Source of the DNA: Vallitaleaceae bacterium
GTDB lineage: Bacteria; Bacillota; Clostridia; Lachnospirales; Vallitaleaceae
DNA length: 64,000 bases
Assembly: GCA_963677625.2 (NCBI GenBank)
Contig: CAXXSW010000003.1
Span: forward strand, 25,594 to 89,593
Reading direction: 5' to 3'
Shown here: piece after piece, positions 1 through 64,000 of the stretch
Layout: each line of letters begins with the position of its first letter
Position numbering within the stretch: position 1 is the first letter of the stretch
The notes under the pieces: generated by a model
The model's database searches: none
Told to the model about the DNA's origin: nothing
What the model saw: the letters and a program-made list of their open reading frames with translations, nothing else
Program-made: the position numbers and the translations under genes

Positions 1-453
1 CTGCATAAAGACCTGATCGTTAATAGCCATAGCAGGGGCCAAACCACAGGCACCAATACATCTGGTTATTTCCAATGAATAGAGACCATCTTCACTGGTC
101 TCACCGACATCTATACCAAGGACTTCCTTCATCCGTGTAATTATCTTTTTCCCACCACGAACATAACAGGCTGTTCCTAGACAGACCTTCACTACATATT
201 TACCTTTTTTCTCTTTAGAAAATAAGGCATAAAAACTGACTACACCTGATACTTTTGATAAAGGAATTTTCATCTTATCTGCAATATGTTCCTGCAAAGT
301 AATAGGCAGATAACCATATGCTGCTTGTGCCATATGAAGTATCTGAATTAGATTTTTCTCGTCATAATCATAGTCTTCAATCACATCATCTACAAAAGCT
401 ATAAGCTCATCATCTGTCATATCATCCCAATTACACTTTGTCTTCGTTTCCAT
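1..453 (-). CDS. nuoE: NuoE/HydC-like [2Fe-2S] subunit of an NADH-dependent (bifurcating-type) hydrogenase/dehydrogenase, truncated by window edge
   Basis: Own translation (not in ORF track): METKTKCNWDDM...LIQILHMAQAAYGYLP...VSGVVSFYALF...VKVCLGTACYVRGG...LEITRCIGACGLAPAMAIND; four Cys ligands (CxxxxC, CxxxC); ATG at 451-453 with GGGGGG RBS. Confidence 0.9.
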   Translation of the reverse strand, partial: METKTKCNWDDMTDDELIAFVDDVIEDYDYDEKNLIQILHMAQAAYGYLPITLQEHIADKMKIPLSKVSGVVSFYALFSKEKKGKYVVKVCLGTACYVRGGKKIITRMKEVLGIDVGETSEDGLYSLEITRCIGACGLAPAMAINDQVFMQ

Positions 454-491
454 AGTGCCCCCCTTTCAGGTTCTGGATTTACAGCTACCTT

Positions 492-800
492 CTAAACTTC
501 TGACATCATCATTTTTTTAAGGTCATCTATCTGTTTATGAAGTTTATCAATTGCTTTTTCATGGTCTCTTATTTCATCTAAAAGTTCCAGTTTTTTTAGT
601 TCAAGCTCCTTGGTATCAGGATTACTTAATAATTTGATTTCCCTTTCAACTTCCATTAGTTCATCTTCCATACTCTTCCAAGCCATACCAAGACTTTTAT
701 CAAAGTCTCCTCCATGAATATACTTCTCAACACAATTCATTTCATACTCAATGTGACTTTTACGCCTCAAATAAGTCATTAACCTTTCCATTTCGCCCAT
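492..800 (-). CDS. Hypothetical coiled-coil protein, first gene upstream of the nuoE-like gene
   Basis: 102-aa ORF with AGGAAAGG RBS; heptad-like C-terminal half; no family recognised. Confidence 0.6.
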   Translation of the reverse strand: MGEMERLMTYLRRKSHIEYEMNCVEKYIHGGDFDKSLGMAWKSMEDELMEVEREIKLLSNPDTKELELKKLELLDEIRDHEKAIDKLHKQIDDLKKMMMSEV

Positions 801-1178
801 CCTTTCCTAAAAATAATTATTACCATAGTTAACATACTCTATAGCTTATGTCCATCTCCCAAATAAGTCAGTAAAAGCAAAGTAAGCAAAACAGACCTAT
901 GAAATTTCATAAGTCATCCCATCAAGGGCTAGATTAGCCTGATTAAACTAAGCTTCTATACGTTCGTATATGTCTTCTTATTCAGTTATTCATTGTTATA
1001 AGTAAGTTCAAATTCAGTCTAAGAAAGTATGATTTGCTGTGAGGGAATGTGAAAGAATTGTCAAATTATAGCATTTGAATGATTGTTAAATTATAGGCAA
1101 TCCCTTGTAAGCACCTATACATAAATTATAGTCCTCTTATGTCGTGTATGCAACTTTTTTTGTCAAAAAATACACAAG

Positions 1179-1242
1179 TGAAGGTTTTCTTGTAGGTGTC
1201 ATGTCGGTCTTTTGGATATGATGCTGGAATAGAGAACTTTCC
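1179..1242. repeat. Nested palindromic repeat element, copy 1 (64 bp)
   Basis: 57/64 identical to 11811-11874; outer arms GGAAAGTT-like/AACTTTCC, inner 10-bp stem with 9-nt loop. Confidence 0.85.
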
Positions 1243-1256
1243 TAAAATATAAGAAA

Positions 1257-1290
1257 GACCCCATACCGGCTTAAAAGCCACTACAGAGTC
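1257..1290 (-). terminator. Intrinsic terminator of the helD-DUF4330 operon
   Basis: Minus strand GACTCT-GTA-GTGGCTTTTAAGCC-GGTAT-GGGGTC followed by TTTCTTATATT, 14 nt after the stop at 1304. Confidence 0.55.
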
Positions 1291-1303
1291 ATCATTATAA
1301 ATC

Positions 1304-1804
1304 TTATTCACCAATAATTTCATATGACTCCAACTTAAAAGATAAATCTGAAGTCATAGTCGTTAGGAAATGATTTTCATTTACAACCATTTCTGCTCCC
1401 TTAAAAAATATAATCGGCTCTTCTCGTTCCAGTTCAACTTCAACAGTTACTAAGGCTCTTTTTAGGAAAGGATGGACATCCGTTACCTCATTACCCTGAT
1501 TATCGACTAGGCTAATATAGGTATCTAGGATTTTGGTATCCGTGACTTTTCCATTAAGAAAACTTTTATCTTTAGCTAGAATATCACCTACTTGGTAGGT
1601 CTCTAGAAATTCTTCTCTGTATGGGAAGGAAAGAAAAGTTGCCTTAACCATAACTTTTTCTCCTGGAGGCTTAACTTCAATCTCTCCACCCTTTAAATAA
1701 GACGCGGCAAAAATAATCAATCCAATAACGACTACACTTAAAACAAAACCATCAATCACGTGGAGTCGATTAAAGAGAAAACCTTTTTTGTCAACTAACT
1801 TCAC
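1304..1804 (-). CDS. DUF4330-like membrane-anchored protein
   Basis: N-terminal K-G-x-L-F...IDxxVL plus TM helix, then a beta-rich domain ending in a G-x-x-M-x-V-G/N-like motif; paralogue of the adjacent gene; GTG start abuts upstream stop. Confidence 0.65.
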   Translation of the reverse strand: MKLVDKKGFLFNRLHVIDGFVLSVVVIGLIIFAASYLKGGEIEVKPPGEKVMVKATFLSFPYREEFLETYQVGDILAKDKSFLNGKVTDTKILDTYISLVDNQGNEVTDVHPFLKRALVTVEVELEREEPIIFFKGAEMVVNENHFLTTMTSDLSFKLESYEIIGE

Positions 1805-2278
1805 TTAATCCACCACCTTTACATCGACTGTTTTTCCCTCAAAACCATAATTGTCAGTCTCCAACCTAAAAACCTTACCTGATTTCATTTCATTTCCAGA
1901 AAAATCTATATAAGGTCCGTACTTGCTGGCTTGAAGATCTAACTCAACAATGAATCGCTTATAGGAAGGATCAGTTACTCTAATAAGTTGCCCGTCAATA
2001 GCTTCAACTTCTTCATAGGGCAGAACTTCGACACCAAGAACCCTCCCCTTTTGATTTGCATTCAGGGCAATCAGAATATCACCTGCTTGGATCGTTCCCT
2101 CAAACTCTTCCTCTATAAAATCCAGTTCTACTACAGCTTCAACGTGAACAATTGATGATGGTTGATTGTCATCACTTCCCTTTAAATAGTTGTATCCAAT
2201 GATTCCCATGCCAAGAAGGATAACGATTACCAAAAGGTCAATAATATTAAACTTCCCTTTTTTCCTTATATTTTTCAT
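1805..2278 (-). CDS. DUF4330-like membrane-anchored protein
   Basis: KGKFNIIDLLVIV signature plus TM helix; GNEMKSGK motif; start moved to ATG 2278 (GAGGAG RBS). Confidence 0.7.
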   Translation of the reverse strand: MKNIRKKGKFNIIDLLVIVILLGMGIIGYNYLKGSDDNQPSSIVHVEAVVELDFIEEEFEGTIQAGDILIALNANQKGRVLGVEVLPYEEVEAIDGQLIRVTDPSYKRFIVELDLQASKYGPYIDFSGNEMKSGKVFRLETDNYGFEGKTVDVKVVD

Positions 2279-2290
2279 TTTACTCCTCAC

Positions 2291-4609
2291 TTATGATAGC
2301 AACTTAGGCTCCTGGCCCTGATAATAGATTGTGAGCTCATGTAGCGCTCTAGTACAAGCTGTGTAAAACAATTGTCTTTCCCTTTCATCATCATAACGGA
2401 AGACCTTATCTGATACAAGATGGACACTATCAAATTCCAAACCTTTAGCCAAATAACTGGGAATGACGATAATACCTGTCTTATAAAGTTGTTCTTCATT
2501 ATTGAGAAGTCCAATATCTAAATCAGCAAATCCCTGGCTATCATGACCTTGTACTAGCTTAATAATACCTTCATACAATTGATTACAATGAACCTTGGTT
2601 TTCCCAATAATTGCAATAGACCTAAACCCTGTATCAATGGCCTGTCGAACGCGATGAAGTATCTTTATGAGACCTTGTTCAACATTCGTATCCATCTTCA
2701 CAAGTGACGGTTCCTTACCGCTTCGTAAAACATTTTCACCGGTAGTTGAACTTGGAAGAATTTTACCGCAAAAATCACTTATTTCCTTGGTTGACCGATA
2801 TGTCTTGGTTAATCGTATATGTCTAGGTGACTCCCCTAGAAAATCCTCAACTATACCATTTACTTTAGATGAAATATATGGATGTATGGCCTGATTAGGA
2901 TCTCCTAAAAGTGTATATTTACAGTGGCCAAATATCAAAGCAATTATCTTATAATGCAAAAGCGTATAATCTTGAGCTTCATCAATCACCAGATACTTAA
3001 TCTTGTTCACTTCCTTAATTGTGTCCAGTCGTCCCTTCATATACATGAGACAAAGAGCATCTTCAAACTCCAACTTATGTCTGACCCTCTTAAGACCTTG
3101 CTCTTCCAAAAAATCGTTATAGATGGAGAGTAAGTCTAAGGAAGTCATTTCTTTCACCTTGCGGTGAAGAGGCTTAAAAGATTTTTTAAGATATTTGTAT
3201 ACTTTACGTTTTATATCTGCTTTGGTATAGTAGTCCTCAGATTCTATAAGCGATTTTTCATAGCTATAGGCAACCATTTTCTTCATTTCCTTGACTCTTT
3301 CCATCAGTCGGTTACGCACCTGTTTTAACCTGGAAGAGCATTTAATGACACCAACACAGTCCAAATAACTTTCGTACATCTCCTCTTTAGAAATCAATAG
3401 ATGTTCCTTATAATAAAAGTCTTCAAAATAATCGGTTCGTTTCTCAACCTGATTAATATATTCGTCAAACCTGTTAAAAAACTCAACGGAAGACTTCCTT
3501 GTCATCGATTCAACCCTATCTAAAAATTCTTTATCATGAACAGGTGTCAGAAGATATTCCATCTGGTCATAATAAGACTCGATTTCTTCCCAGTAACACT
3601 TTAAAATCTGGTTTTGAACCGGGTCCGGTCGTTCAGGGTTGTCTTCACCCTCTTCTCTTGTCTCACCATAAGCAAAATCATGTTCTTCTTGGAGAAGAGG
3701 AACATAAACACCTAACTCTGATTGAATATATTCATTAAAAGTAATGGACTCTACATTCTGTTCACCCAACTCAGGTAGTACATGTGAAATATAATCGCTG
3801 AAAATATCATTAGGAGTAAAAATAAGAACATCAGAACTCATAATAGTTTCACGATTTCTGTAAAGTAAATAGGCTATCCTGTGAAGGGCAATGGACGTCT
3901 TGCCACTTCCGGCACTACCACTTACTACCAGAACATCAGCTTCTTCATCCCTAATAACCTTATTTTGCTCCTTCTGAATAGTGGTAATAATGGTCTTCAT
4001 CTTGTCATCCACACTTTTTGCAAGGGCTTCTTTAAGCATATCATCCATAATATTGACATTGGAATCAAATACAAACTTTATGTCTCCATTTATAATCTTG
4101 AAATGTCGCTTATTCTGAAGTTCTCCACTTATCTTTCCACCAGGAGCATTATATGAGACAGCCCCCTTCTCATAATCATAAAAAATGGAGCAGATAGGGG
4201 CTCTCCAATCATAAATAAGATATTCAAAGCCCTTATTCTTAACTAAAGATGAGGAACCAATATAAATTTCCTCAACTTCTTCACCCTCTTCCTTAAAATC
4301 TATCTTAGCGAAGTAGGCACTTGATTCAAGTTTACTTAATTCCCTGACTCGCTGCATTTGGTAATCCATAGCATTTTCCACATTTCTCCCCATGGATTGG
4401 TACTGGTGCATAACAGCAGCACCTTCTAGGTCCACCAAAGATTCTGTTTCAAACTTAAACTCAGACATCATATTCTTATTGATCTCTTTTAAGGATTCTC
4501 TATTACTTACTACTCTATCTCTAGCGTCTTCAAGATCAGAACGAATTTGTTCCATGACCTTAATAAGACGTTTTTCTTCATACCCTAAAACTTGCTTGTC
4601 TACACTCAT
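2291..4609 (-). CDS. helD: RNA polymerase recycling motor ATPase HelD (SF1/UvrD-like)
   Basis: YFAKIDF, IYDWRAPICSIFY, TIQKEQNKVIR, Walker A GSAGSGKT, ALHRIAYLLY, IDEAQD, GDPNQAI, AKGLEFD, YTACTRALHEL. Confidence 0.9.
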   Translation of the reverse strand: MSVDKQVLGYEEKRLIKVMEQIRSDLEDARDRVVSNRESLKEINKNMMSEFKFETESLVDLEGAAVMHQYQSMGRNVENAMDYQMQRVRELSKLESSAYFAKIDFKEEGEEVEEIYIGSSSLVKNKGFEYLIYDWRAPICSIFYDYEKGAVSYNAPGGKISGELQNKRHFKIINGDIKFVFDSNVNIMDDMLKEALAKSVDDKMKTIITTIQKEQNKVIRDEEADVLVVSGSAGSGKTSIALHRIAYLLYRNRETIMSSDVLIFTPNDIFSDYISHVLPELGEQNVESITFNEYIQSELGVYVPLLQEEHDFAYGETREEGEDNPERPDPVQNQILKCYWEEIESYYDQMEYLLTPVHDKEFLDRVESMTRKSSVEFFNRFDEYINQVEKRTDYFEDFYYKEHLLISKEEMYESYLDCVGVIKCSSRLKQVRNRLMERVKEMKKMVAYSYEKSLIESEDYYTKADIKRKVYKYLKKSFKPLHRKVKEMTSLDLLSIYNDFLEEQGLKRVRHKLEFEDALCLMYMKGRLDTIKEVNKIKYLVIDEAQDYTLLHYKIIALIFGHCKYTLLGDPNQAIHPYISSKVNGIVEDFLGESPRHIRLTKTYRSTKEISDFCGKILPSSTTGENVLRSGKEPSLVKMDTNVEQGLIKILHRVRQAIDTGFRSIAIIGKTKVHCNQLYEGIIKLVQGHDSQGFADLDIGLLNNEEQLYKTGIIVIPSYLAKGLEFDSVHLVSDKVFRYDDERERQLFYTACTRALHELTIYYQGQEPKLLS

Positions 4610-4887
4610 CTTCTCTAGTTAACTCCTTGTAATAATCCAATACACAATTCGTATATTATACCACTTTCTTCGCCTAAAAAAAATCATTAATTCAACCTAT
4701 AGGTCTTCAAGTGAGATCTAACACTTTATATTGCCTTGGAATTATATCTATTGCCTTCACTCCTTTACTAACTCTTATGTATAACAAGAAAAAAAGTGCT
4801 GTGGCAGTAGCTCTTACTATCAGAACCAACTGGTTCGGCACCCTCTTATAGGATAGACATATCTGGTTCATGACCAAGATACTCCAT

Positions 4888-5622
4888 TTAATTAAATAAC
4901 ATATATATAACTCCGAAGAATTCACGTAAATAGTAGTTAGGCACAAGGAGGGGGAAGCTTTCAGCCCCTATACCATCAAAATCATGTCCTCGTTTCCAAC
5001 CAATCATCCTAGCTCTCAAAATGTGAAAGCGATTGGTTACAACAGCCACTTTCATCTGATTAGAGTCATTACTCTTGTTATGGTCTAAAATCTTATCCAT
5101 AGAAAACTCAATGTTCTCAATTGTACTCGTTGACTGATCTTCTATAATTAAACGTGACTCATCAATACCGTTTTCAATAAGGAAACGTTTCATAGCCTCA
5201 GCTTCACTGATACCTTCATCTGGTCCCTGGCCTCCTGATAAGACTCCATAAGCCTCCGGATGACTTTCAAGAAATTCAAGACCTTTTTCAGCACGCTTGC
5301 GAAGTGAAAGGCTCATGTTCTCTCCATTGACCTTAGCTCCCAAAATAATTATATAATCCTGATTCTGCTTTATGCTTGTCTGAAATCCCACATAAATAAT
5401 TAGGCATTCTACAACTATAACAAGTATACACGCTAGAATTAGTCCCCCTCGCAAAAAGGATTTGGACATAAACCAATCATAAGTTCTTTCAAATGACATA
5501 AAAGTTGTGAAACCTAAAACTCCCAACCATATTGGCAACATACCTGCTGTGAAATGAAATACTGTCAAATATACTATATATATGACAGTCAACGGAACCG
5601 CTACTCTAAAAACATGTATCAT
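4888..5622 (-). CDS. YdcF/ElyC/SanA (DUF218) family membrane protein
   Basis: Three N-terminal TM helices; IIILGA, SGGQGPDE, SEAEAM, EDQSTSTIEN, VVTNRFHILRA motifs. Confidence 0.9.
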   Translation of the reverse strand: MIHVFRVAVPLTVIYIVYLTVFHFTAGMLPIWLGVLGFTTFMSFERTYDWFMSKSFLRGGLILACILVIVVECLIIYVGFQTSIKQNQDYIIILGAKVNGENMSLSLRKRAEKGLEFLESHPEAYGVLSGGQGPDEGISEAEAMKRFLIENGIDESRLIIEDQSTSTIENIEFSMDKILDHNKSNDSNQMKVAVVTNRFHILRARMIGWKRGHDFDGIGAESFPLLVPNYYLREFFGVIYMLFN

Positions 5623-5648
5623 AACTTACCTCTAGCTTCCCCTAACCC

Positions 5649-7898
5649 CTATTCTTGATGACTTAATTCTTGAGAACTAAGCTCCTTATCTACCAACTCA
5701 ACAAATTCTTCCTTAAGTTCACTATCACTAGTTTCTTCATCAACAAGGGCTTTAACTGCATCAATTTCTGCATGTGGATTCTCACCTTTTGGTACCCGAA
5801 TAACCGCTTTAAACATATCTCCGTCTACTATGATCTCTTGACTACCATCCTGAAGTTTCAACAAACTTTCAACAATAGAAAGACCAAGACCGGACCCCTC
5901 AGTGCTTCTTGCATCATCACCACGTACAAATCTTGCTGCCAGGTTTTCGCCCTTGGCTTCTAAAGGGTGGTTTGAAACATTTTTAAAAATAATCTGTATA
6001 TCTTCTGATAAGCTATCAATTTCAATAAAAACTCTTGTTCCTTTTAAGGTATATTTTAATATATTAGATATAAGATTCTCAAAAACACGATACATATGGT
6101 TTGGATCAACAAGAGCCCAAGCAGCTTCACCTCGTTCAGGTTCAAATACAATCTTAAGATTTTCTTTATAGAAGTACTCTTCCCGATCTGCCAATATCTG
6201 AACCAACATCTGCCGAAGGTTAATATCCATAAGTTCCACATCCAAATTGCCGCTAGATGCCTTTGAAGCAGATACTAAATCCTCGATTAAGGTTTTTAAG
6301 CGATACCCCTTATTACTTAAGATGTTAATATAATTCTCCATATTGTCCTGAATTTCTTGCCTATCTTCTTCTGTTCTTCCAGGCTGTCTATACATAATCA
6401 GTGATTTTTCGAGAAGATCCAAATATGTAATAATTGAGGTTAGTGGATTCTTTAAGTCATGAGAAACATTGGTAATAAGTTCTGTCTTCATTTTCTCACC
6501 TCGAATAGCATCATCTAATGCTAACTGAAGTCCGTTTTGTAATTCATTAAGATCATTGGCAAAAGACTGAAAAGCCGTTTGATATTTACTGGCATCAATA
6601 GGATAAGACGTATCACCATTAGCCCTGTGCCTCGTTGCATCAATAAGGCTGGTTAAATCCTTAATAACTGACAGGACGTACATACCAGTAATAATCTGCA
6701 CAAGGAGAAAACAACCTGTAAGGAAAAGAGTTACCACTATGTTATTAAACCAAACAATAAGACCTAAAGATCCTACATTAAAACCAACATAACCAATAAG
6801 AATAATGAATATTTTGTACTTATTCAACGGGTTATCAAAGTCCATGGTAAAAAGACTTTTTATCAACCACCAAATTTTAAATGTAATAGGATTCTTATAA
6901 ATATATTTAGTCTTAACCAATCTGGCTACCGAAAGGAAGACAGCACCAGATGCAAGAACAAAAGTCCCTGAAGATACAACTAGCTGAAATCTTAAACTAT
7001 TAATATCTGTTGTCTCATAGAGACTGGCCTGATATCTAGCTAATGGAACAATTGAGATAACCAAAATCATAGCCTGAATTTCTAGAGGTATGTAATCGTA
7101 GAAAAAGAGTTTTACCGGTCCTTCATATGACGTCTTCCCAATGACCAAGGATAAATAAATGACAGCAAAAAAAGCCGCAAAGACACTAAACACCAACATA
7201 GGGAACTCATTATTGACCTTTTCCTTATACTGCCTAAAGTCATAATATCCACCACCAAATAGAATATCATCCTCCATTAGACTAAAGTCCACAGCCGTAT
7301 AATAGATCCATCTACCTTCCCTAAGTCTATATACCACATCAGAAGCTGTAACATTAGTTGTCGTATATTGAGAAGTTGTATTGTAATGTCGGTATGCTAA
7401 AGGCTGATCAGCCATAACACTGGAAACAGGAAAATATAGACCTGTAGAGTCCCATTGGATAACGGTTTCAAAAGAGCTAATATATTCTTCAGCATGGTTA
7501 AAGCCCATACTGGTATATTTAATATCAGGTATATTAGTAATCGTTTGGCCTGTTTCCTTGTCCACTAAAAGATAGATAAAAGAAGGACTCCGCCGAAGAT
7601 TATCATTAATAGCACTTAAGCGGCTTAGTGAAATAGCCTTATCATTACCGATTCTAGTATCCTCAATGCTTTTCTCATCGATTAAATCCAATTCCTTCTC
7701 AACAACATTATGACTTAGTCGGACATAATTCTGCTGGAACTCATCCGTTTCATAATAAGAATCCTTGTAGAAATACTCGCTATTATAAGATGACAGATAC
7801 TGGTAATCAATAATTGTCAACATAGCAAAGACTAGCAGGGCAAGGCCTATGAACTTAGTAAAAATATTATACGGAATATTTTTCAATTTTATACCCAA
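5649..7898 (-). CDS. Multi-TM sensor histidine kinase (HisKA + HATPase_c)
   Basis: ITNVSHDLKNPLTSII H-box, ENLISNILKY N-box, GSGLGLSI G2-box; TTG start overlaps the response regulator. Confidence 0.92.
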   Translation of the reverse strand: MGIKLKNIPYNIFTKFIGLALLVFAMLTIIDYQYLSSYNSEYFYKDSYYETDEFQQNYVRLSHNVVEKELDLIDEKSIEDTRIGNDKAISLSRLSAINDNLRRSPSFIYLLVDKETGQTITNIPDIKYTSMGFNHAEEYISSFETVIQWDSTGLYFPVSSVMADQPLAYRHYNTTSQYTTTNVTASDVVYRLREGRWIYYTAVDFSLMEDDILFGGGYYDFRQYKEKVNNEFPMLVFSVFAAFFAVIYLSLVIGKTSYEGPVKLFFYDYIPLEIQAMILVISIVPLARYQASLYETTDINSLRFQLVVSSGTFVLASGAVFLSVARLVKTKYIYKNPITFKIWWLIKSLFTMDFDNPLNKYKIFIILIGYVGFNVGSLGLIVWFNNIVVTLFLTGCFLLVQIITGMYVLSVIKDLTSLIDATRHRANGDTSYPIDASKYQTAFQSFANDLNELQNGLQLALDDAIRGEKMKTELITNVSHDLKNPLTSIITYLDLLEKSLIMYRQPGRTEEDRQEIQDNMENYINILSNKGYRLKTLIEDLVSASKASSGNLDVELMDINLRQMLVQILADREEYFYKENLKIVFEPERGEAAWALVDPNHMYRVFENLISNILKYTLKGTRVFIEIDSLSEDIQIIFKNVSNHPLEAKGENLAARFVRGDDARSTEGSGLGLSIVESLLKLQDGSQEIIVDGDMFKAVIRVPKGENPHAEIDAVKALVDEETSDSELKEEFVELVDKELSSQELSHQE

Positions 7899-8562
7899 TG
7901 CCCCACACCACCTTTAAATATTTAGGTTCCTTAGGATTGATTTCCAGTTTCTCTCGTATTCTTCTAATATGAACGGCAACTGTATTTTCAGCACCAATTG
8001 CATCTTCATTCCATACATTCTCATATATTTCTTGAATTGAAAAAACACGACCTGGGTGTTTAATCAACAAATGAATAATCTTATACTCTGTTGGTGTTAC
8101 ACTAACAAGTTCATCGTCAACTCTAACTTCTTTTGTATCTAAATTCAAGGTTAAACCACCTGATTTTAAGAGATGATCTTCTGAAACCATACTACCCAAA
8201 TTCGTATATCGACGAAGCTGGGACTTAACTCTAGCCATGAGCTCCAAAGGATTAAAGGGCTTAGTCACATAATCATCTGCACCGTAACTAAGACCCATGA
8301 TTTTATCAAAATCTTCTGATTTTGCCGACACCAAAATAATCGGAATATTGAAGTTCTTACGGATTCTGCTAGTCGTTTCAATACCATCTAATTTGGGCAT
8401 CATGATATCCATAAGCAATAAATGAATGTCCTGTTCATTCAGTATCTCCAAAACCTGCTCACCATCATATGCCTTTATGGGATTATAACCTTCCATTTTT
8501 AAATAAGTTGCAATTGCCTCAACAATATCCTTATCATCATCACATACCAAAACATTAAACAT
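7867..8562 (-). CDS. OmpR/PhoB-family response regulator
   Basis: VCDDD, LLMDIMMPKLDG, ADDYVTKPF, winged helix ending KVVWGIGYK. Confidence 0.95.
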   Translation of the reverse strand: MFNVLVCDDDKDIVEAIATYLKMEGYNPIKAYDGEQVLEILNEQDIHLLLMDIMMPKLDGIETTSRIRKNFNIPIILVSAKSEDFDKIMGLSYGADDYVTKPFNPLELMARVKSQLRRYTNLGSMVSEDHLLKSGGLTLNLDTKEVRVDDELVSVTPTEYKIIHLLIKHPGRVFSIQEIYENVWNEDAIGAENTVAVHIRRIREKLEINPKEPKYLKVVWGIGYKIEKYSV

Positions 8563-8704
8563 GTCTGTACCTCACTAATTCTCCCAAAAAGGGGATCCAT
8601 ATTACATTCTCAGAAAAATCGAATGCACACTCTTACTTTATTATATCAAACAAGGCAAAAAAATCACTGATATAATTTCTTACGATTTAAGAACAAAAAT
8701 ATAA

Positions 8705-9646
8705 TTAGTAACAGAAATAAACACCATCACTAACCTTATACACAGTTTTTCCACTGAAAGGTCTTGTATTAAAGTATATACATTCAGGAACACTGTTTTC
8801 ACCACGTAATACTTTTTTTGCAGCAAGAACGCATGAATAAGAAGGTATGGTTTCATCAAATCCTTCTTCATGGGCCGGTGGAAAATGTTTACTTCCTGAT
8901 ACATCATAAATTACATCCCTTATGGTGTTTTCGAGACCAGGATGAGCTACTTGGTTTATGACTACACTGGCAACACCGTGCTTGGTTTCATAGGACGCAG
9001 AGCCTGCCTCCTTCATAATCAACTTGGAAAGAATTTTCAACTCCTCAAAGGTATAGTTTCTATCTTCTAGCCTATCTCCATTAACAAGACCTTCCATCTT
9101 GTTAATATAAACAGTATAAAAAACACTATCCCAGTTGACTTCAAATCCAAGCCATTCACTTAAGTAGCGAATGGGAATCATAATTCGTCCATTGACTAAT
9201 AGACTCGGACTATCCATTGGTATATCTTGAAAATCTACCACCATTCGATAATCATTCACAGGAAAAAGAACTTGGTGTCCATCCACCATTACCTCTCCAC
9301 GATAGGCTTCCTCATTCCATGAAATATTCATAATAGAAAAGGCCTCACAAATGGCTCGAAGAGGCACATAAGTTCTTCCACCAACAATCATAGAGTCCAC
9401 ATCCGTTTTAAGAAATCGGTCATTTATTAATATGTCTATAGGCATCTGATCTACATTTTCCGCCTCATTAAGAAGGGCAAGAACCTGATCAGATGTTTCA
9501 CGAATCCCTTTTGCTTTGCTCTCTTCGTATATTCTGATACGGTCCAAAACTTCAGGATCAGTTTCTTCTCCAATACATACTGTCATGAAAATAAATTGCA
9601 TCGCCATAAAACTAGCAATCAAGAGTCTTAACACTTTCATAATCAT
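8705..9646 (-). CDS. Secreted stalk (copper amine oxidase N-terminal-like) domain plus cell wall hydrolase (SleB/Hydrolase_2) protein
   Basis: Signal peptide; GRTYVPLRAICE and GRIMIPIRYLSEWLGFEVNWD stalk repeats; C-terminal LIMKEAG...VASVVINQV...CIYFN...GVYF. Confidence 0.8.
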   Translation of the reverse strand: MIMKVLRLLIASFMAMQFIFMTVCIGEETDPEVLDRIRIYEESKAKGIRETSDQVLALLNEAENVDQMPIDILINDRFLKTDVDSMIVGGRTYVPLRAICEAFSIMNISWNEEAYRGEVMVDGHQVLFPVNDYRMVVDFQDIPMDSPSLLVNGRIMIPIRYLSEWLGFEVNWDSVFYTVYINKMEGLVNGDRLEDRNYTFEELKILSKLIMKEAGSASYETKHGVASVVINQVAHPGLENTIRDVIYDVSGSKHFPPAHEEGFDETIPSYSCVLAAKKVLRGENSVPECIYFNTRPFSGKTVYKVSDGVYFCY

Positions 9647-9658
9647 CTCTCCTAATCT

Positions 9659-10537
9659 CTATTCTATACCCTTTAAAGTTATAACAACTACTTCCGGTGG
9701 ATTAAATACCCTAGGTAAAAAGAAATTTAAACTCAATCCTCTGCTAACAATCATGTGCATACCATCTTCTTTATATAAACCTCCGGCATATTCAGGAAAG
9801 AAACCTTGATTGGGGGCATATAATCCATTAAGGAGATAGGGTATGCGTACCTGTCCCCCATGGGCATGGCCACATAAGACAAGGTCTAAGTCAAAGGTCT
9901 TATAGGTGTTGATATACTCTGGTCGGTGAGAAAGCAAAAGAGTGAAATGACTTAAATCAAGATCCAATAAACCGGATTCTTTTATCTCCTCATTAACAGG
10001 TAAAACATTATATAGGTCAACCCCATCTCTCTTTGATTCAAGGCTAAAAGATTTTCGTCTGTTACCCGTTCCTGCTGGGTCAAGTATACCACCAATATTA
10101 ATTTTGTTTCCATTTATCTCAATAACTTCAGAATCATTAAAATAACAGGTAACACCAAGGTCTTCTATCCGTTCAAAAACTTTCTCTGTTTCCCTGTGCC
10201 AACCTTCATGATTACCTGAAACATAATAGATAGGATAATCACTTAAGGATTCCATTAACATATAGGCTCCGCTTTCATCAGCGACATCATCAACCATATC
10301 TCCAGTCATAACAATAATATCTGGATTAGCTGCTTTGATTTTTTTAAGCAATCGGCTTTGATCTTTTCCATATATTGACCCATGCAAATCACTAAGGTGT
10401 ACAATTCGAACAGGGTTTTCAATTTTATCTGAAGTTACAGTGTATCGTCGATATACTGGCTGATTCCACAAGGCGATGGTTGCTAGAACAGCCAGAGTCA
10501 CAATTATGTATATCATCTGTCTTTTCCTCTTCTTCAT
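9659..10537 (-). CDS. Calcineurin-like metallophosphoesterase (YkuE/YaeI-like)
   Basis: SDLH, TGDMVD, SGNHE, LLSHRP, GHAHGGQ motifs. Confidence 0.92.
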   Translation of the reverse strand: MKKRKRQMIYIIVTLAVLATIALWNQPVYRRYTVTSDKIENPVRIVHLSDLHGSIYGKDQSRLLKKIKAANPDIIVMTGDMVDDVADESGAYMLMESLSDYPIYYVSGNHEGWHRETEKVFERIEDLGVTCYFNDSEVIEINGNKINIGGILDPAGTGNRRKSFSLESKRDGVDLYNVLPVNEEIKESGLLDLDLSHFTLLLSHRPEYINTYKTFDLDLVLCGHAHGGQVRIPYLLNGLYAPNQGFFPEYAGGLYKEDGMHMIVSRGLSLNFFLPRVFNPPEVVVITLKGIE

Positions 10538-10654
10538 CCATATTTCTCCATTATAGCATATTTACTGTCATTGACCGGTCTTTCTTTCAGTGCTATTATA
10601 ACAGTTATCCAGCTTATGCATATTTACAATTTTATGACAAGGAGGTTGAGCCTT

Positions 10655-11785
10655 ATGCATATTCTCTTTATTGAACCTTTCTACAGCGGTTCTCATAAAG
10701 CTTGGTTAGATCACTTAATTGCACATTCAAGTCATCAGATACATGCCTTGACCATGGATGGCAAATCTTGGAAGTGGCGTATGTATGGTGCTTCCCTTAC
10801 CATGTCTCAGGAACTTATAAAAATACATCAAGAGTTTGATCTTATTATCGTTAATGACATGCTGGATTTCTCCACCTTTATAGCTTTATCAAGAGATCAG
10901 CTTACAAGGCTTGGTAATCCAAAACTTGCTGTCTATTTTCATGAAAATCAATTAGCTTATCCTTGGAGAGAGGCTGGTGATGATATAAGAAAAAATAGAG
11001 ATGTCCATTATGGTATGATGAATTATACTTCTGCTCTTTGTGCTGATTATGTCATATTTAATTCTAAACATAACCGTGACACATTCTTTCTAGAGCTAAA
11101 AAATCTCCTTAATAAAATGCCTGATTATAAACACACAAATTCTCTGGAATCTATTGCTGAAAAAACAAGTATATTACCTATAGGTCTTGAAACACCAAGC
11201 CCCTTGTCAGGCAAAGATTTAAGTGATTTTATGATGAGATATAATATAAAGCCTAATCATTCACCAATCATCCTTTGGAATCACCGCCTTGACCATGACA
11301 AAAATCCACGAGGTTTTTTGGAGATGCTTATAGGAGTCAAGAAAAAAGGTTTTTCTTTTTCACTAGTTTTTCTGGGTCAAATGAACAACCGAAATCTTGA
11401 CCATTATGAACATTTATTTCAAGAACTCCAGGAAGAAACCCTAGCCCTTGGCTATGTCAGCAGACAAGACTATCTAGGTTTTCTAACTATTTCAGATATA
11501 CTTCCTGTTACCTCCTATCACGATTTTTTTGGCATTAGTGTTATGGAGGCCATTGCCTATGGTTGCAAACCATTGCTTCCAAAGAGACTAACCTATCCTG
11601 ATCTATATGATTCCGATAAAAACCCTGAAATCTTTTATGATAATGAAACGGAACTAGAAGAAAAACTACTTAATACCATAAAAGTAACAAGCCCAGAAAA
11701 AAAATATATTCAATTAACAAAACCATATTGGTGGCCAAAAATAATCACCCAATATGACATCTGTTTTAAGTCCATGGGCAAGTGA
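10655..11785 (+). CDS. DUF3524 + GT-B glycosyltransferase, GTDC1/QTMAN (tRNA-queuosine mannosyltransferase)-like
   Basis: EPFYSGSHKAW, WKWRM, YFHENQLAYP, ADYVIFNS, LWNHRLDHDKNP, HDFFGISVMEA; start moved to ATG 10655 (AGGAGG RBS). Confidence 0.85.
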   Translation: MHILFIEPFYSGSHKAWLDHLIAHSSHQIHALTMDGKSWKWRMYGASLTMSQELIKIHQEFDLIIVNDMLDFSTFIALSRDQLTRLGNPKLAVYFHENQLAYPWREAGDDIRKNRDVHYGMMNYTSALCADYVIFNSKHNRDTFFLELKNLLNKMPDYKHTNSLESIAEKTSILPIGLETPSPLSGKDLSDFMMRYNIKPNHSPIILWNHRLDHDKNPRGFLEMLIGVKKKGFSFSLVFLGQMNNRNLDHYEHLFQELQEETLALGYVSRQDYLGFLTISDILPVTSYHDFFGISVMEAIAYGCKPLLPKRLTYPDLYDSDKNPEIFYDNETELEEKLLNTIKVTSPEKKYIQLTKPYWWPKIITQYDICFKSMGK

Positions 11786-11810
11786 TTTAATATTGATTTA
11801 GTTTTCGGTG

Positions 11811-11874
11811 GGAAAGTTTCCTTGTAGGCATCATGTCGGTCTTTTAGATATGATGCTGGAATAAAGAACTTTCC
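11811..11874. repeat. Nested palindromic repeat element, copy 2 (64 bp)
   Basis: GGAAAGTTTCCTTGTAG-GCATCATGTC-GGTCTTTTA-GATATGATGC-TGGAATAAAGAACTTTCC; 57/64 identity with copy 1. Confidence 0.85.
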
Positions 11875-11886
11875 TATAGAATAAGA

Positions 11887-11912
11887 CAAGAGCCACCAAA
11901 TGGTGGCTCTTG
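11887..11912. terminator. Intrinsic terminator between convergent DUF3524 gene and ald
   Basis: Perfect 11-bp stem CAAGAGCCACC/GGTGGCTCTTG, 4-nt loop, minus-strand tail TCTTATTCT. Confidence 0.8.
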
Positions 11913-11985
11913 GAGTTTTAAGGAGTTGATCTAACAGATTGGTGGACAGGCCTAACTGCTAGATGAATTGGGATACTTACTAAAA

Positions 11986-13101
11986 CTAAAGTAATTCTTC
12001 TGGTGATTTATACTCGACACCTAGGTCATCAGCTACATGTTTATATGTACAATATCCTTTGTATGTGTTAAGGCCAAGACGTAAATCCTTGTTTTCAAGC
12101 ATAGCTTCTACAGGACCCTTGTTAGCAATATCAAGAAGATACTTAAGGGTTACACCAGTAAGTGCATATGTTGAAGTCCTTGGAACTGCTCCTGGCATGT
12201 TGGCAACGGAGTAGTGTATAACACCGTGTTTTTCATAACATGGATTATCATGAGTTGTGACACGGTCTATTGTCTCAATGGATCCACCTTGATCTATGGC
12301 AACATCAACAACCACAGCCCCTGGTTTCATTGTTTTAACCATTTCCTCAGTTACAAGATGAGGTGCTTTAGCTCCTGGTATAAGAACTGCACCGATAAGT
12401 AAATCTGCTTTTCTAACAGACTCTGCAATATTAAATTCATTAGAATATAGGGTCTCAACACGACCTTGGAAAATGTCGTCAAGATATCCAAGACGCTTGG
12501 CACTAATGTCAAGCATGGTCACCCTTGCACCAAGTCCAACCGCCATTTTTGCGGCATTGATACCAACAATACCACCACCGATAATAACTACATTAGCAGG
12601 TGGCACACCTGGAACACCACCTAAAAGCACACCCATACCACCATTATATTTTTGAAGTAGGTTTGCTCCAACTTGAGTGGACATCCGTCCGGCCACTTCA
12701 CTCATTGGATGAAGAAGAGGAAGGGAATGATCAGGAAGCTGAACTGTTTCATAAGCGATACCGGTTACTTTTCTCTCCATTAAAGCCTGTGTTAATTCAA
12801 GGTTAGCAGCCAAATGGAGGTAGGTATATAAGGTTTGGCCTTCTTTAAATAAGTCATATTCCTGTGGCAATGGTTCTTTGACCTTAACGATAGTATCAGC
12901 TTTTGAAAAAACATCAAGATTAGATTCAAGAATTATAGCGCCTGCTGCTTGATATTCTTCGTTAGTTATACCGCTGCCAAGGCCCGCATTATCTTCAATA
13001 TACACAGTATGTCCAGCCTTAACTAAAGCGCTTGCACCTGCAGGAGTTAATGCAACACGGTTTTCATTGTTCTTAATCTCTTTTGGTACTCCAATAATCA
13101 T
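11986..13101 (-). CDS. ald: Alanine dehydrogenase
   Basis: [70 protein letters not shown]. Confidence 0.97.
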
Positions 13102-13128
13102 AAACTACACCTCTTAACCTTAATTTTT

Positions 13129-13147
13129 ATCATAGGAATATCCTATG
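13129..13147. promoter_or_regulatory. Palindromic Lrp/AldR-type operator upstream of ald
   Basis: CATAGGAATATCCTATG near-perfect palindrome 30 nt upstream of ald; resembles the Lrp-family AG-AT-rich-CT site; adjacent gene is an Lrp regulator. Confidence 0.5.
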
Positions 13148-13207
13148 TACATCTTTGTCAAAAAAGTTATGCCATTATTCTTGTGTGTTTAACGGACTTT
13201 CGCTATT

Positions 13208-13654
13208 CTAGTTAGGTACAATGGAGTGCTTGCTCTTAATGCTGGACAAACAAACGGTTGTCTTCGTCTTCCCAACACCTTGAATACCTTTGATCCTGTC
13301 CAAAATGATTTTCAATGATTCTGTGTCTTCAGTTATTATTTTGAGCATATAATCAAACTCACCTGCTATGTAATATCCTTCAAGAATTTCTTCATCCTGT
13401 TCAACAAATTCCTGAAGTTTATCAACATAATGGGGGCCGTCTAGTGCTACAGACATAAATGCTGTCAAATTCTTGTTCAGATATTTGGAATTAATGATTG
13501 TCGTATACTGTTCGATAATGCCTGTATTCTCCAACTTTTTCAGACGTTCAGAAACTGCTGAAACTGAAAGATTAATTCTTCCACTGATCTCAGATACCGT
13601 CATTCTGGCATTTTCTTCCAGTAGAAGGAGAATCGATTTATCCATTTGATCCAT
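13208..13654 (-). CDS. Lrp/AsnC-family transcriptional regulator (probable AldR)
   Basis: MDQMDKSILLLLEENARMTVSEISGRINLSVSAVSERLKKLE HTH; AGEFDYMLKI RAM domain; directly upstream of ald. Confidence 0.92.
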   Translation of the reverse strand: MDQMDKSILLLLEENARMTVSEISGRINLSVSAVSERLKKLENTGIIEQYTTIINSKYLNKNLTAFMSVALDGPHYVDKLQEFVEQDEEILEGYYIAGEFDYMLKIITEDTESLKIILDRIKGIQGVGKTKTTVCLSSIKSKHSIVPN

Positions 13655-13685
13655 ATCTTGTTCTCCTTACGTAATTTATACTTTA

Positions 13686-13814
13686 ATTATACACTTTTAC
13701 CTTAATTTTTCAATATTCTGGCAAATATACAGAATAATTTCTATACTTTTCCCAATTCACAGGATTATTTTTACCCAAACAAAAAATATCCTGTATGAAC
13801 AGAATATTTTTTCG
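13686..13814 (-). promoter_or_regulatory. sigma-A promoter of lrp (TTGAAA-16-TATAAT) with an array of five Lrp-like sites
   Basis: -10 at 13686-13691, -35 at 13708-13713; CAG(A/G)AT(A/T)TTT-like motifs centred near 13713, 13737, 13767, 13786, 13807. Confidence 0.5.
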
Positions 13815-13913
13815 TATAAAGCATATATACTTAATATTTTACACCAATTTTATTATTATCTTAATCATTTTCTGAATAAGGCCAGATTTGGACATATAAT
13901 AAAGAGGACATAA

Positions 13914-14843
13914 CTATATATCATATACCCTAGCTTGCTTAGCCAAATCAATAGCTTCCTGCAAGACCAGTCTCGGATATCCCTCAACGCTTATGGTTAA
14001 TGTAGAACAAGCAGAACCAAAAGCTAGGGCTTGACTATCCGTCAGGCCTTTTTCCAAGCCATAAACAAAACCTGCCAACATAGAATCACCTGCTCCTACT
14101 GTAGATACAACCGTAGCTGGAATAGCTTCACTACGAATAGCCTTATCTTTAGTCACCAATAAGGCTCCATCTTTTCCCATGGATACCAGGACATAAACCA
14201 CTTCATATTGACTGATAATATCTCTGCCAGCATGAATAACTTCTTCAACTGTAGTCAAGTTCCTATCAATGGCGTTTTCTAACTCATGAATATTTGGCTT
14301 AATGATATAAGGACTACCTTTTAAACCTTCTAATAAGTAGTCATCATCAGCATCGATGACAACTTTACATTGATCCTTATATTTGGAAGCAACTTGACCA
14401 TACATATTAACAGGCATACCTCCAGGAAGAGACCCTCCCATAACTAAATAATTACTGTCCTTTGCAGCTTGATCAATAAGTTTAAAAAGATCCACTATAT
14501 TCTGATTATTAACCCTTGCTCCAGCTTCATTAATATCTGTTGTCATATTCTTGGACATTTCAACAATCTTCATATTAGTTCTAGTTGCTCCACTAACCTT
14601 CACGTAATTCACTTCCATATGATCATCTTCAAAATGTTCCAAAACCCTGTTGGCATTCTCCTCACCCAAAACAACAATATGCTTTGTAGCCAGTCCAAAC
14701 CCTCCAAGAATTCGACCCATGTTAATCCCTTTTCCGCCTAAATCCTCGCGAAAATGTCCAACACGGTTTACCTCTCCATAAGTGATTCCCTCCACCTTAA
14801 TAGTCTTATCTAACGCAGGGTTAAAAGTTATAGCTGTTATCAT
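13914..14843 (-). CDS. pfkB: 1-phosphofructokinase family hexose kinase (PfkB/FruK/LacC)
   Basis: TFNPALD, GGKGINMG, GGSLPGG, IKPNIHEL, STVGAGDSMLAG. Confidence 0.92.
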   Translation of the reverse strand: MITAITFNPALDKTIKVEGITYGEVNRVGHFREDLGGKGINMGRILGGFGLATKHIVVLGEENANRVLEHFEDDHMEVNYVKVSGATRTNMKIVEMSKNMTTDINEAGARVNNQNIVDLFKLIDQAAKDSNYLVMGGSLPGGMPVNMYGQVASKYKDQCKVVIDADDDYLLEGLKGSPYIIKPNIHELENAIDRNLTTVEEVIHAGRDIISQYEVVYVLVSMGKDGALLVTKDKAIRSEAIPATVVSTVGAGDSMLAGFVYGLEKGLTDSQALAFGSACSTLTISVEGYPRLVLQEAIDLAKQARVYDI

Positions 14844-14976
14844 TTTCTCTCTCCTTCACAAAGCTTATATCTACTAGAAACTTCATATTCATATATCATT
14901 TTTTATTATAAGGGTTACTCAAGAATAAATCCATCAGTTTTAGAAAGAGAAGCTTCAAGTCTTTGTCCATCTCTGA

Positions 14977-17900
14977 TTAGGCTTCTTGGTGGTGAACAAC
15001 ACTGTAAGTCAAAGGAATAAATACAAGCGTCAAAAAAGTGGAAATCAAGAGCCCGAACACCAAACATACTGCCATTGGCTTAAAAAGCTCACTATTACTA
15101 AACATAAGAGGAAGCAGCCCTGTAACCGTAGTTATGGTGGATAGGATAATCGGTCTAAAACGGACAACCGAAGCCTGAATACAAGCTTCATCTACTGACA
15201 TCTTATCTCGTCTCTTCATATTAATGTACTCCATAAGAACGATTGCATTATTTACAACAATACCAATTAAGGAAATGATGCCCAGCATACCTGTAAAACT
15301 TATGGGCTGATCCATAAGAAAGAGCCCGAAAATTGCTCCAGCGGCTGAAAGTGGCAAGGTCAACATAATAATAAAAGCTTGCTTGTATGACCTAAATTGA
15401 AAGAGAAGAATAGTTAGTATCAAAAGAACAGCAAAGGCCGCAGTTGCTCCCAAGTTTCCAAAGTACTTAACAATTTTTGCACTTTCACCCTCAAGGTCCA
15501 TCCTGGCTTGACCAAGATCCATACTTTTAGTCTTTTCAAGAAAGGCACTCTCAATTGTCCTAGCGTCAAATCCAGGTTCAATATCACTCATCAAAATAAT
15601 AGTATTCTCACCATTATATTTCCTAATAGTCGGACGAACTTTCTTAAGAGAGATAGTACCTAAATCCTTCAGAAGATGTTTCTTCCCTGTCGCAGATGAT
15701 TTAATCATCAAGTTTTCAAGTTCCTGAATCGATGAAGCATCTGAACTTAACCTAATATCATATTCGTTACCATTCTGTCTAAATATAGAAACATCTCTTC
15801 CTGAAAGACCAATACTGACTTCATTAAGCACATCATATTTCAGTAAACCATAATATGAGATTTTTTCTTCATCCAGAACCAGCTCGTATTCGTAAACAAA
15901 AGGATCATAGTCTGTTCGAACATTACTTGCCCCCTTGACTGTTTCCAAAATAGCTTCCAGTTCCTTCGTTGTTGCCCATAGGCTGTCCATATCCAAACCT
16001 GTTACTCGAATATATATAGGTGCTCCAATTGGCTCTGCATATTCCAATTCCTTAACCGTTGCAGATCCAGCCAAGAGCTTTGAATCAATATCTTTTTGAA
16101 GAGCACGAACTAAGTCAGTGTTTTTCATATAAACTGAATCTTCTAAATCCACATCCAAAACTATTTGAGCGTTTTCAGGAATTTTGGCATAAACACCAAG
16201 AGTATCATAGTATTTGGGTACTGAACCACCTATGGCAGTCGTCATATTCTTAATTTCAGGATGTTGTTGAACAATGGCTTGAACCTGATCTGTAACCTGC
16301 TTTGTATAGTCGATATCAATATTCTTCTCAGCTTCAATATCAATATAGATAATCGATTTATCTGCCTTTGGAAAAAAGATGATATTGGCGAAGAAAAAAG
16401 TTCCACCCAAGGCACTTAGAATAAGCAGTCCAAGTCCAAAGGAAAGGAATTTTTTCTTTAACGAAAGGGTCAAAAGACTTGCCATAAAAGTATCAGTTCT
16501 TTTTTCACTTTTTTTCCTAGGCTTAAAGAACACAAAAGCAAGACTTGGTGTTACCAAGAAAGCAAAAAGGAAAGAAAAGCACAAAGCCAAAATAACTACC
16601 TGGGGTAGTGCCTGAACATAATCTCCTGCTATTGAAGATAACATAATCAAAGGTGAAAATGCAGCAACTGTCGTCAATGTCGATGTTAAAATAGATATGA
16701 TAACTTCCTTAGTTCCTTCCACACAAGCTTGGAATTTTTCCAGACCTTCATCCATCTTATTCTGTATGGAATCACTGACTACAATGGCATTATCCACCAA
16801 CATGCCAAGAGCTACAATAAATGCTGCAATTGATATGGCATGAATCTTAATATCAAATACAGGCATCATCAAAATTGTAGCCATAATGGATACAGGTATA
16901 GCAAAAGATACAATCAATGCATTTCTAAATCCCATACCAAAAAAGACAACCAAAATAACTAAGCCTATACCTGTTAGGAGGTTCATAATAAAACCATTGA
17001 TGGAGTTTTCTACCTCCTCTGGTTGAAAAATAACTTCTCCAAACTCAATAGACTCCGGCAACTGACCTTTAACCCCTTGAATAACTTGTCTAACTTCCCT
17101 GCCTATACTCAAAATATTCCTATTATCCTCAAAGTAACCAACTAAAAGAACTGCCTTAGAACCGTTACGCTCATAAACAGTTGAAGCTGTTTCTTCCTCA
17201 AATTCAACGCTAGCTATATCACCTAATTTGAGAACTGAGTAATTATCCCGAGATACACTAAGGACAATATTCCTAATATCATCTAAAGAATCAAAAGAGC
17301 CATTTATCCGAAGAGGTATATCTTCATCCTCTGTTTCTATAGATCCTGACGGTATCTCTAGATTTTGAGACTTAAGGAGATTGGATATGTCATTTAAGGA
17401 TAAACCAAGACGGTTAAGTTCCTCCGTATCTAAGGTAACCTTTACTTGCTGACCTATTTCCCCAATCATCTCAAACTTTGTAACACCATCTATTTTTTTC
17501 AGGTCTGAAATAATGTTCCTTCCATAAAAGCTTAATTCATCATAATCATAACCCTCACCAGTAAGAGCAATAATCATTCCCGCTGTTTCTGTCAGGTCTG
17601 TATCAATTTCAAGAGGCATAACTTCATCCGGTAAGTCATTTTCAAGGTCCGTCATATTCCTTCTAAGCTTGGTCCAAGTTTTATCAATATCTGAACCATA
17701 CTTCATATAAACAATAGTCGTTACCACTGAATTATAAGTATAGGAGTTTAGGTAGTCAAACTCCTCCATATTCATTAATTCATCCTCTATTTTCTTTGTA
17801 ACAAATTTATCAACATCGTTACCGGATGCACCTGGGTAAATAGCTGTAATCCTTGCAACAGGGGCAGATAGGTCAGGTGCTTCCTGTTTGGGTATAGTAA

Positions 17901-17982
17901 TATATGAATATATTCCACCGATAAAAATAACAAATAGAAGGTAGAATATGATTTTGCGATTCTTTATTGCATATCCAATCAT
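14977..17982 (-). CDS. RND efflux permease (AcrB/AcrD/AcrF family)
   Basis: 1001 aa, 12-TM pattern, ALGMLVDNAIVV, GIVVNNAIVL, RFRPIILSTITT. Confidence 0.95.
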   Translation of the reverse strand: MIGYAIKNRKIIFYLLFVIFIGGIYSYITIPKQEAPDLSAPVARITAIYPGASGNDVDKFVTKKIEDELMNMEEFDYLNSYTYNSVVTTIVYMKYGSDIDKTWTKLRRNMTDLENDLPDEVMPLEIDTDLTETAGMIIALTGEGYDYDELSFYGRNIISDLKKIDGVTKFEMIGEIGQQVKVTLDTEELNRLGLSLNDISNLLKSQNLEIPSGSIETEDEDIPLRINGSFDSLDDIRNIVLSVSRDNYSVLKLGDIASVEFEEETASTVYERNGSKAVLLVGYFEDNRNILSIGREVRQVIQGVKGQLPESIEFGEVIFQPEEVENSINGFIMNLLTGIGLVILVVFFGMGFRNALIVSFAIPVSIMATILMMPVFDIKIHAISIAAFIVALGMLVDNAIVVSDSIQNKMDEGLEKFQACVEGTKEVIISILTSTLTTVAAFSPLIMLSSIAGDYVQALPQVVILALCFSFLFAFLVTPSLAFVFFKPRKKSEKRTDTFMASLLTLSLKKKFLSFGLGLLILSALGGTFFFANIIFFPKADKSIIYIDIEAEKNIDIDYTKQVTDQVQAIVQQHPEIKNMTTAIGGSVPKYYDTLGVYAKIPENAQIVLDVDLEDSVYMKNTDLVRALQKDIDSKLLAGSATVKELEYAEPIGAPIYIRVTGLDMDSLWATTKELEAILETVKGASNVRTDYDPFVYEYELVLDEEKISYYGLLKYDVLNEVSIGLSGRDVSIFRQNGNEYDIRLSSDASSIQELENLMIKSSATGKKHLLKDLGTISLKKVRPTIRKYNGENTIILMSDIEPGFDARTIESAFLEKTKSMDLGQARMDLEGESAKIVKYFGNLGATAAFAVLLILTILLFQFRSYKQAFIIMLTLPLSAAGAIFGLFLMDQPISFTGMLGIISLIGIVVNNAIVLMEYINMKRRDKMSVDEACIQASVVRFRPIILSTITTVTGLLPLMFSNSELFKPMAVCLVFGLLISTFLTLVFIPLTYSVVHHQEA

Positions 17983-17985
17983 GCT

Positions 17986-19200
17986 CTACTCCTTTATAAT
18001 CACTGAAGAATTTTCTTGAATCCGATTCAAGTTACTAATAATGACCTTTGTTCCCGGCTCTAGACCAAGAACAAGTACTTGGTTTTCATATATGTCTAAT
18101 ATATCAACTTTCTCCATCATAGCAAGGCCATCCTTATAAATATAAATATAATCTATACCATCATTTTTCAAGGCATATATCGGCAGGGTTATACCTTGAA
18201 CCTGGTCATAAGCAATCTTGCATTCTGTGATTTCACCGATGTTAAAATCTCCACTTTCCACTGAAACTTCCACATTATAAAGAAAATGATCTTCATCTGG
18301 TATTTCAGCAATCTGGCTAATTAGTCCCGAACCACTTTTGTCTCCACTGCTTATCTCAACTTTTTGTCCTAAATGAATCTTTGACAAGTCCTTACCACTG
18401 ACACCTATTGATATGATTTTCTTTGGACTTCTAAGAACGGCAACAGGGTAACCAGCCGGAATCAACTCCCCTTCTTCATACAGCTGCTTGACAAGTATCA
18501 TATCTTTATCCAAGGTATAGCTTGCATCATCAATCATCCCTTGGTTTGATGCTACATTGGTTTTAGCCAAGGCAACATTAGCTGCTGCTGCCTGAATAAC
18601 TTCTGCCTCTGTTCCGCTTAAGGCCTTATTCAAATTTTCTGATGCAAGCTCAGCATCCTTTTTGGCTAAGTCAAGTTCCAAAGTAACACTGTCCAATTCA
18701 CTTTGGCTAACAATACCTTCTTCAAAAAGACTAGTCATCTTAGTCACTTGATCTTCAAGATAAGCAAGGGCTTGGTCAGCTTTTTCCAAGGAAATTCTAG
18801 CAAGTTCAACATCTTCATCCCTTGCCCCCTTTAATGCCCTTGCATAATCAGCTTCAGCTGCAGTAAGTTGGTTTTCAGCTGCATCAAGTGCTAAATCAAG
18901 ATCAGATAAATTCAGCTGAGCAAGTATATGACCAGCTTCAAGGGTCTGGCCTTCAAGACCTTTAAAAGATTCAAGGCGGCCACTGGATTTAAAACTGATA
19001 TTTTCAACAAACAAGGGAGCCACGCTTCCCTGATATTTAATAGTCATTGGAATATTACTTAACTCAGTTTCAAAAATTGTAATCGGCACCGGGGCCTTTT
19101 CTTCTGCTAGGTAGTCTTCTGTCAAAGTATTATATATCTTATAACCTGTAAATCCAACAAGCCCAAGAGCTACCACCAAAAAAATCAACTTCATTTTCAT
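17986..19200 (-). CDS. RND/HlyD periplasmic adaptor subunit
   Basis: N-terminal TM, lipoyl half motifs flanking a long coiled-coil hairpin, GELIPAGYPV. Confidence 0.88.
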   Translation of the reverse strand: MKMKLIFLVVALGLVGFTGYKIYNTLTEDYLAEEKAPVPITIFETELSNIPMTIKYQGSVAPLFVENISFKSSGRLESFKGLEGQTLEAGHILAQLNLSDLDLALDAAENQLTAAEADYARALKGARDEDVELARISLEKADQALAYLEDQVTKMTSLFEEGIVSQSELDSVTLELDLAKKDAELASENLNKALSGTEAEVIQAAAANVALAKTNVASNQGMIDDASYTLDKDMILVKQLYEEGELIPAGYPVAVLRSPKKIISIGVSGKDLSKIHLGQKVEISSGDKSGSGLISQIAEIPDEDHFLYNVEVSVESGDFNIGEITECKIAYDQVQGITLPIYALKNDGIDYIYIYKDGLAMMEKVDILDIYENQVLVLGLEPGTKVIISNLNRIQENSSVIIKE

Positions 19201-19823
19201 TGTTTTGCCTCCCTGTATTGTCTCACGTAAAAATACCCTTTTATCAAGTCAGAAAGAAAAGAAGTTAAAAGTCTTGAAACTTCATCTTCTTTAACATCTT
19301 CTAGAAGACCAATTGAACCAAACACCAAAGCATTAGTTAAGGCTCTCGTTTCAGCCTTTGACAATCCTCCCTCCATGTTTTCCACGCCCCACATAGAATA
19401 AAAGTGTTTTTTCAACATTTCTATATAGCGTTTGACAGTCTTATCATATCTGTCATCTTTTTCTCCGTTTAGAAGCATGGTAAAAACATCTTTTTCACGA
19501 ATATATAAATCCATAAATATCTGAAGAGGTACCATAATCCTTCCACCATCCTCATGAAGCATAGCCAAGTCGGGTGCTATTTGATATTGACCAGATTCCT
19601 TTACCGCAAAAATAAGTTCTTCCAATCCATCATAAACACCTTGTATCACATCATCATATAAGTCCTCTTTATTCCTATAATACCGATAGACATTACCGAC
19701 GGATACACCCGCAACTTCGGCTATGTGTTTGATTGATGATTTTTTATATCCATTTTTCGTAAAAACGCTAATACCGCTCTTACGGATTTTCTCTCTAATT
19801 TCATCTTTTAATATCTGGGCCAT
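19197..19823 (-). CDS. TetR/AcrR-family regulator
   Basis: FTKNGYKKSSIKHIAEVAGVSVGNVYRYYRNKEDL HTH; start moved to ATG 19823 (AAGGAG RBS). Confidence 0.92.
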   Translation of the reverse strand: MAQILKDEIREKIRKSGISVFTKNGYKKSSIKHIAEVAGVSVGNVYRYYRNKEDLYDDVIQGVYDGLEELIFAVKESGQYQIAPDLAMLHEDGGRIMVPLQIFMDLYIREKDVFTMLLNGEKDDRYDKTVKRYIEMLKKHFYSMWGVENMEGGLSKAETRALTNALVFGSIGLLEDVKEDEVSRLLTSFLSDLIKGYFYVRQYREAKQ

Positions 19824-19867
19824 TATATCTCCTTCTATCACCTATTTCCTCTTAAATCAATAAGAAT

Positions 19868-19931
19868 ATAATAGGGGCTACAATAATGAATATACATTCA
19901 TTATTGTAGCCCCTATTATTTATAATGTCAA
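19868..19931 (-). promoter_or_regulatory. sigma-A promoter (TTGACA-17-TACAAT) embedded in a perfect 24-bp inverted repeat with TetR operator-like core
   Basis: Arms 19868-19891 and 19896-19919 are exact reverse complements; -35 at 19926-19931, -10 at 19903-19908; core ATGAAT-ATAC-ATTCAT. Confidence 0.75.
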
Positions 19932-19965
19932 TATTAGATTTAATTAACGACTAAATGATTATTAA

Positions 19966-21861
19966 CTACAGGACAATTCGCTTATACCTGTTAACTGTCA
20001 TCACAAAATAAACCAGAAAGATTCCTCCAATGACTCCCACAGACCATCCAAGAGGACTCAATAAACTTATACCTAAAAATCGTTCCAAAGCCCTACTTGC
20101 AGCAAAAGTATGAACACTACCTAGAATTAAAGGAATAATGAAGAACATAAGAATCTGTTTATGAATAACCCCTTTCATCTTCTTATCCTCCATCCCCATA
20201 TCATGTAAAAGCTCATAAGTTCTCATATCCTCTCTTGCCTGAGAAACTATCTTAAAGTATATGATACTACCTGTTGCTAATATAAAGGCCAAACCTAGAA
20301 AGATGCCAAAAATAAAAAATAATTTTATTATAACTTGCATCAACGTATCCTTTGCTTCCTCAGGAATTAAGGTAATATTTTCACCTAATTCTTTTTCCAG
20401 TTGATCAGTTACCTCAGCAACTTTTAGGTCATCAACTAACTGTATGCCAGAAAAATATGTCTTTTCCCCATCGCAATACTTTTCAAATAGGCGATCGTAA
20501 GTATTATTGGATACAATTATAACATCGCCTCGACTCTCTCCGAATATGGGGGCACGTTTGGACCAGCTGACATCTAACTTATCCTCTCCTATCCTCAATT
20601 TACCTACACTTCCCATTGTAATATATGAACTTGGATTATTGGCATAGTAGGCTTCAGTATCTTTTAAAGGCTTAGGCGGCAAAACTTTATTCTTAGTCAC
20701 AAAAGGTATATTTTCCATATTTCGCCTGTAAGTATCTTCTGAAATGACCGTCATACTGGATGTAAATCGCCAAACATCATTACTTACTTCTTCCAATCTA
20801 TAACTTTCAATAGACCTGTTTGAGTAAGCAATTTCACTTCCTCTTTCCTTAAGTACTTCCTGTGCATGGTCAAAACCACTTCCCTTTTCATCATCCTCAA
20901 TATAAATAGAATATGGATACTGTACTTTTCTTATGTCATCATAAGAATAGGAAAAAGAGGCTGCAGTAGATATAGCAGTCAAAGTACAAGTAAGAAAGAT
21001 AGTAACCGCTGCATATACTTTATAGTTATTACCAATGCGATACCATAAGTTTGAAAAGATCAGGAGTCGATTTTTCTTATAAACCAACCTTTCCTGCTTC
21101 ATAAGACCTTTAAGTAGCATACTCATAACACTTCGATAGAATAGGAAGGTTCCTACAATAACACAGCTCACAGCTATAAGTGCATAGGTAAATATCCCAT
21201 CCGAATTCATCTGCATAGAGGCATGATACCCACATCCAATAACGATTAAGCTTAAGACTCCAATTGGAATATTTCCTTTTGGCATAGATTCTTCCTTGGC
21301 TTTACCCTTAAGAAGATCCAGTACTTTCTTTTTGTTGACTAAAACAAACCCTCTTAAGGAAGTCAGTATACCTAGTATAAGAAAAACAAGGCTAGTCACA
21401 GCCAAGTCCTTAAAGGAAACATAGAAGTCTATAGTAATTCCCATATTAAGAAAATTTACAACTATCATAACAAAAAATTTATTAAGAAGAAGACCTAAGA
21501 TGGACCCAATCACAATAGCCAAAAGGTACATCATCATATTTTCCATAGCGACCATTAAGGCAATTTTTTTCTTGGGAGCTCCAGTCATTACATATAAACC
21601 TATCTCTTTTTTTCTTTCTGCAATAAAAAACTTTGTCGAAAACATTAAAAAGAAAAAAACAAAAATCATCATGACAATTAGAGAAATAGCAACTAAACTG
21701 TTAAAGATATAAACCCCTTCCAACTGTTCGACCATAGGATTGCTTTTCAAAGACACAAATGAGAAAAAAAGAAGAACTGAAAAGATAAGAGAAAGGAGGT
21801 ATAACTTATAAAGACCAATTGATGCCTTTACATTTCCAAATGCAATCTTAATTAATTTCAT
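19966..21861 (-). CDS. BceB-like (FtsX-family) ABC transporter permease
   Basis: ERKKEIGLYVMTGAPKK, ten TM helices with a large extracellular loop, TGSIIYFK; start moved to ATG 21861 overlapping the ATPase stop. Confidence 0.9.
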   Translation of the reverse strand: MKLIKIAFGNVKASIGLYKLYLLSLIFSVLLFFSFVSLKSNPMVEQLEGVYIFNSLVAISLIVMMIFVFFFLMFSTKFFIAERKKEIGLYVMTGAPKKKIALMVAMENMMMYLLAIVIGSILGLLLNKFFVMIVVNFLNMGITIDFYVSFKDLAVTSLVFLILGILTSLRGFVLVNKKKVLDLLKGKAKEESMPKGNIPIGVLSLIVIGCGYHASMQMNSDGIFTYALIAVSCVIVGTFLFYRSVMSMLLKGLMKQERLVYKKNRLLIFSNLWYRIGNNYKVYAAVTIFLTCTLTAISTAASFSYSYDDIRKVQYPYSIYIEDDEKGSGFDHAQEVLKERGSEIAYSNRSIESYRLEEVSNDVWRFTSSMTVISEDTYRRNMENIPFVTKNKVLPPKPLKDTEAYYANNPSSYITMGSVGKLRIGEDKLDVSWSKRAPIFGESRGDVIIVSNNTYDRLFEKYCDGEKTYFSGIQLVDDLKVAEVTDQLEKELGENITLIPEEAKDTLMQVIIKLFFIFGIFLGLAFILATGSIIYFKIVSQAREDMRTYELLHDMGMEDKKMKGVIHKQILMFFIIPLILGSVHTFAASRALERFLGISLLSPLGWSVGVIGGIFLVYFVMTVNRYKRIVL

Positions 21862-22615
21862 GGCTACTACCTCCAAGATAAGCCAACTGGTCAAGAATTT
21901 CATGATAGAACCGACTTCTCTTTTCACCCTTTATAAGCTCAGAATGTTCTTTCCCATCTTTAAGGAAAACAACACGATCTGAATAAGAAGCGCTTAGAGG
22001 ATCATGGGTTACCATAAGGATTGTAACCTTTCGTTCCCTATTTAATTTTACCAAAAGCTCAAGAAGTTCCAATGATGCTTTTGAATCCAATGCTCCTGTC
22101 GGTTCATCTGCCAAAACGATAGATGGATTCTTAATAATTGCCCTTGCTGCAGCCACTCTTTGCTTTTGACCACCTGAAAGTTCATAAGGATATTTTTTAC
22201 TATGAGCTTGAATAGAAAAAAAGTTTAAAAGTTCATTGACTTTTTGATTTAGTTCATCATAAGATCGATTATCAAAAGTCATAGGCAAGGCAATATTTTC
22301 AAATACTGTCAAATGATCCAAAAGATTATAGTCCTGAAAAAGATAACCTATGTGATTACTCCTAAAGCCTGACAAAGCTTTTTTCTTCATTTTAGCCATA
22401 TCCTCACCCTTAAAATAGATGGCCCCTGCAGAAGCAAGGTCAATTGTGGCCAGTATATTAAGTAATGTCGTTTTTCCTGAACCGGATGGTCCCATCACAC
22501 TGACAAACTCGCCTTCTTGAACCTCCATGTTGACTCCGTTTAGTGCTCTAGTCTCTATGCCTCTACTTTTATAAATTTTCGTCAAATGATTAATACTAAT
22601 TAAATTATGCTCCAT
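21848..22615 (-). CDS. BceA-like ABC transporter ATP-binding protein
   Basis: GPSGSGKTT, LSGGQKQR, LADEPTGALDSK, VTHDPLSASY. Confidence 0.95.
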   Translation of the reverse strand: MEHNLISINHLTKIYKSRGIETRALNGVNMEVQEGEFVSVMGPSGSGKTTLLNILATIDLASAGAIYFKGEDMAKMKKKALSGFRSNHIGYLFQDYNLLDHLTVFENIALPMTFDNRSYDELNQKVNELLNFFSIQAHSKKYPYELSGGQKQRVAAARAIIKNPSIVLADEPTGALDSKASLELLELLVKLNRERKVTILMVTHDPLSASYSDRVVFLKDGKEHSELIKGEKRSRFYHEILDQLAYLGGSSHEIN

Positions 22616-22683
22616 AACTTTCTCCTTTTTGTTTTGTTAATCATATTTTATCTCTTGTAAAACTTTTCATCCATCGATTAACA

Positions 22684-22712
22684 TGACAAAAAGGTGACAT
22701 TTTTGTCACCTT
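22684..22712 (-). promoter_or_regulatory. BceR/GraR-type response-regulator box
   Basis: AAGGTGACA-N4-TGTCACCTT inverted repeat (22691-22712) plus an extra half site at 22684-22688, ~85 nt upstream of the ATPase; matches the TnACA-N4-TGTnA architecture of Bce-like promoters. Confidence 0.7.
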
Positions 22713-23658
22713 ATCCCTTATAAGCTTTTCTTATTCTATCATTTTTGGACTCTTTAGGGACAGAAAGCTGTATTTTAAGACCCATCTCATCTCCATGAAA
22801 AGACTTAATCTCAATGCTCATTAATCTACCGACTTTCCGACACAAATAGAGTCCAAATCCTGTGGATTGGTTTGAATTCCTGCCATTTTTACCAACAAAA
22901 CCTCGACTAAACATCTTTTCAAGTTCATTGTCTAAAACCCCAATTCCATTATCTTCAATATAGACGATAACTTGGTCCGGCTTATCTTCAATATCAATAT
23001 GAATCCATCCATTTTCACCAGTATACTTATAACTATTATGAATAATCTGACTTAGGATATATAATAACCATTTTCTATCAGCCAGTCCCTGTCCCTGTCC
23101 CTTGATTTCTACAGATATGTTCTTATGGATAAGTAGACGCTTAAAACCTTTCACAGCCTCTACAATGATAGGTCTTAAGTCAAGAATCTCAATCTTTAAG
23201 TCTATCTGGGTTGATCTAGACCTATTCAAGAACAAGAGCTGATTAATAAGAAAATTGATTCGGTCCAGCTCTCTTCCAAGTGCTGTTTCTTCTTTTTCTC
23301 CAAACTCTTCAATAATTAACCTTGCTACTGAAAGAGGGACTTTCACCTCATGGACCCATTTAGTCAAATAGTCTCCAATCTCACTGATCTTGTCATCTAA
23401 TCCCTCTAACTTTCTCTCCTCTTGCCTGATAATTCGAATCATATCCTCTTGTTTCCATAAATCTTTTGTGAACCCATAGAAATCAAAAAACAAAAAAGCT
23501 ATGGTCAAAACACCAAGAAGGATATTCATATACAAGGCGTCAACCCCAGTTAGGTCAACGCCACTTGTGTGAAGAATTCCATTTACAATTACAAAAAAAA
23601 GTGATATATAAACAATCAAATGCAAACGTTTTTTTAGGTATGCTAATACTTTAATCAT
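22711..23658 (-). CDS. BceS-like intramembrane-sensing histidine kinase
   Basis: Two TM helices with almost no loop, KWVHEVKVPLS H-box, QIIHNSYKY, STGFGLYLC. Confidence 0.92.
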   Translation of the reverse strand: MIKVLAYLKKRLHLIVYISLFFVIVNGILHTSGVDLTGVDALYMNILLGVLTIAFLFFDFYGFTKDLWKQEDMIRIIRQEERKLEGLDDKISEIGDYLTKWVHEVKVPLSVARLIIEEFGEKEETALGRELDRINFLINQLLFLNRSRSTQIDLKIEILDLRPIIVEAVKGFKRLLIHKNISVEIKGQGQGLADRKWLLYILSQIIHNSYKYTGENGWIHIDIEDKPDQVIVYIEDNGIGVLDNELEKMFSRGFVGKNGRNSNQSTGFGLYLCRKVGRLMSIEIKSFHGDEMGLKIQLSVPKESKNDRIRKAYKG

Positions 23659-23674
23659 TTTTATCTTCCATCCT

Positions 23675-24364
23675 TTAATCCGAACCATCCAAACTTAATA
23701 TATATCCTTGACCTTTCTTTGTTTCAATAGCATGGCCAATCCCTAAGTTTTGCAATTTTTGCCTTAATCGATTTACATTCACCGTCAGGGTATTATCATT
23801 AACAAATTGGTCATCGTCCCATAAAACTTCCATTAATCTGTTTCTTGAGACAATTTTCTCTTTTTTTCTCACTAGCTCGTGAAGTATTCTCCATTCATTC
23901 CTAGTCAATTCTAAGCTTTGATCATGATAGACAAGTGCTGACTGTTCTTCCACTAGCCGCAACCCGTGATATTCAAGTTGGTCCCAACCTTCTTCCTGCC
24001 TTATAGACCTTCTTATAATAGCCTTGATTTTAGCAAGTAAAACTTCTGTAGAAAAAGGTTTAGTGATATAATCATCACCACCAATTTCCATACCGTGGAC
24101 TATATCCATATCCATATCTTTACTGGAAATAAAAACCAATGGTACATTTGAAATTTTCCGAATTTGTCGACACCAATAATATCCATCATACATAGGCAAG
24201 ACTATGTCCATTAAAACCAAGTCAGGCATATAATTTACAAATACCTCAATTACTTGATCAAATTCTGAAACACCTTTCACATCATAACCATATGATTCTA
24301 AGACATTCTTAACTTTTTCTCTTAAATGATTATCATCCTCTACAATAAGTATTTTTTCAGTCAT
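23675..24364 (-). CDS. BceR-like OmpR-family response regulator
   Basis: IVEDD, LMDIVLPMYDGYYWCRQIRKIS, GGDDYITKPF, NTLTVNVNRLR. Confidence 0.95.
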   Translation of the reverse strand: MTEKILIVEDDNHLREKVKNVLESYGYDVKGVSEFDQVIEVFVNYMPDLVLMDIVLPMYDGYYWCRQIRKISNVPLVFISSKDMDMDIVHGMEIGGDDYITKPFSTEVLLAKIKAIIRRSIRQEEGWDQLEYHGLRLVEEQSALVYHDQSLELTRNEWRILHELVRKKEKIVSRNRLMEVLWDDDQFVNDNTLTVNVNRLRQKLQNLGIGHAIETKKGQGYILSLDGSD

Positions 24365-24701
24365 TATGAAACCTTCCTGTCATCTTTTTTTCTATATTTA
24401 ATCTTTATCTTATACCAAGGCTATTTCCTACTTATATTTCCGAATCAAAAGCCCCTCAACCTAATCTATATAGAAGTCATCTCTATTATAATTGAAACAC
24501 TAAAATTGTATAATGACTTTCAGACTTTTTTCATTAAATTCTAATCTAAGCTTTTGACTTTTTAAGTCTTACTTTCCGATAAAGCTCCTTTTTCAATAGC
24601 ACTTCCTATTATACACTATTTCTCTTTCTAACTTTATTTCATGAAATTCTAATACACACTTTCCATAGATATGATATCATTAAATCAAAGGAGATATTTA
24701 T

Positions 24702-25808
24702 ATGACAGAAAACAAAAAACTTATTCAATATTTCATATTTACTCTTGCTGTACTTATTGCCGGACGGATGATTTTTATGGGCGATATTATCGCTTGGTTG
24801 GCCTCAGGAGCCACACCTGTTGTCATCATGCTTTTGACTATTTATCTCATGCTTCCTATGGTCAATAAATACCAGCTTATCTTGGAAAAAAAGGCCAGTA
24901 AAAGCAAAAGAACCCTATCGGTTGTCCTTGCTTTTTTGACCATATTTTTAATTATTGCAAGCTTTATTTCCATCATACTGCCCAGTCTGATTAGTTCGAT
25001 TTCTGCTATTGTCGACCAATTACCAAAATCAACCAATCAAATTACCAGTATCATCATGGGACTTCCCTTTGTAAACCTTTTTATTGAAGAAAGTGAACTT
25101 ACCACCTTTTTCAATAATTTCAGTAACATACTTGTTTCTTTTAGCGAAAATATCATTCAGTACTCCACTAATATTATTATTTCTTTTAAGGATGCCGTTA
25201 TTGCTCTAGGTATATTTATACTTTCCTTATTGATGGCTTTCTATGCTTTAAGAGACTACACACAAATCGAGGAAAATATAGAATTACATCTTCGTGCAAT
25301 TTTTGGGGATTCCATCATATCACCTATTGTACGAGTTGCTAAATTGACAGACCAATCAATGAAAAAATTTCTATTAGGCAAACTTTACACCTGCCTCTTT
25401 TTAGGATTAATGGTTGGTGCCTTTGGCCTGATTTACAATCTTATCTTTCCAAAGGACATCCCTTATTTACCCCTCATAGCATTTATTATAGGTATCACTA
25501 ACATAATACCCTATGTTGGACCATTTATCGGGACTGTTCCATCCATTATATTTGCTCTCATAAACGGCTTTGTACCTGCTTTAGCACTTATTATCATCGT
25601 CCTAATAGCTCAACAAATAGATAATATTTTAATTTCACCTAAGATTATTGGCGATTCAGTGGGCCTTAAGCCTTTTTGGGTACTCTTTTCTGTAACCGTT
25701 GGTGGACGTCTTTTCGGTATCTTGGGTATGCTTTTAACAGTACCCATCGCTTCCGTTATTTTAGTACTATTAGATGAAAAAGTTAAACAATATCAACTAG
25801 ATAAATAA
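24702..25808 (+). CDS. AI-2E family transporter (PerM/YhhT, UPF0118)
   Basis: TM-rich; ITNIIPYVGPFIG, QQIDNILISPKIIGDSVGLKP, GMLLTVP. Confidence 0.92.
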   Translation: MTENKKLIQYFIFTLAVLIAGRMIFMGDIIAWLASGATPVVIMLLTIYLMLPMVNKYQLILEKKASKSKRTLSVVLAFLTIFLIIASFISIILPSLISSISAIVDQLPKSTNQITSIIMGLPFVNLFIEESELTTFFNNFSNILVSFSENIIQYSTNIIISFKDAVIALGIFILSLLMAFYALRDYTQIEENIELHLRAIFGDSIISPIVRVAKLTDQSMKKFLLGKLYTCLFLGLMVGAFGLIYNLIFPKDIPYLPLIAFIIGITNIIPYVGPFIGTVPSIIFALINGFVPALALIIIVLIAQQIDNILISPKIIGDSVGLKPFWVLFSVTVGGRLFGILGMLLTVPIASVILVLLDEKVKQYQLDK

Positions 25809-25831
25809 TAAAAAGGATATTACTCTATCAT

Positions 25832-26440
25832 CTATAGGGTAATATCCAATAAATTTCCTTTAGTATTTATCTGCTTGGCCTTTCCATAATTGGCAAGAAG
25901 ACTTGTATTTTCATTTGCCTTCTTAGCAGCCGTTGTTGTCTTAGTTACACCTCCTGAAACATAGGATTTCCCACATTCAGGACAAACAGCAGTAAAAAGC
26001 TGAACACTTTGGCTGACAACTTCCCGATCATGCATTTCAGCATTTGAACCTTCTCTGGACACATGTTCCATCTCATGTCCCATAACAACCGAACCTGATA
26101 TTTCAGGACTGATATGCTGCGGTGACTTGAAGGAGACTCCTGGGTCATTTGATCCATCTTGATACGTTCTTGAAGCACATGTGGCACATTCAATTACGCC
26201 CATCCCCTTTAAAGCTTTCTCATCAAACTGTTCCTTTAATTTATTCAATCGATTTTCTGACGGTGTAATAAAATTCCCAGAAGTATTTATTTGACTTCCA
26301 ACCAATGACACACTCTTTGCTTGATGCCTAACACTAGGTGCTTCATTCTTGCCAAAAGTTTTACCACTCTGGTCATAATTAGTATACACTTGTCCCTGAG
26401 GCGATGTATAACCCTGTATCTGATTACCTATTGATTGCAT
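25832..26440 (-). CDS. Conserved hypothetical putative Zn-binding protein (CxxC...HEMEH...CPECG)
   Basis: ECATCASRTYQDGSNDPGVSFK, GHEMEHV, CPECGKSYVSGG; C-terminus KGNLLDITL. Confidence 0.7.
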   Translation of the reverse strand: MQSIGNQIQGYTSPQGQVYTNYDQSGKTFGKNEAPSVRHQAKSVSLVGSQINTSGNFITPSENRLNKLKEQFDEKALKGMGVIECATCASRTYQDGSNDPGVSFKSPQHISPEISGSVVMGHEMEHVSREGSNAEMHDREVVSQSVQLFTAVCPECGKSYVSGGVTKTTTAAKKANENTSLLANYGKAKQINTKGNLLDITL

Positions 26441-26473
26441 TCTATCACTTCCCAATACGCATAAAGCACAACA

Positions 26474-27331
26474 CTAAATCTCCAATAAGACGTCGTCTTT
26501 CTCTATGATGTCTGCAACTTCTGACATAATCTCGGTCAACATGATATCATCAAGCCCCAACATCCGAACTGAATCAGAAAAAAATTCATAGGCAAGACCA
26601 TCGATACCGATATGGATTCCCATCATCATGACAAGTGAATCTGAAATATGAGTTATAGCCACCAATTCTGGATTCACAAAAGCTACAGCCGGATTATGGT
26701 GACAGGCAATAACTTCAACCAGTTCTTCAGGAAGGTTCCAATTTTCTGCAATCTTGGCACCAATCTGACCATGATGATAACCCAGTACCATTTCCTCAGC
26801 AACAATAAATGACTTCCCTTCATTCTCTACAAGGAAGTTAATGTCATCATAAGCACCTTCCACATAGGTATCCAATATAACCTTACCAATATCTCGAAGC
26901 AATCCAGCAGTATATGCTTGGTCAGGATTTACATATTTTATTTTTTTAGCTATGGTTCTTGTCATAATCGCTGATATTTGTGACTGTTTCCATAAGGCTT
27001 CCTTCTCCAAAGCGTATCCAGGTAGTTCCTTATTCATAACAGAACCGGCAACTGTTGCCAGTACCATACTCTGAATTGCAGAAAACCCCAATAAGACACT
27101 GGCATCTACTACAGTAGAAATCTCTCTCCTACCACGATAGAAGGCTGAATTAGCCAATTTTAAAATCTTTGTAGTCAAACCCTGGTCTTTCATAATTTCC
27201 GTCTCAAGATCCTTAGCTCCTGTCCTATCATCAGCAATGATTTCAAGGATACGAAGGATTGTCTGCGGAAAAGGCGGGATCTCTTTGACTTTATTAACGA
27301 TTTCTTCCATAGTCAGTTCTTTATTATCCAT
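26474..27331 (-). CDS. HDOD domain protein
   Basis: IPPFPQTILRIL, KDQGLTTKILKLANSAFY, TAGLLRDIGK, HGQIGAKIAENWNLP, HHNP. Confidence 0.92.
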   Translation of the reverse strand: MDNKELTMEEIVNKVKEIPPFPQTILRILEIIADDRTGAKDLETEIMKDQGLTTKILKLANSAFYRGRREISTVVDASVLLGFSAIQSMVLATVAGSVMNKELPGYALEKEALWKQSQISAIMTRTIAKKIKYVNPDQAYTAGLLRDIGKVILDTYVEGAYDDINFLVENEGKSFIVAEEMVLGYHHGQIGAKIAENWNLPEELVEVIACHHNPAVAFVNPELVAITHISDSLVMMMGIHIGIDGLAYEFFSDSVRMLGLDDIMLTEIMSEVADIIEKDDVLLEI

Positions 27332-27546
27332 ACCCACTGTTTTGTCACCTTTCAAAACCTTACATTCTTCTTCTCATTATACTACAAGTATACAGTAAGA
27401 ATATTAACAATTAATGAATATACTCTTTTTTTTTCACAATTTTATTATATCATGAATAATTTATATATCCCAATCATAGATAAAGGATGTTGACAGAAAT
27501 AAAAATCTATCAACATCCCAGTATTATCAGTAGACATTATGCTATT

Positions 27547-28602
27547 TTAAATATTACAGTTTACAGCTATACCTTTTTCATCAGATTCAAAGGCAGCTTC
27601 CATAACCTTCATAACTCGAAGGGCCTGTTCAGGTGTTATTCTAAGTGGTCCCTCACCCTTTATGGCGTCAATCAGTCCATCATATACAACCGTAATTTTA
27701 TCCACTACTTCCATAGGCTCTGAAAGATCAATGGTTTCCGTTGATTCAGAACGTCTTGGTGCCATGGTCTTCGTTGGGCCGGCCTTAGTATAAACAATTT
27801 CTTCTGTCCATGAATTTTCCTTGTCAACACAGCGTACGATCTGCCCTTCACATTCCCAATTATCTATCTGAAGGGTACCGTCAGTACCTAGAACATACCA
27901 TCTTGGATGTGTAATATAATTATTAGTTGACACCTCAACATGGGCAGTCAAACCACTTTCAAAAGTCATAGTCAAACGAAAGTTATCATCTACCTCGTCA
28001 TATTCAATCCGGTACATTTTACAGAAAACATTAGTTACCGGTTCTTTAATCATGTACATAAGCTGATCAATAAGATGTACTCCCCAGTCTAGCATCATGC
28101 CACCACCTAGGGCCTTGATAGTTCTCCAACCCTTAGGCATACCTCTAGAACCTTCAACTCGAGATTCAATCACATAAGGTTTTCCTAAATCTCCAGCTTC
28201 AACGTGCTTTTTCATCAATTGAAAATCTTTATTGGTTCTACGGTTCTGGTTAATAGTGAAGATTTGACCGGTTTCCTTGGCTACTTCCATAATGTCAATA
28301 AGTTCTTGAGAACTCAGAGTCACTGGTTTTTCACAAATAACATGTTTTCCAGCTCTAAGGGCTTCAATAGAAAGTTCTCTATGCATCTCATTAGTTGTGG
28401 CTACCAGTACAATATCTACTTCTTTATCACCTAGAAGTTCTTCTTTTGACCTATATTGATACAAACCTCTTTGACCTGCAACTTCCATACGTTCAGGATT
28501 CACATCATAAACCCCTTTAATCTTGAGGCGGTCATAATCTTTAAGTTCCTTATGGTGATATGAAGCCATACCTCCAAAACCAATAATTGCTAGTGTCAAC
28601 AT
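27547..28602 (-). CDS. Gfo/Idh/MocA family oxidoreductase
   Basis: IIGFGGMA, HVICEKPV, NQNRR, GGGMMLDWGVHLIDQ. Confidence 0.92.
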   Translation of the reverse strand: MLTLAIIGFGGMASYHHKELKDYDRLKIKGVYDVNPERMEVAGQRGLYQYRSKEELLGDKEVDIVLVATTNEMHRELSIEALRAGKHVICEKPVTLSSQELIDIMEVAKETGQIFTINQNRRTNKDFQLMKKHVEAGDLGKPYVIESRVEGSRGMPKGWRTIKALGGGMMLDWGVHLIDQLMYMIKEPVTNVFCKMYRIEYDEVDDNFRLTMTFESGLTAHVEVSTNNYITHPRWYVLGTDGTLQIDNWECEGQIVRCVDKENSWTEEIVYTKAGPTKTMAPRRSESTETIDLSEPMEVVDKITVVYDGLIDAIKGEGPLRITPEQALRVMKVMEAAFESDEKGIAVNCNI

Positions 28603-28638
28603 TTTATTACCTCCTACTTCCAATTCAGAGTCATCGGC

Positions 28639-29604
28639 TTAAGCCCACCACATATCACCCTGTTCTTCAAATATAATAACGTCTTTCAAAAATTCCACAG
28701 CTTTTGACAAGCCTTCATCAACGGACATAAGCGCATCCTCATGTTCAATACTGATTACTCCATCATAACCAACCAATCTCAAACTTGAGATAATATTATT
28801 CCATACTCCTTTATCATGTCCATATCCAACCGTTCTAAAAGTCCATGAACGGTCCATAAGATTGCCGTAATGTCCAACATCTAGGACACCATTAACAGCT
28901 GTGTTGTGCTCATCAATGTTAGTATCTTTTGCATGGAAATGATGAATAGCACCCTTTAAGTATTTTATGGATTCTACAGGATTCATACCTTGCCAGAACA
29001 AATGACTCGGATCAACGTTAGCACCGATTGTATCTCCACAAGCTTCTCTCAACCTCATAAGCGTTGCTGGATTATATACACAGAAACCTGGATGCATTTC
29101 TAAAGCTATCTTAGTTACACCATGTTCATTAGCAAACTTGACCATGTCTTTCCAATATGGAATCAAGACTTCATTCCACTGATAATCAAGAATCTTACCA
29201 TAATCTTCAGGCCAAGAACAAGTAACCCAGTTTGGATACTGAGAGTGGGCTGAATCACCTGGGCATCCAGAAAATCCAACTAAGGTATGTACATCTAATT
29301 TTTCGGCCAAAAGAATGGCATTAACAAATTGGTCATGATACGTCTTAGCCGTTTCCTTATTAGGGTGAACAGGATTACCATGACAAGAAATAGCTGAAAT
29401 CTCCATATCATTGGTTTTCACTATATCTTTAATTCCTTGTATTTTTTCATCATCATCAAGAAGTTCAGATGGGTTCAAATGTTCCATACCAGGGTATCCC
29501 CCAGCTCCGACCTCTAATGACTGAACTCCCATATTTTTCAGCTTTTTAACAGCTTCTTCAAAAGACAGTCCGTATAATGGTACTGTTAAAACTCCTAATT
29601 TCAT
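28639..29604 (-). CDS. Sugar-phosphate isomerase/epimerase-family TIM barrel (YfiH/YcjR/IolE-like)
   Basis: LEVGAGGYPG, SCHGNPVHP, ALEMHPGF, NVDPSHLFWQG, HFHAKDT, SIEHED. Confidence 0.9.
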   Translation of the reverse strand: MKLGVLTVPLYGLSFEEAVKKLKNMGVQSLEVGAGGYPGMEHLNPSELLDDDEKIQGIKDIVKTNDMEISAISCHGNPVHPNKETAKTYHDQFVNAILLAEKLDVHTLVGFSGCPGDSAHSQYPNWVTCSWPEDYGKILDYQWNEVLIPYWKDMVKFANEHGVTKIALEMHPGFCVYNPATLMRLREACGDTIGANVDPSHLFWQGMNPVESIKYLKGAIHHFHAKDTNIDEHNTAVNGVLDVGHYGNLMDRSWTFRTVGYGHDKGVWNNIISSLRLVGYDGVISIEHEDALMSVDEGLSKAVEFLKDVIIFEEQGDMWWA

Positions 29605-29671
29605 AATCTATCCTTTCTCAATAAAAACACTGCTTATTGATATCTCATTACTAAATCCATGTATAATTCTT

Positions 29672-30397
29672 CTAAAGACTTTTTAAATATTTAACAGACC
29701 TTTCCATACTAGGCATAATATCGTCGCCTCGTGTTTCCTGTTCATAAATAAAAATTCCATTAGGTTTAAGGTTCATGACTTTTCCAAAGTCAATAATTCC
29801 CCTATCAGCAGATACGTTGTCTTTAGAAACCATATCCTTAATCTGCTTCAAATGAATCATTGGGCACCTGTCCAAATGTCCTTCTAAATACTCAAGAGGG
29901 TTAAGCCCTGCATGCGCAATCCAGTATAGGTCTGGTTGCTGTAAGAGGTTTCCATCTTCCACTAGTTCAAAGAGATAATCAATTAACAGCTGATTATTTT
30001 CTTCAACAAATTCATGACTATGATTATGGTAGCAAAGAGGAAGTCCTACTTTCTTGCTAATAGCTCCAGCCCTATTTAATGTCTCAGCCAATTTTTTTAT
30101 ATCAGTTTTGGATGCCACTGGAGCATAAGGACAAACGATAAAAGAAGCTCCTAAAGTTTTCAGAATATCTAACTGATGATCTAAGTCCTTTTCAAGAAGC
30201 TCAAGAGAAACATGGGCCGATACACATTCAAGTCCCAGTTCATCCAGCTTTTCTCTAATTATCTTAGGATCAAAGTCATAGTATCCTGCAAACTCTACAC
30301 CGTCATAGCCCATATCTTTAAGTTTTTCCAATGTCATCATAAAATCTTTCTCAAGATAATCACGAACCGAGTATAGTTGTGCATGTACTTTAATCAT
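29672..30397 (-). CDS. Second sugar-phosphate isomerase/epimerase-family TIM barrel
   Basis: QLYSVRD, GYDGVEFAG, YHNHSHEF, DLYW, HLKQ, YEQE. Confidence 0.88.
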   Translation of the reverse strand: MIKVHAQLYSVRDYLEKDFMMTLEKLKDMGYDGVEFAGYYDFDPKIIREKLDELGLECVSAHVSLELLEKDLDHQLDILKTLGASFIVCPYAPVASKTDIKKLAETLNRAGAISKKVGLPLCYHNHSHEFVEENNQLLIDYLFELVEDGNLLQQPDLYWIAHAGLNPLEYLEGHLDRCPMIHLKQIKDMVSKDNVSADRGIIDFGKVMNLKPNGIFIYEQETRGDDIMPSMERSVKYLKSL

Positions 30398-30405
30398 GTC
30401 TCCTC

Positions 30406-31482
30406 CTAAAAGTAAATGGTTTGTCCACTTGCTGCTGATTCATAAATAGCTTCCAATATTTCAGTAACAACTAAAGCCTGTTCTGGTGTTACGACTAAAT
30501 CTCCTCCATCAGTAACTGCCTTATAGAAGGTTTTTGCCTCAATAACTTCTGGTCTGTCACCTCCACCTTCATAGAAATCAACACCTGCTCCTCCCAAATC
30601 TGGTTTTTTTATAGAAAGTTTACCTAGATCTGCAAAGTTATAGCGAAGTCCGTCCTTCATATCTGCTCCTGCTTTAGTACCGCAAAGAGTTGTCTTTGCT
30701 TCACCTATATCTAATGTATTTAGAGCCCATGATGATTCAAGAATAATGGTTGCACCATTCTTCATCTTAATGAATCCAAAAGCTGAATCCTCAACTGTAA
30801 ATTGATCTGTTTCCCAATCTCCAAAGGCATTTCCTGTTTCTGTTTGGTCACCTAATTTTTTATATACAGAACCTGATACACTTTCAACCTCATAGTTGTC
30901 CATTGCCCAAAGGGTTAGGTCAAGAGCATGAGTTCCTATATCAATAAGAGGTCCCCCACCTTGCTCTTCTTCATTAAGAAATACACCCCAAGTCGGAACA
31001 GCACGTCTTCGAATGGCATGGGCTTTAGCAAAGTAAATATCACCAAGGTCACCTCTTCTACAAGCTTTGTATAGATGAGTTGAATCTTCTCTGTAGCGGT
31101 TTTGATAACCAACACTAAGAATTTTACCTGTTTTTTTTGCAACCTCAACCATTGTTCTTGCATCCGCTGCGGTTTTTGCCATAGGCTTTTCACACAATAC
31201 ATGTTTATCACTTTCCATAGCAGCAATGGAAATATCCTTATGGGATTTGTTTGGTGTACACACATGCACGGCTACGATAGACTTATCTTTAAGAAGCTCA
31301 TTATAGTCGGTATAGAATTTAGCACCTTCTGAACCAAATTTTTCACAGGCTTCCTTTGCCTTTTCTTCCACAATATCACAAAAGGCTACCATCTCAACAT
31401 GGTCAAGCTTAGTCAGCGCTGGCATATGTTTGTTATTTGCGATTCCACCACATCCAATAATTCCTACTTTTACTTTTTTCAT
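30406..31482 (-). CDS. Gfo/Idh/MocA family oxidoreductase (YcjS/YfiI-like)
   Basis: VGIIGCGGIA, HVLCEKPMA, RRRAVPTWGVF, GGGPLIDIGTHALDL; start moved to ATG 31482 (GGAGG RBS). Confidence 0.92.
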   Translation of the reverse strand: MKKVKVGIIGCGGIANNKHMPALTKLDHVEMVAFCDIVEEKAKEACEKFGSEGAKFYTDYNELLKDKSIVAVHVCTPNKSHKDISIAAMESDKHVLCEKPMAKTAADARTMVEVAKKTGKILSVGYQNRYREDSTHLYKACRRGDLGDIYFAKAHAIRRRAVPTWGVFLNEEEQGGGPLIDIGTHALDLTLWAMDNYEVESVSGSVYKKLGDQTETGNAFGDWETDQFTVEDSAFGFIKMKNGATIILESSWALNTLDIGEAKTTLCGTKAGADMKDGLRYNFADLGKLSIKKPDLGGAGVDFYEGGGDRPEVIEAKTFYKAVTDGGDLVVTPEQALVVTEILEAIYESAASGQTIYF

Positions 31483-31651
31483 AAAAACCTCCCAATTGAC
31501 TTGTTTGTATGTTAAACGTCGTTTTATCTTCAATTCTATTATAGACATACTGAAAAAACTATAATATAATTGAACTGCCAAAAAATATCAATATTTTGTC
31601 ATTATAAAATATTCTAAGTAAGTTCTTGTCTTTGACTGGAGGAAAATCAAT

Positions 31652-32548
31652 ATGAACGTCTATTTTGAAGATACTAAATTTATTGATAACGATATAGTTT
31701 ATCCCTTTAATTGCCATGTACAAGTCAATCACGGCCAGCAAATAGCAGCTTGGCCTCACTTTCACAAAAATATCGAAATTCTGTATTGTGTATCTGGATC
31801 TTTTCAGATACTCCTAGATGGTATAGAACATATTCTGGAAAAAGAAGATATGATTATCATCAACTCGATGGAAACTCATACCTGTTATTCTTTGTCTGAT
31901 GAAGATAATGCCTATCTAGTTATACGTTTTGAACCTGAGCTACTCTATACCTCTAAGGAAAGTATTTTTGAATCCAAATATGTTCTCCCCTTCACCATCA
32001 AGGCTTCGACCCACCAAAAGCTCTTTAAGGAACCGGAAATCAAGGATACTTTTATTCCCGACCTTTTACATAAGATCATCACCGAACATAGGAAAAAGGA
32101 GTATGGTTTTGAATTAGCCATACGAAATCATATCAGTCAAATTTTCCTTTGGGTCCTAAGAAAATGGCACCACAACAATGTAAACCTTAACATAGATAGC
32201 GGCCTCAATGCATCCATTATTGAGCGTCTCCAAAAAACTTTTGATTATGTGGAACAACATTATGCAGAGGATATCAATGTAAAATCTATGGCCGAGCTTT
32301 GCAACATGTCCTACTCCTACTTTTCCAGATTCTTTAAGTCTAAAATGCAACAGAGTTTTTCTGACTATTTAAGCTTTATCAGGGTCACCAAGGCTTCCAA
32401 CCTTCTGACCACTTCTGATCTTAGCATTACCGAAATCGGGTCTTCCGTGGGCTTTTCAACCACCTCTTACTTCATCAGTAAGTTTAAAGAAGTCAAATTC
32501 ATGACACCACTACAATATAGAAAGGCTTTCGACAATATGGTTTCATAA
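31652..32548 (+). CDS. AraC-family regulator with cupin sensor domain, divergent from the sugar cluster
   Basis: WPHFHKNIEI cupin; C-terminal double HTH ending GFSTTSYFISKFK. Confidence 0.92.
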   Translation: MNVYFEDTKFIDNDIVYPFNCHVQVNHGQQIAAWPHFHKNIEILYCVSGSFQILLDGIEHILEKEDMIIINSMETHTCYSLSDEDNAYLVIRFEPELLYTSKESIFESKYVLPFTIKASTHQKLFKEPEIKDTFIPDLLHKIITEHRKKEYGFELAIRNHISQIFLWVLRKWHHNNVNLNIDSGLNASIIERLQKTFDYVEQHYAEDINVKSMAELCNMSYSYFSRFFKSKMQQSFSDYLSFIRVTKASNLLTTSDLSITEIGSSVGFSTTSYFISKFKEVKFMTPLQYRKAFDNMVS

Positions 32549-32566
32549 TACATACTCACCTATTAT

Positions 32567-34147
32567 TTATTCAAGTCTCTCAAAAAGTGGTTTTACAGCT
32601 TCCAGTTTTCTGCCAAAATCAGGCTCAATAATCTGCCAGCTTGAATTAAAACCTAACAAGACTTCTAACTTCTCGGATGAAAAGGGTATAAAAGGCTTAA
32701 GAATTTGGGCCAGATTAATAATTAGGTAAATACAGCCTGCAATCGTATTGTCTGCAATATCCCTTTCATTTTTTATAGTAATCCAAGGCTTGTTTTCATC
32801 AAAATATTTATTAGCAAAACGCACTAATTCAAAAGCTTCTTGAATACCTGTCTTTACATTACCGACTTCTATTGCTTTACCCGTTTTTTCATAAGTTACT
32901 TCTATCTTTCTGGTCAATGCTGGGTTTAGGTCTCCTCGTGGAACTTCTGACTTATAGTATCTCTCTACAAACTTTAAGACCCTATTAACAAAGTTGCCAT
33001 ATCCACCTAAAAGTTCACTATTATTAGCATATTTTAATTCCCTAGATGAAAAATCCGAATCTCGTCGTTGAGGATATATGGTTGTCAAGTAATAACGGAT
33101 GGTATCCGGATTATAGCTTTCAATAAGGTCATTGACCCAAAGTGCCCAATCATTACTAGTAGAAATCTTGCTACCTTCCAAGGTCAAATGTTCACTGGAT
33201 ACAATGACATGTGGCTGAGAATCATAAGCTCCGTGAGCTTTCAATAATGATGGAAGAATAATGGTATGAAATGGAATATTGTCCTTTCCATGAACAAAAT
33301 AACGTTTTGCTTCACCTGACCAATAATCTTTCCAGTCAAGTCCGACCCTATCACAATGTAACTTGTTCCCTGATAGGTATCCAAGAACATTCTCCGCCCA
33401 TATATATATCTTTTTCTGGTCATATCCTTCTTTAGGTACATCAATTCCCCAATCAAGATTTCTAGTAATGGCCCTATCTCTTAGACCATCATCCAAATAT
33501 CTCTTAGTAAAATCCAGGGCATTTTTTCTCCAATAAACCGCTTTTTCAAGTAAGTGGCGAATGTGTTTATCCAGTTTACTAATGGTCAGATACAAGTGCT
33601 TTTCCTGTATGAATTCTGGTTGGCTGTGGCATTCTCTACATCTTGGTTCAATGAGGTCATTTCCTTGAAGGACTTCATGACAATGATCACACTGTTCTCC
33701 TTTTGTTACTCCATTACAATGGGGACAAGTACCTTCCAATAAACGATCAGCCAAAAACTTTTGACAACTTGGACAATATGCCTGCGGCTCCTCTTTCTCA
33801 ACAATATACGGACTTTCATAGAGTTTCCTATGGAAGTCCCTGACAAAAGATTTATGACTATCACTAGAAGTCTTCCCATAATGATCATAAGAGAAACCTA
33901 AATAATCGAATCCTTTTACAAACTCCTCATGATACCTATCACTAATGGCTTCTGGTGATTCTCCTGTCTTTTTGGCCTTGATTGTGATAGGTGTCCCATG
34001 ACAATCACTTCCAGAGATATAGGATACCTCTTCACCTCTCTGTCTGTAGTATCTAGCTATGATATCACCAGGTAATAAACCAGCAACATGCCCAATATGC
34101 AAGGATCCATTAGCATAAACCCAGGCACCTCCAACTAAAATTTTCAT
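32567..34147 (-). CDS. metG: Methionine--tRNA ligase, short MetRS2-type form
   Basis: GGAWVYANGSLHIGH, GSDCHGTP, Zn knuckle with four CxxC, GKDNIPFH, KISTS; no C-terminal tRNA-binding domain. Confidence 0.95.
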   Translation of the reverse strand: MKILVGGAWVYANGSLHIGHVAGLLPGDIIARYYRQRGEEVSYISGSDCHGTPITIKAKKTGESPEAISDRYHEEFVKGFDYLGFSYDHYGKTSSDSHKSFVRDFHRKLYESPYIVEKEEPQAYCPSCQKFLADRLLEGTCPHCNGVTKGEQCDHCHEVLQGNDLIEPRCRECHSQPEFIQEKHLYLTISKLDKHIRHLLEKAVYWRKNALDFTKRYLDDGLRDRAITRNLDWGIDVPKEGYDQKKIYIWAENVLGYLSGNKLHCDRVGLDWKDYWSGEAKRYFVHGKDNIPFHTIILPSLLKAHGAYDSQPHVIVSSEHLTLEGSKISTSNDWALWVNDLIESYNPDTIRYYLTTIYPQRRDSDFSSRELKYANNSELLGGYGNFVNRVLKFVERYYKSEVPRGDLNPALTRKIEVTYEKTGKAIEVGNVKTGIQEAFELVRFANKYFDENKPWITIKNERDIADNTIAGCIYLIINLAQILKPFIPFSSEKLEVLLGFNSSWQIIEPDFGRKLEAVKPLFERLE

Positions 34148-34271
34148 CTTTTTTCCTCCTTGTTAGTATTATATCCTCAGACCATGAAAATAGGGTTACC
34201 ATGGTAGCTATTACATTCACTCACATGAAAAATAGTTCTTTCGCCTCGTTCGTTTTACGCTTGTTGCGCTT

Positions 34272-34334
34272 GGAAAGTTTCCTTGACATTTTATGAGATG
34301 TTTCTACTCATAAAATTCAAATAGAGAACTTTCC
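34272..34334. repeat. Nested palindromic repeat element, copy 3 (63 bp) inside the metG leader
   Basis: Left arm GGAAAGTTTCCTTG identical to copy 2, right arm AATAGAGAACTTTCC identical to copy 1; different inner 10-bp stem ATTTTATGAG/CTCATAAAAT with 9-nt loop. Confidence 0.8.
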
Positions 34335-34337
34335 TAT

Positions 34338-34632
34338 AAATAAAAAACTCCCGTCTCTAGAACAAAGTTCTAAAGGACGAGAGTTATATTCGCGGTACCA
34401 CCTTTATTTATTCGTATATCACTACACGAACCTCTTCGAGTACGCAGGAAACCTGTTATACCCTATCGCTATAACGGGCGAGACCCGTGGTAGCCTAAAA
34501 CATAAGTTCTCGGTACCCGACTCCAAGGCCATTTTCACTCTAATAAACATTATCTGCTTTCACCATATACAGACTCTCTGAGAATGTTGCCTAAAGTTAC
34601 TTTCCTTTTCACAGTCTTTATTGAATGTAAAA
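34338..34632 (-). ncRNA. T-box riboswitch, Met (AUG) specifier
   Basis: Stem I with AGUA, AGAGA and GGUG motifs; specifier GAAAAUGG (AUG at 34532-34530); T-box AAAGGUGGUACCGCG at ~34391-34405; terminator 34346-34385 with U tract. Confidence 0.95.
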
Positions 34633-34641
34633 CTTGTATGT

Positions 34642-34670
34642 ATTTTACTCCAGTTTTACTGCCTTGTCAA
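34642..34670 (-). promoter_or_regulatory. sigma-A promoter of the metG leader
   Basis: TTGACA (34670-34665)-17-TAAAAT (34647-34642). Confidence 0.85.
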
Positions 34671-34712
34671 CTAAACCTTTATAAATAACTCAATATAGTA
34701 CTTTAACCACAC

Positions 34713-36188
34713 CTATTCATATCCATAATACTCTTTCTTAACTTCAATAAGCATATCAATGGCAGGCTCTCTGCCATAAAATTCCTTCTCTAGGAGTTCT
34801 TGTAGCTTAAGCATATCATTCAGAGTCAATACAGGATAATCTGATAACCCCATTGTTTGGTCAGGCAACATAGCATAATGAAGATCACCTTCTTCATTGG
34901 GCCATAAATCTTGGGTAAACCTAATACCTTTTAGCATATGCATAGCTATATCAAAATAATCATAGTTCTCTTCTTCAAGAAAGAGATTTAAAAACATCGA
35001 TATGGCATGAATTTGATGATTTAAGCTGGTGTGAACAGGAAGATCTCCTAATCCATCATGATAATAATCATAGACCAACCATCCTTCACCATTTTCACCG
35101 AAAGAAAAATGATGATTCACAGCATGACTTAAATAATAATAAGCTAAAAGCAAATACGCCTCCCTATAACTGCTATTACCATATTTTTGGTAGGACTCCA
35201 AATAGGTACTTATCATATCTCCATTAAATCGCGTATCAAAAAATCCATCCTCAATACCATAGTCCTCATATAACCAATTACTTCTAGGCAACGTCGCAAA
35301 ATATCCCTCACTATTTATATTTTTTATCCCAACATCAAGCCAACCTTTTGCAAGTAGTTCTTCTGCCAAGGAATTACCACCCTCAACAAAATGAGTGACC
35401 AGATACATAGAAGGAATTCTCCAGTATGCTTGTTTATCTGTTGGTAAATAGGACTCTGGACTTCGATAATAATAGCCATCTTCAAGAAATCTGGCCTTAT
35501 TAACAAAATCATAGGATGCAAAACGACTTTCAATGCTAGTATCATTAAAATCCAATAATTTCTGCTCTGAGCTTATTCCCCAAATCACGTGGTCTACATA
35601 TGGTTGTGACTGGAAGTTATAGGTAAAAGACCAATTACCTTCATCCAATTCTAAACTTATATCCATACGAATTTCATCTTGACTCTTTCTGGTTCCGTAT
35701 CCCATATCTATATAAGAATCCGGTCTTGAAAACATATAAGATCTCTTATCTGTAACGATAAAAATATAATCTTCAAGCTTAATTTCCTGCGGTAGAACTT
35801 CAATTGATTTCCAATGATCTTGATCCATTATATATATATCAAGTATTTGTCCTTCTAAAGGAAGCTCCTGCTGAATCTTCTGTTCTTGATCAGTCGAAGG
35901 GATTTTGATTGCCCAAAAATCACCCTTATCATATTTACTGTATGAATATCCATCTTTTCCCACAAGAAAAAAAGGGTAATTAACTGACATACGATCCTGT
36001 GAAACTAAATCAGTTTCACTGTCATCAGCCTTACTATCACCCTGATTGGATGGTTCCTTGACGGAACCACTATCTTCTATTAATCCTACTTGTACATATT
36101 CTTTTTCAGCCAGTTGACTCTTACCTATATAAGTAACCCCAACTAAAGTGGATAGGGATAGAATCAATATTATCCATACTTTTTTCAT
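34713..36188 (-). CDS. Hypothetical membrane-anchored/secreted protein; C-terminal helical domain possibly alpha/alpha toroid
   Basis: N-terminal hydrophobic anchor, acidic linker, C-terminal DTRFN, HTSLNHQIH, GDLHYA, SDYP motifs. Confidence 0.6.
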   Translation of the reverse strand: MKKVWIILILSLSTLVGVTYIGKSQLAEKEYVQVGLIEDSGSVKEPSNQGDSKADDSETDLVSQDRMSVNYPFFLVGKDGYSYSKYDKGDFWAIKIPSTDQEQKIQQELPLEGQILDIYIMDQDHWKSIEVLPQEIKLEDYIFIVTDKRSYMFSRPDSYIDMGYGTRKSQDEIRMDISLELDEGNWSFTYNFQSQPYVDHVIWGISSEQKLLDFNDTSIESRFASYDFVNKARFLEDGYYYRSPESYLPTDKQAYWRIPSMYLVTHFVEGGNSLAEELLAKGWLDVGIKNINSEGYFATLPRSNWLYEDYGIEDGFFDTRFNGDMISTYLESYQKYGNSSYREAYLLLAYYYLSHAVNHHFSFGENGEGWLVYDYYHDGLGDLPVHTSLNHQIHAISMFLNLFLEEENYDYFDIAMHMLKGIRFTQDLWPNEEGDLHYAMLPDQTMGLSDYPVLTLNDMLKLQELLEKEFYGREPAIDMLIEVKKEYYGYE

Positions 36189-36240
36189 AAATTTAGTAGT
36201 TTTATCTATGCTCCTTTGTTTTTGAGATCTAACGAGAGGC

Positions 36241-36576
36241 CTAAATTGTTATTGCTTTATCTGCACTCATCATAATGTCTACAATCTCTGCCATATTACT
36301 TCTTCTTCCTACTTTTAGTTCCTGAATACCATAGTGGTCAAGACAAGTACCACAGGCAATTATTTCGACTCCGGATTCCTCTAGACCCATGAGGGCATCT
36401 AAGTACTCTGATTCCTTACCAAGTAATTCTACTCCACCATTATAAAAGATCATCATGTCCGGTTTGTCTTTTTTAGCCCATACTTTTTTTAAAAATGCAC
36501 CTATAAGTATACTTCCAAGGTTATCATCACCTTGTCCCATTCCTTTATTGTTAATTATAAAAATTGTTTGCATCAT
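36241..36576 (-). CDS. yedF: YedF-like DsrE-family sulfurtransferase (selenium-metabolism type), no TusA domain
   Basis: GMGQGDDNLGSILIGAFL, FYNGGVEL, IIACGTCLDHYG, SNMAEIV. Confidence 0.8.
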   Translation of the reverse strand: MMQTIFIINNKGMGQGDDNLGSILIGAFLKKVWAKKDKPDMMIFYNGGVELLGKESEYLDALMGLEESGVEIIACGTCLDHYGIQELKVGRRSNMAEIVDIMMSADKAITI

Positions 36577-36618
36577 TTCCCTCCACAACTTATTTTATAA
36601 ATATTTTACCATAGAATT

Positions 36619-38280
36619 TTATTTTTTAACATAGAACCACGCCAAATCACCAAATTCATCTTTTCTATATAGGCTATAGGTTGTATCTGTCACTTCATGC
36701 ATTTCTTTTAAGCGATAAGCAATCTTCATATATGTTTCATACGATTTTTTAGCTTTTTCCTTATTATAAGATTTCACTTTATAGTCTTTAGCCTTCAACA
36801 TACTATCCAAGTCAAAAGAATCCAGATACTTACCAGCTAATTGGGCTTTTTCATTATGACTCCAGTTTCCTGTTTCGCACTCTACACTATAATCTTGAAG
36901 GAAGAGGTAGCCGTAATCAGCAATAAACTCAATAGCATTTATAATAAAATCATAGGTTATGTCATCTAATAAATAATGAAAGTTTAACCTAACCCACCCC
37001 GGTTTAATGGCTTCACATCCTTCTTTAATAAGCTTACGATACTGTTCTGATTTTTCAGGTATAATTCCCAAAAGCAAGTGGCCATAGGGACCTGCACAGG
37101 AACATCCTGCCCGTGACTGTATACCAAAAAGATCGTTCAATAAGGTAGTGACAAAGCGTGGATGGAGGTAACCGTCTTTATATTTCACATTAAAAGAAAG
37201 AATACCCAAACGATTTTCCATGTCTTTTGGACCTATCATTTCAATCTTAGAATCTTTAGTCAATCGTTGGATAGAACGGCTAATATAGATAGATTCTAGC
37301 TCTTCAATCCTATCAATCCCAACTGCATTTTTCACTTCTAAGGTAGCTGCTGCCCTTAGGGTTTGAAAAATACCAGGTGTACCAGCGTCTTCTCTGCTTT
37401 CGATATCCTTAATAAAGTCATAGCTGTGAGAACTGACGTATTCTACAGTTCCTCCTCCAGCACAAGTTGGTCCCACTTCCTGATTATAAATGTCCTTTCT
37501 AAAAAGAAGGAGTCCATTCGATCCAGGTCCTCCAATAAACTTATGTGGTGATAGGTATACCGCATCGTAATAGCAACCATCTCTTTGAACCAGTTCAATA
37601 TTAACATAAGGTCCAGATGCCGCAAAATCAAAGAATACTAGGCCACCATACTGATGCATAATCCTAGTGATGTCTTTAACAGGGGACTTCATACCAGTCA
37701 CATTTGAAGCAGCTGAAAAAGCACCAATTTTAATTCTGTCCTTATATTTAGGGTCTGAAATCTGATTTTCTAAATCTGCGGTTGAAAACTTACCTCCATC
37801 AGTAAGTCCAATCTCAACAACTTCAGCATTGCCTTCTTTCCATATCAACTCATTAGAATGATGTTCATAAGGTCCAACAAAAATTATAGGCCTATTTGGA
37901 TTGTAGTATTTAGAATCTTTATCATATTTGATACGAGTTGCTGGGGCTTCATATATACCAATAATCTGGGCCAGACGTTGAATAGCACCAGTTGTACCAT
38001 TTCCAACACTGAGAACCACATAATGATCATCTGCCTTTAGAAGTTCTTTAATTCTTTCTCTCGCTTCATGATATAACTTTGTTGTCTGCATACCTAAAAA
38101 GCAGTCCTCAGTATGGGTATTTGCATAAGTCTCGCCAATTTTTCTCATATAATCTTCGACAAACTTAAGATTTCTGCCTGATGCTGTATAATCCGCATAA
38201 GTCATCAAGCGGTCACCGTAAGGGGTCTTAATACAAGTGTTTCCACCAATAACTTCATTTCTTAACCAATCCAAATTCAT
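36619..38280 (-). CDS. Class V PLP-dependent aminotransferase-fold enzyme (SufS/cysteine desulfurase-like, long form)
   Basis: YADYTASGR, GPYEHHSNEL, SAASNVTG, FDFAASGPY, SPHKFIGGPG (PLP Lys), GTPG, RAGCSCAGPYG. Confidence 0.88.
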   Translation of the reverse strand: MNLDWLRNEVIGGNTCIKTPYGDRLMTYADYTASGRNLKFVEDYMRKIGETYANTHTEDCFLGMQTTKLYHEARERIKELLKADDHYVVLSVGNGTTGAIQRLAQIIGIYEAPATRIKYDKDSKYYNPNRPIIFVGPYEHHSNELIWKEGNAEVVEIGLTDGGKFSTADLENQISDPKYKDRIKIGAFSAASNVTGMKSPVKDITRIMHQYGGLVFFDFAASGPYVNIELVQRDGCYYDAVYLSPHKFIGGPGSNGLLLFRKDIYNQEVGPTCAGGGTVEYVSSHSYDFIKDIESREDAGTPGIFQTLRAAATLEVKNAVGIDRIEELESIYISRSIQRLTKDSKIEMIGPKDMENRLGILSFNVKYKDGYLHPRFVTTLLNDLFGIQSRAGCSCAGPYGHLLLGIIPEKSEQYRKLIKEGCEAIKPGWVRLNFHYLLDDITYDFIINAIEFIADYGYLFLQDYSVECETGNWSHNEKAQLAGKYLDSFDLDSMLKAKDYKVKSYNKEKAKKSYETYMKIAYRLKEMHEVTDTTYSLYRKDEFGDLAWFYVKK

Positions 38281-38347
38281 AAGAGCTCCTCCAGCCTATA
38301 ATCTAATTTCCTAACTATATTATACGATAGAATGTACCCTTAAGAAA

Positions 38348-38380
38348 ACCGCCTAATTGTATGACATACAATTAGGCGGT
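38348..38380 (-). terminator. Intrinsic terminator after the DUF975 gene
   Basis: 16-bp perfect arms ACCGCCTAATTGTATG/CATACAATTAGGCGGT, minus-strand TTTTCTTA tail. Confidence 0.8.
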
Positions 38381-38400
38381 CCCTTACAACTATTACACCA

Positions 38401-39156
38401 CTATACTTCTTCTATTTCTTCAGGTGGCATAAAGCCAAGTTCTTCATAAGAACACACACCTTCTTCCAAAGCCTTTTCACGTAGGGAACGGTATAACTCT
38501 GCATGAGTTGCATAGTAGTAAGGGTATACAAAAAGCATACCGACACAGCATGCCAAAAATCCTAAGATATACCAGCCGATAAAGGATAAGTCAAGAATAA
38601 ACATATCCATTTTTTCACCATTAGTCATTTCCTTACTCAATTCAATAGCTCTATCATAGTCCATATCAGGGTTATCAGCCAATAAGTAAGGAACCATAGC
38701 ATAAGCATATGTCTTAATGATTCCAGGAATAATCAAAAGTAAACTCCATAGAAAAACGAATAGGTCCTTAAAGAACATAGTCTTAACCACATTCATATAT
38801 CTACCTTTTTTAAATCCGTGACCAATCAATCCAAACTCAACAATATCATTAGTACCAGCAGCTTCAGCTTGTGATAAAAAGTATCTTCTTCCACCTACAA
38901 CCAATGGATTACTAACAAAAATTTGAAATACTATTGCCAAAGCTGCAATGACTAATACTATACCAACAATCATCAGTATAATTGCAGGTTCTGCATTATC
39001 AACATAACCGCCTTCATTTCGCCAGGTACTTCCGCCTCCGCCACTACCGCCTCCGCCGCTTAGGAATACAAGAATCAATGACACTCCAAATGCCTTCCAA
39101 TAGTTACCTTTTAATGCAATTTTAGCTCTTTCTTTTAATTCAGCACTTGTCCACAT
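38401..39156 (-). CDS. DUF975 family membrane protein
   Basis: ELKERAKIALKGNYW, LWSLLLIIPGIIKTYAYAMVPY, SKEMTNGEKMDMFILDLSFIGW. Confidence 0.92.
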   Translation of the reverse strand: MWTSAELKERAKIALKGNYWKAFGVSLILVFLSGGGGSGGGGSTWRNEGGYVDNAEPAIILMIVGIVLVIAALAIVFQIFVSNPLVVGGRRYFLSQAEAAGTNDIVEFGLIGHGFKKGRYMNVVKTMFFKDLFVFLWSLLLIIPGIIKTYAYAMVPYLLADNPDMDYDRAIELSKEMTNGEKMDMFILDLSFIGWYILGFLACCVGMLFVYPYYYATHAELYRSLREKALEEGVCSYEELGFMPPEEIEEV

Positions 39157-39349
39157 AATTTCCTCCACTATATCTTAAACGCTAACTGCCACCTCATTTA
39201 TCTACACTAACATTATAGCAAGAAGGAAGAACCTATCAATAATTTTTGCACCAATCCCTATGTCTTATATACTCATTTGTCAAAATATGTGTCTTAATCA
39301 TCTTCATATTTTTTATTATCTTCTCCTATAGAATCTACCTCCTATAAGC

Positions 39350-39832
39350 TTATAACTCCAAATATTGACCTAATCCTTCCTTTACCGCATAACTTTGATT
39401 CATTAAACGCAGGGTCTTTAAAGCTTCTTCAATATTCAACCATCGAAGTTCGTGATCTTCCTCAACTTGTTTTCCTTTAGGTTCTAATATCTCAACCAAA
39501 TAAAAGTACCCTTGAAGAAGAACATATCGGTGAGTTCTAGGTGTCAGTCCTGCCTGATTAGCTTGGGTAACAAATGATAGAACTTTAACATCACGTCCAA
39601 TTTCTTCAATGAACTCCCGTTTAATAGTCTCTTCATGACTTTCACCTTCTTCAATGCCACCTCCAGGCAAAAACCTTCCCCTTGGTGTATGGACAAGGCC
39701 TATCTGTATCATTTCATCCATTAACTTACCTTCAACTCTTTGCTCCAGCTTTCGAAAAGCAATACCATACGCTCCTGGTCTAGGCTCATAATCGATACCA
39801 TCCAATCTCTCACCAAACTCAATAATACTCAT
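39350..39832 (-). CDS. NUDIX hydrolase
   Basis: Nudix box GGGIEEGESHEETIKREFIEEIG. Confidence 0.9.
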   Translation of the reverse strand: MSIIEFGERLDGIDYEPRPGAYGIAFRKLEQRVEGKLMDEMIQIGLVHTPRGRFLPGGGIEEGESHEETIKREFIEEIGRDVKVLSFVTQANQAGLTPRTHRYVLLQGYFYLVEILEPKGKQVEEDHELRWLNIEEALKTLRLMNQSYAVKEGLGQYLEL

Positions 39833-40218
39833 ACCTTAAGCTTGCTTTCCCATTTGACCATTTCCTCATGCTTACCTGTCACACTGGTAAACACAAGTTT
39901 ACCACCAAATTTATTAAGATTTTTCCTGCATAATTCAGCCACTTTCAGTATATCCCTATTCTTGGTTGTGGACGTTCCTTTAATTTGCTCTAGAAGGGCG
40001 CCGTCATTAACAATAACTTCCACTTCCTCACCTTTCAAATCTGGAAACTCCTTTATTAAAAGAATAACAGAATATAAACCGATCAAGGCAGGTTTTCTAT
40101 ACTCATGATACACTTCTTTCTTTTTAAGGACTTCATCTCCATCATAAAGAACATATTTAAACTGCATCTCTTCCATAACATGATAAGAAGGAATTCCCTC
40201 TACATATAATTGTTTCAT
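39829..40218 (-). CDS. RNase HI-like (RVT_3) fold protein with degenerate active site
   Basis: LYVEG...V-x-V-x-x-NDGALLEQIKG resembles YxDG...DSxLVxxQxxG of RNase HI-like proteins, but the acidic catalytic pattern is altered. Confidence 0.55.
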   Translation of the reverse strand: MKQLYVEGIPSYHVMEEMQFKYVLYDGDEVLKKKEVYHEYRKPALIGLYSVILLIKEFPDLKGEEVEVIVNDGALLEQIKGTSTTKNRDILKVAELCRKNLNKFGGKLVFTSVTGKHEEMVKWESKLKV

Positions 40219-41024
40219 TCGTTTGACCTCCTAAAAACTTCGATGGCACCTCTAGCAGTGCCAAAACTTGGATTATTAACAACCTCATATTTAAAACCGA
40301 AAAAATCAGCATATTTATCAATTAACTGACATATAACCTGATTATTCAGCACACCACCTGCAAAGTAAACCTGGGTGTGTTTTTTAAATTGAATAATACC
40401 TTTTACCATAGAAATAATAGGTTCTACAACTAAGGAATGAATTCCCATAGCTACATCTTCTTGGCGCATTCCCTGTTTAGCAAAATTAGATACAGTAATA
40501 TCACTTTGAAACCAACTGAGATTTTCCTTGTAGATATCACTAATAACCAGATTAACAGCTTCAATATTTCCCTTTAGGGCAAGAGCTTCCACCTCTTCAT
40601 AATCAGTCATATTAAGAAGTCTTTGACTAAGACCTTCAAAGGTACCACCACCAATTCCAGTACCTGTAACATGAGTAAAGTCTCCATGTTCATAATATAA
40701 AATTGAAGTACCCGTCCCCATATTTACGACTATACCCCTATCTTCACCTATCTCTTTCACAATATTAGCAGCACATTCTAATTCATTATACCTATAAATC
40801 GGAAGCGGAAACTGACCTAAATCAACCTCTTGACCACTAACTAATGACGCTCCGGAACCTGTTAAGACTATGGCGTCATATTCCTTAGTCACAGCTCTTC
40901 CAATAATATTGTCCATATCATGACGGTAGTACTCCTCATAATAGTAGTCTCCATGTTTATATTTTACAACTTTGATCTTTGTCGTACCCATGTCAATACT
41001 GACAATTTTAATATCCTTATTCAT
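40215..41024 (-). CDS. coaW: Type II pantothenate kinase (Fumble/CoaW family)
   Basis: IDMGTT, VVNMGTGTSI, VTGTGIGGGTFEGLSQRLL, NLVISDIY, SNFAK. Confidence 0.8.
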   Translation of the reverse strand: MNKDIKIVSIDMGTTKIKVVKYKHGDYYYEEYYRHDMDNIIGRAVTKEYDAIVLTGSGASLVSGQEVDLGQFPLPIYRYNELECAANIVKEIGEDRGIVVNMGTGTSILYYEHGDFTHVTGTGIGGGTFEGLSQRLLNMTDYEEVEALALKGNIEAVNLVISDIYKENLSWFQSDITVSNFAKQGMRQEDVAMGIHSLVVEPIISMVKGIIQFKKHTQVYFAGGVLNNQVICQLIDKYADFFGFKYEVVNNPSFGTARGAIEVFRRSNE

Positions 41025-41034
41025 TTACCTGTCC

Positions 41035-41520
41035 TTAAATCAACTTCTCATAAATAACTACGTCCAACACACGGCCAAATTTCTCACCAACTTCTCGAAA
41101 ATGAGCACATTCAAAATAATCAGCACCTTGAAATAGTTTAATTGAAGCTTCATTCTCAGCACAGATAACCGCTAATAAAGCTCTGAAATTCTTATCTCTA
41201 GCAAAAGCTTCCATATGTTGGATACATGCCTTACCATAGCCTCTTCCATGAAAATCTTTGTCTAGGTAAACCGTTATTTCTGCTGTACGGTCATAGGCTT
41301 CTCTAGATTTATAGCGGTTAAGGAGACCATATCCGACAAGCTTATCTTCTTCAACTATGGCAAAAGATTTGAATCTCTCTAGTTCCGTAAAGCATAACTT
41401 CTCGAATTCTCCCCTACTTAATGGTTCAACTGAAAAAGTTGCCGTCGAATTAAGTACATAATAATTATAAATATCAAGAGCTTCCTCAAGATGGACTTTC
41501 TCAAATGGGATTATCACCAT
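41035..41520 (-). CDS. GNAT N-acetyltransferase (phosphinothricin acetyltransferase/YncA-like)
   Basis: IYNYYVLNSTATF, REAYDRTAEITVYL, GRGYGKA, VGEKFGRVLDV. Confidence 0.9.
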   Translation of the reverse strand: MVIIPFEKVHLEEALDIYNYYVLNSTATFSVEPLSRGEFEKLCFTELERFKSFAIVEEDKLVGYGLLNRYKSREAYDRTAEITVYLDKDFHGRGYGKACIQHMEAFARDKNFRALLAVICAENEASIKLFQGADYFECAHFREVGEKFGRVLDVVIYEKLI

Positions 41521-41568
41521 ATTCTTATCTCCTCATTGTACCTACTATGTCAACATATTATTTGTTCA

Positions 41569-43956
41569 TTACCTGCTTCTAGCTTCTGTAAGCATATCCT
41601 GAAGACTAGTAACCTCTGTCTTCACATCTGGTATAACACCCGTTTCATGTATATTCATTCCTTGTATGGTCCAGTATGCATTTACGACAAAAACACCAAA
41701 TCCATAGTTCATATTAACATTACCAACTTGCCCAACGCCCTTACCATAGGTAGTTTGACCAACAACAAGCGTGTTATCTGTAAGTTGCTGAAGACCTAGG
41801 GCAATCATTTCAGCACTGCTGGCGGTATGGTTATTGACCAAAATAAATATTTCATTAAAATCAAAATAGTCACCGTTACTATAATATGAAAAAGACTCTT
41901 CAATTGGTGAGTCCCAGTCACCTAAATACAAGTTAGGTAGTAGATAGTCAAGAATATGATAGGCACTGTCTGCATCTCCACCATAGTTTTCCCTCAAATC
42001 GATAATTAAGTTCTTATCTTCTGTATCCTTCAACCGACTTAAAAGACGATAGGTTTCCGTATCTGTCAAAGAAGAGAAAAAGTCAACATCCAATAAATAA
42101 TCTGAAGAATTAAGCCAAACACCACTTACCGATTGGGTCGATTCCGTGTCAAACATCATTTTAACCTCATCGGGGTAGACCATATAAGAGAAGATATCAT
42201 CTGTAAATACCTTTTCACTTATGGCATCCAAATCATGGCTGGAAAAACTATCATAATCCTTATACGATTCCCTTAATTCATCAAGTATAGTCGGATCATC
42301 CAAATACATATAATGAGCTTCTATATAATCAAAAAGCCAATCAGAAGGACTTTTTAAGACCATTTCTTCATAATAACTGCGTTGGTAATTTATAACTTCC
42401 TGAGAAAAGTCTCTAGTTTCCATCTCTTGAATAACCCGTTTAGCTTCATCAGCTTCACCATCATATAAATAAAGATCAATCAAATCACGGTAAGCCCTCT
42501 GATCATCAGGATATTTCTCAATAGACTTTTTTAGATGTTCCTTTGCTTGGGCAAATTCTCCAATTTGTTCATAAACATATGCCAACTCATAATTCATATT
42601 AATGGATTCTGTTTTTGTCTCAAACCGTCGGATAACATGAATCAGTTTATCATAATTTTCCTGAGCACTTAAAACATTAATCCATTCTTGCAATGCTTCT
42701 TCCCATTGGTCAAAGGCAGCTTCATCGCCTGATCTATTATTGACTAAATCTTCCAAAATAATAGCAGCTTCTTTATAATAAAAATTATAACTGTACATGT
42801 AGGCTACTTCTAGTTTATCAGTAAAACCGTCTTCAGTCATCAAGTCATAACGAGAAACCAGATTATATGCCTTTTGGTGATCTGTATTCAAGTAGTAAAG
42901 GTCAAGAAGATTATACCATATATTAAGGTCAAGGCTTCCATCATCTATAGCGTTTTCCGCAACAAGAATACCTTCTTCAAAATGGCCAGTATAGTTTGCC
43001 GCAACAAGAAAATTTGCTGTTATTTCCGGGAAATCTACATAGAAATCACGTTCTTGATTAAGAAGAAGTTTATAGTTTTCCTCATACGCCTGATAATAAT
43101 TCAAAAAATCTGATTGAGGTCCAAGAATGACATCCTTCTCTCCTAAACCATTCATTTTTTTCAAATAGACGTAGCCTCTTTCCCAATCCCCATATTCCAT
43201 AGCTACTGACCATGCTAAATCATATAGCCCCTGTGGGTCTTCCGGTACTTTTTTATGGTATTCATCAAACCATTGGGATGCCATCTTATAATTGCCCAAC
43301 TGATAATATGCTTCTCCAATATTGGACAAAACAAAATTATCTGCTCCTTCTTCCGCATCAATGGCCTTTTTATACATAGCTATTGCTTCATCATATTCAT
43401 ATAAACCATAAAGAGAATTGCCTAAATTTGTATATATATACGAAGATACATCACCAAGCTCAAGTCCCTTTTTACCATATTCCAGAGCTTTCTCATAATT
43501 TCCCAACCCATTATTTCCCCAGCATAGGTTATTATATATAGCTGTGGCAATTTTAATATCATCCAAGTCAATAATTTTTTCGGCTTCAAGTAAGACCTTA
43601 ACGGCATCATCGTAACGTTCTTCATCAAGATATGATAGAGCTATATAATTGAGACTTTCAGCGTCTAATTCTTCATAGGTATCATCCTCATAATCCTCTA
43701 TAACACTTTCTCCATGATCATGTAAATACTTGTCAGCAATTACCTCACCATCTTGATGGTTTAAATAGAGTGCCCATCTATAAAACCCAAACTGTATAGC
43801 CAATATCAATATAATAACAATGATGACAATACGATCTCTAGTCTTATTTTTTCGCCGACGCTCAATAATTCTTTCTTGAATTATATCATTCGTAAGATTT
43901 TGTGTCGTTTTATTATGAAGCGGTTTATATTCTCTTTTTCCCTCATTCTCTTTCAT
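41569..43956 (-). CDS. Membrane-anchored TPR-repeat protein with C-terminal S41 peptidase domain
   Basis: One TM; TPR-like repeats (NLGNSLYGLYEYDEAIAMYKKA); IIDLRENYGG, TASSAEMIA (Ser), GQTTYGKG (Lys), GVIPD. Confidence 0.85.
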   Translation of the reverse strand: MKENEGKREYKPLHNKTTQNLTNDIIQERIIERRRKNKTRDRIVIIVIILILAIQFGFYRWALYLNHQDGEVIADKYLHDHGESVIEDYEDDTYEELDAESLNYIALSYLDEERYDDAVKVLLEAEKIIDLDDIKIATAIYNNLCWGNNGLGNYEKALEYGKKGLELGDVSSYIYTNLGNSLYGLYEYDEAIAMYKKAIDAEEGADNFVLSNIGEAYYQLGNYKMASQWFDEYHKKVPEDPQGLYDLAWSVAMEYGDWERGYVYLKKMNGLGEKDVILGPQSDFLNYYQAYEENYKLLLNQERDFYVDFPEITANFLVAANYTGHFEEGILVAENAIDDGSLDLNIWYNLLDLYYLNTDHQKAYNLVSRYDLMTEDGFTDKLEVAYMYSYNFYYKEAAIILEDLVNNRSGDEAAFDQWEEALQEWINVLSAQENYDKLIHVIRRFETKTESINMNYELAYVYEQIGEFAQAKEHLKKSIEKYPDDQRAYRDLIDLYLYDGEADEAKRVIQEMETRDFSQEVINYQRSYYEEMVLKSPSDWLFDYIEAHYMYLDDPTILDELRESYKDYDSFSSHDLDAISEKVFTDDIFSYMVYPDEVKMMFDTESTQSVSGVWLNSSDYLLDVDFFSSLTDTETYRLLSRLKDTEDKNLIIDLRENYGGDADSAYHILDYLLPNLYLGDWDSPIEESFSYYSNGDYFDFNEIFILVNNHTASSAEMIALGLQQLTDNTLVVGQTTYGKGVGQVGNVNMNYGFGVFVVNAYWTIQGMNIHETGVIPDVKTEVTSLQDMLTEARSR

Positions 43957-44169
43957 ACGCTCTTCCTCATGACACATCACTGACTCAAGATTAACATGAA
44001 TAGCCTAAGACCTCTCATCTATGATTTAAGTCATTTAAACATTCATTCCTATCTTAATCTTATACCTTCTACTTTAACTATGAACATATACTTTAAGATT
44101 ATAACATAGATATCTATCTAGGTAGTTATAAAATTAGAAAGTATCATTGGCCTGTCTTTGCACAAAAAA

Positions 44170-44209
44170 GGAGCCTCGGCTCAGTAACATCTAACTAGCC
44201 TCGGGCTCC
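44170..44209 (-). terminator. Probable terminator of trxA
   Basis: GGAGCC...GGCTCC imperfect hairpin with minus-strand TTTTTTGTG tail, 30 nt after the stop. Confidence 0.6.
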
Positions 44210-44240
44210 TAAATCATCATATTAAAGTAATAAGTTAATT

Positions 44241-44558
44241 TTATAATTGTGCTTTAAGCTTACCTTCAATTGTAGCTCGTGGAACAGCTCCTACGATTGT
44301 ATCAACTACTTGACCACCTTTAAAGATTAAAAGTGTTGGAATACTCATAACACGGTAGTTTTGAGCGGTTGCTTGGTTAGCATCTACATCAAGCTTAACG
44401 ATTTTTGCTTGTCCTTCATACTCACCAGCTAATTGTTCAACAACTGGTCCAATCATCTTACAAGGTCCACACCAATCTGCGTAAAAATCAACTAATACCG
44501 GTAAATCTGATTGTAGTACTTCTGTTGCAAAATTTCCATCTGTTACATATGCTGCCAT
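44241..44558 (-). CDS. trxA: Thioredoxin
   Basis: LVDFYADWCGPCKMIGP, VMSIPTL. Confidence 0.97.
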   Translation of the reverse strand: MAAYVTDGNFATEVLQSDLPVLVDFYADWCGPCKMIGPVVEQLAGEYEGQAKIVKLDVDANQATAQNYRVMSIPTLLIFKGGQVVDTIVGAVPRATIEGKLKAQL

Positions 44559-44778
44559 TTTAATTCCTCCTTCGAATATGGGTTTTTCACCCTTATATTG
44601 ACATTTTTCTCACATTCTTTAATAATAGTAAGAATCATTCTTAATATCTCAGTTCAAAATCATTATATTACGTTTTTACAATATAGTCAATACCTAATTT
44701 TTAAAGTCTTACAACTAACGTTGAATAACCCTTGATTATCTGATATGATACTGAGGAAATCTATTTTGGGAGGTAATC

Positions 44779-45828
44779 ATGTTTTCTACAAAAAAAGGTA
44801 ATCTATTCGCATTATTTTTCGTCATACATTTTTTAGCAGGTAACCTGGTCCTAGCTCTTCTATTAGCAAACTTTCCAACATCAACTAGCGTTCTACCAGC
44901 TATTGGATTGACTCAAATCCTCTTGGTCTTCATGCCATCCTTTTATCATCGTTTATTATTTAGGACACCCATAAAGTCAACTTTTCGTCTTTACAAGACT
45001 AATCCCCTAAATTTTTTACTCAGCGCATTACTGGCCTTGACATCCATACCACTTGTCATGTTAGTCAATCTCATCAGTCAATTTATGTTTAAGCCTGCCC
45101 TAGATGAAACACTATCTAATATAGGTAACGAGAATTATTTGTTAGCTATTCTAGTTATAGCTGTTTTTCCTGGAATTTTCGAAGAGCTTATCTCTAGAGG
45201 TATTATTCTTTCACACTATAGAAACCATAAGATACTTGTAACTTCAACTTTTAGTGGTTTTTTCTTTGGTATGATGCATATGAATATGAACCAATTTATG
45301 TATGCTTTTGTCATCGGTTTTCTTCTAAGCATTGTGGTTCACATTACCGGTTCAATATTTACCAGTATGATCATGCACTTTATTATCAACGCAACCAACC
45401 TATCACTAGCTTATTTGGCATCTAGTGATCTCTTTTCCAATTTACCCGGTTACGATGAACAGCAAGTCATGATGGAACAATTAGACCATTCCCAATTACT
45501 CCTCCAGTCACTTGGACTTGTTATCTTTCTGTTAATCGTCTCACTACCATTTTTTCTTGGAATACTTTTTATCATGATTATGGTTAACGATAAATGGGAC
45601 CTATTAAAAGCCAACGCCTTATCTTATGAGTTTTTCCAAAATGAACTACCACTGGCTACAAACCAAGTCATGGATGATGAACTACCACTAGCTACAGACC
45701 AAATCATGGATATGGAAATCCCAACTGCAACCCCACCCAAGGAAAGAATTCTAACGGTTCCAATAGCCATAACTGTCATAATCTTTATTGCTGTAGCTGT
45801 ATTAACTGAGATTTTACCTACTCTATAG
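44779..45828 (+). CDS. CPBP-family intramembrane glutamic endopeptidase (CAAX protease/Abi)
   Basis: PGIFEELISRG (EExxxR), FFGMMHMN (FxxxH), HFIINA (HxxxN). Confidence 0.92.
   Translation: MFSTKKGNLFALFFVIHFLAGNLVLALLLANFPTSTSVLPAIGLTQILLVFMPSFYHRLLFRTPIKSTFRLYKTNPLNFLLSALLALTSIPLVMLVNLISQFMFKPALDETLSNIGNENYLLAILVIAVFPGIFEELISRGIILSHYRNHKILVTSTFSGFFFGMMHMNMNQFMYAFVIGFLLSIVVHITGSIFTSMIMHFIINATNLSLAYLASSDLFSNLPGYDEQQVMMEQLDHSQLLLQSLGLVIFLLIVSLPFFLGILFIMIMVNDKWDLLKANALSYEFFQNELPLATNQVMDDELPLATDQIMDMEIPTATPPKERILTVPIAITVIIFIAVAVLTEILPTL
45643..45732 (+). repeat. In-frame 36-bp tandem repeat (~2.5 copies)
   Basis: ELPLATNQVMDD / ELPLATDQIMDM / EIPTAT; units at 45643-45678, 45679-45714 and partial 45715-45732. 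Confidence 0.85.
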
Positions 45829-48124
45829 TATCAATTAATAAATCAACTATCTCTGGGTCATATCTTGATCCAGAGTATTTTTTTAGCTCTTCAACTGCTT
45901 TATCTTGTGTGAGAGCTGACCTATAAGGTGCATTCATACACATAGCTTCATAAGCATCAGCAACACTTATGATTCTTGCTAGAAGGGGTATTTCAGAGCC
46001 TTTTAATCCTCTAGGATAGCCCTTTCCATCAATATATTCATGATGGTTAAGTGCATAATCTGCAATCTCAGCATATCTATTGACTGACTTAAGAATATGG
46101 TATCCGATTTCAGGATGTTTTTTTACTTCCTCGTATTCAGCTAAGCTTAATGGTCCCTTTTTTTCTAGTAAAGAATTGCTAATACTTATTTTACCAATAT
46201 CATAAAGGTGTCCGGCAAGTTGAAGAAGTTTAACTTCCTCTTCATCAAGGCCCATTGCCTCAGCCATTAAAACCACCCTGTTACTGACAGCATCTGAATG
46301 AACTTTTTCTCTTGGATTGGTCTCATAAAAGGTATGAAGGATATTCTCAATAGTCTCATTCCTCATTCTCTGGCTCTCCGTCAACTTTTTACGATACATA
46401 TCCTCTTCGGCTTCTACAAAAATACTACTCATCGGTGTATCATCAGAGATTTTAGTAGCTAATCCAATAGAAACCGAAAGTATGATTTCATTAATTTTAT
46501 AATATCTTACTTTCGAATAAATTCTATCCATAATATCTTCTGCATTTTTTTTACTGGTATTCGGTAAGAGAACGACAAATTCATCCCCACCAATCCGAGC
46601 CACAATATCTTCACTTCGACACACCAAATTTAAAATATTGGCAGCCGCTTGTAAAAGTTCATCACCTTTCTGGTGACCAAAGGCATCATTCGTTAACTTT
46701 AAACCATTCACATCAATCATTAGAAGTGAAAGAGGATAATACTTATCCCTATCCAAACGAGATAACTCTTCTTCAAAAAAATGGCGGTTATGGAGTTTGG
46801 TTAACTGATCATGATAGCTAAGGAAAGTTATTCTTTCAAGAATTTTAACTTTTTCACTGGCATCCCTAAAGACCACAACCATACCCAAAACGTGGTTATG
46901 TTCATCAATAATCGGAGTAGCCTTTAACTCAACAGGTTTTTGTTTTCCATTCCTATCAACAAGGAGGTAACCACTCGTCAAATCAATAGTAGTTTTTCCG
47001 CTAATGACCTTATCTACTTTACAAACAAATTCTTTCCCTCTTTTTTGGTCTATAATACTAATAACATCACAAAAATACTCTCCAACTACTTCTTCAATGG
47101 TCCATCCTGTCACTTGAGAAGCCACTTTATTCATCATCTCAACCATGCCTTGCCTATCAGTGGTTACAACAGCATCTCCTAAAGAATATAAGGTTGTCTT
47201 TAAAAGGGCTCTTTCTTTATCAACAGCCTGCCTTGCTAAGGTCTGCTCTGTTATATCGTTGAAAACCACAAAGAAACGCATAAGCTCATTGCTGTACACC
47301 CTTACATTTAAGTATTTATCTAGCTTGGAATCATAACCCTCTATAGTTGTTAATCCACCTTCCCTTGCAATATCACCGCAAGTTTCAATCCAGGACTCGC
47401 TTATACTGGGTTGAACTTGCCTAATAGACTTTCCAACAACATCTTCCTTCTTAAAATCGGTAATGCGTTCAAAAGCCTCATTAATTTCCAAAAATTTGTA
47501 ATCAACTGGTTTCCCTTCATTGTCCAACATCATCTCATAATAAGCGACACCATCATTCATATTAGAAAACAAGGCATTATACTGAATACTTAGCTCCTTG
47601 TAAAAACGTCGCATCTTGTTGACCTTCAAAAGAAATATATTAATGGTAATCAAAAACAAGCCAACAAAAACCATAGCAATAACCCTGCTTCTTGTAGCTT
47701 TCTTTTCAGCTAGCACCTTATCAGAAATATCATGTACAATTGATAAAAGACTAATCTTCCCATCAATAAGAATAGGTGAGGTATAAACTTCAACATCCCT
47801 AATACTACCATCTGCAAGTTTATGTTTAAAAGTAAAATATTCTCGTTCTTCACTAACTGCTCTATCCATCTCCTCTTGAATTTCTTCGTCAGAAAGCAGG
47901 TTAATATAGCTTAGACGCTTGTCAATTAAGTCCTTACGATTATATCCATAGAAAACAAGAGCTGCATCATTAGCATCCTGAATACGACCGTCTTCTGGAT
48001 TAATAACAAGCATAACAGTAGAATGCTCGTTGATATCAATCATTAAATCTGAATCTTGACCATAAACTATAAAATTAGACAAAAAAACGACAAGGAAAAA
48101 AAGACTCACCTTCACACGCATCAT
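45818..48124 (-). CDS. Membrane-anchored PAS-PAS-PAS/GGDEF/HD-GYP protein
   Basis: Three PAS-like segments, DVNGLKLTNDAFGH, RIGGDEF, HHEYIDGKGYP; the HD motif reads YD (GHLYDIGK). Confidence 0.92.
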   Translation of the reverse strand: MMRVKVSLFFLVVFLSNFIVYGQDSDLMIDINEHSTVMLVINPEDGRIQDANDAALVFYGYNRKDLIDKRLSYINLLSDEEIQEEMDRAVSEEREYFTFKHKLADGSIRDVEVYTSPILIDGKISLLSIVHDISDKVLAEKKATRSRVIAMVFVGLFLITINIFLLKVNKMRRFYKELSIQYNALFSNMNDGVAYYEMMLDNEGKPVDYKFLEINEAFERITDFKKEDVVGKSIRQVQPSISESWIETCGDIAREGGLTTIEGYDSKLDKYLNVRVYSNELMRFFVVFNDITEQTLARQAVDKERALLKTTLYSLGDAVVTTDRQGMVEMMNKVASQVTGWTIEEVVGEYFCDVISIIDQKRGKEFVCKVDKVISGKTTIDLTSGYLLVDRNGKQKPVELKATPIIDEHNHVLGMVVVFRDASEKVKILERITFLSYHDQLTKLHNRHFFEEELSRLDRDKYYPLSLLMIDVNGLKLTNDAFGHQKGDELLQAAANILNLVCRSEDIVARIGGDEFVVLLPNTSKKNAEDIMDRIYSKVRYYKINEIILSVSIGLATKISDDTPMSSIFVEAEEDMYRKKLTESQRMRNETIENILHTFYETNPREKVHSDAVSNRVVLMAEAMGLDEEEVKLLQLAGHLYDIGKISISNSLLEKKGPLSLAEYEEVKKHPEIGYHILKSVNRYAEIADYALNHHEYIDGKGYPRGLKGSEIPLLARIISVADAYEAMCMNAPYRSALTQDKAVEELKKYSGSRYDPEIVDLLIDTIE

Positions 48125-48257
48125 ATCACTCTCCACACAATTAAAGCCATCATCTGCGGATCCCCATCCATCACGCCTAACTACATTTTACCACATATGA
48201 CAATCAATAACATCTGCCTTTTACTTATATTCCTTAGCCCTTTTTTGTTAATTCATC

Positions 48258-48974
48258 TTATCTGTCAGGTGACTCATCCAAAATGTCAGGGAAATTAGAA
48301 AAAACACCATCAACCCCCATATTTTCAAGGAGCTTTGCAGCTCTTCTGTCGTTTACCGTGTAAGGAATAACTTGATAACCATGATCATGACATTCTTTTA
48401 CAAACTCGGTATCCACACTATCTACCGATGGATTAACAGACCGACACATTAACTTTTCTGCATTCATATACTCCCAGACACGTAATAACCGACTCCCAAT
48501 AAGAAGGCCACATCCATTAATACCAATCCTATTTAGTTCTCTAATATAAGTATGGTTAAAAGAAGAGAAAACAACTCTCTCCATAGCCTTTTGATCCATT
48601 ACAACATCAAGGGTTCTTTCAAGTAAAGGCATAGGCATGAACGCCAAGCTTTTTAGTTCAATATTAACATTTAGCTGGGGAAATTTTTCAAGCACTTCTG
48701 CAAGCAAGGGTATTCTTGCTCCTGTAAATACCTCATTAAACCATGAACCGGCATCCAGTCTAGCGATATCCTTATAGCTTTTCTCACAAACCAAACCAGA
48801 TCCATTACTTGTCCTGTCCAAAAAGTAGTCATGGATAACAACAACTTGGCCATCCTTACTTAATTGAACATCAAGCTCAATACTTTTAACCCCCATCTTA
48901 TAAGCCTTCTCAAAAGCTTCCATGGTGTTTTCAGGAGCATAACCAGATGCTCCCCTATGTGCAATTACTTCCAT
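48258..48974 (-). CDS. Glycerophosphodiester phosphodiesterase
   Basis: IAHRGASGYAPENT, IELDVQLSKDG, VIHD, NIELK, YTVND, GVDGVFSNFPD. Confidence 0.95.
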   Translation of the reverse strand: MEVIAHRGASGYAPENTMEAFEKAYKMGVKSIELDVQLSKDGQVVVIHDYFLDRTSNGSGLVCEKSYKDIARLDAGSWFNEVFTGARIPLLAEVLEKFPQLNVNIELKSLAFMPMPLLERTLDVVMDQKAMERVVFSSFNHTYIRELNRIGINGCGLLIGSRLLRVWEYMNAEKLMCRSVNPSVDSVDTEFVKECHDHGYQVIPYTVNDRRAAKLLENMGVDGVFSNFPDILDESPDR

Positions 48975-49166
48975 ATTTCTTACCTCCCAGCTTCTATAAC
49001 CTTATGAAGATCCGTAGATTTCTATCTACATCTTCTGCTTCTTTAGTCTATTATAAAACGAAATCACACCTTCTTCAAACAGATATCATCCTTGTCCTCC
49101 CCAAGATCTCTTGATTTACTTATCCTCATATGTTAAAATCTTGTCATTACTTACAAAGGAGGGCCT

Positions 49167-49340
49167 ATGTTACCTAAAGACCCAATTATGCTTTTAAGCA
49201 CCGTTAACATGAAGCTACGTGACCACCATAAGACTTTGGATGACCTATGCAAAAGTCACAATATTTCTAGGAAAGACTTGGAAACAAAACTAGCTAAAGT
49301 AGACTATTTTTATGATTCGAAACATAACCAATTCAAATAG
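49167..49340 (+). CDS. DUF4250 family small protein (57 aa, below ORF-track cutoff)
   Basis: Own translation MLPKDPIMLLSTVNMKLRDHHKTLDDLCKSHNISRKDLETKLAKVDYFYDSKHNQFK; AAGGAGGG RBS. Confidence 0.85.
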   Translation: MLPKDPIMLLSTVNMKLRDHHKTLDDLCKSHNISRKDLETKLAKVDYFYDSKHNQFK

Positions 49341-49362
49341 AAAACTTTCCTATAGAACAAGA
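49331..49362. repeat. Right-arm half copy of the palindromic repeat family
   Basis: ATTCAAATAGAAAACTTTCCTATAGAACAAGA matches copy 3 (ATTCAAATAGAGAACTTTCCTATA) and copy 2 flank (CTTTCCTATAGAATAAGA). Confidence 0.6.
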
Positions 49363-49364
49363 TC

Positions 49365-49410
49365 AAAGGAGTGATTCCCTAGCATATAAACTTAGGAATG
49401 ACTCCTTTTT
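49365..49410. terminator. Bidirectional terminator between DUF4250 gene and ilvD
   Basis: AAAGGAGTGATTCCCTAG...TTAGGAATGACTCCTTTTT hairpin with T-rich tails on both strands. Confidence 0.7.
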
Positions 49411-49454
49411 AAATCTTGTCGTCACCGGAATATCTCACTTATAACTACATCGGA

Positions 49455-51179
49455 CTAATCAGTAACTGCACCAAGGTCTGCCGACTTTACCAGACGTGCA
49501 TATTTATTCAAGACTCCACGTTTATAACGATAATCCGGTTGGATCCAAGACTTCCTTCTCTGATCAAGTTCATCATCTGATAACAAAACATCCAACTGAT
49601 TATTACTTGAATCAATCCTAATGATATCACCTGACTTAATCAAACCAATAGGACCGCCAACAAAGGCTTCTGGTGCAACATGTCCAATGACAAAACCGTG
49701 AGATCCTCCTGAATACCTACCATCGGTCAGCATAGCAATTTTACCGCCTAAACCTTTACCAATAACAATAGCAGAAATTGACAACATTTCCGGCATACCT
49801 GGACCACCTTTTGGTCCCTGATACCTGATAACTACAACATCACCTTCCACAACCTCGTCTCTTAGAATCGCCTGAGTTGCTTCTTCTTCTGAGTCATAGA
49901 CCTTTGCCGGTCCTTCTAACTTCTTGACACTAAGGCCACTCATTTTGCAAACTGCTCCATTCGGTGCTAAATTTCCTTTCAAAACATATAAGGGGCCTTC
50001 CGGTTTAAGAGGCTGTTCAAAATCACGAATGATTTCCTGATGACTTGCAAGATCCGGTACACTCTCCAAATTCTCAGCAAGAGTTTTACCGGTTACAGTC
50101 ATACATTCCCCATGTAATAACCCTTTGGCAAGAAGTATTTTCATTACACCAGCCACACCACCAACATCACTTAAATCTTGCATAACATACTTGCCACTAG
50201 GTTTTAAGTCTGCCAAATGAGGGACTTTTTTCCTGATTCGCTCAAAGTCATTATAGTTAAGCTCTACATCTACGGCATGGGCAATTGCAGGTAAATGAAG
50301 AAAGGCATTAGTCGATCCTCCAAGAGCCATAACAACTGTAATAGCATTCTCAAAAGCCTTCTTCGTCATAATATCTTTAGGTGTCAGGCCAAGTTCCATC
50401 ATTCGGATAAGCTGTTCACCAGCCTCTTGACTTTCTGTCTTTTTACCACCTGAAACGGCTGATGTTGATGCATTATTAGGAAGAGACATACCCATAGCTT
50501 CAATAGCTGATGCCATAGTATTGGCCGTGTACATACCACCACAAGAGCCAGGTCCTGGGCAAGCCTTACACTCAATATCATGTAATTCCATCTCATCGAT
50601 TTCTCCCTTATTATACCGGCCTACCGCTTCAAAGGCAGAAACAATATCAATGTCCTGACCACTACGTTTGCCTGGCTGTATGGTACCACCATATACGAAG
50701 ATTGCAGGTAGATTCATTCGTCCAATTGCAATCATACATCCTGGCATATTTTTATCGCAGCCACCTATAGCTACTAAGCCATCCAAACGCTCGGCACCGA
50801 CAACCGTCTCAATTGAATCTGCAATAATTTCACGACTCGGTAGGGAATACCTCATACCTTCATGTCCCATAGCGATACCATCAGATACGGTAATCGTATT
50901 AAAGATCAAGGGGGCTCCTCCTCCACGTCTTATACCTTCTTTGGCTTCAAGAGCCAGTTTATCGATATGCATATTACAAGGAGTTACTTCACTCCATGTA
51001 GACGCTACTCCAACCATAGGTTTTTTAAAATCTTCATCCTTAAAACCTACCGCTCGAAGCATAGCTCGATTGGGTGTTCGGTTTACTCCTTCACTAATAT
51101 CTTTACTTTTATATCTAAGATCTTTATAAGATTGCTTACTTACTTCATGTGAACAACAGTTTTTTTCATGACATGCCAT
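49455..51179 (-). CDS. ilvD: Dihydroxy-acid dehydratase, [2Fe-2S]-type sequence
   Basis: [71 protein letters not shown]; start moved to ATG 51179 (GGGAG RBS). Confidence 0.96.
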
Positions 51180-51260
51180 CCAATCACTCCCTTCTAATTT
51201 CATACTAAAATCAGACATTCTATTTATAATTATATATAAGTCTTGTTTTATTTGTATATC

Positions 51261-51289
51261 ATTATGACCTAATTGATAATTATTGTCAA
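51261..51289 (-). promoter_or_regulatory. ilvD sigma-A promoter overlapped by a Fur-type box
   Basis: TTGACA (51289-51284)-17-CATAAT (51266-51261); TGATAAT-T-ATTGTCA at 51274-51288, one mismatch to the 7-1-7 Fur consensus. Confidence 0.65.
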
Positions 51290-51507
51290 TTAAACTCAAG
51301 TAAAAAAATAACAGCTCCAGGTCCGTAATCTTTCAAACGCGCCTTGAGCTGCTGGTTTTTCTTTGATTTTCTGTTATAGACTTTATCACTTTTATGATAT
51401 CCTGTACCACCTTTCACAATACCTTCATGTCGACTAAGCTTTCCTTTTCGCTTCAACATCAAGTCTTTACCTGAAATGGTTGCAACTTTTAGTTTCTTGG
51501 CCATCAT
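51286..51507 (-). CDS. Small basic protein, candidate ArfA/BrfA-like ribosome rescue factor made from a non-stop mRNA
   Basis: 73 aa, 19 K/R; [19 protein letters not shown]; own promoter; intrinsic terminator within codons 53-69. Confidence 0.6.
51302..51351 (-). terminator. Intrinsic terminator inside the 73-aa ORF, upstream of its stop codon
   Basis: CAGCTCAAGG...CCTGGAGCTG stem (9/10) followed by TTATTTTTTT; stop codon is at 51288-51286. Confidence 0.75.
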
Positions 51508-51544
51508 GTACCTTCTTTCTATACAAACTCATTCTTACACTCTC

Positions 51545-51573
51545 ATTGTATATGCGGCCATCTTACCTGTCAA
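51545..51573 (-). promoter_or_regulatory. Near-consensus sigma-A promoter of the 73-aa ORF
   Basis: TTGACA (51573-51568)-17-TACAAT (51550-51545). Confidence 0.85.
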
Positions 51574-51602
51574 CATTTCTAATGAACTTCTAATCCATCT
51601 CC

Positions 51603-52796
51603 TTATTCCCAAGTAACTTGTAGCTTGTGGGCAACAAAAAGATTTACCAAAGATAAGACTGAAACCATAAAAAATACATATTGAGGTCCAATTAAGGTCC
51701 ACACAGCACCAAAAACGACAGCAAAGATAATACTCATAAAATGGTCCATGCTGATTCCCAGTGAAAGTGTGGGCGTTATATCCTCAGGCACAAGAGCAAT
51801 TTTTTTAAGGTAAACAGTCCTAATAATACCCATTTGAGAAGACATCTTGTCTATAACAAATAAAACATACGCCAATCCTACTGGCCAACCACTGGTAGCA
51901 AGAACTCCTGTTACATAACCAACACATAGCATACCATAGGCAAAATAAACTGTTACAAATGAAATGGCATCTACATAAAGCATCTTCTTAACACCAAACC
52001 GGTCGATCCACCGTCCTAAGGCCGGGATAAAAAAGACACCTACAAACAACCCAACCATTACCAAGCCTGCAATTGTATCGGTTTCCTTACCCAGTAGTTC
52101 AATAAGAACCCAGGGTCCATAAACCATCATCATCTGCTTTTGAACACCAAACATAATAACTAATATATAGTAAAACTTATATTCTTTTCTAAAAACAAAC
52201 TTCGTCTTCTTCGGATGATTGCCTTCAATATGCATAGCTTGATTCAAATACACAATAAGAAAGAAAATAATAACAAATAATACCGCTGCAATGAGAAATG
52301 GGAGCTTCACATCCCTCTTAAAAGAAAAAACATCGAAATAGAAACCTGCAAAAACCACTCCTGCACCTAGCATTTCCATACCTGTAAAAAGTCCCTTAAA
52401 TTGTCCCAACCGCCGTCCGACTTTTTCCGGTTCAGCCAGAGCTATACCAATACTGTCCTGCATAGGATGAAAAAGGTGCATCCCTGCCGAATTAATAAAT
52501 ACAAAAACCATCATAAGAGAGAAACTAGGCGTTGTTAGGCCAAGTACAACTATACCTATAAAACTCAAAATCTGAGCTATCATAGATATCTTAATATCGC
52601 TAAGCCTAGCTAGTAAGGCTATTATCAAAATCAACAGTAATCCTGGTGCTTCACGAGGTATTTCCAATAATCCTCTCTGGAAGGCAGTCACCTGGTAAGC
52701 ATCTTTAAAAAAGTTTTGAATTACATCATTGGTCATAGCTAGTGCAAAAGCCGTTAATCCAATGACAACAAAGTAGAGTTTCATTGCTCTTTTCAT
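51603..52796 (-). CDS. MFS transporter
   Basis: 12-TM pattern, LGRWIDRFGVKK loop motif. Confidence 0.88.
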   Translation of the reverse strand: MKRAMKLYFVVIGLTAFALAMTNDVIQNFFKDAYQVTAFQRGLLEIPREAPGLLLILIIALLARLSDIKISMIAQILSFIGIVVLGLTTPSFSLMMVFVFINSAGMHLFHPMQDSIGIALAEPEKVGRRLGQFKGLFTGMEMLGAGVVFAGFYFDVFSFKRDVKLPFLIAAVLFVIIFFLIVYLNQAMHIEGNHPKKTKFVFRKEYKFYYILVIMFGVQKQMMMVYGPWVLIELLGKETDTIAGLVMVGLFVGVFFIPALGRWIDRFGVKKMLYVDAISFVTVYFAYGMLCVGYVTGVLATSGWPVGLAYVLFVIDKMSSQMGIIRTVYLKKIALVPEDITPTLSLGISMDHFMSIIFAVVFGAVWTLIGPQYVFFMVSVLSLVNLFVAHKLQVTWE

Positions 52797-52867
52797 TGTC
52801 TATCTCCTCACAAATACCATAGAATACATCCCACCTTACAGGTAGTTTTAAGCTTCCAATTTTCCTT

Positions 52868-54328
52868 TTAATCTTTTTTCTTCTTTATTTTTATTACTTT
52901 AACACGCTTACCTTTTACATTTACTAGTTTTTTCAATACAAGATTTCCCTTGTGATTCATAATATCCACATAGGTACAGGTATCTCTTATATCAACAATA
53001 CCAATATCATCTCCTTCTATACCTTCTATACTTGAAATAGCACCGACTATATCCAAGGTTCGGATTTTTTTCTTTTTTCCAATACCAATCCTTATCTTAA
53101 TCACATCACTAGCCACTTGAATTTTTTGTCTCTTTTCCTGGTAGACATCCTTTTTTTCTACTCTTTCTTTCATCAATTGTCTAGTATGATTCCTGGAATT
53201 TTTAGAGAAATCATGATAATCGTCACCAAGAAAAACTTTCAAGTCGGTAGTAGGCTTCGGTAAGTCAAGAAACTTTTCAATTTCCTTAAGTTCCTTTATT
53301 TCATTAGTATCAATAAATGAAATCGCCTGGCCCACCTCATCTTTGCGACCTGTACGACCAATCCTATGGGTATAATTCTCACTAATCAGTGGTAAACTAT
53401 AGTTAATAACCAAATCCAGACTATCTACATGGATACCTCTTGCAGCAAGATCAGTTGCAACTAGACACATGGCATCTCCTTTTTTAAAGGCATCAATGGT
53501 TCTTAAACGCTCTCTTTGGTTCATTCCACCATGTAATTTCAAGCCACTTATACCAGCACTTTTAATCTGACCATACAGGTTATCAACCTCCACTTTGGTA
53601 TTACAGAAAATCATGCAGGTAAAGGGTTTATATCTATTAAGTATCAATTCCAAAAGCTTGAACTTATCAAGGTCTTCAACCAAAATGTTAATTTCATGAA
53701 TTTCAGGTGGTTCTTCTTCTATTTCAACCCATTTAGGTTCTCTCATCCGTTCATCACATATTGTTCGAATATCATCAGGCATAGTGGCCGAGAAAAGTAA
53801 AGTAGTTATATCTAAAGGCATCTTATCAAAACAAAACTCAATATCTTCCAAAAAACCTCTCCTAAGAAGTTCATCGGCTTCATCAAGAACAAAAAATTCC
53901 ATATCATCTAAGACTAAGTCTCCTCGTCGAATAAGGTCTATGACTCTACCAGGTGTACCCACCACAATATGAACCCTTTGCTTAAGCTGGTTAATTTGCT
54001 TTGTAATACTTTGTTTGCCATAGACGACCAAACTTCGGATCTTCTTGTATCGCCCAATCGCTTGGATTTCTTCATATACTTGAACTGCCAATTCTCTTGT
54101 TGGTGTCAATACCAAAGCCTTAGGACCAGATATTTCCACATCAATTTTATCCACAAGGGGGATGGCATAGGCTGCCGTTTTTCCACTACCTGTCTTGGCT
54201 TTTACCACAAGGTCCTTCCTCTTTAGGATAATTTCAATAACTTGGGCTTGAACAGGTGTTGCTTCTTTAAAACCCATTAAAGCAATTGCTTTATTCACTT
54301 CATCACTTACGATTGTCTTAAAATCCAT
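52868..54328 (-). CDS. dbpA: DEAD-box RNA helicase with DbpA RNA-binding domain
   Basis: AKTGSGKT, PTRELA, DEAD, SAT, HRIGRTGR; C-terminal GKKKKIRTLDIVGAI...IGIVDI. Confidence 0.88.
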   Translation of the reverse strand: MDFKTIVSDEVNKAIALMGFKEATPVQAQVIEIILKRKDLVVKAKTGSGKTAAYAIPLVDKIDVEISGPKALVLTPTRELAVQVYEEIQAIGRYKKIRSLVVYGKQSITKQINQLKQRVHIVVGTPGRVIDLIRRGDLVLDDMEFFVLDEADELLRRGFLEDIEFCFDKMPLDITTLLFSATMPDDIRTICDERMREPKWVEIEEEPPEIHEINILVEDLDKFKLLELILNRYKPFTCMIFCNTKVEVDNLYGQIKSAGISGLKLHGGMNQRERLRTIDAFKKGDAMCLVATDLAARGIHVDSLDLVINYSLPLISENYTHRIGRTGRKDEVGQAISFIDTNEIKELKEIEKFLDLPKPTTDLKVFLGDDYHDFSKNSRNHTRQLMKERVEKKDVYQEKRQKIQVASDVIKIRIGIGKKKKIRTLDIVGAISSIEGIEGDDIGIVDIRDTCTYVDIMNHKGNLVLKKLVNVKGKRVKVIKIKKKKD

Positions 54329-54595
54329 TTTTTCTCCAATACTGACCTAATGGCTTATTTTCATCTCATTATACTTCAAACCGACATAGGACACAATTAC
54401 CAGTAATTAAAAGATTAGGCAAATCTGTTTCTAACGACATCTGAAAACCATTATCTTTCTTATTTCTACCTATCTATTTATGAATGATGTTTGAACTTGT
54501 TAACCTAAAGTTATCTTTCCATTAAAGGTCTGCAAACCCCATTGTTCTATATAGACATTTGGCCTATTATATGAATTAGGCTATAATTTAACGAG

Positions 54596-56353
54596 GTGGA
54601 ACAAGTGGATAAAACAATTTTTCAGATTATACATGACGAGGACATATCAACTCTGTATCAACCCATAGTCAACCTAATAACAGGTGAAACAATGGGTTAC
54701 GAAGCCTTAAGCAGGGGACCTGAATGGTCTCAATTCTTTTCTCCTCTTGCTTTAATTGAGGAAGCTGATAGACATGGTCTCAATTATGAAATAGAGTACC
54801 TATTCAGAAAAAAAGCTATCAACAATGTTCAAGGACTTAAATCTAATCAGAGGCTTTTTATTAATGTTAATCCTAAAATCTTAAAACTAGACCGAATTCA
54901 AAAAGGTGAAACCCGACGTATGCTAGTTAAAAAGGGTATGAATCCGACTAATATAGTACTGGAATTGACAGAAAGATCTATGATTTCTGACTATAATGCT
55001 TTTAACGACATCCTTAACTACTATAAGGAACAGGATTATAAAATTGCAATTGATGATGTCGGTGCTGGCTATTCAGGCCTTCGTACCATACGCGAAACCC
55101 AACCACACTTTATAAAAATAGATATGGAATTGATTAGGAATATTGATCAGGATACCATTAAAGAGGCAATGATCAAGGCTTTTCTTAACTTTTCCATCAC
55201 GACTAATATCCGTATAATCGCTGAGGGTATAGAGACAGAAAACGAATTAACAAAACTTATTGAAATGGGTGTTCACTACGGACAAGGTTATTTTCTCCAA
55301 CGTCCTCAAAAAAAACTTAATAATATAAGATCAGATGTTATTGACTTAATCAAGTCAAAAAACACTAGCGCCAAAGATATGCATCTCTTTAAGGATGCCA
55401 AGGATATGATTGGTCCATTGGTTAATCCGACTTCATTTGCCTTAAGCCATATCTCATGCGATGATATAAAAAAGAAATTTGACTACAATGATTTCGAAGG
55501 TTTAACCATCATTGATGACAAAAACAAACCTCTTGGAATTGTAATGCGAGAAAATCTCCTTAGCATCTTATCCTCTAGATATGGACTTTCTCTTTATACA
55601 AAAAAGAAAATCAGCCATATCATGGATATAGATTTTCTTATGGTTGATTATCATACCACTATCTCCGAAGTATCAACAAAAGCGATGTCTAGAGACAAAT
55701 CCAAACTATATGATATCATTGTAGTCACTAGGCAGGGGGAATACTATGGAACCCTATCCATTAACTCTCTTCTACAGCACTTAATCACTCATGAGACACA
55801 AATAGCCAAAGAATTAAATCCATTAACAAGGCTACCAGGTAATATTATCATCAATAGGGTCCTTAATGATATAATACTTTATAATCCATCTTGTGCAACG
55901 GTCTATTTGGATTTTGATTCCTTCAAACCCTATAATGATATATACGGCTTTGAAAGTGGTGATCAATTCATAAAAAGGGTTTCTGAAATCATTGTGCGCA
56001 CCATCAAGAATGAATTACCCTATAATAGCTTTATAGGTCATATTGGTGGTGATGATTTCATTTTCATTCTGGAAACTAGTAAAGAAAAGGCTTTAGAAAT
56101 CTGCCAGGAAATCATTGATAAATTTGAAGCAAGCAAGGCTCGCTTTTTTTCTAAGGAAGACTTTGAAAAGGGCTATATAACAGCCTTTGATAGAGACGGT
56201 ATCATGCGTAACCACAGCTTAACTACTTTATCTATATCTGGCATTTACAACAACTTAGATAGATTCAAAACCGTAGAAGAATTATCCAAACATATGACAA
56301 CATTAAAAAAAGAGGCAAAATCAATAGAAGGCAATGCTATTGTCATCACATAG
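54596..56353 (+). CDS. EAL-CBS-GGDEF protein
   Basis: YEALSRGP, LFINVNP, IAIDDVGAGYSGL, QGYFL; CBS pair; GHIGGDDF. Confidence 0.93.
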   Translation: MEQVDKTIFQIIHDEDISTLYQPIVNLITGETMGYEALSRGPEWSQFFSPLALIEEADRHGLNYEIEYLFRKKAINNVQGLKSNQRLFINVNPKILKLDRIQKGETRRMLVKKGMNPTNIVLELTERSMISDYNAFNDILNYYKEQDYKIAIDDVGAGYSGLRTIRETQPHFIKIDMELIRNIDQDTIKEAMIKAFLNFSITTNIRIIAEGIETENELTKLIEMGVHYGQGYFLQRPQKKLNNIRSDVIDLIKSKNTSAKDMHLFKDAKDMIGPLVNPTSFALSHISCDDIKKKFDYNDFEGLTIIDDKNKPLGIVMRENLLSILSSRYGLSLYTKKKISHIMDIDFLMVDYHTTISEVSTKAMSRDKSKLYDIIVVTRQGEYYGTLSINSLLQHLITHETQIAKELNPLTRLPGNIIINRVLNDIILYNPSCATVYLDFDSFKPYNDIYGFESGDQFIKRVSEIIVRTIKNELPYNSFIGHIGGDDFIFILETSKEKALEICQEIIDKFEASKARFFSKEDFEKGYITAFDRDGIMRNHSLTTLSISGIYNNLDRFKTVEELSKHMTTLKKEAKSIEGNAIVIT

Positions 56354-56395
56354 ATAATGGCATTGCCTTTTCTACCACTCATCCCTCCATCAGAA

Positions 56396-58084
56396 TCAGG
56401 ATGTTGCCTCTTTACTTAATATATCATATCTAAGGGGAAATTCAGCCTCTATAACAAACCCTTCACCATCTTCAGACCAGAAGCTGACTCTTCCCTCAAC
56501 TGATTCCAGCCTTCTTTCCATAGTGGTCAAACCTCGTCCCTTAACAATATGATCACAACCTATACCGTTATCCTTCATTTTTAGATGAACCCATTCATTA
56601 AAACAAGTCAATTCAACCTGAATGGCATTGGCTCTTCCATTAAAGAAAGCATTGTTGATTCCTTCCATACAGGTTTTATAGATAATCATTCCGTACTCTT
56701 CATCATAGTTAATATAATCATCAATGAGGTCCCACTTAAAATCTATTGAGACACCAATACCTTCAAGTCTTTTAAAAAGCGACTTAATGGCATTTATTAA
56801 GCCGACTTCTTTAATATTAACTGGCGTCAGTTCATCAAGAATCCTTCGTAGGTGAAGGCGAATCTGCTTAGAAGCTTCATAGGCAACTCCCATGCAGCGT
56901 ATGACATTCTCCCTATTTTCATAATGCTTTATGGAATAATCAAGATTCATAGAAACCACGTTAATCATATTACTCAGATTATCATGAATATCTCCCGATA
57001 TTCTATTTCGCTCTTCTTTCAGCATTCCCATGGAGTGAATAGTTCTGTTGGCTATCTTCATCACTGCACCCTGAACAGACCCTTCTTGGTCTTTTACATA
57101 ACGAAGAATCATGGAATAATATCGTCGTCCTCCTGGACTTTCCACGATAAAATAATGGTCAATCAACTCCTGGTGAATTTCTATTGACTCAATAATCTTA
57201 TTTAGTTTGGACACATTCCGGTTATACTGTTTCAATTGATCAATAAAAGAATATATACTGTGACAGGTTTCCAACTGGACCATGGCAGAAAACTCATCTA
57301 GAGCAGCTCCATTATATTCTGCTATACTATAGTCTTTATCGAGAATCAAGATGGCCTCTTCATTGTCTTTAAAAACATCCATGGCAGCATTCTGGATTAC
57401 CCCAAAAGCCTTATATCTAAAGATAGCAAGTGATAAGAACATAGCAAACAAGGAAAAGGTAACAGGCGTATAGTCAAAACCCGCCTGAGGCAGAATCCCT
57501 ATCCTCAATCCAATATTTGTCACTAGGGTAATAAAGGGACCGAGAATAACAAAAACAATACGTTTTTTAAGGATCTTATAGTCATGAATGGCCTTGGCCA
57601 GAATAATAACAATACCAGCCATTATATAAATATATCCTAAAGTGAAATTCAACTGGGTAAATATACCCCAAATGGTATCCGCAGGATGTTCATATGTTTT
57701 TTCAATAATAATCAGATGAAAATACTTATTTCCAAATGCAGGCAAATAAAGCAAAAGTTTTGGTGCAATAATCAATGCAATAATTTTCTTGTTCTTCAAA
57801 CTAATAATTTTGGCATAAACTAAAGCAAAGATTAACCAAGTCGCACTGCACATAACAATAGGAAATAAGCTGAATCGCACAAAAATAAGAAGCTCTTCTT
57901 GACTTGAGGCTTGAACTTCATTCATACCTAAAATCAACCATAAGCTGACAATCACTTCATTAACCATCAACATATAAAAAGCATCTGAACGTTTTATTTT
58001 AATATAAGTAAACGTCATGGTAACTGTACATTGAACAAGTACTATTGAATAGACAATAATACACAGACTTCTGTTCCAATCCAT
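56396..58084 (-). CDS. Histidine kinase with N-terminal 7TM domain, PAS-like segment and HisKA_3 (NarX-type) core
   Basis: ERNRISGDIHDNLS, EGINNAFFNG, KDNGIG, GRGLTTMERR. Confidence 0.85.
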   Translation of the reverse strand: MDWNRSLCIIVYSIVLVQCTVTMTFTYIKIKRSDAFYMLMVNEVIVSLWLILGMNEVQASSQEELLIFVRFSLFPIVMCSATWLIFALVYAKIISLKNKKIIALIIAPKLLLYLPAFGNKYFHLIIIEKTYEHPADTIWGIFTQLNFTLGYIYIMAGIVIILAKAIHDYKILKKRIVFVILGPFITLVTNIGLRIGILPQAGFDYTPVTFSLFAMFLSLAIFRYKAFGVIQNAAMDVFKDNEEAILILDKDYSIAEYNGAALDEFSAMVQLETCHSIYSFIDQLKQYNRNVSKLNKIIESIEIHQELIDHYFIVESPGGRRYYSMILRYVKDQEGSVQGAVMKIANRTIHSMGMLKEERNRISGDIHDNLSNMINVVSMNLDYSIKHYENRENVIRCMGVAYEASKQIRLHLRRILDELTPVNIKEVGLINAIKSLFKRLEGIGVSIDFKWDLIDDYINYDEEYGMIIYKTCMEGINNAFFNGRANAIQVELTCFNEWVHLKMKDNGIGCDHIVKGRGLTTMERRLESVEGRVSFWSEDGEGFVIEAEFPLRYDILSKEATS

Positions 58085-58209
58085 ATTAGACTCCCTCTCA
58101 CAAAAAAACTCTCTCTACCATCATTATTTTACCACTCTGTATAACAATCAGCAAATTAAATTTAGTGTGAGATGGGTGTCTTTTAACATGGATAAAAAAT
58201 TACAATATT

Positions 58210-58833
58210 CTATGCCACTAATTCATCAACTACGGCATAAACCGGATCCAATCTTTCTTCATCAGACTGACCAGGGATAGCAACACCTTCAATAAGGACT
58301 TGGGATATATCAGTCACGCCCATAAAATTTAATACTGTCTCAAGATAGTTGGAGCCGTGTTCCATTCCTGTCGTCTCAGAATTACTATAGAAACCACCTG
58401 AAGCCTGAATGACGGTTGCCTTTTTATCTTTCATTAGTCCTACTGGTCCATTCTCTGTATAATAAAAGGTTTCACCAGCAATCATAACATTGTCTATATA
58501 GGCCTTAAGCATTGGTGTGACAGAAAAATTCCAAAGAGGTGTGACAAAAACATATTCATCAGCCTCTTTAAACTGACTAAGAATTTCATTCATTCTTTCC
58601 ACCTTTTCCTGCTGATTGGCAGAAAGGTCTGCAAAATCATTACCTGCTCTTAGACTTGCCCAAGCACCTAAAACATCCTCATCAATCAATGGTACGAATG
58701 CTTCATATACATTAAAGACCTCAACTTGGACCTCTTGATTTTCCATCTTACCTAGTAAATATTCGCCAACTCGACGGCTGTATGATGCTTGAGTGTTTTG
58801 TGGATTCCCGTTTATATAAAGTATCTTTTTCAT
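58210..58833 (-). CDS. azoR: FMN-dependent NADH-azoreductase
   Basis: TPLWNFSVTPMLKAYIDNV, AGETFYYTENGPVGL, ASGGFYS. Confidence 0.92.
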   Translation of the reverse strand: MKKILYINGNPQNTQASYSRRVGEYLLGKMENQEVQVEVFNVYEAFVPLIDEDVLGAWASLRAGNDFADLSANQQEKVERMNEILSQFKEADEYVFVTPLWNFSVTPMLKAYIDNVMIAGETFYYTENGPVGLMKDKKATVIQASGGFYSNSETTGMEHGSNYLETVLNFMGVTDISQVLIEGVAIPGQSDEERLDPVYAVVDELVA

Positions 58834-58903
58834 GTTCTTCCTCCTGAATTGTAAAGTGATAATGTGACTTTGTTATTTTTTAAACTTATTATTCCAAATT
58901 AGT

Positions 58904-58922
58904 TATTCTTAATTTTAAGATA
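58904..58922. promoter_or_regulatory. MarR/MhqR-like operator upstream of azoR
   Basis: TATTCTTAATTTTAAGATA palindrome, similar to the site at 59410. Confidence 0.5.
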
Positions 58923-58946
58923 TAAAATCGAATAAAAAGACTTCTT

Positions 58947-59391
58947 TTATTCTTTTTCAAAAGCACGTCCAATAAGCTTCATATTAGCAGTTGTATCCTC
59001 AAGCACTTGGTGTTCAACAACACTAAAATTTTCTTTAATATGTTTCATATGCTCTTTCATCATTTCAGACCACTTACTTCTGCCTTCAGTTGTAAAATCG
59101 ATATAAATACGTCTCCTGTCTTCTGGACATCTAAGGCGCTTAATCCAACCTTTTTTCTCAGTTTATCAATCGTATAAGTCATATTTCCAGATGTCATGGA
59201 AATCCTATCTCCAATATCCTGAATAGTCAGAGAGCCATTAGATGCAATAGCATACATAATCATGAATTCCGTTTTGTTGATACCTAACTTCTAATATGTC
59301 CTTCCACTTTATTAAGGACAGAGGCCTGCATCTTACCAAGAACAATCATAAACTTAACTTCTGGTATATTATTAAACTCTTTCATATCCAT
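58947..59391 (-). pseudogene. MarR-family regulator (MhqR-like), several frameshifts as sequenced
   Basis: Frame-hopping reconstruction: MDMKEF...LGINKTEFMIMYAI...ISMTSGNMTYTIDKLxKKGWIKR...PEDRRRIYIDFTTEG...AFEKE*. Confidence 0.8.
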
Positions 59392-59409
59392 GGTGTGTGC
59401 CTCCTCATA

Positions 59410-59427
59410 TATCTCAAATTTAAGATA
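59410..59427. promoter_or_regulatory. MarR/MhqR-like operator upstream of the marR gene
   Basis: TATCTCAAATTTAAGATA palindrome, resembles the Bacillus MhqR ATCTnnAAnTTnnAGAT-type site. Confidence 0.55.
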
Positions 59428-59575
59428 ATTAAATTATATATGATGATACCAATCTTGTCAAGATGTGTTTATACTGTTTTTGAATAAAACTTATCATTTA
59501 TCTATAACGCACTAAAGACTTCCTAAGTAATGTACTAATTAAACTAATGACGAACACTAAAGAATGAGGTTACCT

Positions 59576-60482
59576 ATGTATCAGATATTCATCGACATAC
59601 TTTCACCTATTTTTTATGATTTTAGCAGGATATGGTATTCAAAAAAATTCAAGCTAGACTTAAGTCACTAAACAAAAGTCAGCTATATCTAATGATTCCA
59701 GCACTGATTTTCTACAAAATAGCAGTAGTCAACTAGAAGGGGACACTGTAGCACTAATCGTTGGCTTCACAGTTGTTGTTTTTTTCATACTCATGTTTAT
59801 AAGCACCCTCTTATCTAGAATGCTCGGTCTTGACAAAAAGAAAGAAAAGCTTTTGTCAATGCTATCACCCTACGAAACCAAGGTAATTTTGGTATCCCCC
59901 TAATGACTCTCCTCTATGGGTCAGTTGCAGGTGGTATGGATTGTCCATTCATATGGTTGTCTTATTGACCACAAACATACTCTTAAACACCTTTGGTCTT
60001 TATAATGCTAGCAGCGGTTCTTATACCAAAAAAGATGCCTTGCTAAAGTTCTTAAAATGCCTATGATATATGTGGTCATTCTTGGCTTTGTTTTTAAAAT
60101 TTTCTCACTGACTATACCAGGGCCCTAGAAGCCAGTATTTCAATCTGGGCTGACGGAGTTGTTCCTCTAGCCCTTTTCCACCTTAGGCGCTCAACTTGCA
60201 AACACAGACATTAAATTATCAGACAAGAGTCTTCCTGTAGCTGTCGGTATTGCGACTTGTATTTTCGCCAATAGTTGCCTGGATCCTGACTCTGGTTCTT
60301 GTATAACCGGAACAATGGCTGAAGTTCTTATCATAGGAGCTTCGGCTCCAACAGCTGTCAATAGCGTCCTATTTGCTATGGAATTCGAAGGTGATGCAGC
60401 CTACGCCTCTGAAACTGTCCTCCTAACAACACTCCTTAGTGCCGTTACTGTAACCCTGACCATCTTGCTGGTTAAAGGATAA
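59576..60482 (+). pseudogene. AEC (auxin efflux carrier) family transporter, many frameshifts as sequenced
   Basis: Fragments MYQIFIDILSPIF, MILAGYGIQ, LMIPALIFYK, LRNQGNFGIPLM, GASAPTAVNSVLFAMEFEGDA...TTLLSAVTVT in different frames. Confidence 0.8.
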
Positions 60483-60497
60483 TCATGGAAGGATTCC

Positions 60498-61033
60498 CTA
60501 CTTATATGCTTCCGGTTTCAAAACCCCAATAAAAGGGAGATTCCGGTAACGCTCTGCATAATCAATTCCATAACCAACAATAAACTTGTCCGGTATATTA
60601 AAGCCTTTGTATTTAACGTTGATAGATACTTTACGTCTTTCAGGCTTATCTAACAAGGTACAAAGAGTTATGGACTCGGCACCCCTAGACTCCAAATTTT
60701 TAGTTAAATAGCTTAAGGTCAACCCAGTGTCAATAATATCTTCTACTACCAACACATGCATACCCTTAATATCTTCATCAAGATCTTTAAGAATTTTAAC
60801 TGCTCCTGAACTTTCTGTTGAAGATCCATAACTTGAAATTGCCATGAATCAAGAATCACTGGAATTTTTATCTTCCTAATCAAGTCGGCCACAAATACAT
60901 TAGCACCTTTAAGGACGCCAATGATCAATAAGGGCTTACCAGCATAATCTTCATTTATCATTCCTGCAATTTCACTAACCTTATTCATTATATCTTCTTC
61001 TGAAATCAATACTTCCTTAACATCGTTTATCAT
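60498..61033 (-). pseudogene. hpt: Hypoxanthine phosphoribosyltransferase with one frameshift near 60850
   Basis: N-part ...IGVLKGANVFVADLIR and C-part AISSYGSST...[11 protein letters not shown]...[17 protein letters not shown]; one missing T in GATTTC (LDFM) restores the frame. Confidence 0.88.
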
Positions 61034-61057
61034 CTTTCTCTCCTATCTACCTAATAA

Positions 61058-62002
61058 TTATCGGATTAATTGTTTTGTCATATCTCTTAACCAATTGATA
61101 TTGTATTTTTTCAAGTCATCTTCAACCTGATCATAATGAACAATTTCTATATGTTCCCATAAATCTAGAAGCACTCTACGAAGCTGATAGTAATGGATAA
61201 ATCTATCATCTATATTAAAGCCTGGATTCAATTCCCCATAAATGCTCATAAAGTCTTGGTAGAATGGCTCTTGACGAAAAACATATAGGTCACCTTCTCT
61301 AGGACCTTTATGCAAACCTTCCCAGTCAATAATAACAAGTCCTTCTTCGATTCTCATAAGATTGCCTCCATGGGGATCAGAATGACAAAGAACTTGATTG
61401 ATTTCTTCTCCTTTAAGACTATCCGCCAAACCTTCAAGTTTACAAATACCTCTAACAAGGATATGAGTTATTGGTTCCATGATTTGGTGAAGTTCTCTAC
61501 CCGCCCTATAAAGGTCGTTTTCCAAAAAGAACCTTAGTCTACTGAGAAATAGAATCTGTGAACTAGGTTCAAAAACACTAGTAGCTTCAATATTTCTATA
61601 ATTATGTAGCTTTGAAATCGAAACTGCTAGACTTCTAATCTCTTCTTTAGTGAGGTCTTCATGAAAAAGATCCCTACCGTCAAGCCAATCAAAAAGCATA
61701 TAATAGTTAAAGGCATCATCAAAAACATAATGTCCCCCAACTCCACTTACCCACTTATTCATAGGGATTCCACAATCAGGATCTTCTCTTAACTTTTTCA
61801 GTATTTGCAAGTTATGCAATATATGGTCCACTGTTCTTCCTGTTGAACTTCGGTTCTTCTCATACACTTTTAAATAGTATGCTTGTTTATGAGTTGTAAC
61901 CCTATACCCTAAGGAGGTCCAGCCTCTAGGTCCTACTTGTATGGATTGAATCTTTATCCTATAACTTTTTTCAAGAAATAATTTCATAGCCGTCTTTTTC
62001 AT
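61058..62002 (-). CDS. Aminoglycoside phosphotransferase/choline kinase-like family protein
   Basis: YYLKVY, Brenner motif LCHSDPHGGN, IIDWE. Confidence 0.85.
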   Translation of the reverse strand: MKKTAMKLFLEKSYRIKIQSIQVGPRGWTSLGYRVTTHKQAYYLKVYEKNRSSTGRTVDHILHNLQILKKLREDPDCGIPMNKWVSGVGGHYVFDDAFNYYMLFDWLDGRDLFHEDLTKEEIRSLAVSISKLHNYRNIEATSVFEPSSQILFLSRLRFFLENDLYRAGRELHQIMEPITHILVRGICKLEGLADSLKGEEINQVLCHSDPHGGNLMRIEEGLVIIDWEGLHKGPREGDLYVFRQEPFYQDFMSIYGELNPGFNIDDRFIHYYQLRRVLLDLWEHIEIVHYDQVEDDLKKYNINWLRDMTKQLIR

Positions 62003-62268
62003 CGCTTGATTTGAAAGGTATGAAAGCCTTTATTTTCCTGACTCCATTCTTCCTCTATCCCTTCTATTTTCCCATAAGTAGGCCCTTTTTCCAAACATTT
62101 TATAAGTCTTTCCAATCTAGGTCTATCTCCTTCTGCGACAATTGTAACTGTTCCATCTATATTATTCATGACCCATCCAGTTAAACCCAGACCATCTGCC
62201 ATTTGCTTTGTAAAGTAACGAAAACCGACGCCTTGAACTCTACCATATACTATTAGTTGAACAGTCAT
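61999..62268 (-). CDS. acyP: Acylphosphatase
   Basis: GRVQGVGFRYF, GWVMNNIDGTV, GP. Confidence 0.95.
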   Translation of the reverse strand: MTVQLIVYGRVQGVGFRYFTKQMADGLGLTGWVMNNIDGTVTIVAEGDRPRLERLIKCLEKGPTYGKIEGIEEEWSQENKGFHTFQIKR

Positions 62269-62467
62269 ACAATCACCTCTTTCCCATCTCACCAAATTAT
62301 TATAACATAGACAGACCTATTTTTTTAACCCAAAACTTGTCATAACCTAGTCCTTATCTTACCTATTTGGGTCAATAAAAAAGACATTTCAATCCAATAC
62401 TCTTGTTATATATGAAACGATAGGATAGGATTAGAAGTAGAAAAACAAGATTTAGAGGAGGAAGATA

Positions 62468-62947
62468 ATGAGATTTCAAGTAAGACAACGTGTATTCAGT
62501 CTTGGTGACAGTTTCACTATACGGGACCAAGATGACAATGATTACTTTCAAGTGGTTGGTAGAGTCCTTAGCCTTGGTAACAAGCTGTCTCTCCAAGATA
62601 TGAATGGAACTGAACTTTATTTTATTGAACAAAAGCTATTAAAGCTTTTTGCTGAATATTCAATTTTGGAACATGGACAAGCTGTTGCAACCTGTAAACA
62701 ACGATTCGCTTTTTTGGGGAGTAAATTTGATATCACCAGCAAATATGGTAACTACGCCGTTGATGGACGTCCCATGAACTACAACTATAGTATCACCAAA
62801 AATGGCCGCACTGTAGCGACCATTGATAAACAATTCTTTAGTTTTAGCGATACTTATGGTGTTGAAATAGTCGATGATGAAGATTTCGCCTTTATCTTAT
62901 GCTTAGTCATTGTTATCGATCAAGTAGTACATAACAACAACAATTGA
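62468..62947 (+). CDS. LURP-one-related/Tubby C-2 (scramblase-like) family protein
   Basis: RQRVFSLGDSFTIRD, VATIDKQFFSFSDTYGVEI, LVIVID. Confidence 0.9.
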   Translation: MRFQVRQRVFSLGDSFTIRDQDDNDYFQVVGRVLSLGNKLSLQDMNGTELYFIEQKLLKLFAEYSILEHGQAVATCKQRFAFLGSKFDITSKYGNYAVDGRPMNYNYSITKNGRTVATIDKQFFSFSDTYGVEIVDDEDFAFILCLVIVIDQVVHNNNN

Positions 62948-62959
62948 TATACATCAAAA

Positions 62960-63355
62960 TTATATAACCGTCATACCTTTTGATTCAAGAGCCTGAACGG
63001 CTTGATCTATTTTTGTATGATCAAAGAAAATATAATCCGTATCAAAGGTAGATACTGCAAATATACTAATACCTGCATTAGACAAGGTTCCTGAAATTTC
63101 AGCCAATATACCAATTAGGTTGAAATCCAAGGGACCTTTTACCTTAAGTCCTACAAACCCCTTAAAAACTTCTCCACCTTGTAACTCCTCAATATGGTCA
63201 CCTATAAGTTCCTCATCTAGAACAAGAGACAACTCTTCATCCGTTCTTGTGATGGAAACAAACATTTCCCCTTGCAACCAAATAGGTATAGGTGCTTGTG
63301 GGTTAAGTTTCATTACTGCATATTTTTTAGTAAGTCTCATAAGTTTTATGTCCAT
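62960..63355 (-). CDS. ACT domain protein (CASTOR/ACT_7 type)
   Basis: FVSITRTDEELSLV, GPLDFNLIGILA, ISIFAVSTFDTDYI. Confidence 0.92.
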   Translation of the reverse strand: MDIKLMRLTKKYAVMKLNPQAPIPIWLQGEMFVSITRTDEELSLVLDEELIGDHIEELQGGEVFKGFVGLKVKGPLDFNLIGILAEISGTLSNAGISIFAVSTFDTDYIFFDHTKIDQAVQALESKGMTVI

Positions 63356-63369
63356 AGATTCTCCTTTAC

Positions 63370-63765
63370 CTAGTATGCATACCAGTCAATAATTGTCTTG
63401 AAATCCTGCCCCTGTAAATATGCTAAAACTACCTTAAAAGCGTTTTCAAGACTAACTGTATCCGAAGACGTAAGATGGACTTCTTCATTGCCCAAATCTT
63501 TAATAATTAGCTCATCGACAGTAGCCTTTTGTATGCTTGAATTACAAGATAGGATACAGTCACAGTCCTCATTTTCAGGTGTATAAATAAGAATGCTTTT
63601 GTCCTCCATACCTAAAGCAATTTCCATGTATCCTTCCTTTTCTTTCTCAACCACAACAAGCTGGTGGTTAAAATCGCCTGACATTCCAAGTTCTGTCAAC
63701 TTTTTCATCAATTCAATATGATTTTCATACTTCTCATCTTTATCTTGATATTTTAATGTATACAT
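63370..63765 (-). CDS. Hypothetical acidic protein, Imm1 immunity-family-like
   Basis: MEIALG...SILIY...ILS...VSLENAFKVVLAYL...IIDW ending pattern; start moved to ATG 63765 (GGAGGA RBS). Confidence 0.5.
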   Translation of the reverse strand: MYTLKYQDKDEKYENHIELMKKLTELGMSGDFNHQLVVVEKEKEGYMEIALGMEDKSILIYTPENEDCDCILSCNSSIQKATVDELIIKDLGNEEVHLTSSDTVSLENAFKVVLAYLQGQDFKTIIDWYAY

Positions 63766-63871
63766 GGCTTCCTCCACATTTACCAATAGTCTTGGGCAAG
63801 TTTATCCTGTAATGGGGTCTGAAAAACAGACCCCTTCACACACTTATCTATTAACAGGATTTGAATTCATC

Positions 63872-64000
63872 CTATTTAAATTCATATAAATTCAACCCAA
63901 CTTCTTTTGAAAACTCGCGATCAACTTGGCCTTCAATAACATCAATAATCACTTCACAAGTCCCACTAACATAAGCTTCATTCAAATGTCCACCATATGC
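63872..64000 (-). CDS. C-terminal end of a PPC-domain (DUF296) DNA-binding protein
   Basis: Own translation AYGGHLNEAYVSGTCEVIIDVIEGQVDREFSKEVGLNLYEFK*. Confidence 0.8.
   Translation of the reverse strand, partial: AYGGHLNEAYVSGTCEVIIDVIEGQVDREFSKEVGLNLYEFK

What the first reader, a model, noticed from the sequence alone, without database searches (positions are those of the whole stretch)
1179..1242. Dispersed 64-bp nested palindrome family that always abuts intrinsic terminators (copies 1 and 2)
Seen: 1179-1242 and 11811-11874 are 57/64 identical. Each has outer arms (GGAAAGTT/AACTTTCC), then GTAG, then a 10-bp stem with a 9-nt loop. In all four occurrences (also 34272 and 49331) the minus strand reads terminator hairpin, T-rich tail, then (A/T)TAGGAAAGTT, in the same orientation. 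The stem differences between copies give G-T wobbles on the plus strand but A-C mismatches on the minus strand, which points to strand-specific folding. Established: REPs mobilised by HUH/Y1 RAYT transposases start with GTAG before a hairpin and act as single strands. Inference: a REP/MITE-like element that targets terminator ends, or a structured RNA family. No cognate transposase is in the window.
Basis: partly seen in the sequence, partly recalled or inferred. Interest (0 to 1): 0.7.

Follow-up and report, generated by a model that had tools for sequence, protein, structure and literature searches.

The report
Hairpin repeats pasted behind transcription terminators
The 64-bp palindrome belongs to a modular, hairpin-rich repeat family found only in Vallitaleaceae clostridia (about 95 sites in this genome). 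It almost always sits right behind a gene's terminator hairpin, on one replication strand, and probably spreads as single-stranded DNA by an enzyme not yet identified.

Summary
The two 64-nt copies are 57/64 identical. All four window copies lie, in one orientation, 13-14 nt after a terminator hairpin.

Genome-wide there are about 94 loci built from modules:
- a "head" hairpin with arms AGGAAAGTT/AACTTTCCT, bare or carrying a 10-bp/9-nt-loop inner hairpin of interchangeable sequence;
- a "tail", a three-way junction (GAACAA, hp1, AAC, hp2, TTTGTTCT) that ends like a small terminator.

Units stack into arrays. A covariance model finds tails in 24 of 35 Vallitaleaceae genomes, each species with its own stem sequences. 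A tail pattern found none in other families of the order.

The closest species keeps the same terminators without the element. A metagenome contig carries a unit inside a transposase gene. 92 of 94 loci point with replication, against 83% of genes. IS200 copies in relatives occupy the same kind of site.

Best reading: a non-autonomous element pasted as single-stranded DNA next to terminator hairpins. The mobilising enzyme is unidentified. The REP hallmarks (GTAG, a flanked RAYT gene) are not met, and Y1 genes track the repeats only weakly. Stems are conserved beyond neutral expectation, so a host-level role is not excluded. I class it as a new variant of a known kind.

The parts
1184..1243 (-). 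Copy 1: head module, minor variant A2, positions 1-60 of 66. The far arm is degraded and there is no tail.
   Evidence: Module map, (C3:26777-26836). Sequence. Weak fold.
1244..1290 (-). T-rich leader (1244-1256) and terminator hairpin (1257-1290) of the upstream minus-strand gene 1304-1804.
   Evidence: Fold z = -4.5. ORF list.
11811..11875 (-). Copy 2: complete A2 head, with outer arms AGGAAAGTT/AACTTTCC and inner stem GCATCATATC/GACATGATGC around a 9-nt loop. The 10 nt at 11801-11810 (CACCGAAAAC) are the start of a tail that then breaks off.
11876..11912 (-). T-rich leader and terminator hairpin of the alanine dehydrogenase gene (11986-13101, minus strand). The hairpin is conserved in the closest species, G004, which lacks the element at this site.
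   Evidence: Fold z = -6.2. G004 ortholog.
34240..34335 (-). Copy 3: major-variant head A1 (34271-34335) plus a degenerate B tail (34240-34270) whose terminator-like hairpin is broken. It lies inside the leader of the downstream gene, whose ATG is near 34146.
   Evidence: No tail hit with model R1 in the window.
34336..34621 (-). T-box leader (34370-34621), with its terminator hairpin (34346-34385) and T tract directly abutting copy 3.
   Evidence: Rfam RF00230, 125.9 bits. Fold.
49330..49351 (-). Copy 4: truncated head. Only the first 22 nt (AGGAAAGTTTTCTATTTGAATT) remain.
49352..49408 (-). T-rich leader and long terminator hairpin (49365-49408) preceding copy 4.
   Evidence: Fold z = -3.7.

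Best explanation
The palindrome is the 'head' module of a non-autonomous, modular repeat family confined to the family Vallitaleaceae. A full unit of about 90-110 nt, read on the strand of the upstream gene, has four parts. First comes a T-rich leader (..TTCTAT or ..TTTACT). Second is a head hairpin with purine-rich arm AGGAAAGT. and complementary arm .ACTTTCCT, either bare (module D) or enclosing a 10-bp/9-nt-loop hairpin (A1, A2). Third is a short linker. Fourth is a tail (B, B2 or C) folding as a three-way junction: GAACAA, hairpin 1, A(A)C, hairpin 2, (C)TTTGTTCT. I propose that units are copied or pasted as single-stranded DNA onto the 3' side of intrinsic-terminator hairpins exposed on the lagging-strand template. 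This follows the logic of IS200/IS605 'peel and paste' elements: hairpins at both ends, a fixed orientation, no target duplication and a T-rich target next to a hairpin. Because each unit ends in its own hairpin plus T tract, it rebuilds a target, which explains the tandem arrays. Palindrome collapse and 3' deletions then erode copies, while selection keeps the native terminator. Shown: the anatomy, the terminator adjacency, the orientation and replication bias, the lineage distribution, empty sites, and one insertion into a gene. Inferred: the single-strand intermediate and hairpin recognition. Unknown: the enzyme.
For: - Anatomy and copy number: 175 module hits in 94 loci, including arrays up to 550 nt.
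- Terminator adjacency: all 64 loci that start with a head have a unique hairpin followed by a 13-14 nt T-rich tract immediately upstream. Upstream folding energy has a median of -17.7 kcal/mol, and 58/64 flanks reach -9 or lower, against 19% of random intergenic sites.
- Orientation: the upstream gene is on the same strand in 83/94 loci. Between tandem genes, 62 loci are co-oriented and 4 are not.
- Attenuator sites: at least four copies sit behind T-box attenuator terminators. The target is therefore the terminator structure, not the gene end as such.
- Replication bias: 92/94 loci have the sense strand on the leading (G-rich) strand, against 83.2% of genes (p = 6e-6). The same trend appears in the complete genome G046.
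- Empty sites: the closest species, G004, keeps the same terminator hairpins without the element at six loci, and no duplication is seen.
- A true insertion: a 126-nt A2-B2 unit interrupts an rve transposase gene in frame in metagenome contig L082. It is 88-91% identical to copies in this genome although the flanks share no similarity.
- Structure conservation: heads and tails keep their geometry while the stems are replaced in G004, G008, G046 and genus g11. In the tail, 9 of 15 pairs show changes on both sides and 88.7% of cells are paired, against 38-57% when the partners are slid.
- Precedent in the same bacterial family: all 11 IS200-group copies examined with visible ends in relatives, and the degraded copy in this genome, lie directly after a terminator hairpin plus T tract.
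Against: - No enzyme is linked to the repeats. IS200 end hairpins (CCACCCG..CGGGTGG) differ from the repeat hairpins.
- G021 and G042 have 25-46 tail hits but no Y1 gene.
- The RAYT-like Y1+HTH genes are vertically inherited, are not flanked by repeats, and also occur in genera without repeats.
- Copies are not young. Median pairwise identity is 87% for A1-B units and 92% for D-C units.
- Stems differ from the consensus three times less often than unpaired positions (3.5% against 11.1%).
- Orthologous copies shared by G042 and G021 are more conserved than their flanks (97% against 90%). That also fits a host-level function or gene conversion.
- The L082 insertion has no adjacent terminator hairpin and is bounded by a 7-nt direct repeat, so the junction chemistry is unresolved.
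- There are no transcription data and no strain-level polymorphism data.
Confidence: 0.45

Rival explanations
1. The units are a host-maintained structural module at operon ends. They would act in DNA or in read-through RNA, for example as a back-up terminator or insulator, or as a hairpin signal on the lagging-strand template. They would spread and stay uniform through recombination or template switching rather than by a dedicated transposase.
For: Stems are three times more conserved than loops within the genome. Orthologous copies in two species are more conserved than the flanking intergenic DNA. The spacing from the terminator stem to the head is constant. Every tail ends in a hairpin plus T tract. 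The family persists across at least six genera with stems that co-vary. No transposase partner was found. Many copies keep only the terminator-proximal part.
Against: Presence is patchy: five genera have none, and most sites differ between the two closest species. One copy sits inside a transposase gene and several lie in T-box leaders, where a terminator would do harm. Many copies are truncated or collapsed. Only about 94 of the many terminators in the genome carry a unit. The stem conservation can also arise if only intact copies produce daughter copies.
Confidence: 0.2
2. This is a true REP/RAYT-type system: the resident single-copy Y1+HTH proteins (C4:68342-69133 and C10:40530-41192) cut and paste the hairpins.
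For: Both proteins match Y1_Tnp and, weakly, the REP-associated tyrosine transposase model. They resemble TnpA-Y1 subclass 2.1, for which no DNA substrate is known (PMC6006769). Repeats and Y1+HTH genes co-occur in 18 genomes and are both absent in 8 (my tally). The replication bias fits a HUH enzyme.
Against: GTAG is not conserved. The genes are not flanked by the repeats. Six genomes with repeats lack a Y1+HTH gene, and G021 and G042 lack any Y1 gene. Four genomes with Y1+HTH genes have no tail hits. The NCBIfam scores (27.7 and 17.4 bits) fall far below the 80-bit cut-off.
Confidence: 0.15
3. The units are a family of small structured RNAs or cis-acting RNA elements, transcribed by read-through or from their own promoter.
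For: The stems co-vary. In consensus copies the sense strand carries G-T wobble positions. Copy 3 and three other copies lie in T-box leaders that are transcribed when antitermination occurs.
Against: The units lie after efficient-looking terminators. No conserved promoter is present, because the upstream DNA is unique at every locus. There is no Rfam match. Deviations show no strand asymmetry. The hairpin loops are often GCGAAGC-type triloops, which I know as very stable DNA mini-hairpins (own knowledge). The replication-strand bias is not expected for an RNA.
Confidence: 0.08
4. The units are classical MITEs of a DDE insertion sequence, with terminal inverted repeats and a target duplication.
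For: The head arms form an inverted repeat. The L082 insertion is bounded by a 7-nt direct repeat. The family shows a MITE-like copy number and a lineage-restricted spread.
Against: The inverted arms bound only the head, not the whole unit. No duplication is seen at six filled/empty comparisons, and left and right flanks do not match within loci. Strict orientation relative to terminators and to replication is not expected for a DDE MITE. No full-length element with these ends was found in the genome, in 185,579 species genomes or in viral contigs.
Confidence: 0.07

Closest known systems
IS200/IS605-family elements and their transposase-less derivatives (PATEs)
   Same: Hairpins near both ends rather than terminal inverted repeats. 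No target duplication at the sites compared. Insertion in one orientation next to a short T-rich target. Orientation bias with replication. IS200 copies in the same bacterial family occupy the same kind of site behind terminators (mechanism as summarised in PMC7290912).
   Different: The hairpin sequences differ from those of the resident IS200 elements. No cognate TnpA was found, and some genomes with many copies have no Y1 gene at all. Units are modular and form arrays. The tail is a three-way junction, not a single hairpin.
REP/BIME sequences with RAYT (TnpA-REP) transposases
   Same: High-copy intergenic palindromes at the 3' ends of genes. Sequences are species-specific and persist over long periods. 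Mosaic clusters form. Single-copy Y1 genes are present in the genome (PMC3333891, PMC6006769).
   Different: No conserved GTAG guide. No REPtron arrangement, in which repeats flank the Y1 gene. Co-occurrence with Y1 genes is weak. Units are three to five times longer than a REP and abut the terminator at a fixed distance.
Pneumococcal BOX (boxA-B-C) and SPRITE repeats
   Same: Modular build with optional or repeated middle modules (BOX). A terminator-like hairpin plus T-rich tract and enrichment close to gene 3' ends (SPRITE). The mobilising enzyme is unknown. Distribution is restricted to a lineage (PMC3049150).
   Different: No sequence relationship. The pneumococcal repeats mirror gene orientation only weakly (about 61-63% on the leading strand), against 98% here. 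They do not sit at a fixed distance behind a pre-existing terminator.
Bacterial group IIC introns
   Same: Typically found directly downstream of terminator motifs, an inverted repeat followed by Ts (PMC1702495).
   Different: Those are ribozyme retroelements several hundred nt or more in length, with or without a reverse transcriptase gene. The units here are 90-110 nt and show no intron-like Rfam match in the window.

Membership tests
REP / RAYT (REPtron) | Short imperfect palindrome preceded by a conserved GTAG tetranucleotide | tested here: not met
   GTAG occurs only in the A2 variant, read on the window plus strand. A1, D and the variants in G004, G046 and g11 lack it.
REP / RAYT (REPtron) | Cognate Y1 (RAYT) gene flanked by the repeats | tested here: not met
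   The flanks of C4:68342-69133 hold unrelated sequence. Model R1 finds no units directly flanking the Y1+HTH genes in the 12 Y1+HTH loci searched. The only hits are a solo tail behind a neighbouring gene about 900 nt away, a weak hit at the matching place in G004, and one chance-level hit at E = 0.85.
REP / RAYT (REPtron) | Repeat family and RAYT gene co-occur across genomes | tested here: inconclusive
   My tally: 18 genomes have both, 6 have repeats only (G021 and G042 have no Y1 gene at all), 4 have Y1+HTH only, and 8 have neither. The genomes are not phylogenetically independent.
IS200/IS605 PATE | Subterminal hairpins at both ends and no terminal inverted repeats | tested here: met
   The head hairpin lies 6-10 nt from the left junction. 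Hairpin 2 lies 8-9 nt from the right end.
IS200/IS605 PATE | No target-site duplication | tested here: inconclusive
   None is seen at six filled/empty comparisons with G004. However, the junctions lie in T-rich DNA of a different species, and the L082 insertion is bounded by a 7-nt direct repeat.
IS200/IS605 PATE | Orientation bias placing the active strand on the lagging-strand template | tested here: met
   92/94 loci against 83.2% of genes, p = 6e-6.
IS200/IS605 PATE | A full-length element with the same end hairpins and a tnpA gene | tested here: not met
   IS200 ends in G000, G001, G008, G044 and G046 carry CCACC..GGTGG-type hairpins, not head or tail hairpins.
DDE-type MITE | Terminal inverted repeats bounding the whole element, plus a regular target duplication | tested here: not met
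   The inverted arms bound only the head module. Left and right flanks do not match within loci.
Any Rfam RNA family | Match to a curated covariance model | tested here: not met
   At gathering thresholds only the T-box leader matches in the window. In the permissive scan of 34100-34400 nothing reaches a gathering score.

The most novel reading that the evidence does not exclude
A previously unrecognised kind of element recognises intrinsic-terminator hairpins on the lagging-strand template and is moved, or maintained, by an enzyme other than the known Y1 transposases. Alternatively, it is the long-sought DNA substrate of the orphan Y1+HTH (TnpA-Y1 subclass 2.1) proteins. In either case the hairpins are kept under selection for a host-level role at operon ends.
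Probability: 0.25. Interest if true: 0.8.

Novelty: new variant of a known kind. Interest (0 to 1): 0.6.

Why it matters
Small dispersed repeats are common, but few have a defined target. Here the target is a structure, the terminator hairpin plus its T tract, and it is hit with near-perfect orientation and replication-strand rules. IS200 elements of the same bacterial family share this behaviour. That makes terminator hairpins on the lagging-strand template a testable landing pad for single-strand mobile DNA. It also offers a possible substrate for an orphan class of HUH proteins. For annotation, the family explains many odd extra hairpins behind genes and inside T-box leaders in Vallitaleaceae, and it gives a covariance model to mask or track them. 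The unusually strong conservation of the stems raises the question of whether the host has put them to use.

Tried and rejected
- Exact-arm pattern scans of 185,579 species genomes gave nothing or five chance-level singletons in unrelated phyla. The viral-contig scan gave none.
- Rfam found only the T-box leader at gathering thresholds, and nothing reached a gathering score in the permissive scan.
- The search for an autonomous element came up empty. Head-arm-only hits are followed by unrelated sequence. The largest array (C3:170893-171442) has only ordinary metabolic genes around it.
- A REPtron arrangement around the Y1+HTH genes was not found.
- A promoter reading of the head (TTGACA..TAAAAT in copy 3) was dropped by eye: the spacing is wrong and the motif is absent from A2 and D heads.
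- A target-duplication reading of the TTGTTCT found on both sides of units was dropped: left and right copies do not match within loci, and the G004 empty sites lack it.
- An exact-protein look-up for strain-level contigs found nothing.
- The first alignment of all tail types (A1) was too gapped to use, so model R1 was built from the short-type tails only.

Full report
**The observation**

The two 64-nt stretches at 1179-1242 and 11811-11874 are 57/64 identical. The 16-mer AGGAAAGTTYTCTATT occurs with 0-1 mismatch at four places in the window, all on the minus strand. The repeat finder groups them into one family.

On the minus strand each copy is preceded by a stable hairpin (z = -3.7 to -6.2) and a T-rich tract. 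For copy 3 that hairpin is the terminator of a T-box leader (RF00230, 125.9 bits), so the copy lies inside the leader of the downstream gene.

Copies 1 and 2 carry the inner 10-bp stem with a 9-nt loop. Copy 3 has the same arms and geometry with an unrelated inner stem. Copy 4 is a 22-nt stump. The outer arm of copy 1 is degraded.

**Genome-wide anatomy**

The window is C3:25594-89593 of a 4.33-Mb, 36% G+C genome.

The 16-mer has 83 hits at 2 or fewer mismatches. Reading the longer copies shows a modular system, given here on the strand of the upstream gene:
- Heads: A1 (65 nt, the major variant), A2 (66 nt, the variant of the finding) and D (25 nt, a bare hairpin AGGAAAGTCCTCTATAGGACTTTCC).
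- Tails: B (49 nt), B2 (59 nt) and C (67 nt).

Each tail folds as an outer stem (G)AACAA/TTGTT(C) that encloses two hairpins, and it ends ..CTTTGTTCT(TCTAT).

Mapping the modules gives 175 hits in 94 loci. Most are A-B (about 107 nt) or D-C (about 90 nt) units, alone or stacked, up to a 550-nt array. About a dozen further sites keep only the first 16-20 nt of a head.

Decay forms recur:
- heads collapsed to their two arms;
- a 'mini' form in which AGGAAAG is fused to hairpin 2 of the tail;
- 3' truncations at many positions.

The terminator-proximal junction is almost always intact. I attribute this to selection that keeps the native terminator (inference).

**Position rules**

All 64 loci that begin with a head have, immediately upstream, a hairpin of unique sequence and then a 13-14 nt tract, TTTTTTTnTT(c/t)(t/a)(a/c)T. 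The upstream 50 nt fold with a median of -17.7 kcal/mol, and 58/64 reach -9 or lower. Only 19% of random intergenic sites do, with a median of -4.7.

With crude ORF calls, the upstream gene is on the same strand in 83/94 loci. Between tandem genes, 62 loci are co-oriented and 4 are not. Convergent gaps hold 21 loci and divergent gaps 7.

At least four copies follow T-box attenuator terminators. What is recognised is therefore the terminator structure, not the end of a gene.

Using the very strong GC skew to define replichores, 92/94 loci have their sense strand on the leading strand, against 83.2% of genes (p = 6e-6). The complete genome G046 shows the same arrangement.

**Distribution and structure conservation**

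The exact head motif is absent from seven same-genus species and occurs in only three of 35 family genomes. It is absent from all other species genomes scanned.

Comparison with the closest species, G004, showed that G004 has its own version. Its head is AAGAAATTGCTC-taaac-GAGCCAATTTCT. Its tail is GAACAATT-CGCgaaGCG-AAACC-AGCGTCGttaaaCGACGCT-TTTGTTCT.

Genus g11, G008 and G046 have further versions, and so do three metagenome contigs. In every case the single-stranded linkers and the geometry are kept while the stems are replaced. The geometry comprises a head with a 10-bp/9-nt-loop inner hairpin and a three-way-junction tail.

On 13 tails from three genera, 88.7% of cells pair, against 38-57% when the partners are slid. 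Nine of 15 pairs change on both sides.

A covariance model of the tail (R1) finds it in 24 of 35 family genomes. It is present in genera g1, g11, g4, g2, g6 and g8 and absent from g10, g7, g5, g9 and g3. A tail pattern found only single, chance-level hits in the other families of the order (301 genomes searched in all). There is no Rfam match.

**Evidence for insertion**

G004 is syntenic with the window. At six loci it keeps the same terminator hairpin without the G000 element, with no sign of a duplication. One of these is the alanine dehydrogenase terminator next to window copy 2.

At two orthologous sites G004 carries its own family instead. That means either hot spots or old insertions that were later homogenised.

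Metagenome contig L082 holds a 126-nt A2-B2 unit that interrupts an rve/HTH_32 transposase gene in frame. It is bounded by a 7-nt direct repeat and has no terminator hairpin next to it. The unit is 88-91% identical to G000 copies although the flanks share no nucleotide similarity. This points to horizontal spread or to strong constraint.

**The enzyme question**

G000 has two degraded IS200 remnants and two single-copy Y1+HTH genes. They resemble the orphan TnpA-Y1 subclass 2.1 described in PMC6006769.

Three results weaken a direct link to the repeats:
- The Y1+HTH genes are not flanked by the repeats.
- They are vertically inherited, and they also occur in genera that have no tail hits.
- They are missing from six repeat-bearing genomes, and G021 and G042 have no Y1 gene at all.

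The REP/RAYT membership tests therefore fail or remain inconclusive.

One result bears strongly on mechanism. All 11 IS200-group copies examined with visible ends in the relatives G044, G001, G008 and G046 sit directly after a unique terminator hairpin plus T tract, in the sense orientation. So does the degraded copy in G000. Single-strand Y1 transposons of this bacterial family thus use the same landing site, although their end hairpins differ from those of the repeats.

**Signs of constraint**

Copies are not young. Median pairwise identity is 87% for A1-B units and 92% for D-C units, much like the Y1-less genomes G042 (87%) and G021 (78%).

Within G000, stem positions differ from the consensus at 3.5% and unpaired positions at 11.1% (p = 1e-28). 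Three orthologous insertions shared by G042 and G021 are 97% identical against 90% for their flanks (small sample).

This could mean a host-level function or gene conversion. It could also mean simply that only intact copies leave descendants.

**Verdict**

The finding is real. It is the visible tip of a family-wide, modular, hairpin-based repeat system that is tied to intrinsic terminators and to the direction of replication.

The best-supported mechanism (confidence about 0.45) is insertion as single-stranded DNA next to terminator hairpins on the lagging-strand template. Each unit rebuilds a target through its own terminator-like tail. The enzyme is unidentified.

The specific REP/RAYT attribution and the wobble argument do not hold.

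I rate it a new variant of a known kind, with interest 0.6.

Noticed in passing
G044, G001, G008 and G046 loci L091-L099, L102, L103; G000 C2:736700-737470: All 11 IS200-group copies examined with visible ends in relatives, and the degraded copy in G000, lie directly after a unique terminator hairpin plus T tract, in the sense orientation. This suggests terminator-adjacent targeting by Y1 single-strand transposons in this bacterial family.
   Followed up: partly
L082 (metagenome contig Ga0136636_10047825), 1505-1637: A 126-nt A2-B2 unit interrupts an rve/HTH_32 DDE transposase gene in frame. It is bounded by a 7-nt direct repeat (TTCTTGT on the element strand). The repeat is about 90% identical to G000 copies, although the rest of the contig shares no nucleotide similarity with G000.
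   Followed up: partly
G000 C4:68342-69133 (+) and C10:40530-41192 (-), outside the window: Two single-copy Y1 (IS200-like) proteins with a C-terminal helix-turn-helix part. They are vertically inherited in the genus (80-89% identity in G004) and resemble the orphan TnpA-Y1 subclass 2.1, which has no known DNA substrate.
   Followed up: partly
G004 C1:1362331-1362982 and C1:1377721-1378427 (orthologs of window 1162-1247 and 11762-11886): The closest species has a 650-nt insert rich in inverted repeats at the site of window copy 1. It has an extra minus-strand ORF that I took by eye for a TetR-like regulator (not scanned) at the site of copy 2.
   Followed up: no
G042 and G021 loci L107/L133, L114/L131, L123/L134: Orthologous repeat insertions shared by two species are 97% identical (291/300), whereas their flanking intergenic DNA is about 90% identical (255/284).
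   Followed up: partly
window 34370-34621 (-): A T-box leader lies upstream of a gene that another first-stage note on this genome calls metG (not checked here). The repeat lengthens the distance from terminator to ATG, and the terminator-like hairpin of its tail is broken there.
   Followed up: partly
window 45641-45712: A perfect-register 36-nt tandem duplicate, 89% identical, reported by the repeat finder (family D8). Not examined.
   Followed up: no
G000 C7 near 840 kb and C12 near 375 kb: Sharp GC-skew sign changes (about +/-0.18) mark the replication origin and terminus regions on these contigs.
   Followed up: no

Follow-up and report, generated by a model that had tools for sequence, protein, structure and literature searches.

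The 64,000-nt stretch of Vallitaleaceae DNA analysed here (hereafter the window) encodes P0001, a 376-aa glycosyltransferase of the QTMAN/GTDC1 family (10655..11785, + strand), which was delineated by its ORF, its Pfam matches and an alignment of homologues. We tentatively propose, at slightly less than an even chance, that this enzyme hexosylates queuosine-34 (Q34) of tRNA in the host bacterium. Judged from the sequence, glycosylation of Q-tRNA by P0001 is plausible, and we rate it no higher than that. The animal member of the family, QTMAN (GTDC1), has been described as a tRNA-queuosine alpha-mannosyltransferase (Zhao et al., Cell 2023, 10.1016/j.cell.2023.10.026; as related in PMC11695743 and PMC11705514). 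Its product, manQ, occurs on tRNA-Asp in animals and on tRNA-Tyr in mosquitoes (PMC11705514; bioRxiv 10.64898/2026.06.28.735034), and dipteran surveys found QTMAN to be near-universal in Diptera (PMC11705514).

P0001 combines a QTMAN-specific N-terminal domain with a GT1/GT4-type donor domain

An earlier note on this DNA had read the gene as a bacterial homologue of GTDC1/QTMAN on the strength of six motifs. All six are present in P0001 in the order stated, which is far beyond chance: EPFYSGSH (residues 7-14), WKWRM (39-43), YFHENQLAYP (94-103), ADYVIFNSKHN (130-140), WNHRLDHDKNP (208-218), and HDFFGISVMEA (289-299). The N-terminal domain, presumed to be the acceptor-binding Rossmann half, spans residues 2-178 (10658..11188, + strand) and belongs to Pfam family PF12038 (QTMAN_N, formerly DUF3524). 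The match is complete, covering model positions 1-168 of 168 with E = 5.8e-56 and 189.4 bits against a cut-off of 25. The C-terminal GT1/GT4-type nucleotide-sugar (donor) domain occupies residues 199-341 (11249..11677, + strand) and matches PF00534 (Glycos_transf_1) with E = 1.7e-12. As far as the family is concerned, the relationship to GTDC1/QTMAN is secure: the two domains, the fold and the motifs of the donor site are all there.

The family alignment, which includes 52 homologues from at least five phyla, contains 20 invariant positions. Twelve of them are N-terminal (S13, H14, W41, R42, Y94, H96, E97, N98, Q99, P103, N136, and P156), while W208, R211, D215, and K216 are invariant in the donor half. 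We take the R211-x4-K216 spacing to represent the diphosphate-binding R/K pair of GT4 enzymes. D290 and E298 are kept in at least 90% of the 52 homologues and form a D290-x7-E298 variant of EX7E, which presumably corresponds to the EX7E motif of GT4 enzymes. Because the R211/K216 pair and the D290-x7-E298 motif are both kept, the catalytic equipment of P0001 looks intact. The N-terminal half of GT-B enzymes is the acceptor side, and the concentration of invariant residues in that half of P0001 suggests that the acceptor is conserved across the family.

The AlphaFold model of P0001 (pLDDT 93.9, pTM 0.90) predicts a retaining GT-B fold with two Rossmann halves. The top 50 PDB fold matches of the model are GT-B enzymes, with TM-scores mostly around 0.65-0.73. 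The best among them are GlgM, MshA, TreT, BshA, and the sucrose-phosphate, trehalose-phosphate and glycogen synthases, at 11-16% identity. We take these enzymes to be of the retaining type, which would fit an alpha-glycoside such as manQ. No QTMAN structure was found in the PDB copy searched, either by sequence or by fold.

P0001 is predicted to be a cytosolic protein that is not notably basic. Its hydrophobicity profile (maximum Kyte-Doolittle 19-residue mean 1.31) reveals no transmembrane segment, and an amphipathic anchor was not detected either. With a pI of 6.4 it is slightly acidic; 120 homologues have a median of 6.2. When compared with NCBIfam models, the donor half weakly matches those of the HpsP, TuaC, and IagA/BgsA types, scoring 18-40 bits against cut-offs of 400-550.

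The gene stands alone within a run of minus-strand genes

The ORF found in the window extends over 10571-11785 (+ strand) and ends with the stop codon TGA at 11783-11785. We take the ATG at 10655 to be the functional start, because the ribosome-binding site read from the sequence (AAGGAGG, 10640..10646, + strand) ends 8 nt ahead of it and homologues start at the equivalent residue (51 homologues in the alignment). A candidate sigma-70 promoter, recognised by consensus match only, consists of TTGACC, a 17-nt spacer and a TG-extended TATTAT (10571..10599, + strand). It matches 10 of 12 consensus positions, has a TG before the -10 hexamer and lies 56 nt upstream of the ATG; its weight is limited by the number of promoter-like sites in the region, which equals the shuffle expectation. 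Profile searches showed the gene to be single-copy in the 4.33-Mb host genome.

The P0001 gene is the sole + strand gene within a long run of minus-strand genes. According to ORF calls and annotation, a membrane-anchored calcineurin-like metallophosphoesterase (9659-10537, - strand) lies upstream in divergent orientation, and an alanine dehydrogenase (11986-13101, - strand) lies downstream in convergent orientation. A Cu-amine-oxidase-N/cell-wall-hydrolase protein, a two-component pair and a DUF218 protein are encoded farther upstream. The alanine dehydrogenase is accompanied by an Lrp/AsnC regulator, with a PfkB kinase and an RND pump farther downstream. The divergent and convergent neighbours bear out the earlier description of the gene as monocistronic, and since no glycan-synthesis genes adjoin it in the window, its placement outside a polysaccharide cluster holds as well.

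Between the convergent genes lies a perfect hairpin with an 11-bp stem and a 4-nt loop (11887..11912), scored as a terminator-like site of the minus strand. Its sequence marks it as a clear putative terminator of the minus-strand alanine dehydrogenase gene. On the + strand side, only GAGTTTT, with a short T run, comes next. The hairpin is possibly bidirectional, in which case it would also terminate the glycosyltransferase transcript.

The closest relative of P0001 (72% identity) is encoded by a Vallitaleaceae MAG in a fully syntenic region, which identifies the host as a clostridium of Vallitaleaceae type. This MAG contains an extra 181-aa ORF (L003:9161-9706, - strand) between the QTMAN homologue and the alanine dehydrogenase gene. 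Positions 11786-11985 of the window hold no counterpart of it, indicating an insertion or deletion between close relatives.

The host most likely completes queuosine from an imported precursor

The earlier note had proposed that the assignment would fail if the genome lacked tgt or Q salvage. Instead, tgt, queA, a QueG-type reductase and a precursor-uptake module are all present in the host. Profile searches of the host genome identified tgt, with yajC after it, and queA, and found neither queH nor queC. The QueG-type reductase has 326 residues. With 155 bits it stays under the equivalog cut-off of TIGR00276 (200), yet both Pfam domains, QueG_DUF1730 and Fer4_16, are present. Weak 'queC' matches in the host genome turned out to be LarE, which is encoded within a larB-larE-larC cluster for nickel-pincer cofactor synthesis (contig C4 of the host genome, L011:194-3053, - strand).

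A preQ1-I riboswitch-like aptamer was located on the same contig at about 359790-359835 (L046:3790-3835, - strand). The match covers 45 of 45 positions but is sub-threshold: with 26.3 bits it falls short of the gathering score (39), and its E-value was 0.0015 when 251 nt were searched. Directly downstream of this element lies a gene for a Vut_1/YhhQ transporter (L046:3065-3784, - strand; PF02592, E = 9e-38), and the 3' tail of the element runs into AGGAGG, the would-be ribosome-binding site of the transporter gene. We take YhhQ to be a family of queuosine-precursor importers. As tgt, queA, the QueG-type gene and YhhQ are present and queC is absent, the host appears to rely on an external source, and most likely it imports a queuosine precursor and completes Q on tRNA. 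An ordinary T-box leader is found at the same locus (L046:6529-6737, - strand; 94.2 bits, marginally over the gathering score, 93), ahead of a 696-aa ORF for a putative threonyl-tRNA synthetase.

The host genome encodes GUN-anticodon tRNAs for Asp (3), Asn (4), His (1), and Tyr (2). Judged from gene content alone, a Q34-tRNA acceptor should exist in this bacterium. A crude signature screen of the host genome identified one GluRS-like ORF only and no second, GluQRS-type ORF, so Q34 of the host tRNA-Asp is probably not already glutamylated.

The transferred sugar may be a hexose other than mannose

A motif screen of all host ORFs revealed sugar nucleotidyltransferases above NCBIfam cut-offs, namely GalU, two GlgC and RmlA. 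The same screen returned a CDP-glucose-type enzyme, GlmU-like and IspD-like proteins and a nucleotidyltransferase/CobD-like fusion. No GDP-mannose pyrophosphorylase (mannose-1-phosphate guanylyltransferase, ManC) was found among the host ORFs by a regex screen, which could miss an atypical enzyme. This result suggests that GDP-mannose is possibly unavailable in the host. As no GDP-mannose route is evident, the enzyme may transfer glucose or some other hexose in this bacterium, in place of mannose.

The fusion protein has 613 residues (contig C10 of the host genome, 251979-253820, + strand) and joins a sugar/phosphobase nucleotidyltransferase domain to a CobD/HisC-like PLP enzyme, scoring 172 bits on threonine-phosphate decarboxylase, below the cut-off.

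Bacterial members of the family are rare and scattered

An exhaustive search of 1.84 billion representatives yielded 681 clusters at 50% identity (E <= 1e-30), and a word-indexed search yielded 4727 clusters at 90% identity (E <= 1e-5). Named homologues come from Fibrobacterales, Myxococcota, KSB1, Verrucomicrobiota, and Clostridia, and the best-match lists for P0001 are all bacterial. Some bacterial members already carry the name 'tRNA-queuosine alpha-mannosyltransferase domain-containing protein' in NCBI/UniRef, and some homologues are named 'glycosyltransferase involved in cell wall biosynthesis' by JGI. The gene family is not new in this sense, being catalogued in databases by homology. 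In the full texts searched, we found no report of a bacterial QTMAN homologue, of an experiment on a bacterial member or of glycosylated Q in bacteria.

Above the cut-off, the family is carried by 3 of 399 Clostridia and 13 of 301 Verrucomicrobiota; within lineages the gene is rare, occurring in 1-4% of genomes. None of 14 control genomes of model organisms, E. coli included, contains it. In a maximum-likelihood tree, six clostridial sequences require at least three separate placements, on well-supported branches and interleaved with other phyla. Homologues from the same class are 40-45% identical to P0001, no closer than those of Fibrobacterales (47%). Searches of 50,697 phage and 72,556 plasmid records turned up no homologue. 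On these sequence comparisons, the gene is a chromosomal accessory gene whose patchy distribution was probably shaped horizontally. The Vallitaleaceae include cultured Vallitalea strains.

Genomic context across carriers

Among 19 carrier genomes, queA is present in 18 and tgt likewise in 18, and none is without both. The two single misses fall in fragmented draft genomes. In Verrucomicrobiota, queA is found in 295 of 301 genomes (98%) regardless of carrier status. Co-occurrence with tgt/que genes, which had been put forward as a check on the assignment, is therefore observed to the extent that all 19 carriers have tgt and/or queA, but it is uninformative, because queA is near-universal in the sampled phylum and the co-occurrence carries no weight. 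Agreement of this order is what chance would give; it fails to refute the link with the Q pathway and supports nothing.

No neighbour family is common to the 19 loci beyond close relatives, except for one run in three Verrucomicrobia. In two of them (L035 and L036), fabF, a lipoyl-synthase-like radical-SAM gene and a histidine kinase gene directly precede the homologue in the same direction; on the shorter Verrucomicrobiota contig (L032), only the radical-SAM and histidine kinase genes are visible before it. This run looks like a lineage-specific gene order. No que, tgt or GUN-tRNA gene was found as a conserved neighbour in the 19 loci. Adjacent glycosyltransferases, flippases, polymerases and sugar-nucleotide genes were not found in them either, and neither the loci nor the window showed a conserved small partner ORF. 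An acceptor in the cell envelope, which the earlier note had named among the findings that would overturn its proposal, is not indicated by context, as none of the 19 loci contains an envelope glycan cluster.

Two loci have individual neighbours of some interest. In Pelagicoccus, the locus annotation places tyrS about 400 bp upstream of the homologue, with a 76-aa Cys-rich ORF between the two on the same strand (L006:6311-7600 for the tyrosyl-tRNA synthetase and 7711-7941 for the small ORF, + strand). tRNA-Tyr carries Q; this arrangement is a single case and is absent in the other 18 loci. In Acidaminobacter, plsY lies upstream of the homologue, again a single case.

Proposed reaction and the evidence bearing on it

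Family membership, intact donor-site motifs, predicted fold, cytosolic location and the Q-tRNA pathway genes were established directly for P0001. In the proposed reaction, a nucleotide-sugar would dock in the C-terminal Rossmann half, where the R211/K216 pair and the D290-x7-E298 motif would bind it. The N-terminal half, with its invariant SH, W-R and HENQ motifs, would bind queuosine-34 of a GUN-anticodon tRNA, which by analogy with animals would be tRNA-Asp. A hexose would then be moved onto a hydroxyl of the cyclopentene-diol ring to give glycosyl-queuosine. The acceptor itself would be made by salvage, with the YhhQ-type importer behind the preQ1-riboswitch-like element supplying Tgt, QueA, and the QueG-type reductase. 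For P0001, we infer the acceptor, the sugar and the linkage.

Several lines of evidence argue for Q34-tRNA as the acceptor. Conservation is highest in the family-specific domain on the acceptor side, the sole characterised member of the family acts on Q-tRNA, and Q34-tRNA should exist in the host. Also in favour of the reading is the bacterial origin of Q, which animals obtain only by salvage. A stand-alone position with variable neighbours is common for tRNA-modification genes; the isolated gene for a cytosolic protein described here resembles such a gene and is unlike that of an envelope enzyme.

Other observations point away from Q34-tRNA. Glyco-Q is not known to have been reported in bacteria; yet the gene is missing from all 14 of the well-known control genomes. 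Such rarity and phylogenetic scatter are unusual for a core translation function, and with a pI of 6.4 the protein does not look like a strongly basic RNA binder. The nearest solved folds belong mostly to enzymes with small soluble acceptors, and the host has no evident way of making GDP-mannose, which animal QTMAN uses as its donor.

Alternative acceptors

The structural comparison bears most directly on the possibility that P0001 modifies a small soluble cytosolic molecule instead of tRNA, as the structurally closest solved enzymes do. Such an acceptor could be free queuine, queuosine or a precursor of the 7-deazaguanine type; unrelated metabolites, for instance a compatible solute or a low-molecular-weight thiol precursor, are further candidates. 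GlgM, MshA, TreT, BshA, and the sucrose-phosphate/trehalose-phosphate synthases, which provide the fold matches, all use small acceptors. The slight acidity of P0001 would suit this explanation, as would its sporadic, horizontally scattered distribution, which we judge to be more typical of niche metabolism. However, at 11-16% identity these matches reflect the generic GT-B fold only; the sequence match to MshA has an E-value of about 0.1 and involves the donor half only, with no partner gene in the window. The N-terminal domain, moreover, is specific to the QTMAN family, whose one characterised member uses Q-tRNA, and no phosphatase or pathway partner adjoins the gene in the window or the 19 loci. 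On this evidence, we regard a small acceptor as less likely than Q34-tRNA, while giving it more credence than the two further alternatives.

The weak C-terminal matches to HpsP, TuaC, and IagA/BgsA-type models, together with the JGI name found on some homologues, would be expected of an ordinary GT4 envelope enzyme that acts on a polysaccharide, a teichoic acid-type polymer or a glycolipid and merely shares ancestry with QTMAN. Those scores, however, lie far under the NCBIfam cut-offs and concern the generic donor domain only. With no membrane anchor detected in the protein and no adjacent glycosyltransferase, flippase, polymerase or sugar-nucleotide gene in any of the 19 loci, an envelope role is improbable. 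As the acceptor of P0001 is a predicted one, another macromolecule also has to be considered, such as a different RNA or nucleotide position, DNA modified with 7-deazaguanine, or a protein. 7-Deazaguanines also occur in the DNA of some bacteria and phages. Against this, the phage and plasmid records contain no homologue, the host has no queC and so makes no preQ0 of its own, and no dpd-like or restriction-type genes are found in the annotated neighbourhoods. We consider this explanation to have little chance of being correct.

Comparison with known systems

Hexosylation of Q34, the reading we favour, is best viewed beside the animal enzyme. Compared at the domain level, P0001 shares with animal QTMAN both PF12038 and the GT1/GT4 donor-domain architecture; it is also predicted to be a cytosolic protein with a retaining GT-B fold, in a host where Q34-tRNA should be available. 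The two differ in that the bacterial gene is a rare accessory gene, whereas dipteran QTMAN is near-universal (PMC11705514). They differ further in that P0001 is bacterial and is assigned its function by homology, in a host where a route to GDP-mannose is not evident.

GluQRS (YadB) is a bacterial enzyme that glutamylates Q34 of tRNA-Asp. Alongside it, P0001 would be a second sporadic enzyme of this kind, modifying the cyclopentene-diol of Q34 downstream of Tgt, QueA, and QueG. GluQRS, in contrast, is an aminoacyl-tRNA-synthetase paralogue that uses activated glutamate, and its fold and chemistry are unrelated to those of P0001; the crude screen detected no GluQRS-like paralogue in the host genome.

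MshA (3c4q), BshA (5d00), TreT (2x6q), and GlgM (6tvp) resemble P0001 in overall fold, with TM-scores of about 0.7, and the donor half of P0001 has the R-x4-K spacing and an acidic-x7-E motif. The differences lie in the low identity (11-16%) and in the PDB sequence matches, which run via the donor half only with E about 0.1 or weaker, whereas the N-terminal half of P0001 belongs to the separate, QTMAN-specific Pfam family. Membership of the envelope GT4 enzymes is likewise not indicated, given the sub-cut-off NCBIfam scores and the 19 loci without adjoining glycan genes.

Implications for bacterial queuosine modification

Extended to the family as a whole, the proposal is that several hundred bacterial lineages hexosylate their own Q34, in this host probably with a sugar other than mannose as no GDP-mannose route is evident, and that glyco-Q is a bacterial invention, animal QTMAN being derived from a bacterial gene. 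We put this forward as possible, and on balance as somewhat doubtful. E. coli makes Q. New here are a host that appears to salvage rather than synthesise the Q precursor, that has no evident GDP-mannose route, and that belongs to the family Vallitaleaceae. Should the acceptor prove to be different, the case would be a warning against the spread of the homology-based name 'tRNA-queuosine alpha-mannosyltransferase domain-containing protein' in bacterial annotations. If P0001 does glycosylate Q34, the hypermodified nucleosides of bacterial tRNA would gain a new member and glyco-Q would be older than animals, and the bacterial members of the family would offer small, easily expressed enzymes for work on the structure and mechanism of QTMAN.

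What the first reader, a model, noticed from the sequence alone, without database searches (positions are those of the whole stretch)
51286..51573. Small basic gene with a terminator inside its ORF: candidate new ArfA/BrfA-like ribosome rescue factor
Seen: a near-consensus promoter (TTGACA-17-TACAAT), an RBS and a 73-codon ORF with 19 K/R and the segment [22 protein letters not shown]-rich hairpin (51351-51312) plus TTATTTTTTT lies in codons 53-69, so termination would occur 4-6 codons before the TGA; the tail AVIFL is encoded by the hairpin end and U-tract. Established: E. coli arfA and B. subtilis brfA (yqkK) are ~70-aa basic proteins made from non-stop mRNAs, so tmRNA normally destroys them and they accumulate only when trans-translation fails; ArfA carries a KGKGSYxRK motif. 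Inference: this may be a clostridial back-up rescue factor with the same feedback logic. I do not recognise it as a named family.
Basis: partly seen in the sequence, partly recalled or inferred. Interest (0 to 1): 0.82.

Follow-up and report, generated by a model that had tools for sequence, protein, structure and literature searches.

The report
Stop-less small basic gene, ArfA/BrfA-style
A small, very basic, uncatalogued protein gene of a Vallitaleaceae clostridium runs into its own conserved transcription terminator before any stop codon, as the back-up ribosome-rescue genes arfA and brfA do, so it is a strong but untested candidate for a new rescue factor, with stop-codon-bearing relatives beside phage tRNA genes.

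Summary
In detail: promoter, RBS, a 72/73-codon basic ORF, and a strong hairpin plus U-tract inside the frame.

- **Real gene.** dN/dS of the core is 0.05-0.13. The family is rare and uncatalogued, with no Pfam, NCBIfam or PHROG match. About 45 small proteins are known.
- **Terminator inside the frame.** 17 of 19 distinct long-form relatives have one (dG <= -15 kcal/mol), against 0.9% of long ORFs in the same genome. The stem covaries.
- **Unselected tail.** After the U-tract there are frameshifting indels, and a stop is gained or lost between near-identical strains. The window's TGA belongs to the -35 box of the ilvD promoter.
- **Genome context.** tmRNA, SmpB, RqcH, RF1 and RF2 are present; ArfA and ArfB are absent.
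- **Short relatives.** These have a conserved C-terminus and a real stop. They lie on phage contigs, inside or beside tRNA arrays and near a PTH2 peptidyl-tRNA hydrolase.
- **Homology.** None is demonstrable to ArfA, BrfA or DUF7230. Only a rare heptad, Y-x-R-K-x-K-(H/K), matches ArfA's mRNA-channel segment.

Non-stop, tmRNA-gated expression is likely (about 0.75). Rescue-factor activity is plausible (about 0.5) and untested.

The parts
51545..51573 (-). Sigma-70-type promoter of the small gene: TTGACA (51573-51568), 17-nt spacer, TACAAT (51550-51545)
   Evidence: 11 of 12 matches. The same TTGACA-17-TACAAT stands before the homologue in L001.
51511..51515 (-). Ribosome-binding site GAAGG, 6 nt upstream of the second ATG (51504)
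   Evidence: Sequence read. Spacing and the homologue L001 favour the second ATG as the start.
51286..51504 (-). Nominal CDS: 72 codons (MAKKLKV...LEFN) plus TGA. The mechanical ORF starts one ATG earlier, at 51507.
   Evidence: P0001, 100% identity. dN/dS of the core is 0.05 against L001.
51331..51477 (-). Conserved protein core, residues 10-58: ISGkDLl..s.GKl.RH...VK.GtG.HKS.K.YnRKsK..q.lK. It includes the heptad YNRKSKK.
   Evidence: Alignments A1 and A5: invariant K22, V30, G33, G35, R45; nearly invariant L15, H37, Y43, K46. Heptad rarity.
51310..51353 (-). Terminator hairpin inside the reading frame. The 5' arm encodes QQLK and the 3' arm encodes GAV.
   Evidence: dG -18.3 kcal/mol. The conserved structure covaries in 13 homologues.
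51302..51311 (-). U-tract TTATTTTTTT. The predicted transcript 3' end is near 51305-51302, in codons 67-68 of the 72-codon form.
   Evidence: Every long-form homologue has a T-run at the same place. The 3' end itself is inferred, not measured.
51286..51301 (-). Unconstrained tail (LLEFN) and an incidental in-frame TGA (51288-51286). The TGA lies inside the -35 hexamer TTGACA of the next promoter.
   Evidence: A 1-nt indel in the U-tract shifts the frame in L001, whose ORF then runs 20 more codons. Tails differ in length and sequence in all relatives.
51261..51289 (-). Promoter of the downstream ilvD gene (TTGACA-17-CATAAT). This is context, not part of the small gene's function.
   Evidence: It is conserved in L001. 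ilvD is 49455-51179 on the minus strand.

Best explanation
The gene encodes a small, basic (pI about 10.5), largely unstructured protein that is made from a built-in non-stop mRNA. Transcription from its own strong promoter ends at the intrinsic terminator inside the reading frame, so ribosomes run to the 3' end with no stop codon. In healthy cells tmRNA-SmpB rescues these ribosomes, tags the product (tag AEDNLAFAA) and has it degraded. When trans-translation is saturated or lost, an untagged product of about 66 residues accumulates. It then acts as a back-up ribosome-rescue factor. Its basic C-terminal half ([17 protein letters not shown]) probes the empty mRNA channel of ribosomes stalled at mRNA 3' ends, and the N-terminal half recruits a class I release factor to hydrolyse the peptidyl-tRNA. 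This is what ArfA and BrfA do. Phage relatives carry a normal stop codon and would supply the same activity constitutively during infection.

Shown here: the gene is real; the terminator is conserved inside the frame; the tail is unselected; the genome has tmRNA, SmpB, RF1 and RF2 and lacks ArfA and ArfB.

Inferred: the transcript end, tmRNA tagging, ribosome binding and release-factor recruitment.
For: - Coding gene under purifying selection: dN/dS 0.05, 0.07 and 0.13 in three pairs.
- In-frame terminator in 17 of 19 distinct long-form relatives, dG -15 to -25 kcal/mol, with the T-tract starting 4-60 nt before the stop. The same procedure finds this in 11 of 1200 long ORFs of the same genome.
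- The stem is kept by compensatory changes. 90.8% of cells are paired against 79.3% in shuffles (0 of 500 reach it). 9 of 15 pairs show double changes. Slid controls give 38-62%.
- The tail after the U-tract is not coding. Tails differ in length and sequence. WIN and L001 differ by a 1-nt frameshift. L015 and L020 are identical over 160 nt except that TAG becomes AAA. The window's TGA lies in the ilvD -35 box. In L003 the tail overlaps a convergent RelA_SpoT gene.
- The design is the one proven for brfA, where an intrinsic terminator in the ORF gives 62 of 71 codons and the product accumulates only in a smpB deletion strain (PMC6881298).
- Own genome: tmRNA, SmpB, RqcH, only RF1 and RF2 among RF-1-domain genes and so no ArfB, and no ArfA. 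This matches the B. subtilis set-up with the BrfA slot vacant.
- hhalign aligns the family's K-S-K-K-D-Y-x-R-K-x-K-H with ArfA residues 34-48, KGKGSYMRKGKHGNR. That stretch includes the Lys-His pair reported to contact 16S U534 in both ArfA and BrfA (PMC6881298). The heptad [YF]xRKxK[HK] occurs twice in 1.47 million residues of this genome's long ORFs, but in 19 of 44 family members and 10 of 14 ArfA sequences.
- Short relatives with real stops lie within or beside tRNA arrays in four independent contigs, and downstream of PTH2 on two IMG/VR phage contigs. That points to a translation-related role.
Against: - There are no experimental data of any kind. Transcript 3' ends could not be examined.
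- There is no demonstrable homology to ArfA (hhalign probability 0.7-5%), to any PDB chain or to DUF7230 (7-38%). The function rests on analogy and one short motif in a low-complexity basic region.
- The AF2 model is of low confidence (pLDDT 69, pTM 0.22) and Foldseek finds nothing.
- In 5 of 17 relatives the stop lies only 4-9 nt into the U-tract, so some transcripts there may include it.
- The window's own protein has K, not H, at the last heptad position.
- The family is rare: 1 of 399 evenly drawn Clostridia genomes and 5 of 8 genomes of the genus. All eight genus genomes have RqcH, so it is dispensable.
- Linkage to phage tRNA islands is association only.
Confidence: 0.5

Rival explanations
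1. The gene is gated by tmRNA through a non-stop mRNA, as above, but its product is not a release-factor-dependent rescue factor. It would be another stress effector that should appear only when trans-translation fails. Possibilities are a ribosome-silencing or hibernation peptide, an RNA-binding or nucleoid-binding protein, or a regulator of mRNA decay.
For: All the architectural evidence supports the gating and says nothing about the activity. There is no detectable homology to ArfA or BrfA. The genome already has RqcH as a back-up. A small basic disordered protein could bind any nucleic acid.
Against: The only proteins known to use this design are rescue factors (PMC6881298). The heptad shared with ArfA's mRNA-channel segment is very rare by chance. 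Phage relatives sit in tRNA and PTH2 neighbourhoods, which fits peptidyl-tRNA turnover better than hibernation.
Confidence: 0.2
2. This is an ordinary small basic protein whose normal terminator happens to overlap the 3' end of its ORF. Enough transcripts read through, or end after the stop, for the full-length protein to be the functional product. tmRNA then plays no regulatory role.
For: In 5 of 17 relatives the stop is within 4-9 nt of the start of the T-tract. Phage and other short forms work with a normal stop and a conserved C-terminus. Terminator efficiency was not measured.
Against: In 12 of 17 relatives the stop lies 14-60 nt beyond the start of the T-tract. Tails are not conserved, are frameshifted, or overlap other genes and promoters. 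Stops are gained or lost between near-identical strains. The functional core ends before the hairpin, as the short forms show. Placement inside the frame is about 100 times more frequent than the genome background.
Confidence: 0.12
3. The family is at root a phage host-takeover or anti-defence peptide that acts on the host translation apparatus, for example to keep ribosomes free when defence nucleases cut tRNA or mRNA. The chromosomal long forms would be domesticated or silenced remnants, with the in-frame terminator keeping a harmful product low.
For: Short forms lie on IMG/VR viral contigs of 128 and 83 kb. They sit inside or beside tRNA arrays and near PTH2, a metallophosphoesterase, ClpP and a ligase. 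Distribution in bacteria is patchy. There is a truncated second copy in G005.
Against: Chromosomal copies are under strong purifying selection. They have their own strong promoters and lie in ordinary, varied, non-prophage neighbourhoods. A rescue function in phage would not contradict the main explanation; it would extend it.
Confidence: 0.1

Closest known systems
BrfA (YqkK) of Bacillus subtilis, an RF2-dependent alternative ribosome rescue factor (PMC6881298; PDB 6SZS)
   Same: Gram-positive host. About 70 codons, basic, no GGQ motif. A rho-independent terminator inside the ORF, so that only about 62 of 71 codons are on the mRNA (here about 66 of 72). A stand-alone gene. Narrow taxonomic distribution. 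The host also has tmRNA, SmpB and RqcH and lacks ArfB.
   Different: No sequence similarity was found: the family profile against all PDB chains gave nothing at E <= 10. I could not obtain the BrfA sequence for a direct alignment. BrfA has N-terminal helices alpha1 and alpha2; the model here shows only short, low-confidence helices. BrfA is confined to the B. subtilis group. This family is in Vallitaleaceae, Fusibacter, unnamed metagenomic lineages and phages. Activity here is untested.
ArfA (YhdL, Pfam PF03889) of E. coli and other beta/gamma-proteobacteria
   Same: 72-codon basic protein made from a non-stop mRNA, with a variable, unselected C-terminal tail. ArfA homologues range from 69 to 110 aa. 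It shares the heptad Y-x-R-K-x-K-H, which lies in ArfA's mRNA-channel segment (residues 39-45), and a G-x-G just upstream.
   Different: No PF03889 match for the window protein even at E <= 10, and none for 23 family members at E <= 1. hhalign probability is only 0.7-5% over 9-15 columns. ArfA's N-terminal ALLHDPLF region has no counterpart. The spacing between G-x-G and the heptad differs. arfA mRNA is truncated mainly by RNase III cleavage of its hairpin (my own knowledge), whereas here the element is a canonical terminator with a U-tract.
DUF7230 (Pfam PF23876), tiny basic peptides of T4-like phages and some proteobacteria, function unknown
   Same: Very basic small peptides carried by phages, ending in ...RKQKHKGK.YDY, like the short forms here (...RKQKHKK......KHRKNYDE). 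One family member, P0020, hits the profile at E 9.5e-4. hhalign of the short forms against five DUF7230 peptides gives probability 38% and E 3.4e-4 over 12 columns.
   Different: The hit is below Pfam's cut-off (19.7 against 27 bits), and the window's protein does not hit at all. The match covers the basic motif only. DUF7230 peptides are 38-52 aa and lack the ISGkDLL..S.GK..RH...VKSGTG half. DUF7230 gave no match reaching its cut-off in 401 Bacillota genomes (one sub-threshold hit of 18.2 bits).

Membership tests
ArfA (PF03889) | Significant match to the ArfA profile or sequence | tested here: not met
   hmmscan of the window protein finds no family at E <= 10. Twenty-three members scanned at E <= 1 give no ArfA hit. 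The six-frame search of the genome finds none at E <= 1. hhalign probability is 0.7% and 5%. BLASTP gives E 6.8. As a positive control, the ArfA profile finds six ArfA PDB sequences.
ArfA (PF03889) | Conserved basic C-terminal motif KGKGSYxRKxKH that lies in the mRNA channel | tested here: inconclusive
   The heptad Y-x-R-K-x-K-(H/K) and an upstream G-x-G are present, but with different spacing. The heptad is rare by chance: 2 occurrences in 1.47 million residues.
ArfA / BrfA functional class (rescue factors made from non-stop mRNA) | mRNA truncated inside the ORF by a conserved RNA element upstream of any stop | tested here: met
   At the sequence level, a terminator hairpin plus U-tract lies in frame in 17 of 19 long forms. 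It shows covariation and the tail is unselected. The transcript end itself was not measured.
ArfA / BrfA functional class (rescue factors made from non-stop mRNA) | Product destroyed through tmRNA tagging and accumulating when ssrA or smpB is lost | not testable with these tools
   tmRNA and SmpB are present in the genome. No expression data were available.
ArfA / BrfA functional class (rescue factors made from non-stop mRNA) | Binds non-stop 70S ribosomes and recruits RF2 or RF1 to hydrolyse peptidyl-tRNA; has no GGQ motif of its own | not testable with these tools
   No GGQ is present in the sequence. RF1 and RF2 are present. Binding and hydrolysis need biochemistry.
BrfA (YqkK) | Sequence similarity to B. 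subtilis BrfA | tested here: inconclusive
   The family profile against all PDB chain sequences gives no rescue-factor hit at E <= 10. The BrfA structure 6SZS is cited in PMC6881298. I could not confirm that its chain is in the searched set, nor obtain the sequence for a direct alignment.
DUF7230 (PF23876) | Score at or above Pfam's gathering cut-off (27 bits) | tested here: not met
   The window protein has no hit. The best member, P0020, scores 19.7 bits over 17 residues. hhalign probability is 7-38%.
ArfB (YaeJ) / RF-1 domain | GGQ-containing RF-1 domain | tested here: not met
   No Pfam hit. The genome has only two RF-1-domain genes, both 349-360 aa, which are RF1 and RF2.

The most novel reading that the evidence does not exclude
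This is a previously unrecognised lineage of release-factor-dependent ribosome-rescue factors. It is either independent of ArfA and BrfA or a very deep branch of an ArfA/DUF7230-like superfamily held together by the Y-x-R-K-x-K-H mRNA-channel motif. It exists in two regulatory states. Chromosomal copies in Clostridia (Vallitaleaceae, Fusibacter and others) are gated by tmRNA through an in-frame terminator. Copies in the tRNA islands of large phages carry a normal stop and lie beside PTH2; they would keep host ribosomes recycling during infection, for instance when defence nucleases cut mRNA or tRNA.
Probability: 0.3. Interest if true: 0.85.

Novelty: new variant of a known kind. Interest (0 to 1): 0.7.

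Why it matters
Release-factor-dependent back-up rescue factors are known from only three narrow families: ArfA, ArfT and BrfA. A survey of more than 15,000 genomes found ArfA/BrfA in 5 and ArfB in 5 of 2,633 Firmicutes (PMC11633108). Clostridia are therefore thought to rely on tmRNA and RqcH alone.

[quoted passage not shown] This gene is a concrete candidate. It is easy to test, being about 66 residues long and having one terminator to mutate. It would also show that a terminator placed before the stop codon can serve as a search key for such factors.

The phage relatives in tRNA islands raise a further question: do phages bring their own rescue factor? trans-Translation is also an antibiotic target, so unrecognised back-ups bear on predicting resistance.

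Tried and rejected
- **ilvD leader or attenuator.** Rejected. Relatives lie upstream of unrelated genes (a LacI regulator, a convergent RelA_SpoT gene, GGDEF proteins and others), and ilvD has its own promoter after the terminator.
- **Known RNA family.** Rfam finds nothing real; the only hit is a SNORA81 chance match at E 0.71.
- **Non-coding sRNA with a chance ORF.** Rejected by dN/dS of 0.05-0.13 and by protein-level conservation down to 30% identity.
- **Known protein family.** Pfam, NCBIfam and PHROGs give no hits. The PDB sequence search gives none.
- **Structure.** The AF2 model is of low confidence and Foldseek against the PDB gives 0 matches, so structure comparison was uninformative.
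- **Complementary distribution with RqcH or ArfB within the genus.** Not seen. All 8 genus genomes have RqcH and SmpB, and the six sampled for RF-1-domain genes all lack ArfB, whether or not they carry the gene.
- **GenBank phages.** tblastn with P0049 gives no match. IMG/VR gives only 2 loci.
- **First genome-contig scan with the broad alignment.** It was repeated with closer sequences.
- **BrfA sequence.** It is not retrievable from the paper's supplement, where the alignment is an image.

Full report
**1. The observation**

All elements sit on the minus strand.
- A TTGACA-17-TACAAT promoter lies at 51573..51545.
- A GAAGG ribosome-binding site lies at 51515-51511.
- An ORF runs from 51507 or 51504 to 51286. 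The second ATG has the better spacing and matches the gene calls in relatives, giving 72 aa, MAKKLKV....
- The protein has 19 K/R against 5 D/E and a pI of 10.4.
- Codons 52-69 are occupied by a hairpin (51353-51310, -18.3 kcal/mol) and UUAUUUUUUU (51311-51302).

The simple terminator scan misses this hairpin only because its apical part is larger than the scan's loop limit. The in-frame TGA (51288-51286) lies inside the -35 hexamer of a second promoter, TTGACA-17-CATAAT at 51289..51261, which serves the downstream ilvD gene. Rfam finds nothing real in the region.

**2. A real gene of an uncatalogued family**

Pfam and NCBIfam give nothing for the protein at E <= 10. PHROGs gives nothing either.

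The word-indexed search found only three relatives. The exhaustive search found 19 cluster representatives. A profile search found 43 proteins of 47-99 aa; none has a Pfam domain and the only names given are 'hypothetical protein'.

The conserved core is I-S-G-k-D-L-l-x-x-S-x-G-K-l-g-R/K-H-x-x-x-V-K/R-S/T-G-T/C-G-x-H-K-S-K-K-x-Y-x-R-K-x-K. Core dN/dS is 0.05 (window against L001), 0.07 and 0.13, so the gene is translated and under selection.

Titles of related records place the window's genome in the Vallitaleaceae (Clostridia). A further relative is in Fusibacter sp. JL216-2. The gene is in 5 of 8 genomes of the genus but in only 1 of 399 evenly drawn Clostridia genomes. It is rare and patchy, as BrfA and ArfT are.

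**3. The terminator inside the frame is a family trait**

I collected DNA for the relatives. I then scanned each from the conserved R-K onward for the best hairpin followed by a T-tract.
- 17 of 19 distinct long-form genes have a hairpin of -15 to -25 kcal/mol whose T-tract starts 4-60 nt upstream of the in-frame stop. Two more have weaker ones (-14.5 and -11.2 kcal/mol).
- The same procedure on 1200 long ORFs of this genome gives 11 such cases, or 0.9%.
- On an alignment of 13 homologous hairpin regions, RNAalifold recovers one stem. 9 of its 15 pairs show double compensatory changes.
- 90.8% of cells are paired, against 79.3% in column shuffles (0 of 500 reach it) and 38-62% when the partner is slid by 1-3 columns.
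- The 5' arm is the conserved N-Q-Q/R-L-K codons. When these change (CAG to CGA or CAA), the 3' arm changes with them.

**4. What follows the U-tract is not coding sequence**

- C-terminal tails differ completely in length and sequence. They are rich in F/L/I, the translation of U-runs.
- Window and L001 (89% identical proteins) differ by a 1-nt indel in the U-tract. The frames diverge there, although the DNA stays alignable because it is the ilvD promoter.
- L015 and L020 are identical over 160 nt except that TAG becomes AAA directly after the U-tract. The nominal ORF is thereby extended by 17 codons.
- In L003 the tail overlaps the 3' end of a convergent RelA_SpoT gene.
- The distance from the T-tract to the stop is scattered (4-60 nt, mean about 31 nt), roughly as expected for random stops in AT-rich DNA.
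- Caveat: in five genes the stop is only 4-9 nt into the U-tract, so part of their transcripts may contain it.

**5. Genome background**

The genome has one tmRNA (tag AEDNLAFAA) next to smpB. It has RqcH. It has exactly two RF-1-domain genes of RF1/RF2 size, so no ArfB, and no ArfA.

This is the B. subtilis configuration without BrfA. A published survey found ArfA/BrfA in 5 and ArfB in 5 of 2,633 Firmicutes (PMC11633108).

**6. Short forms in phages**

A second type of relative ends in a conserved ...RKQKHKKNTRDLL, or ...KHKKDW...KHRKNYDE, followed by a real stop and then any terminator.
- Two such contigs (128 kb and 83 kb) are IMG/VR viral genomes.
- There the gene follows PTH2 (peptidyl-tRNA hydrolase), an RNaseH-like gene and a metallophosphoesterase, and is followed by ClpP and a ligase.
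- In four independent contigs the gene lies between tRNA genes or within about 2 kb of tRNA genes: L026, L027/L028, L036 and L039.
- None of 14 chromosomal long-form loci has a tRNA gene nearby.

This links the family to translation. It also shows that the functional core ends before the hairpin-encoded part.

**7. Relation to known factors**

- The family profile finds no PDB chain at E <= 10, whereas the ArfA profile finds all ArfA chains.
- hhalign against an ArfA alignment gives probability 0.7% and 5% for the short forms.
- In both cases hhalign aligns the same stretch: family KSKKDYTRKQKHKKN with ArfA 34-KGKGSYMRKGKHGNR-48.
- That ArfA segment includes the Lys-His pair that, according to PMC6881298, contacts 16S U534 in both ArfA and BrfA.
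- The heptad [YF]xRKxK[HK] occurs twice in 1.47 million residues of this genome's long ORFs, in 19 of 44 family members and in 10 of 14 ArfA sequences. The window's protein has YNRKSKK.
- One member weakly hits DUF7230 (19.7 bits, below the 27-bit cut-off).
- I fetched DUF7230 peptides from T4, RB69, Aeh1, KVP40 and Acj133. hhalign gives 7-38% over the same basic motif.

Homology to any of these is therefore unproven. The resemblance is one short, rare, functionally suggestive motif. The AF2 model is of low confidence (pLDDT 69, pTM 0.22) and Foldseek returns nothing. That is what one expects of a peptide that folds only on the ribosome, but it is not evidence for it.

**8. Reading**

The non-stop, tmRNA-gated design is well supported by comparative sequence evidence, at about 0.75. 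The missing piece is a measured transcript end.

The activity is inferred from four things: the fact that only rescue factors are known to use this design (PMC6881298), the vacant back-up slot in the genome, the ArfA-like heptad, and the phage tRNA/PTH2 neighbourhoods. I put the rescue-factor reading at about 0.5. The rivals are:
- a tmRNA-gated protein with another activity (0.2);
- an ordinary gene whose terminator merely overlaps its end (0.12);
- a phage-derived translation-directed peptide whose chromosomal copies are remnants (0.1).

**9. Novelty and literature**

Literature searches found no description of a clostridial or phage-borne factor of this kind.

Earlier notes of this scan list other unrelated small basic genes with the same design, and suggest that DUF7230 is ArfA-like. 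I treated these as leads. I tested only the link between my family and DUF7230, and it is weak.

I rate the finding a new variant of a known kind: a new protein family using the brfA-type gene design, with phage relatives that have a stop codon.

Noticed in passing
window 51261-51289 (-): The in-frame TGA of the small ORF is part of the -35 hexamer (TTGACA) of the ilvD promoter, TTGACA-17-CATAAT. In the closest relative the same hexamer is read in another frame and gives no stop.
   Followed up: yes
window 51140-51179 (-); L001 3353-3385: The dihydroxy-acid dehydratase (ilvD) gene begins with an unusual Cys-rich N-terminal extension, [13 protein letters not shown]..., ahead of the usual ...SKDISEG start region. 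The extension is conserved in the relative L001. A 9-codon out-of-frame mini-ORF (ATGAAAAAAACTGTTGTTCACATGAAGTAA) overlaps it.
   Followed up: no
L039 2015-6061 (IMG/VR UViG_2597490295_000013, 128 kb; the same contig is filed as Candidatus Izimaplasma HR2): A phage island reads tRNA-Ser, PTH2 peptidyl-tRNA hydrolase, small ORFs, RNaseH-like (PF04308), metallophosphoesterase, the short-form family gene, two small ORFs, ClpP. In the related L029 and L031 a PF01068 ligase gene follows. It looks like a translation or RNA-repair module. A contig deposited as a bacterial MAG contig appears to be a phage genome.
   Followed up: partly
L026 212-449; L027 859-1138: In marine metagenome contigs the short-form gene sits inside dense tRNA arrays: between tRNA-Ile and tRNA-Ala in L026, and between tRNA-Thr and tRNA-Asn in L027. 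I did not check whether these contigs are viral.
   Followed up: partly
L010 / L024 (G005:C110:3892-4047): One genome of the genus holds a second, truncated copy of the gene. It lacks the N-terminal part and the hairpin region (...[16 protein letters not shown]...) and has one TGA inside the match. It is probably a pseudogene fragment.
   Followed up: no
L003 2540-2592: The untranslated 'tail' of the homologue overlaps the 3' end of a convergent small alarmone synthetase (RelA_SpoT) gene. The in-frame terminator probably serves both genes as a bidirectional terminator.
   Followed up: no
L052 (phage T4, NC_000866.4 161589-161696, minus strand): A 39-codon ORF, MNNLVAKHNFNKASVHKDKKKAFKESNRKQKHKGKVYDY, matches DUF7230 at 45 bits. 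Equivalent ORFs are in RB69, Aeh1, KVP40 and Acinetobacter phage 133. I did not check whether these are annotated in the records.
   Followed up: no
genome contig C12 74905-75723 (outside the window): smpB (74905-75330) and ssrA/tmRNA (75378-75723, tag AEDNLAFAA) are adjacent, in the usual arrangement.
   Followed up: yes
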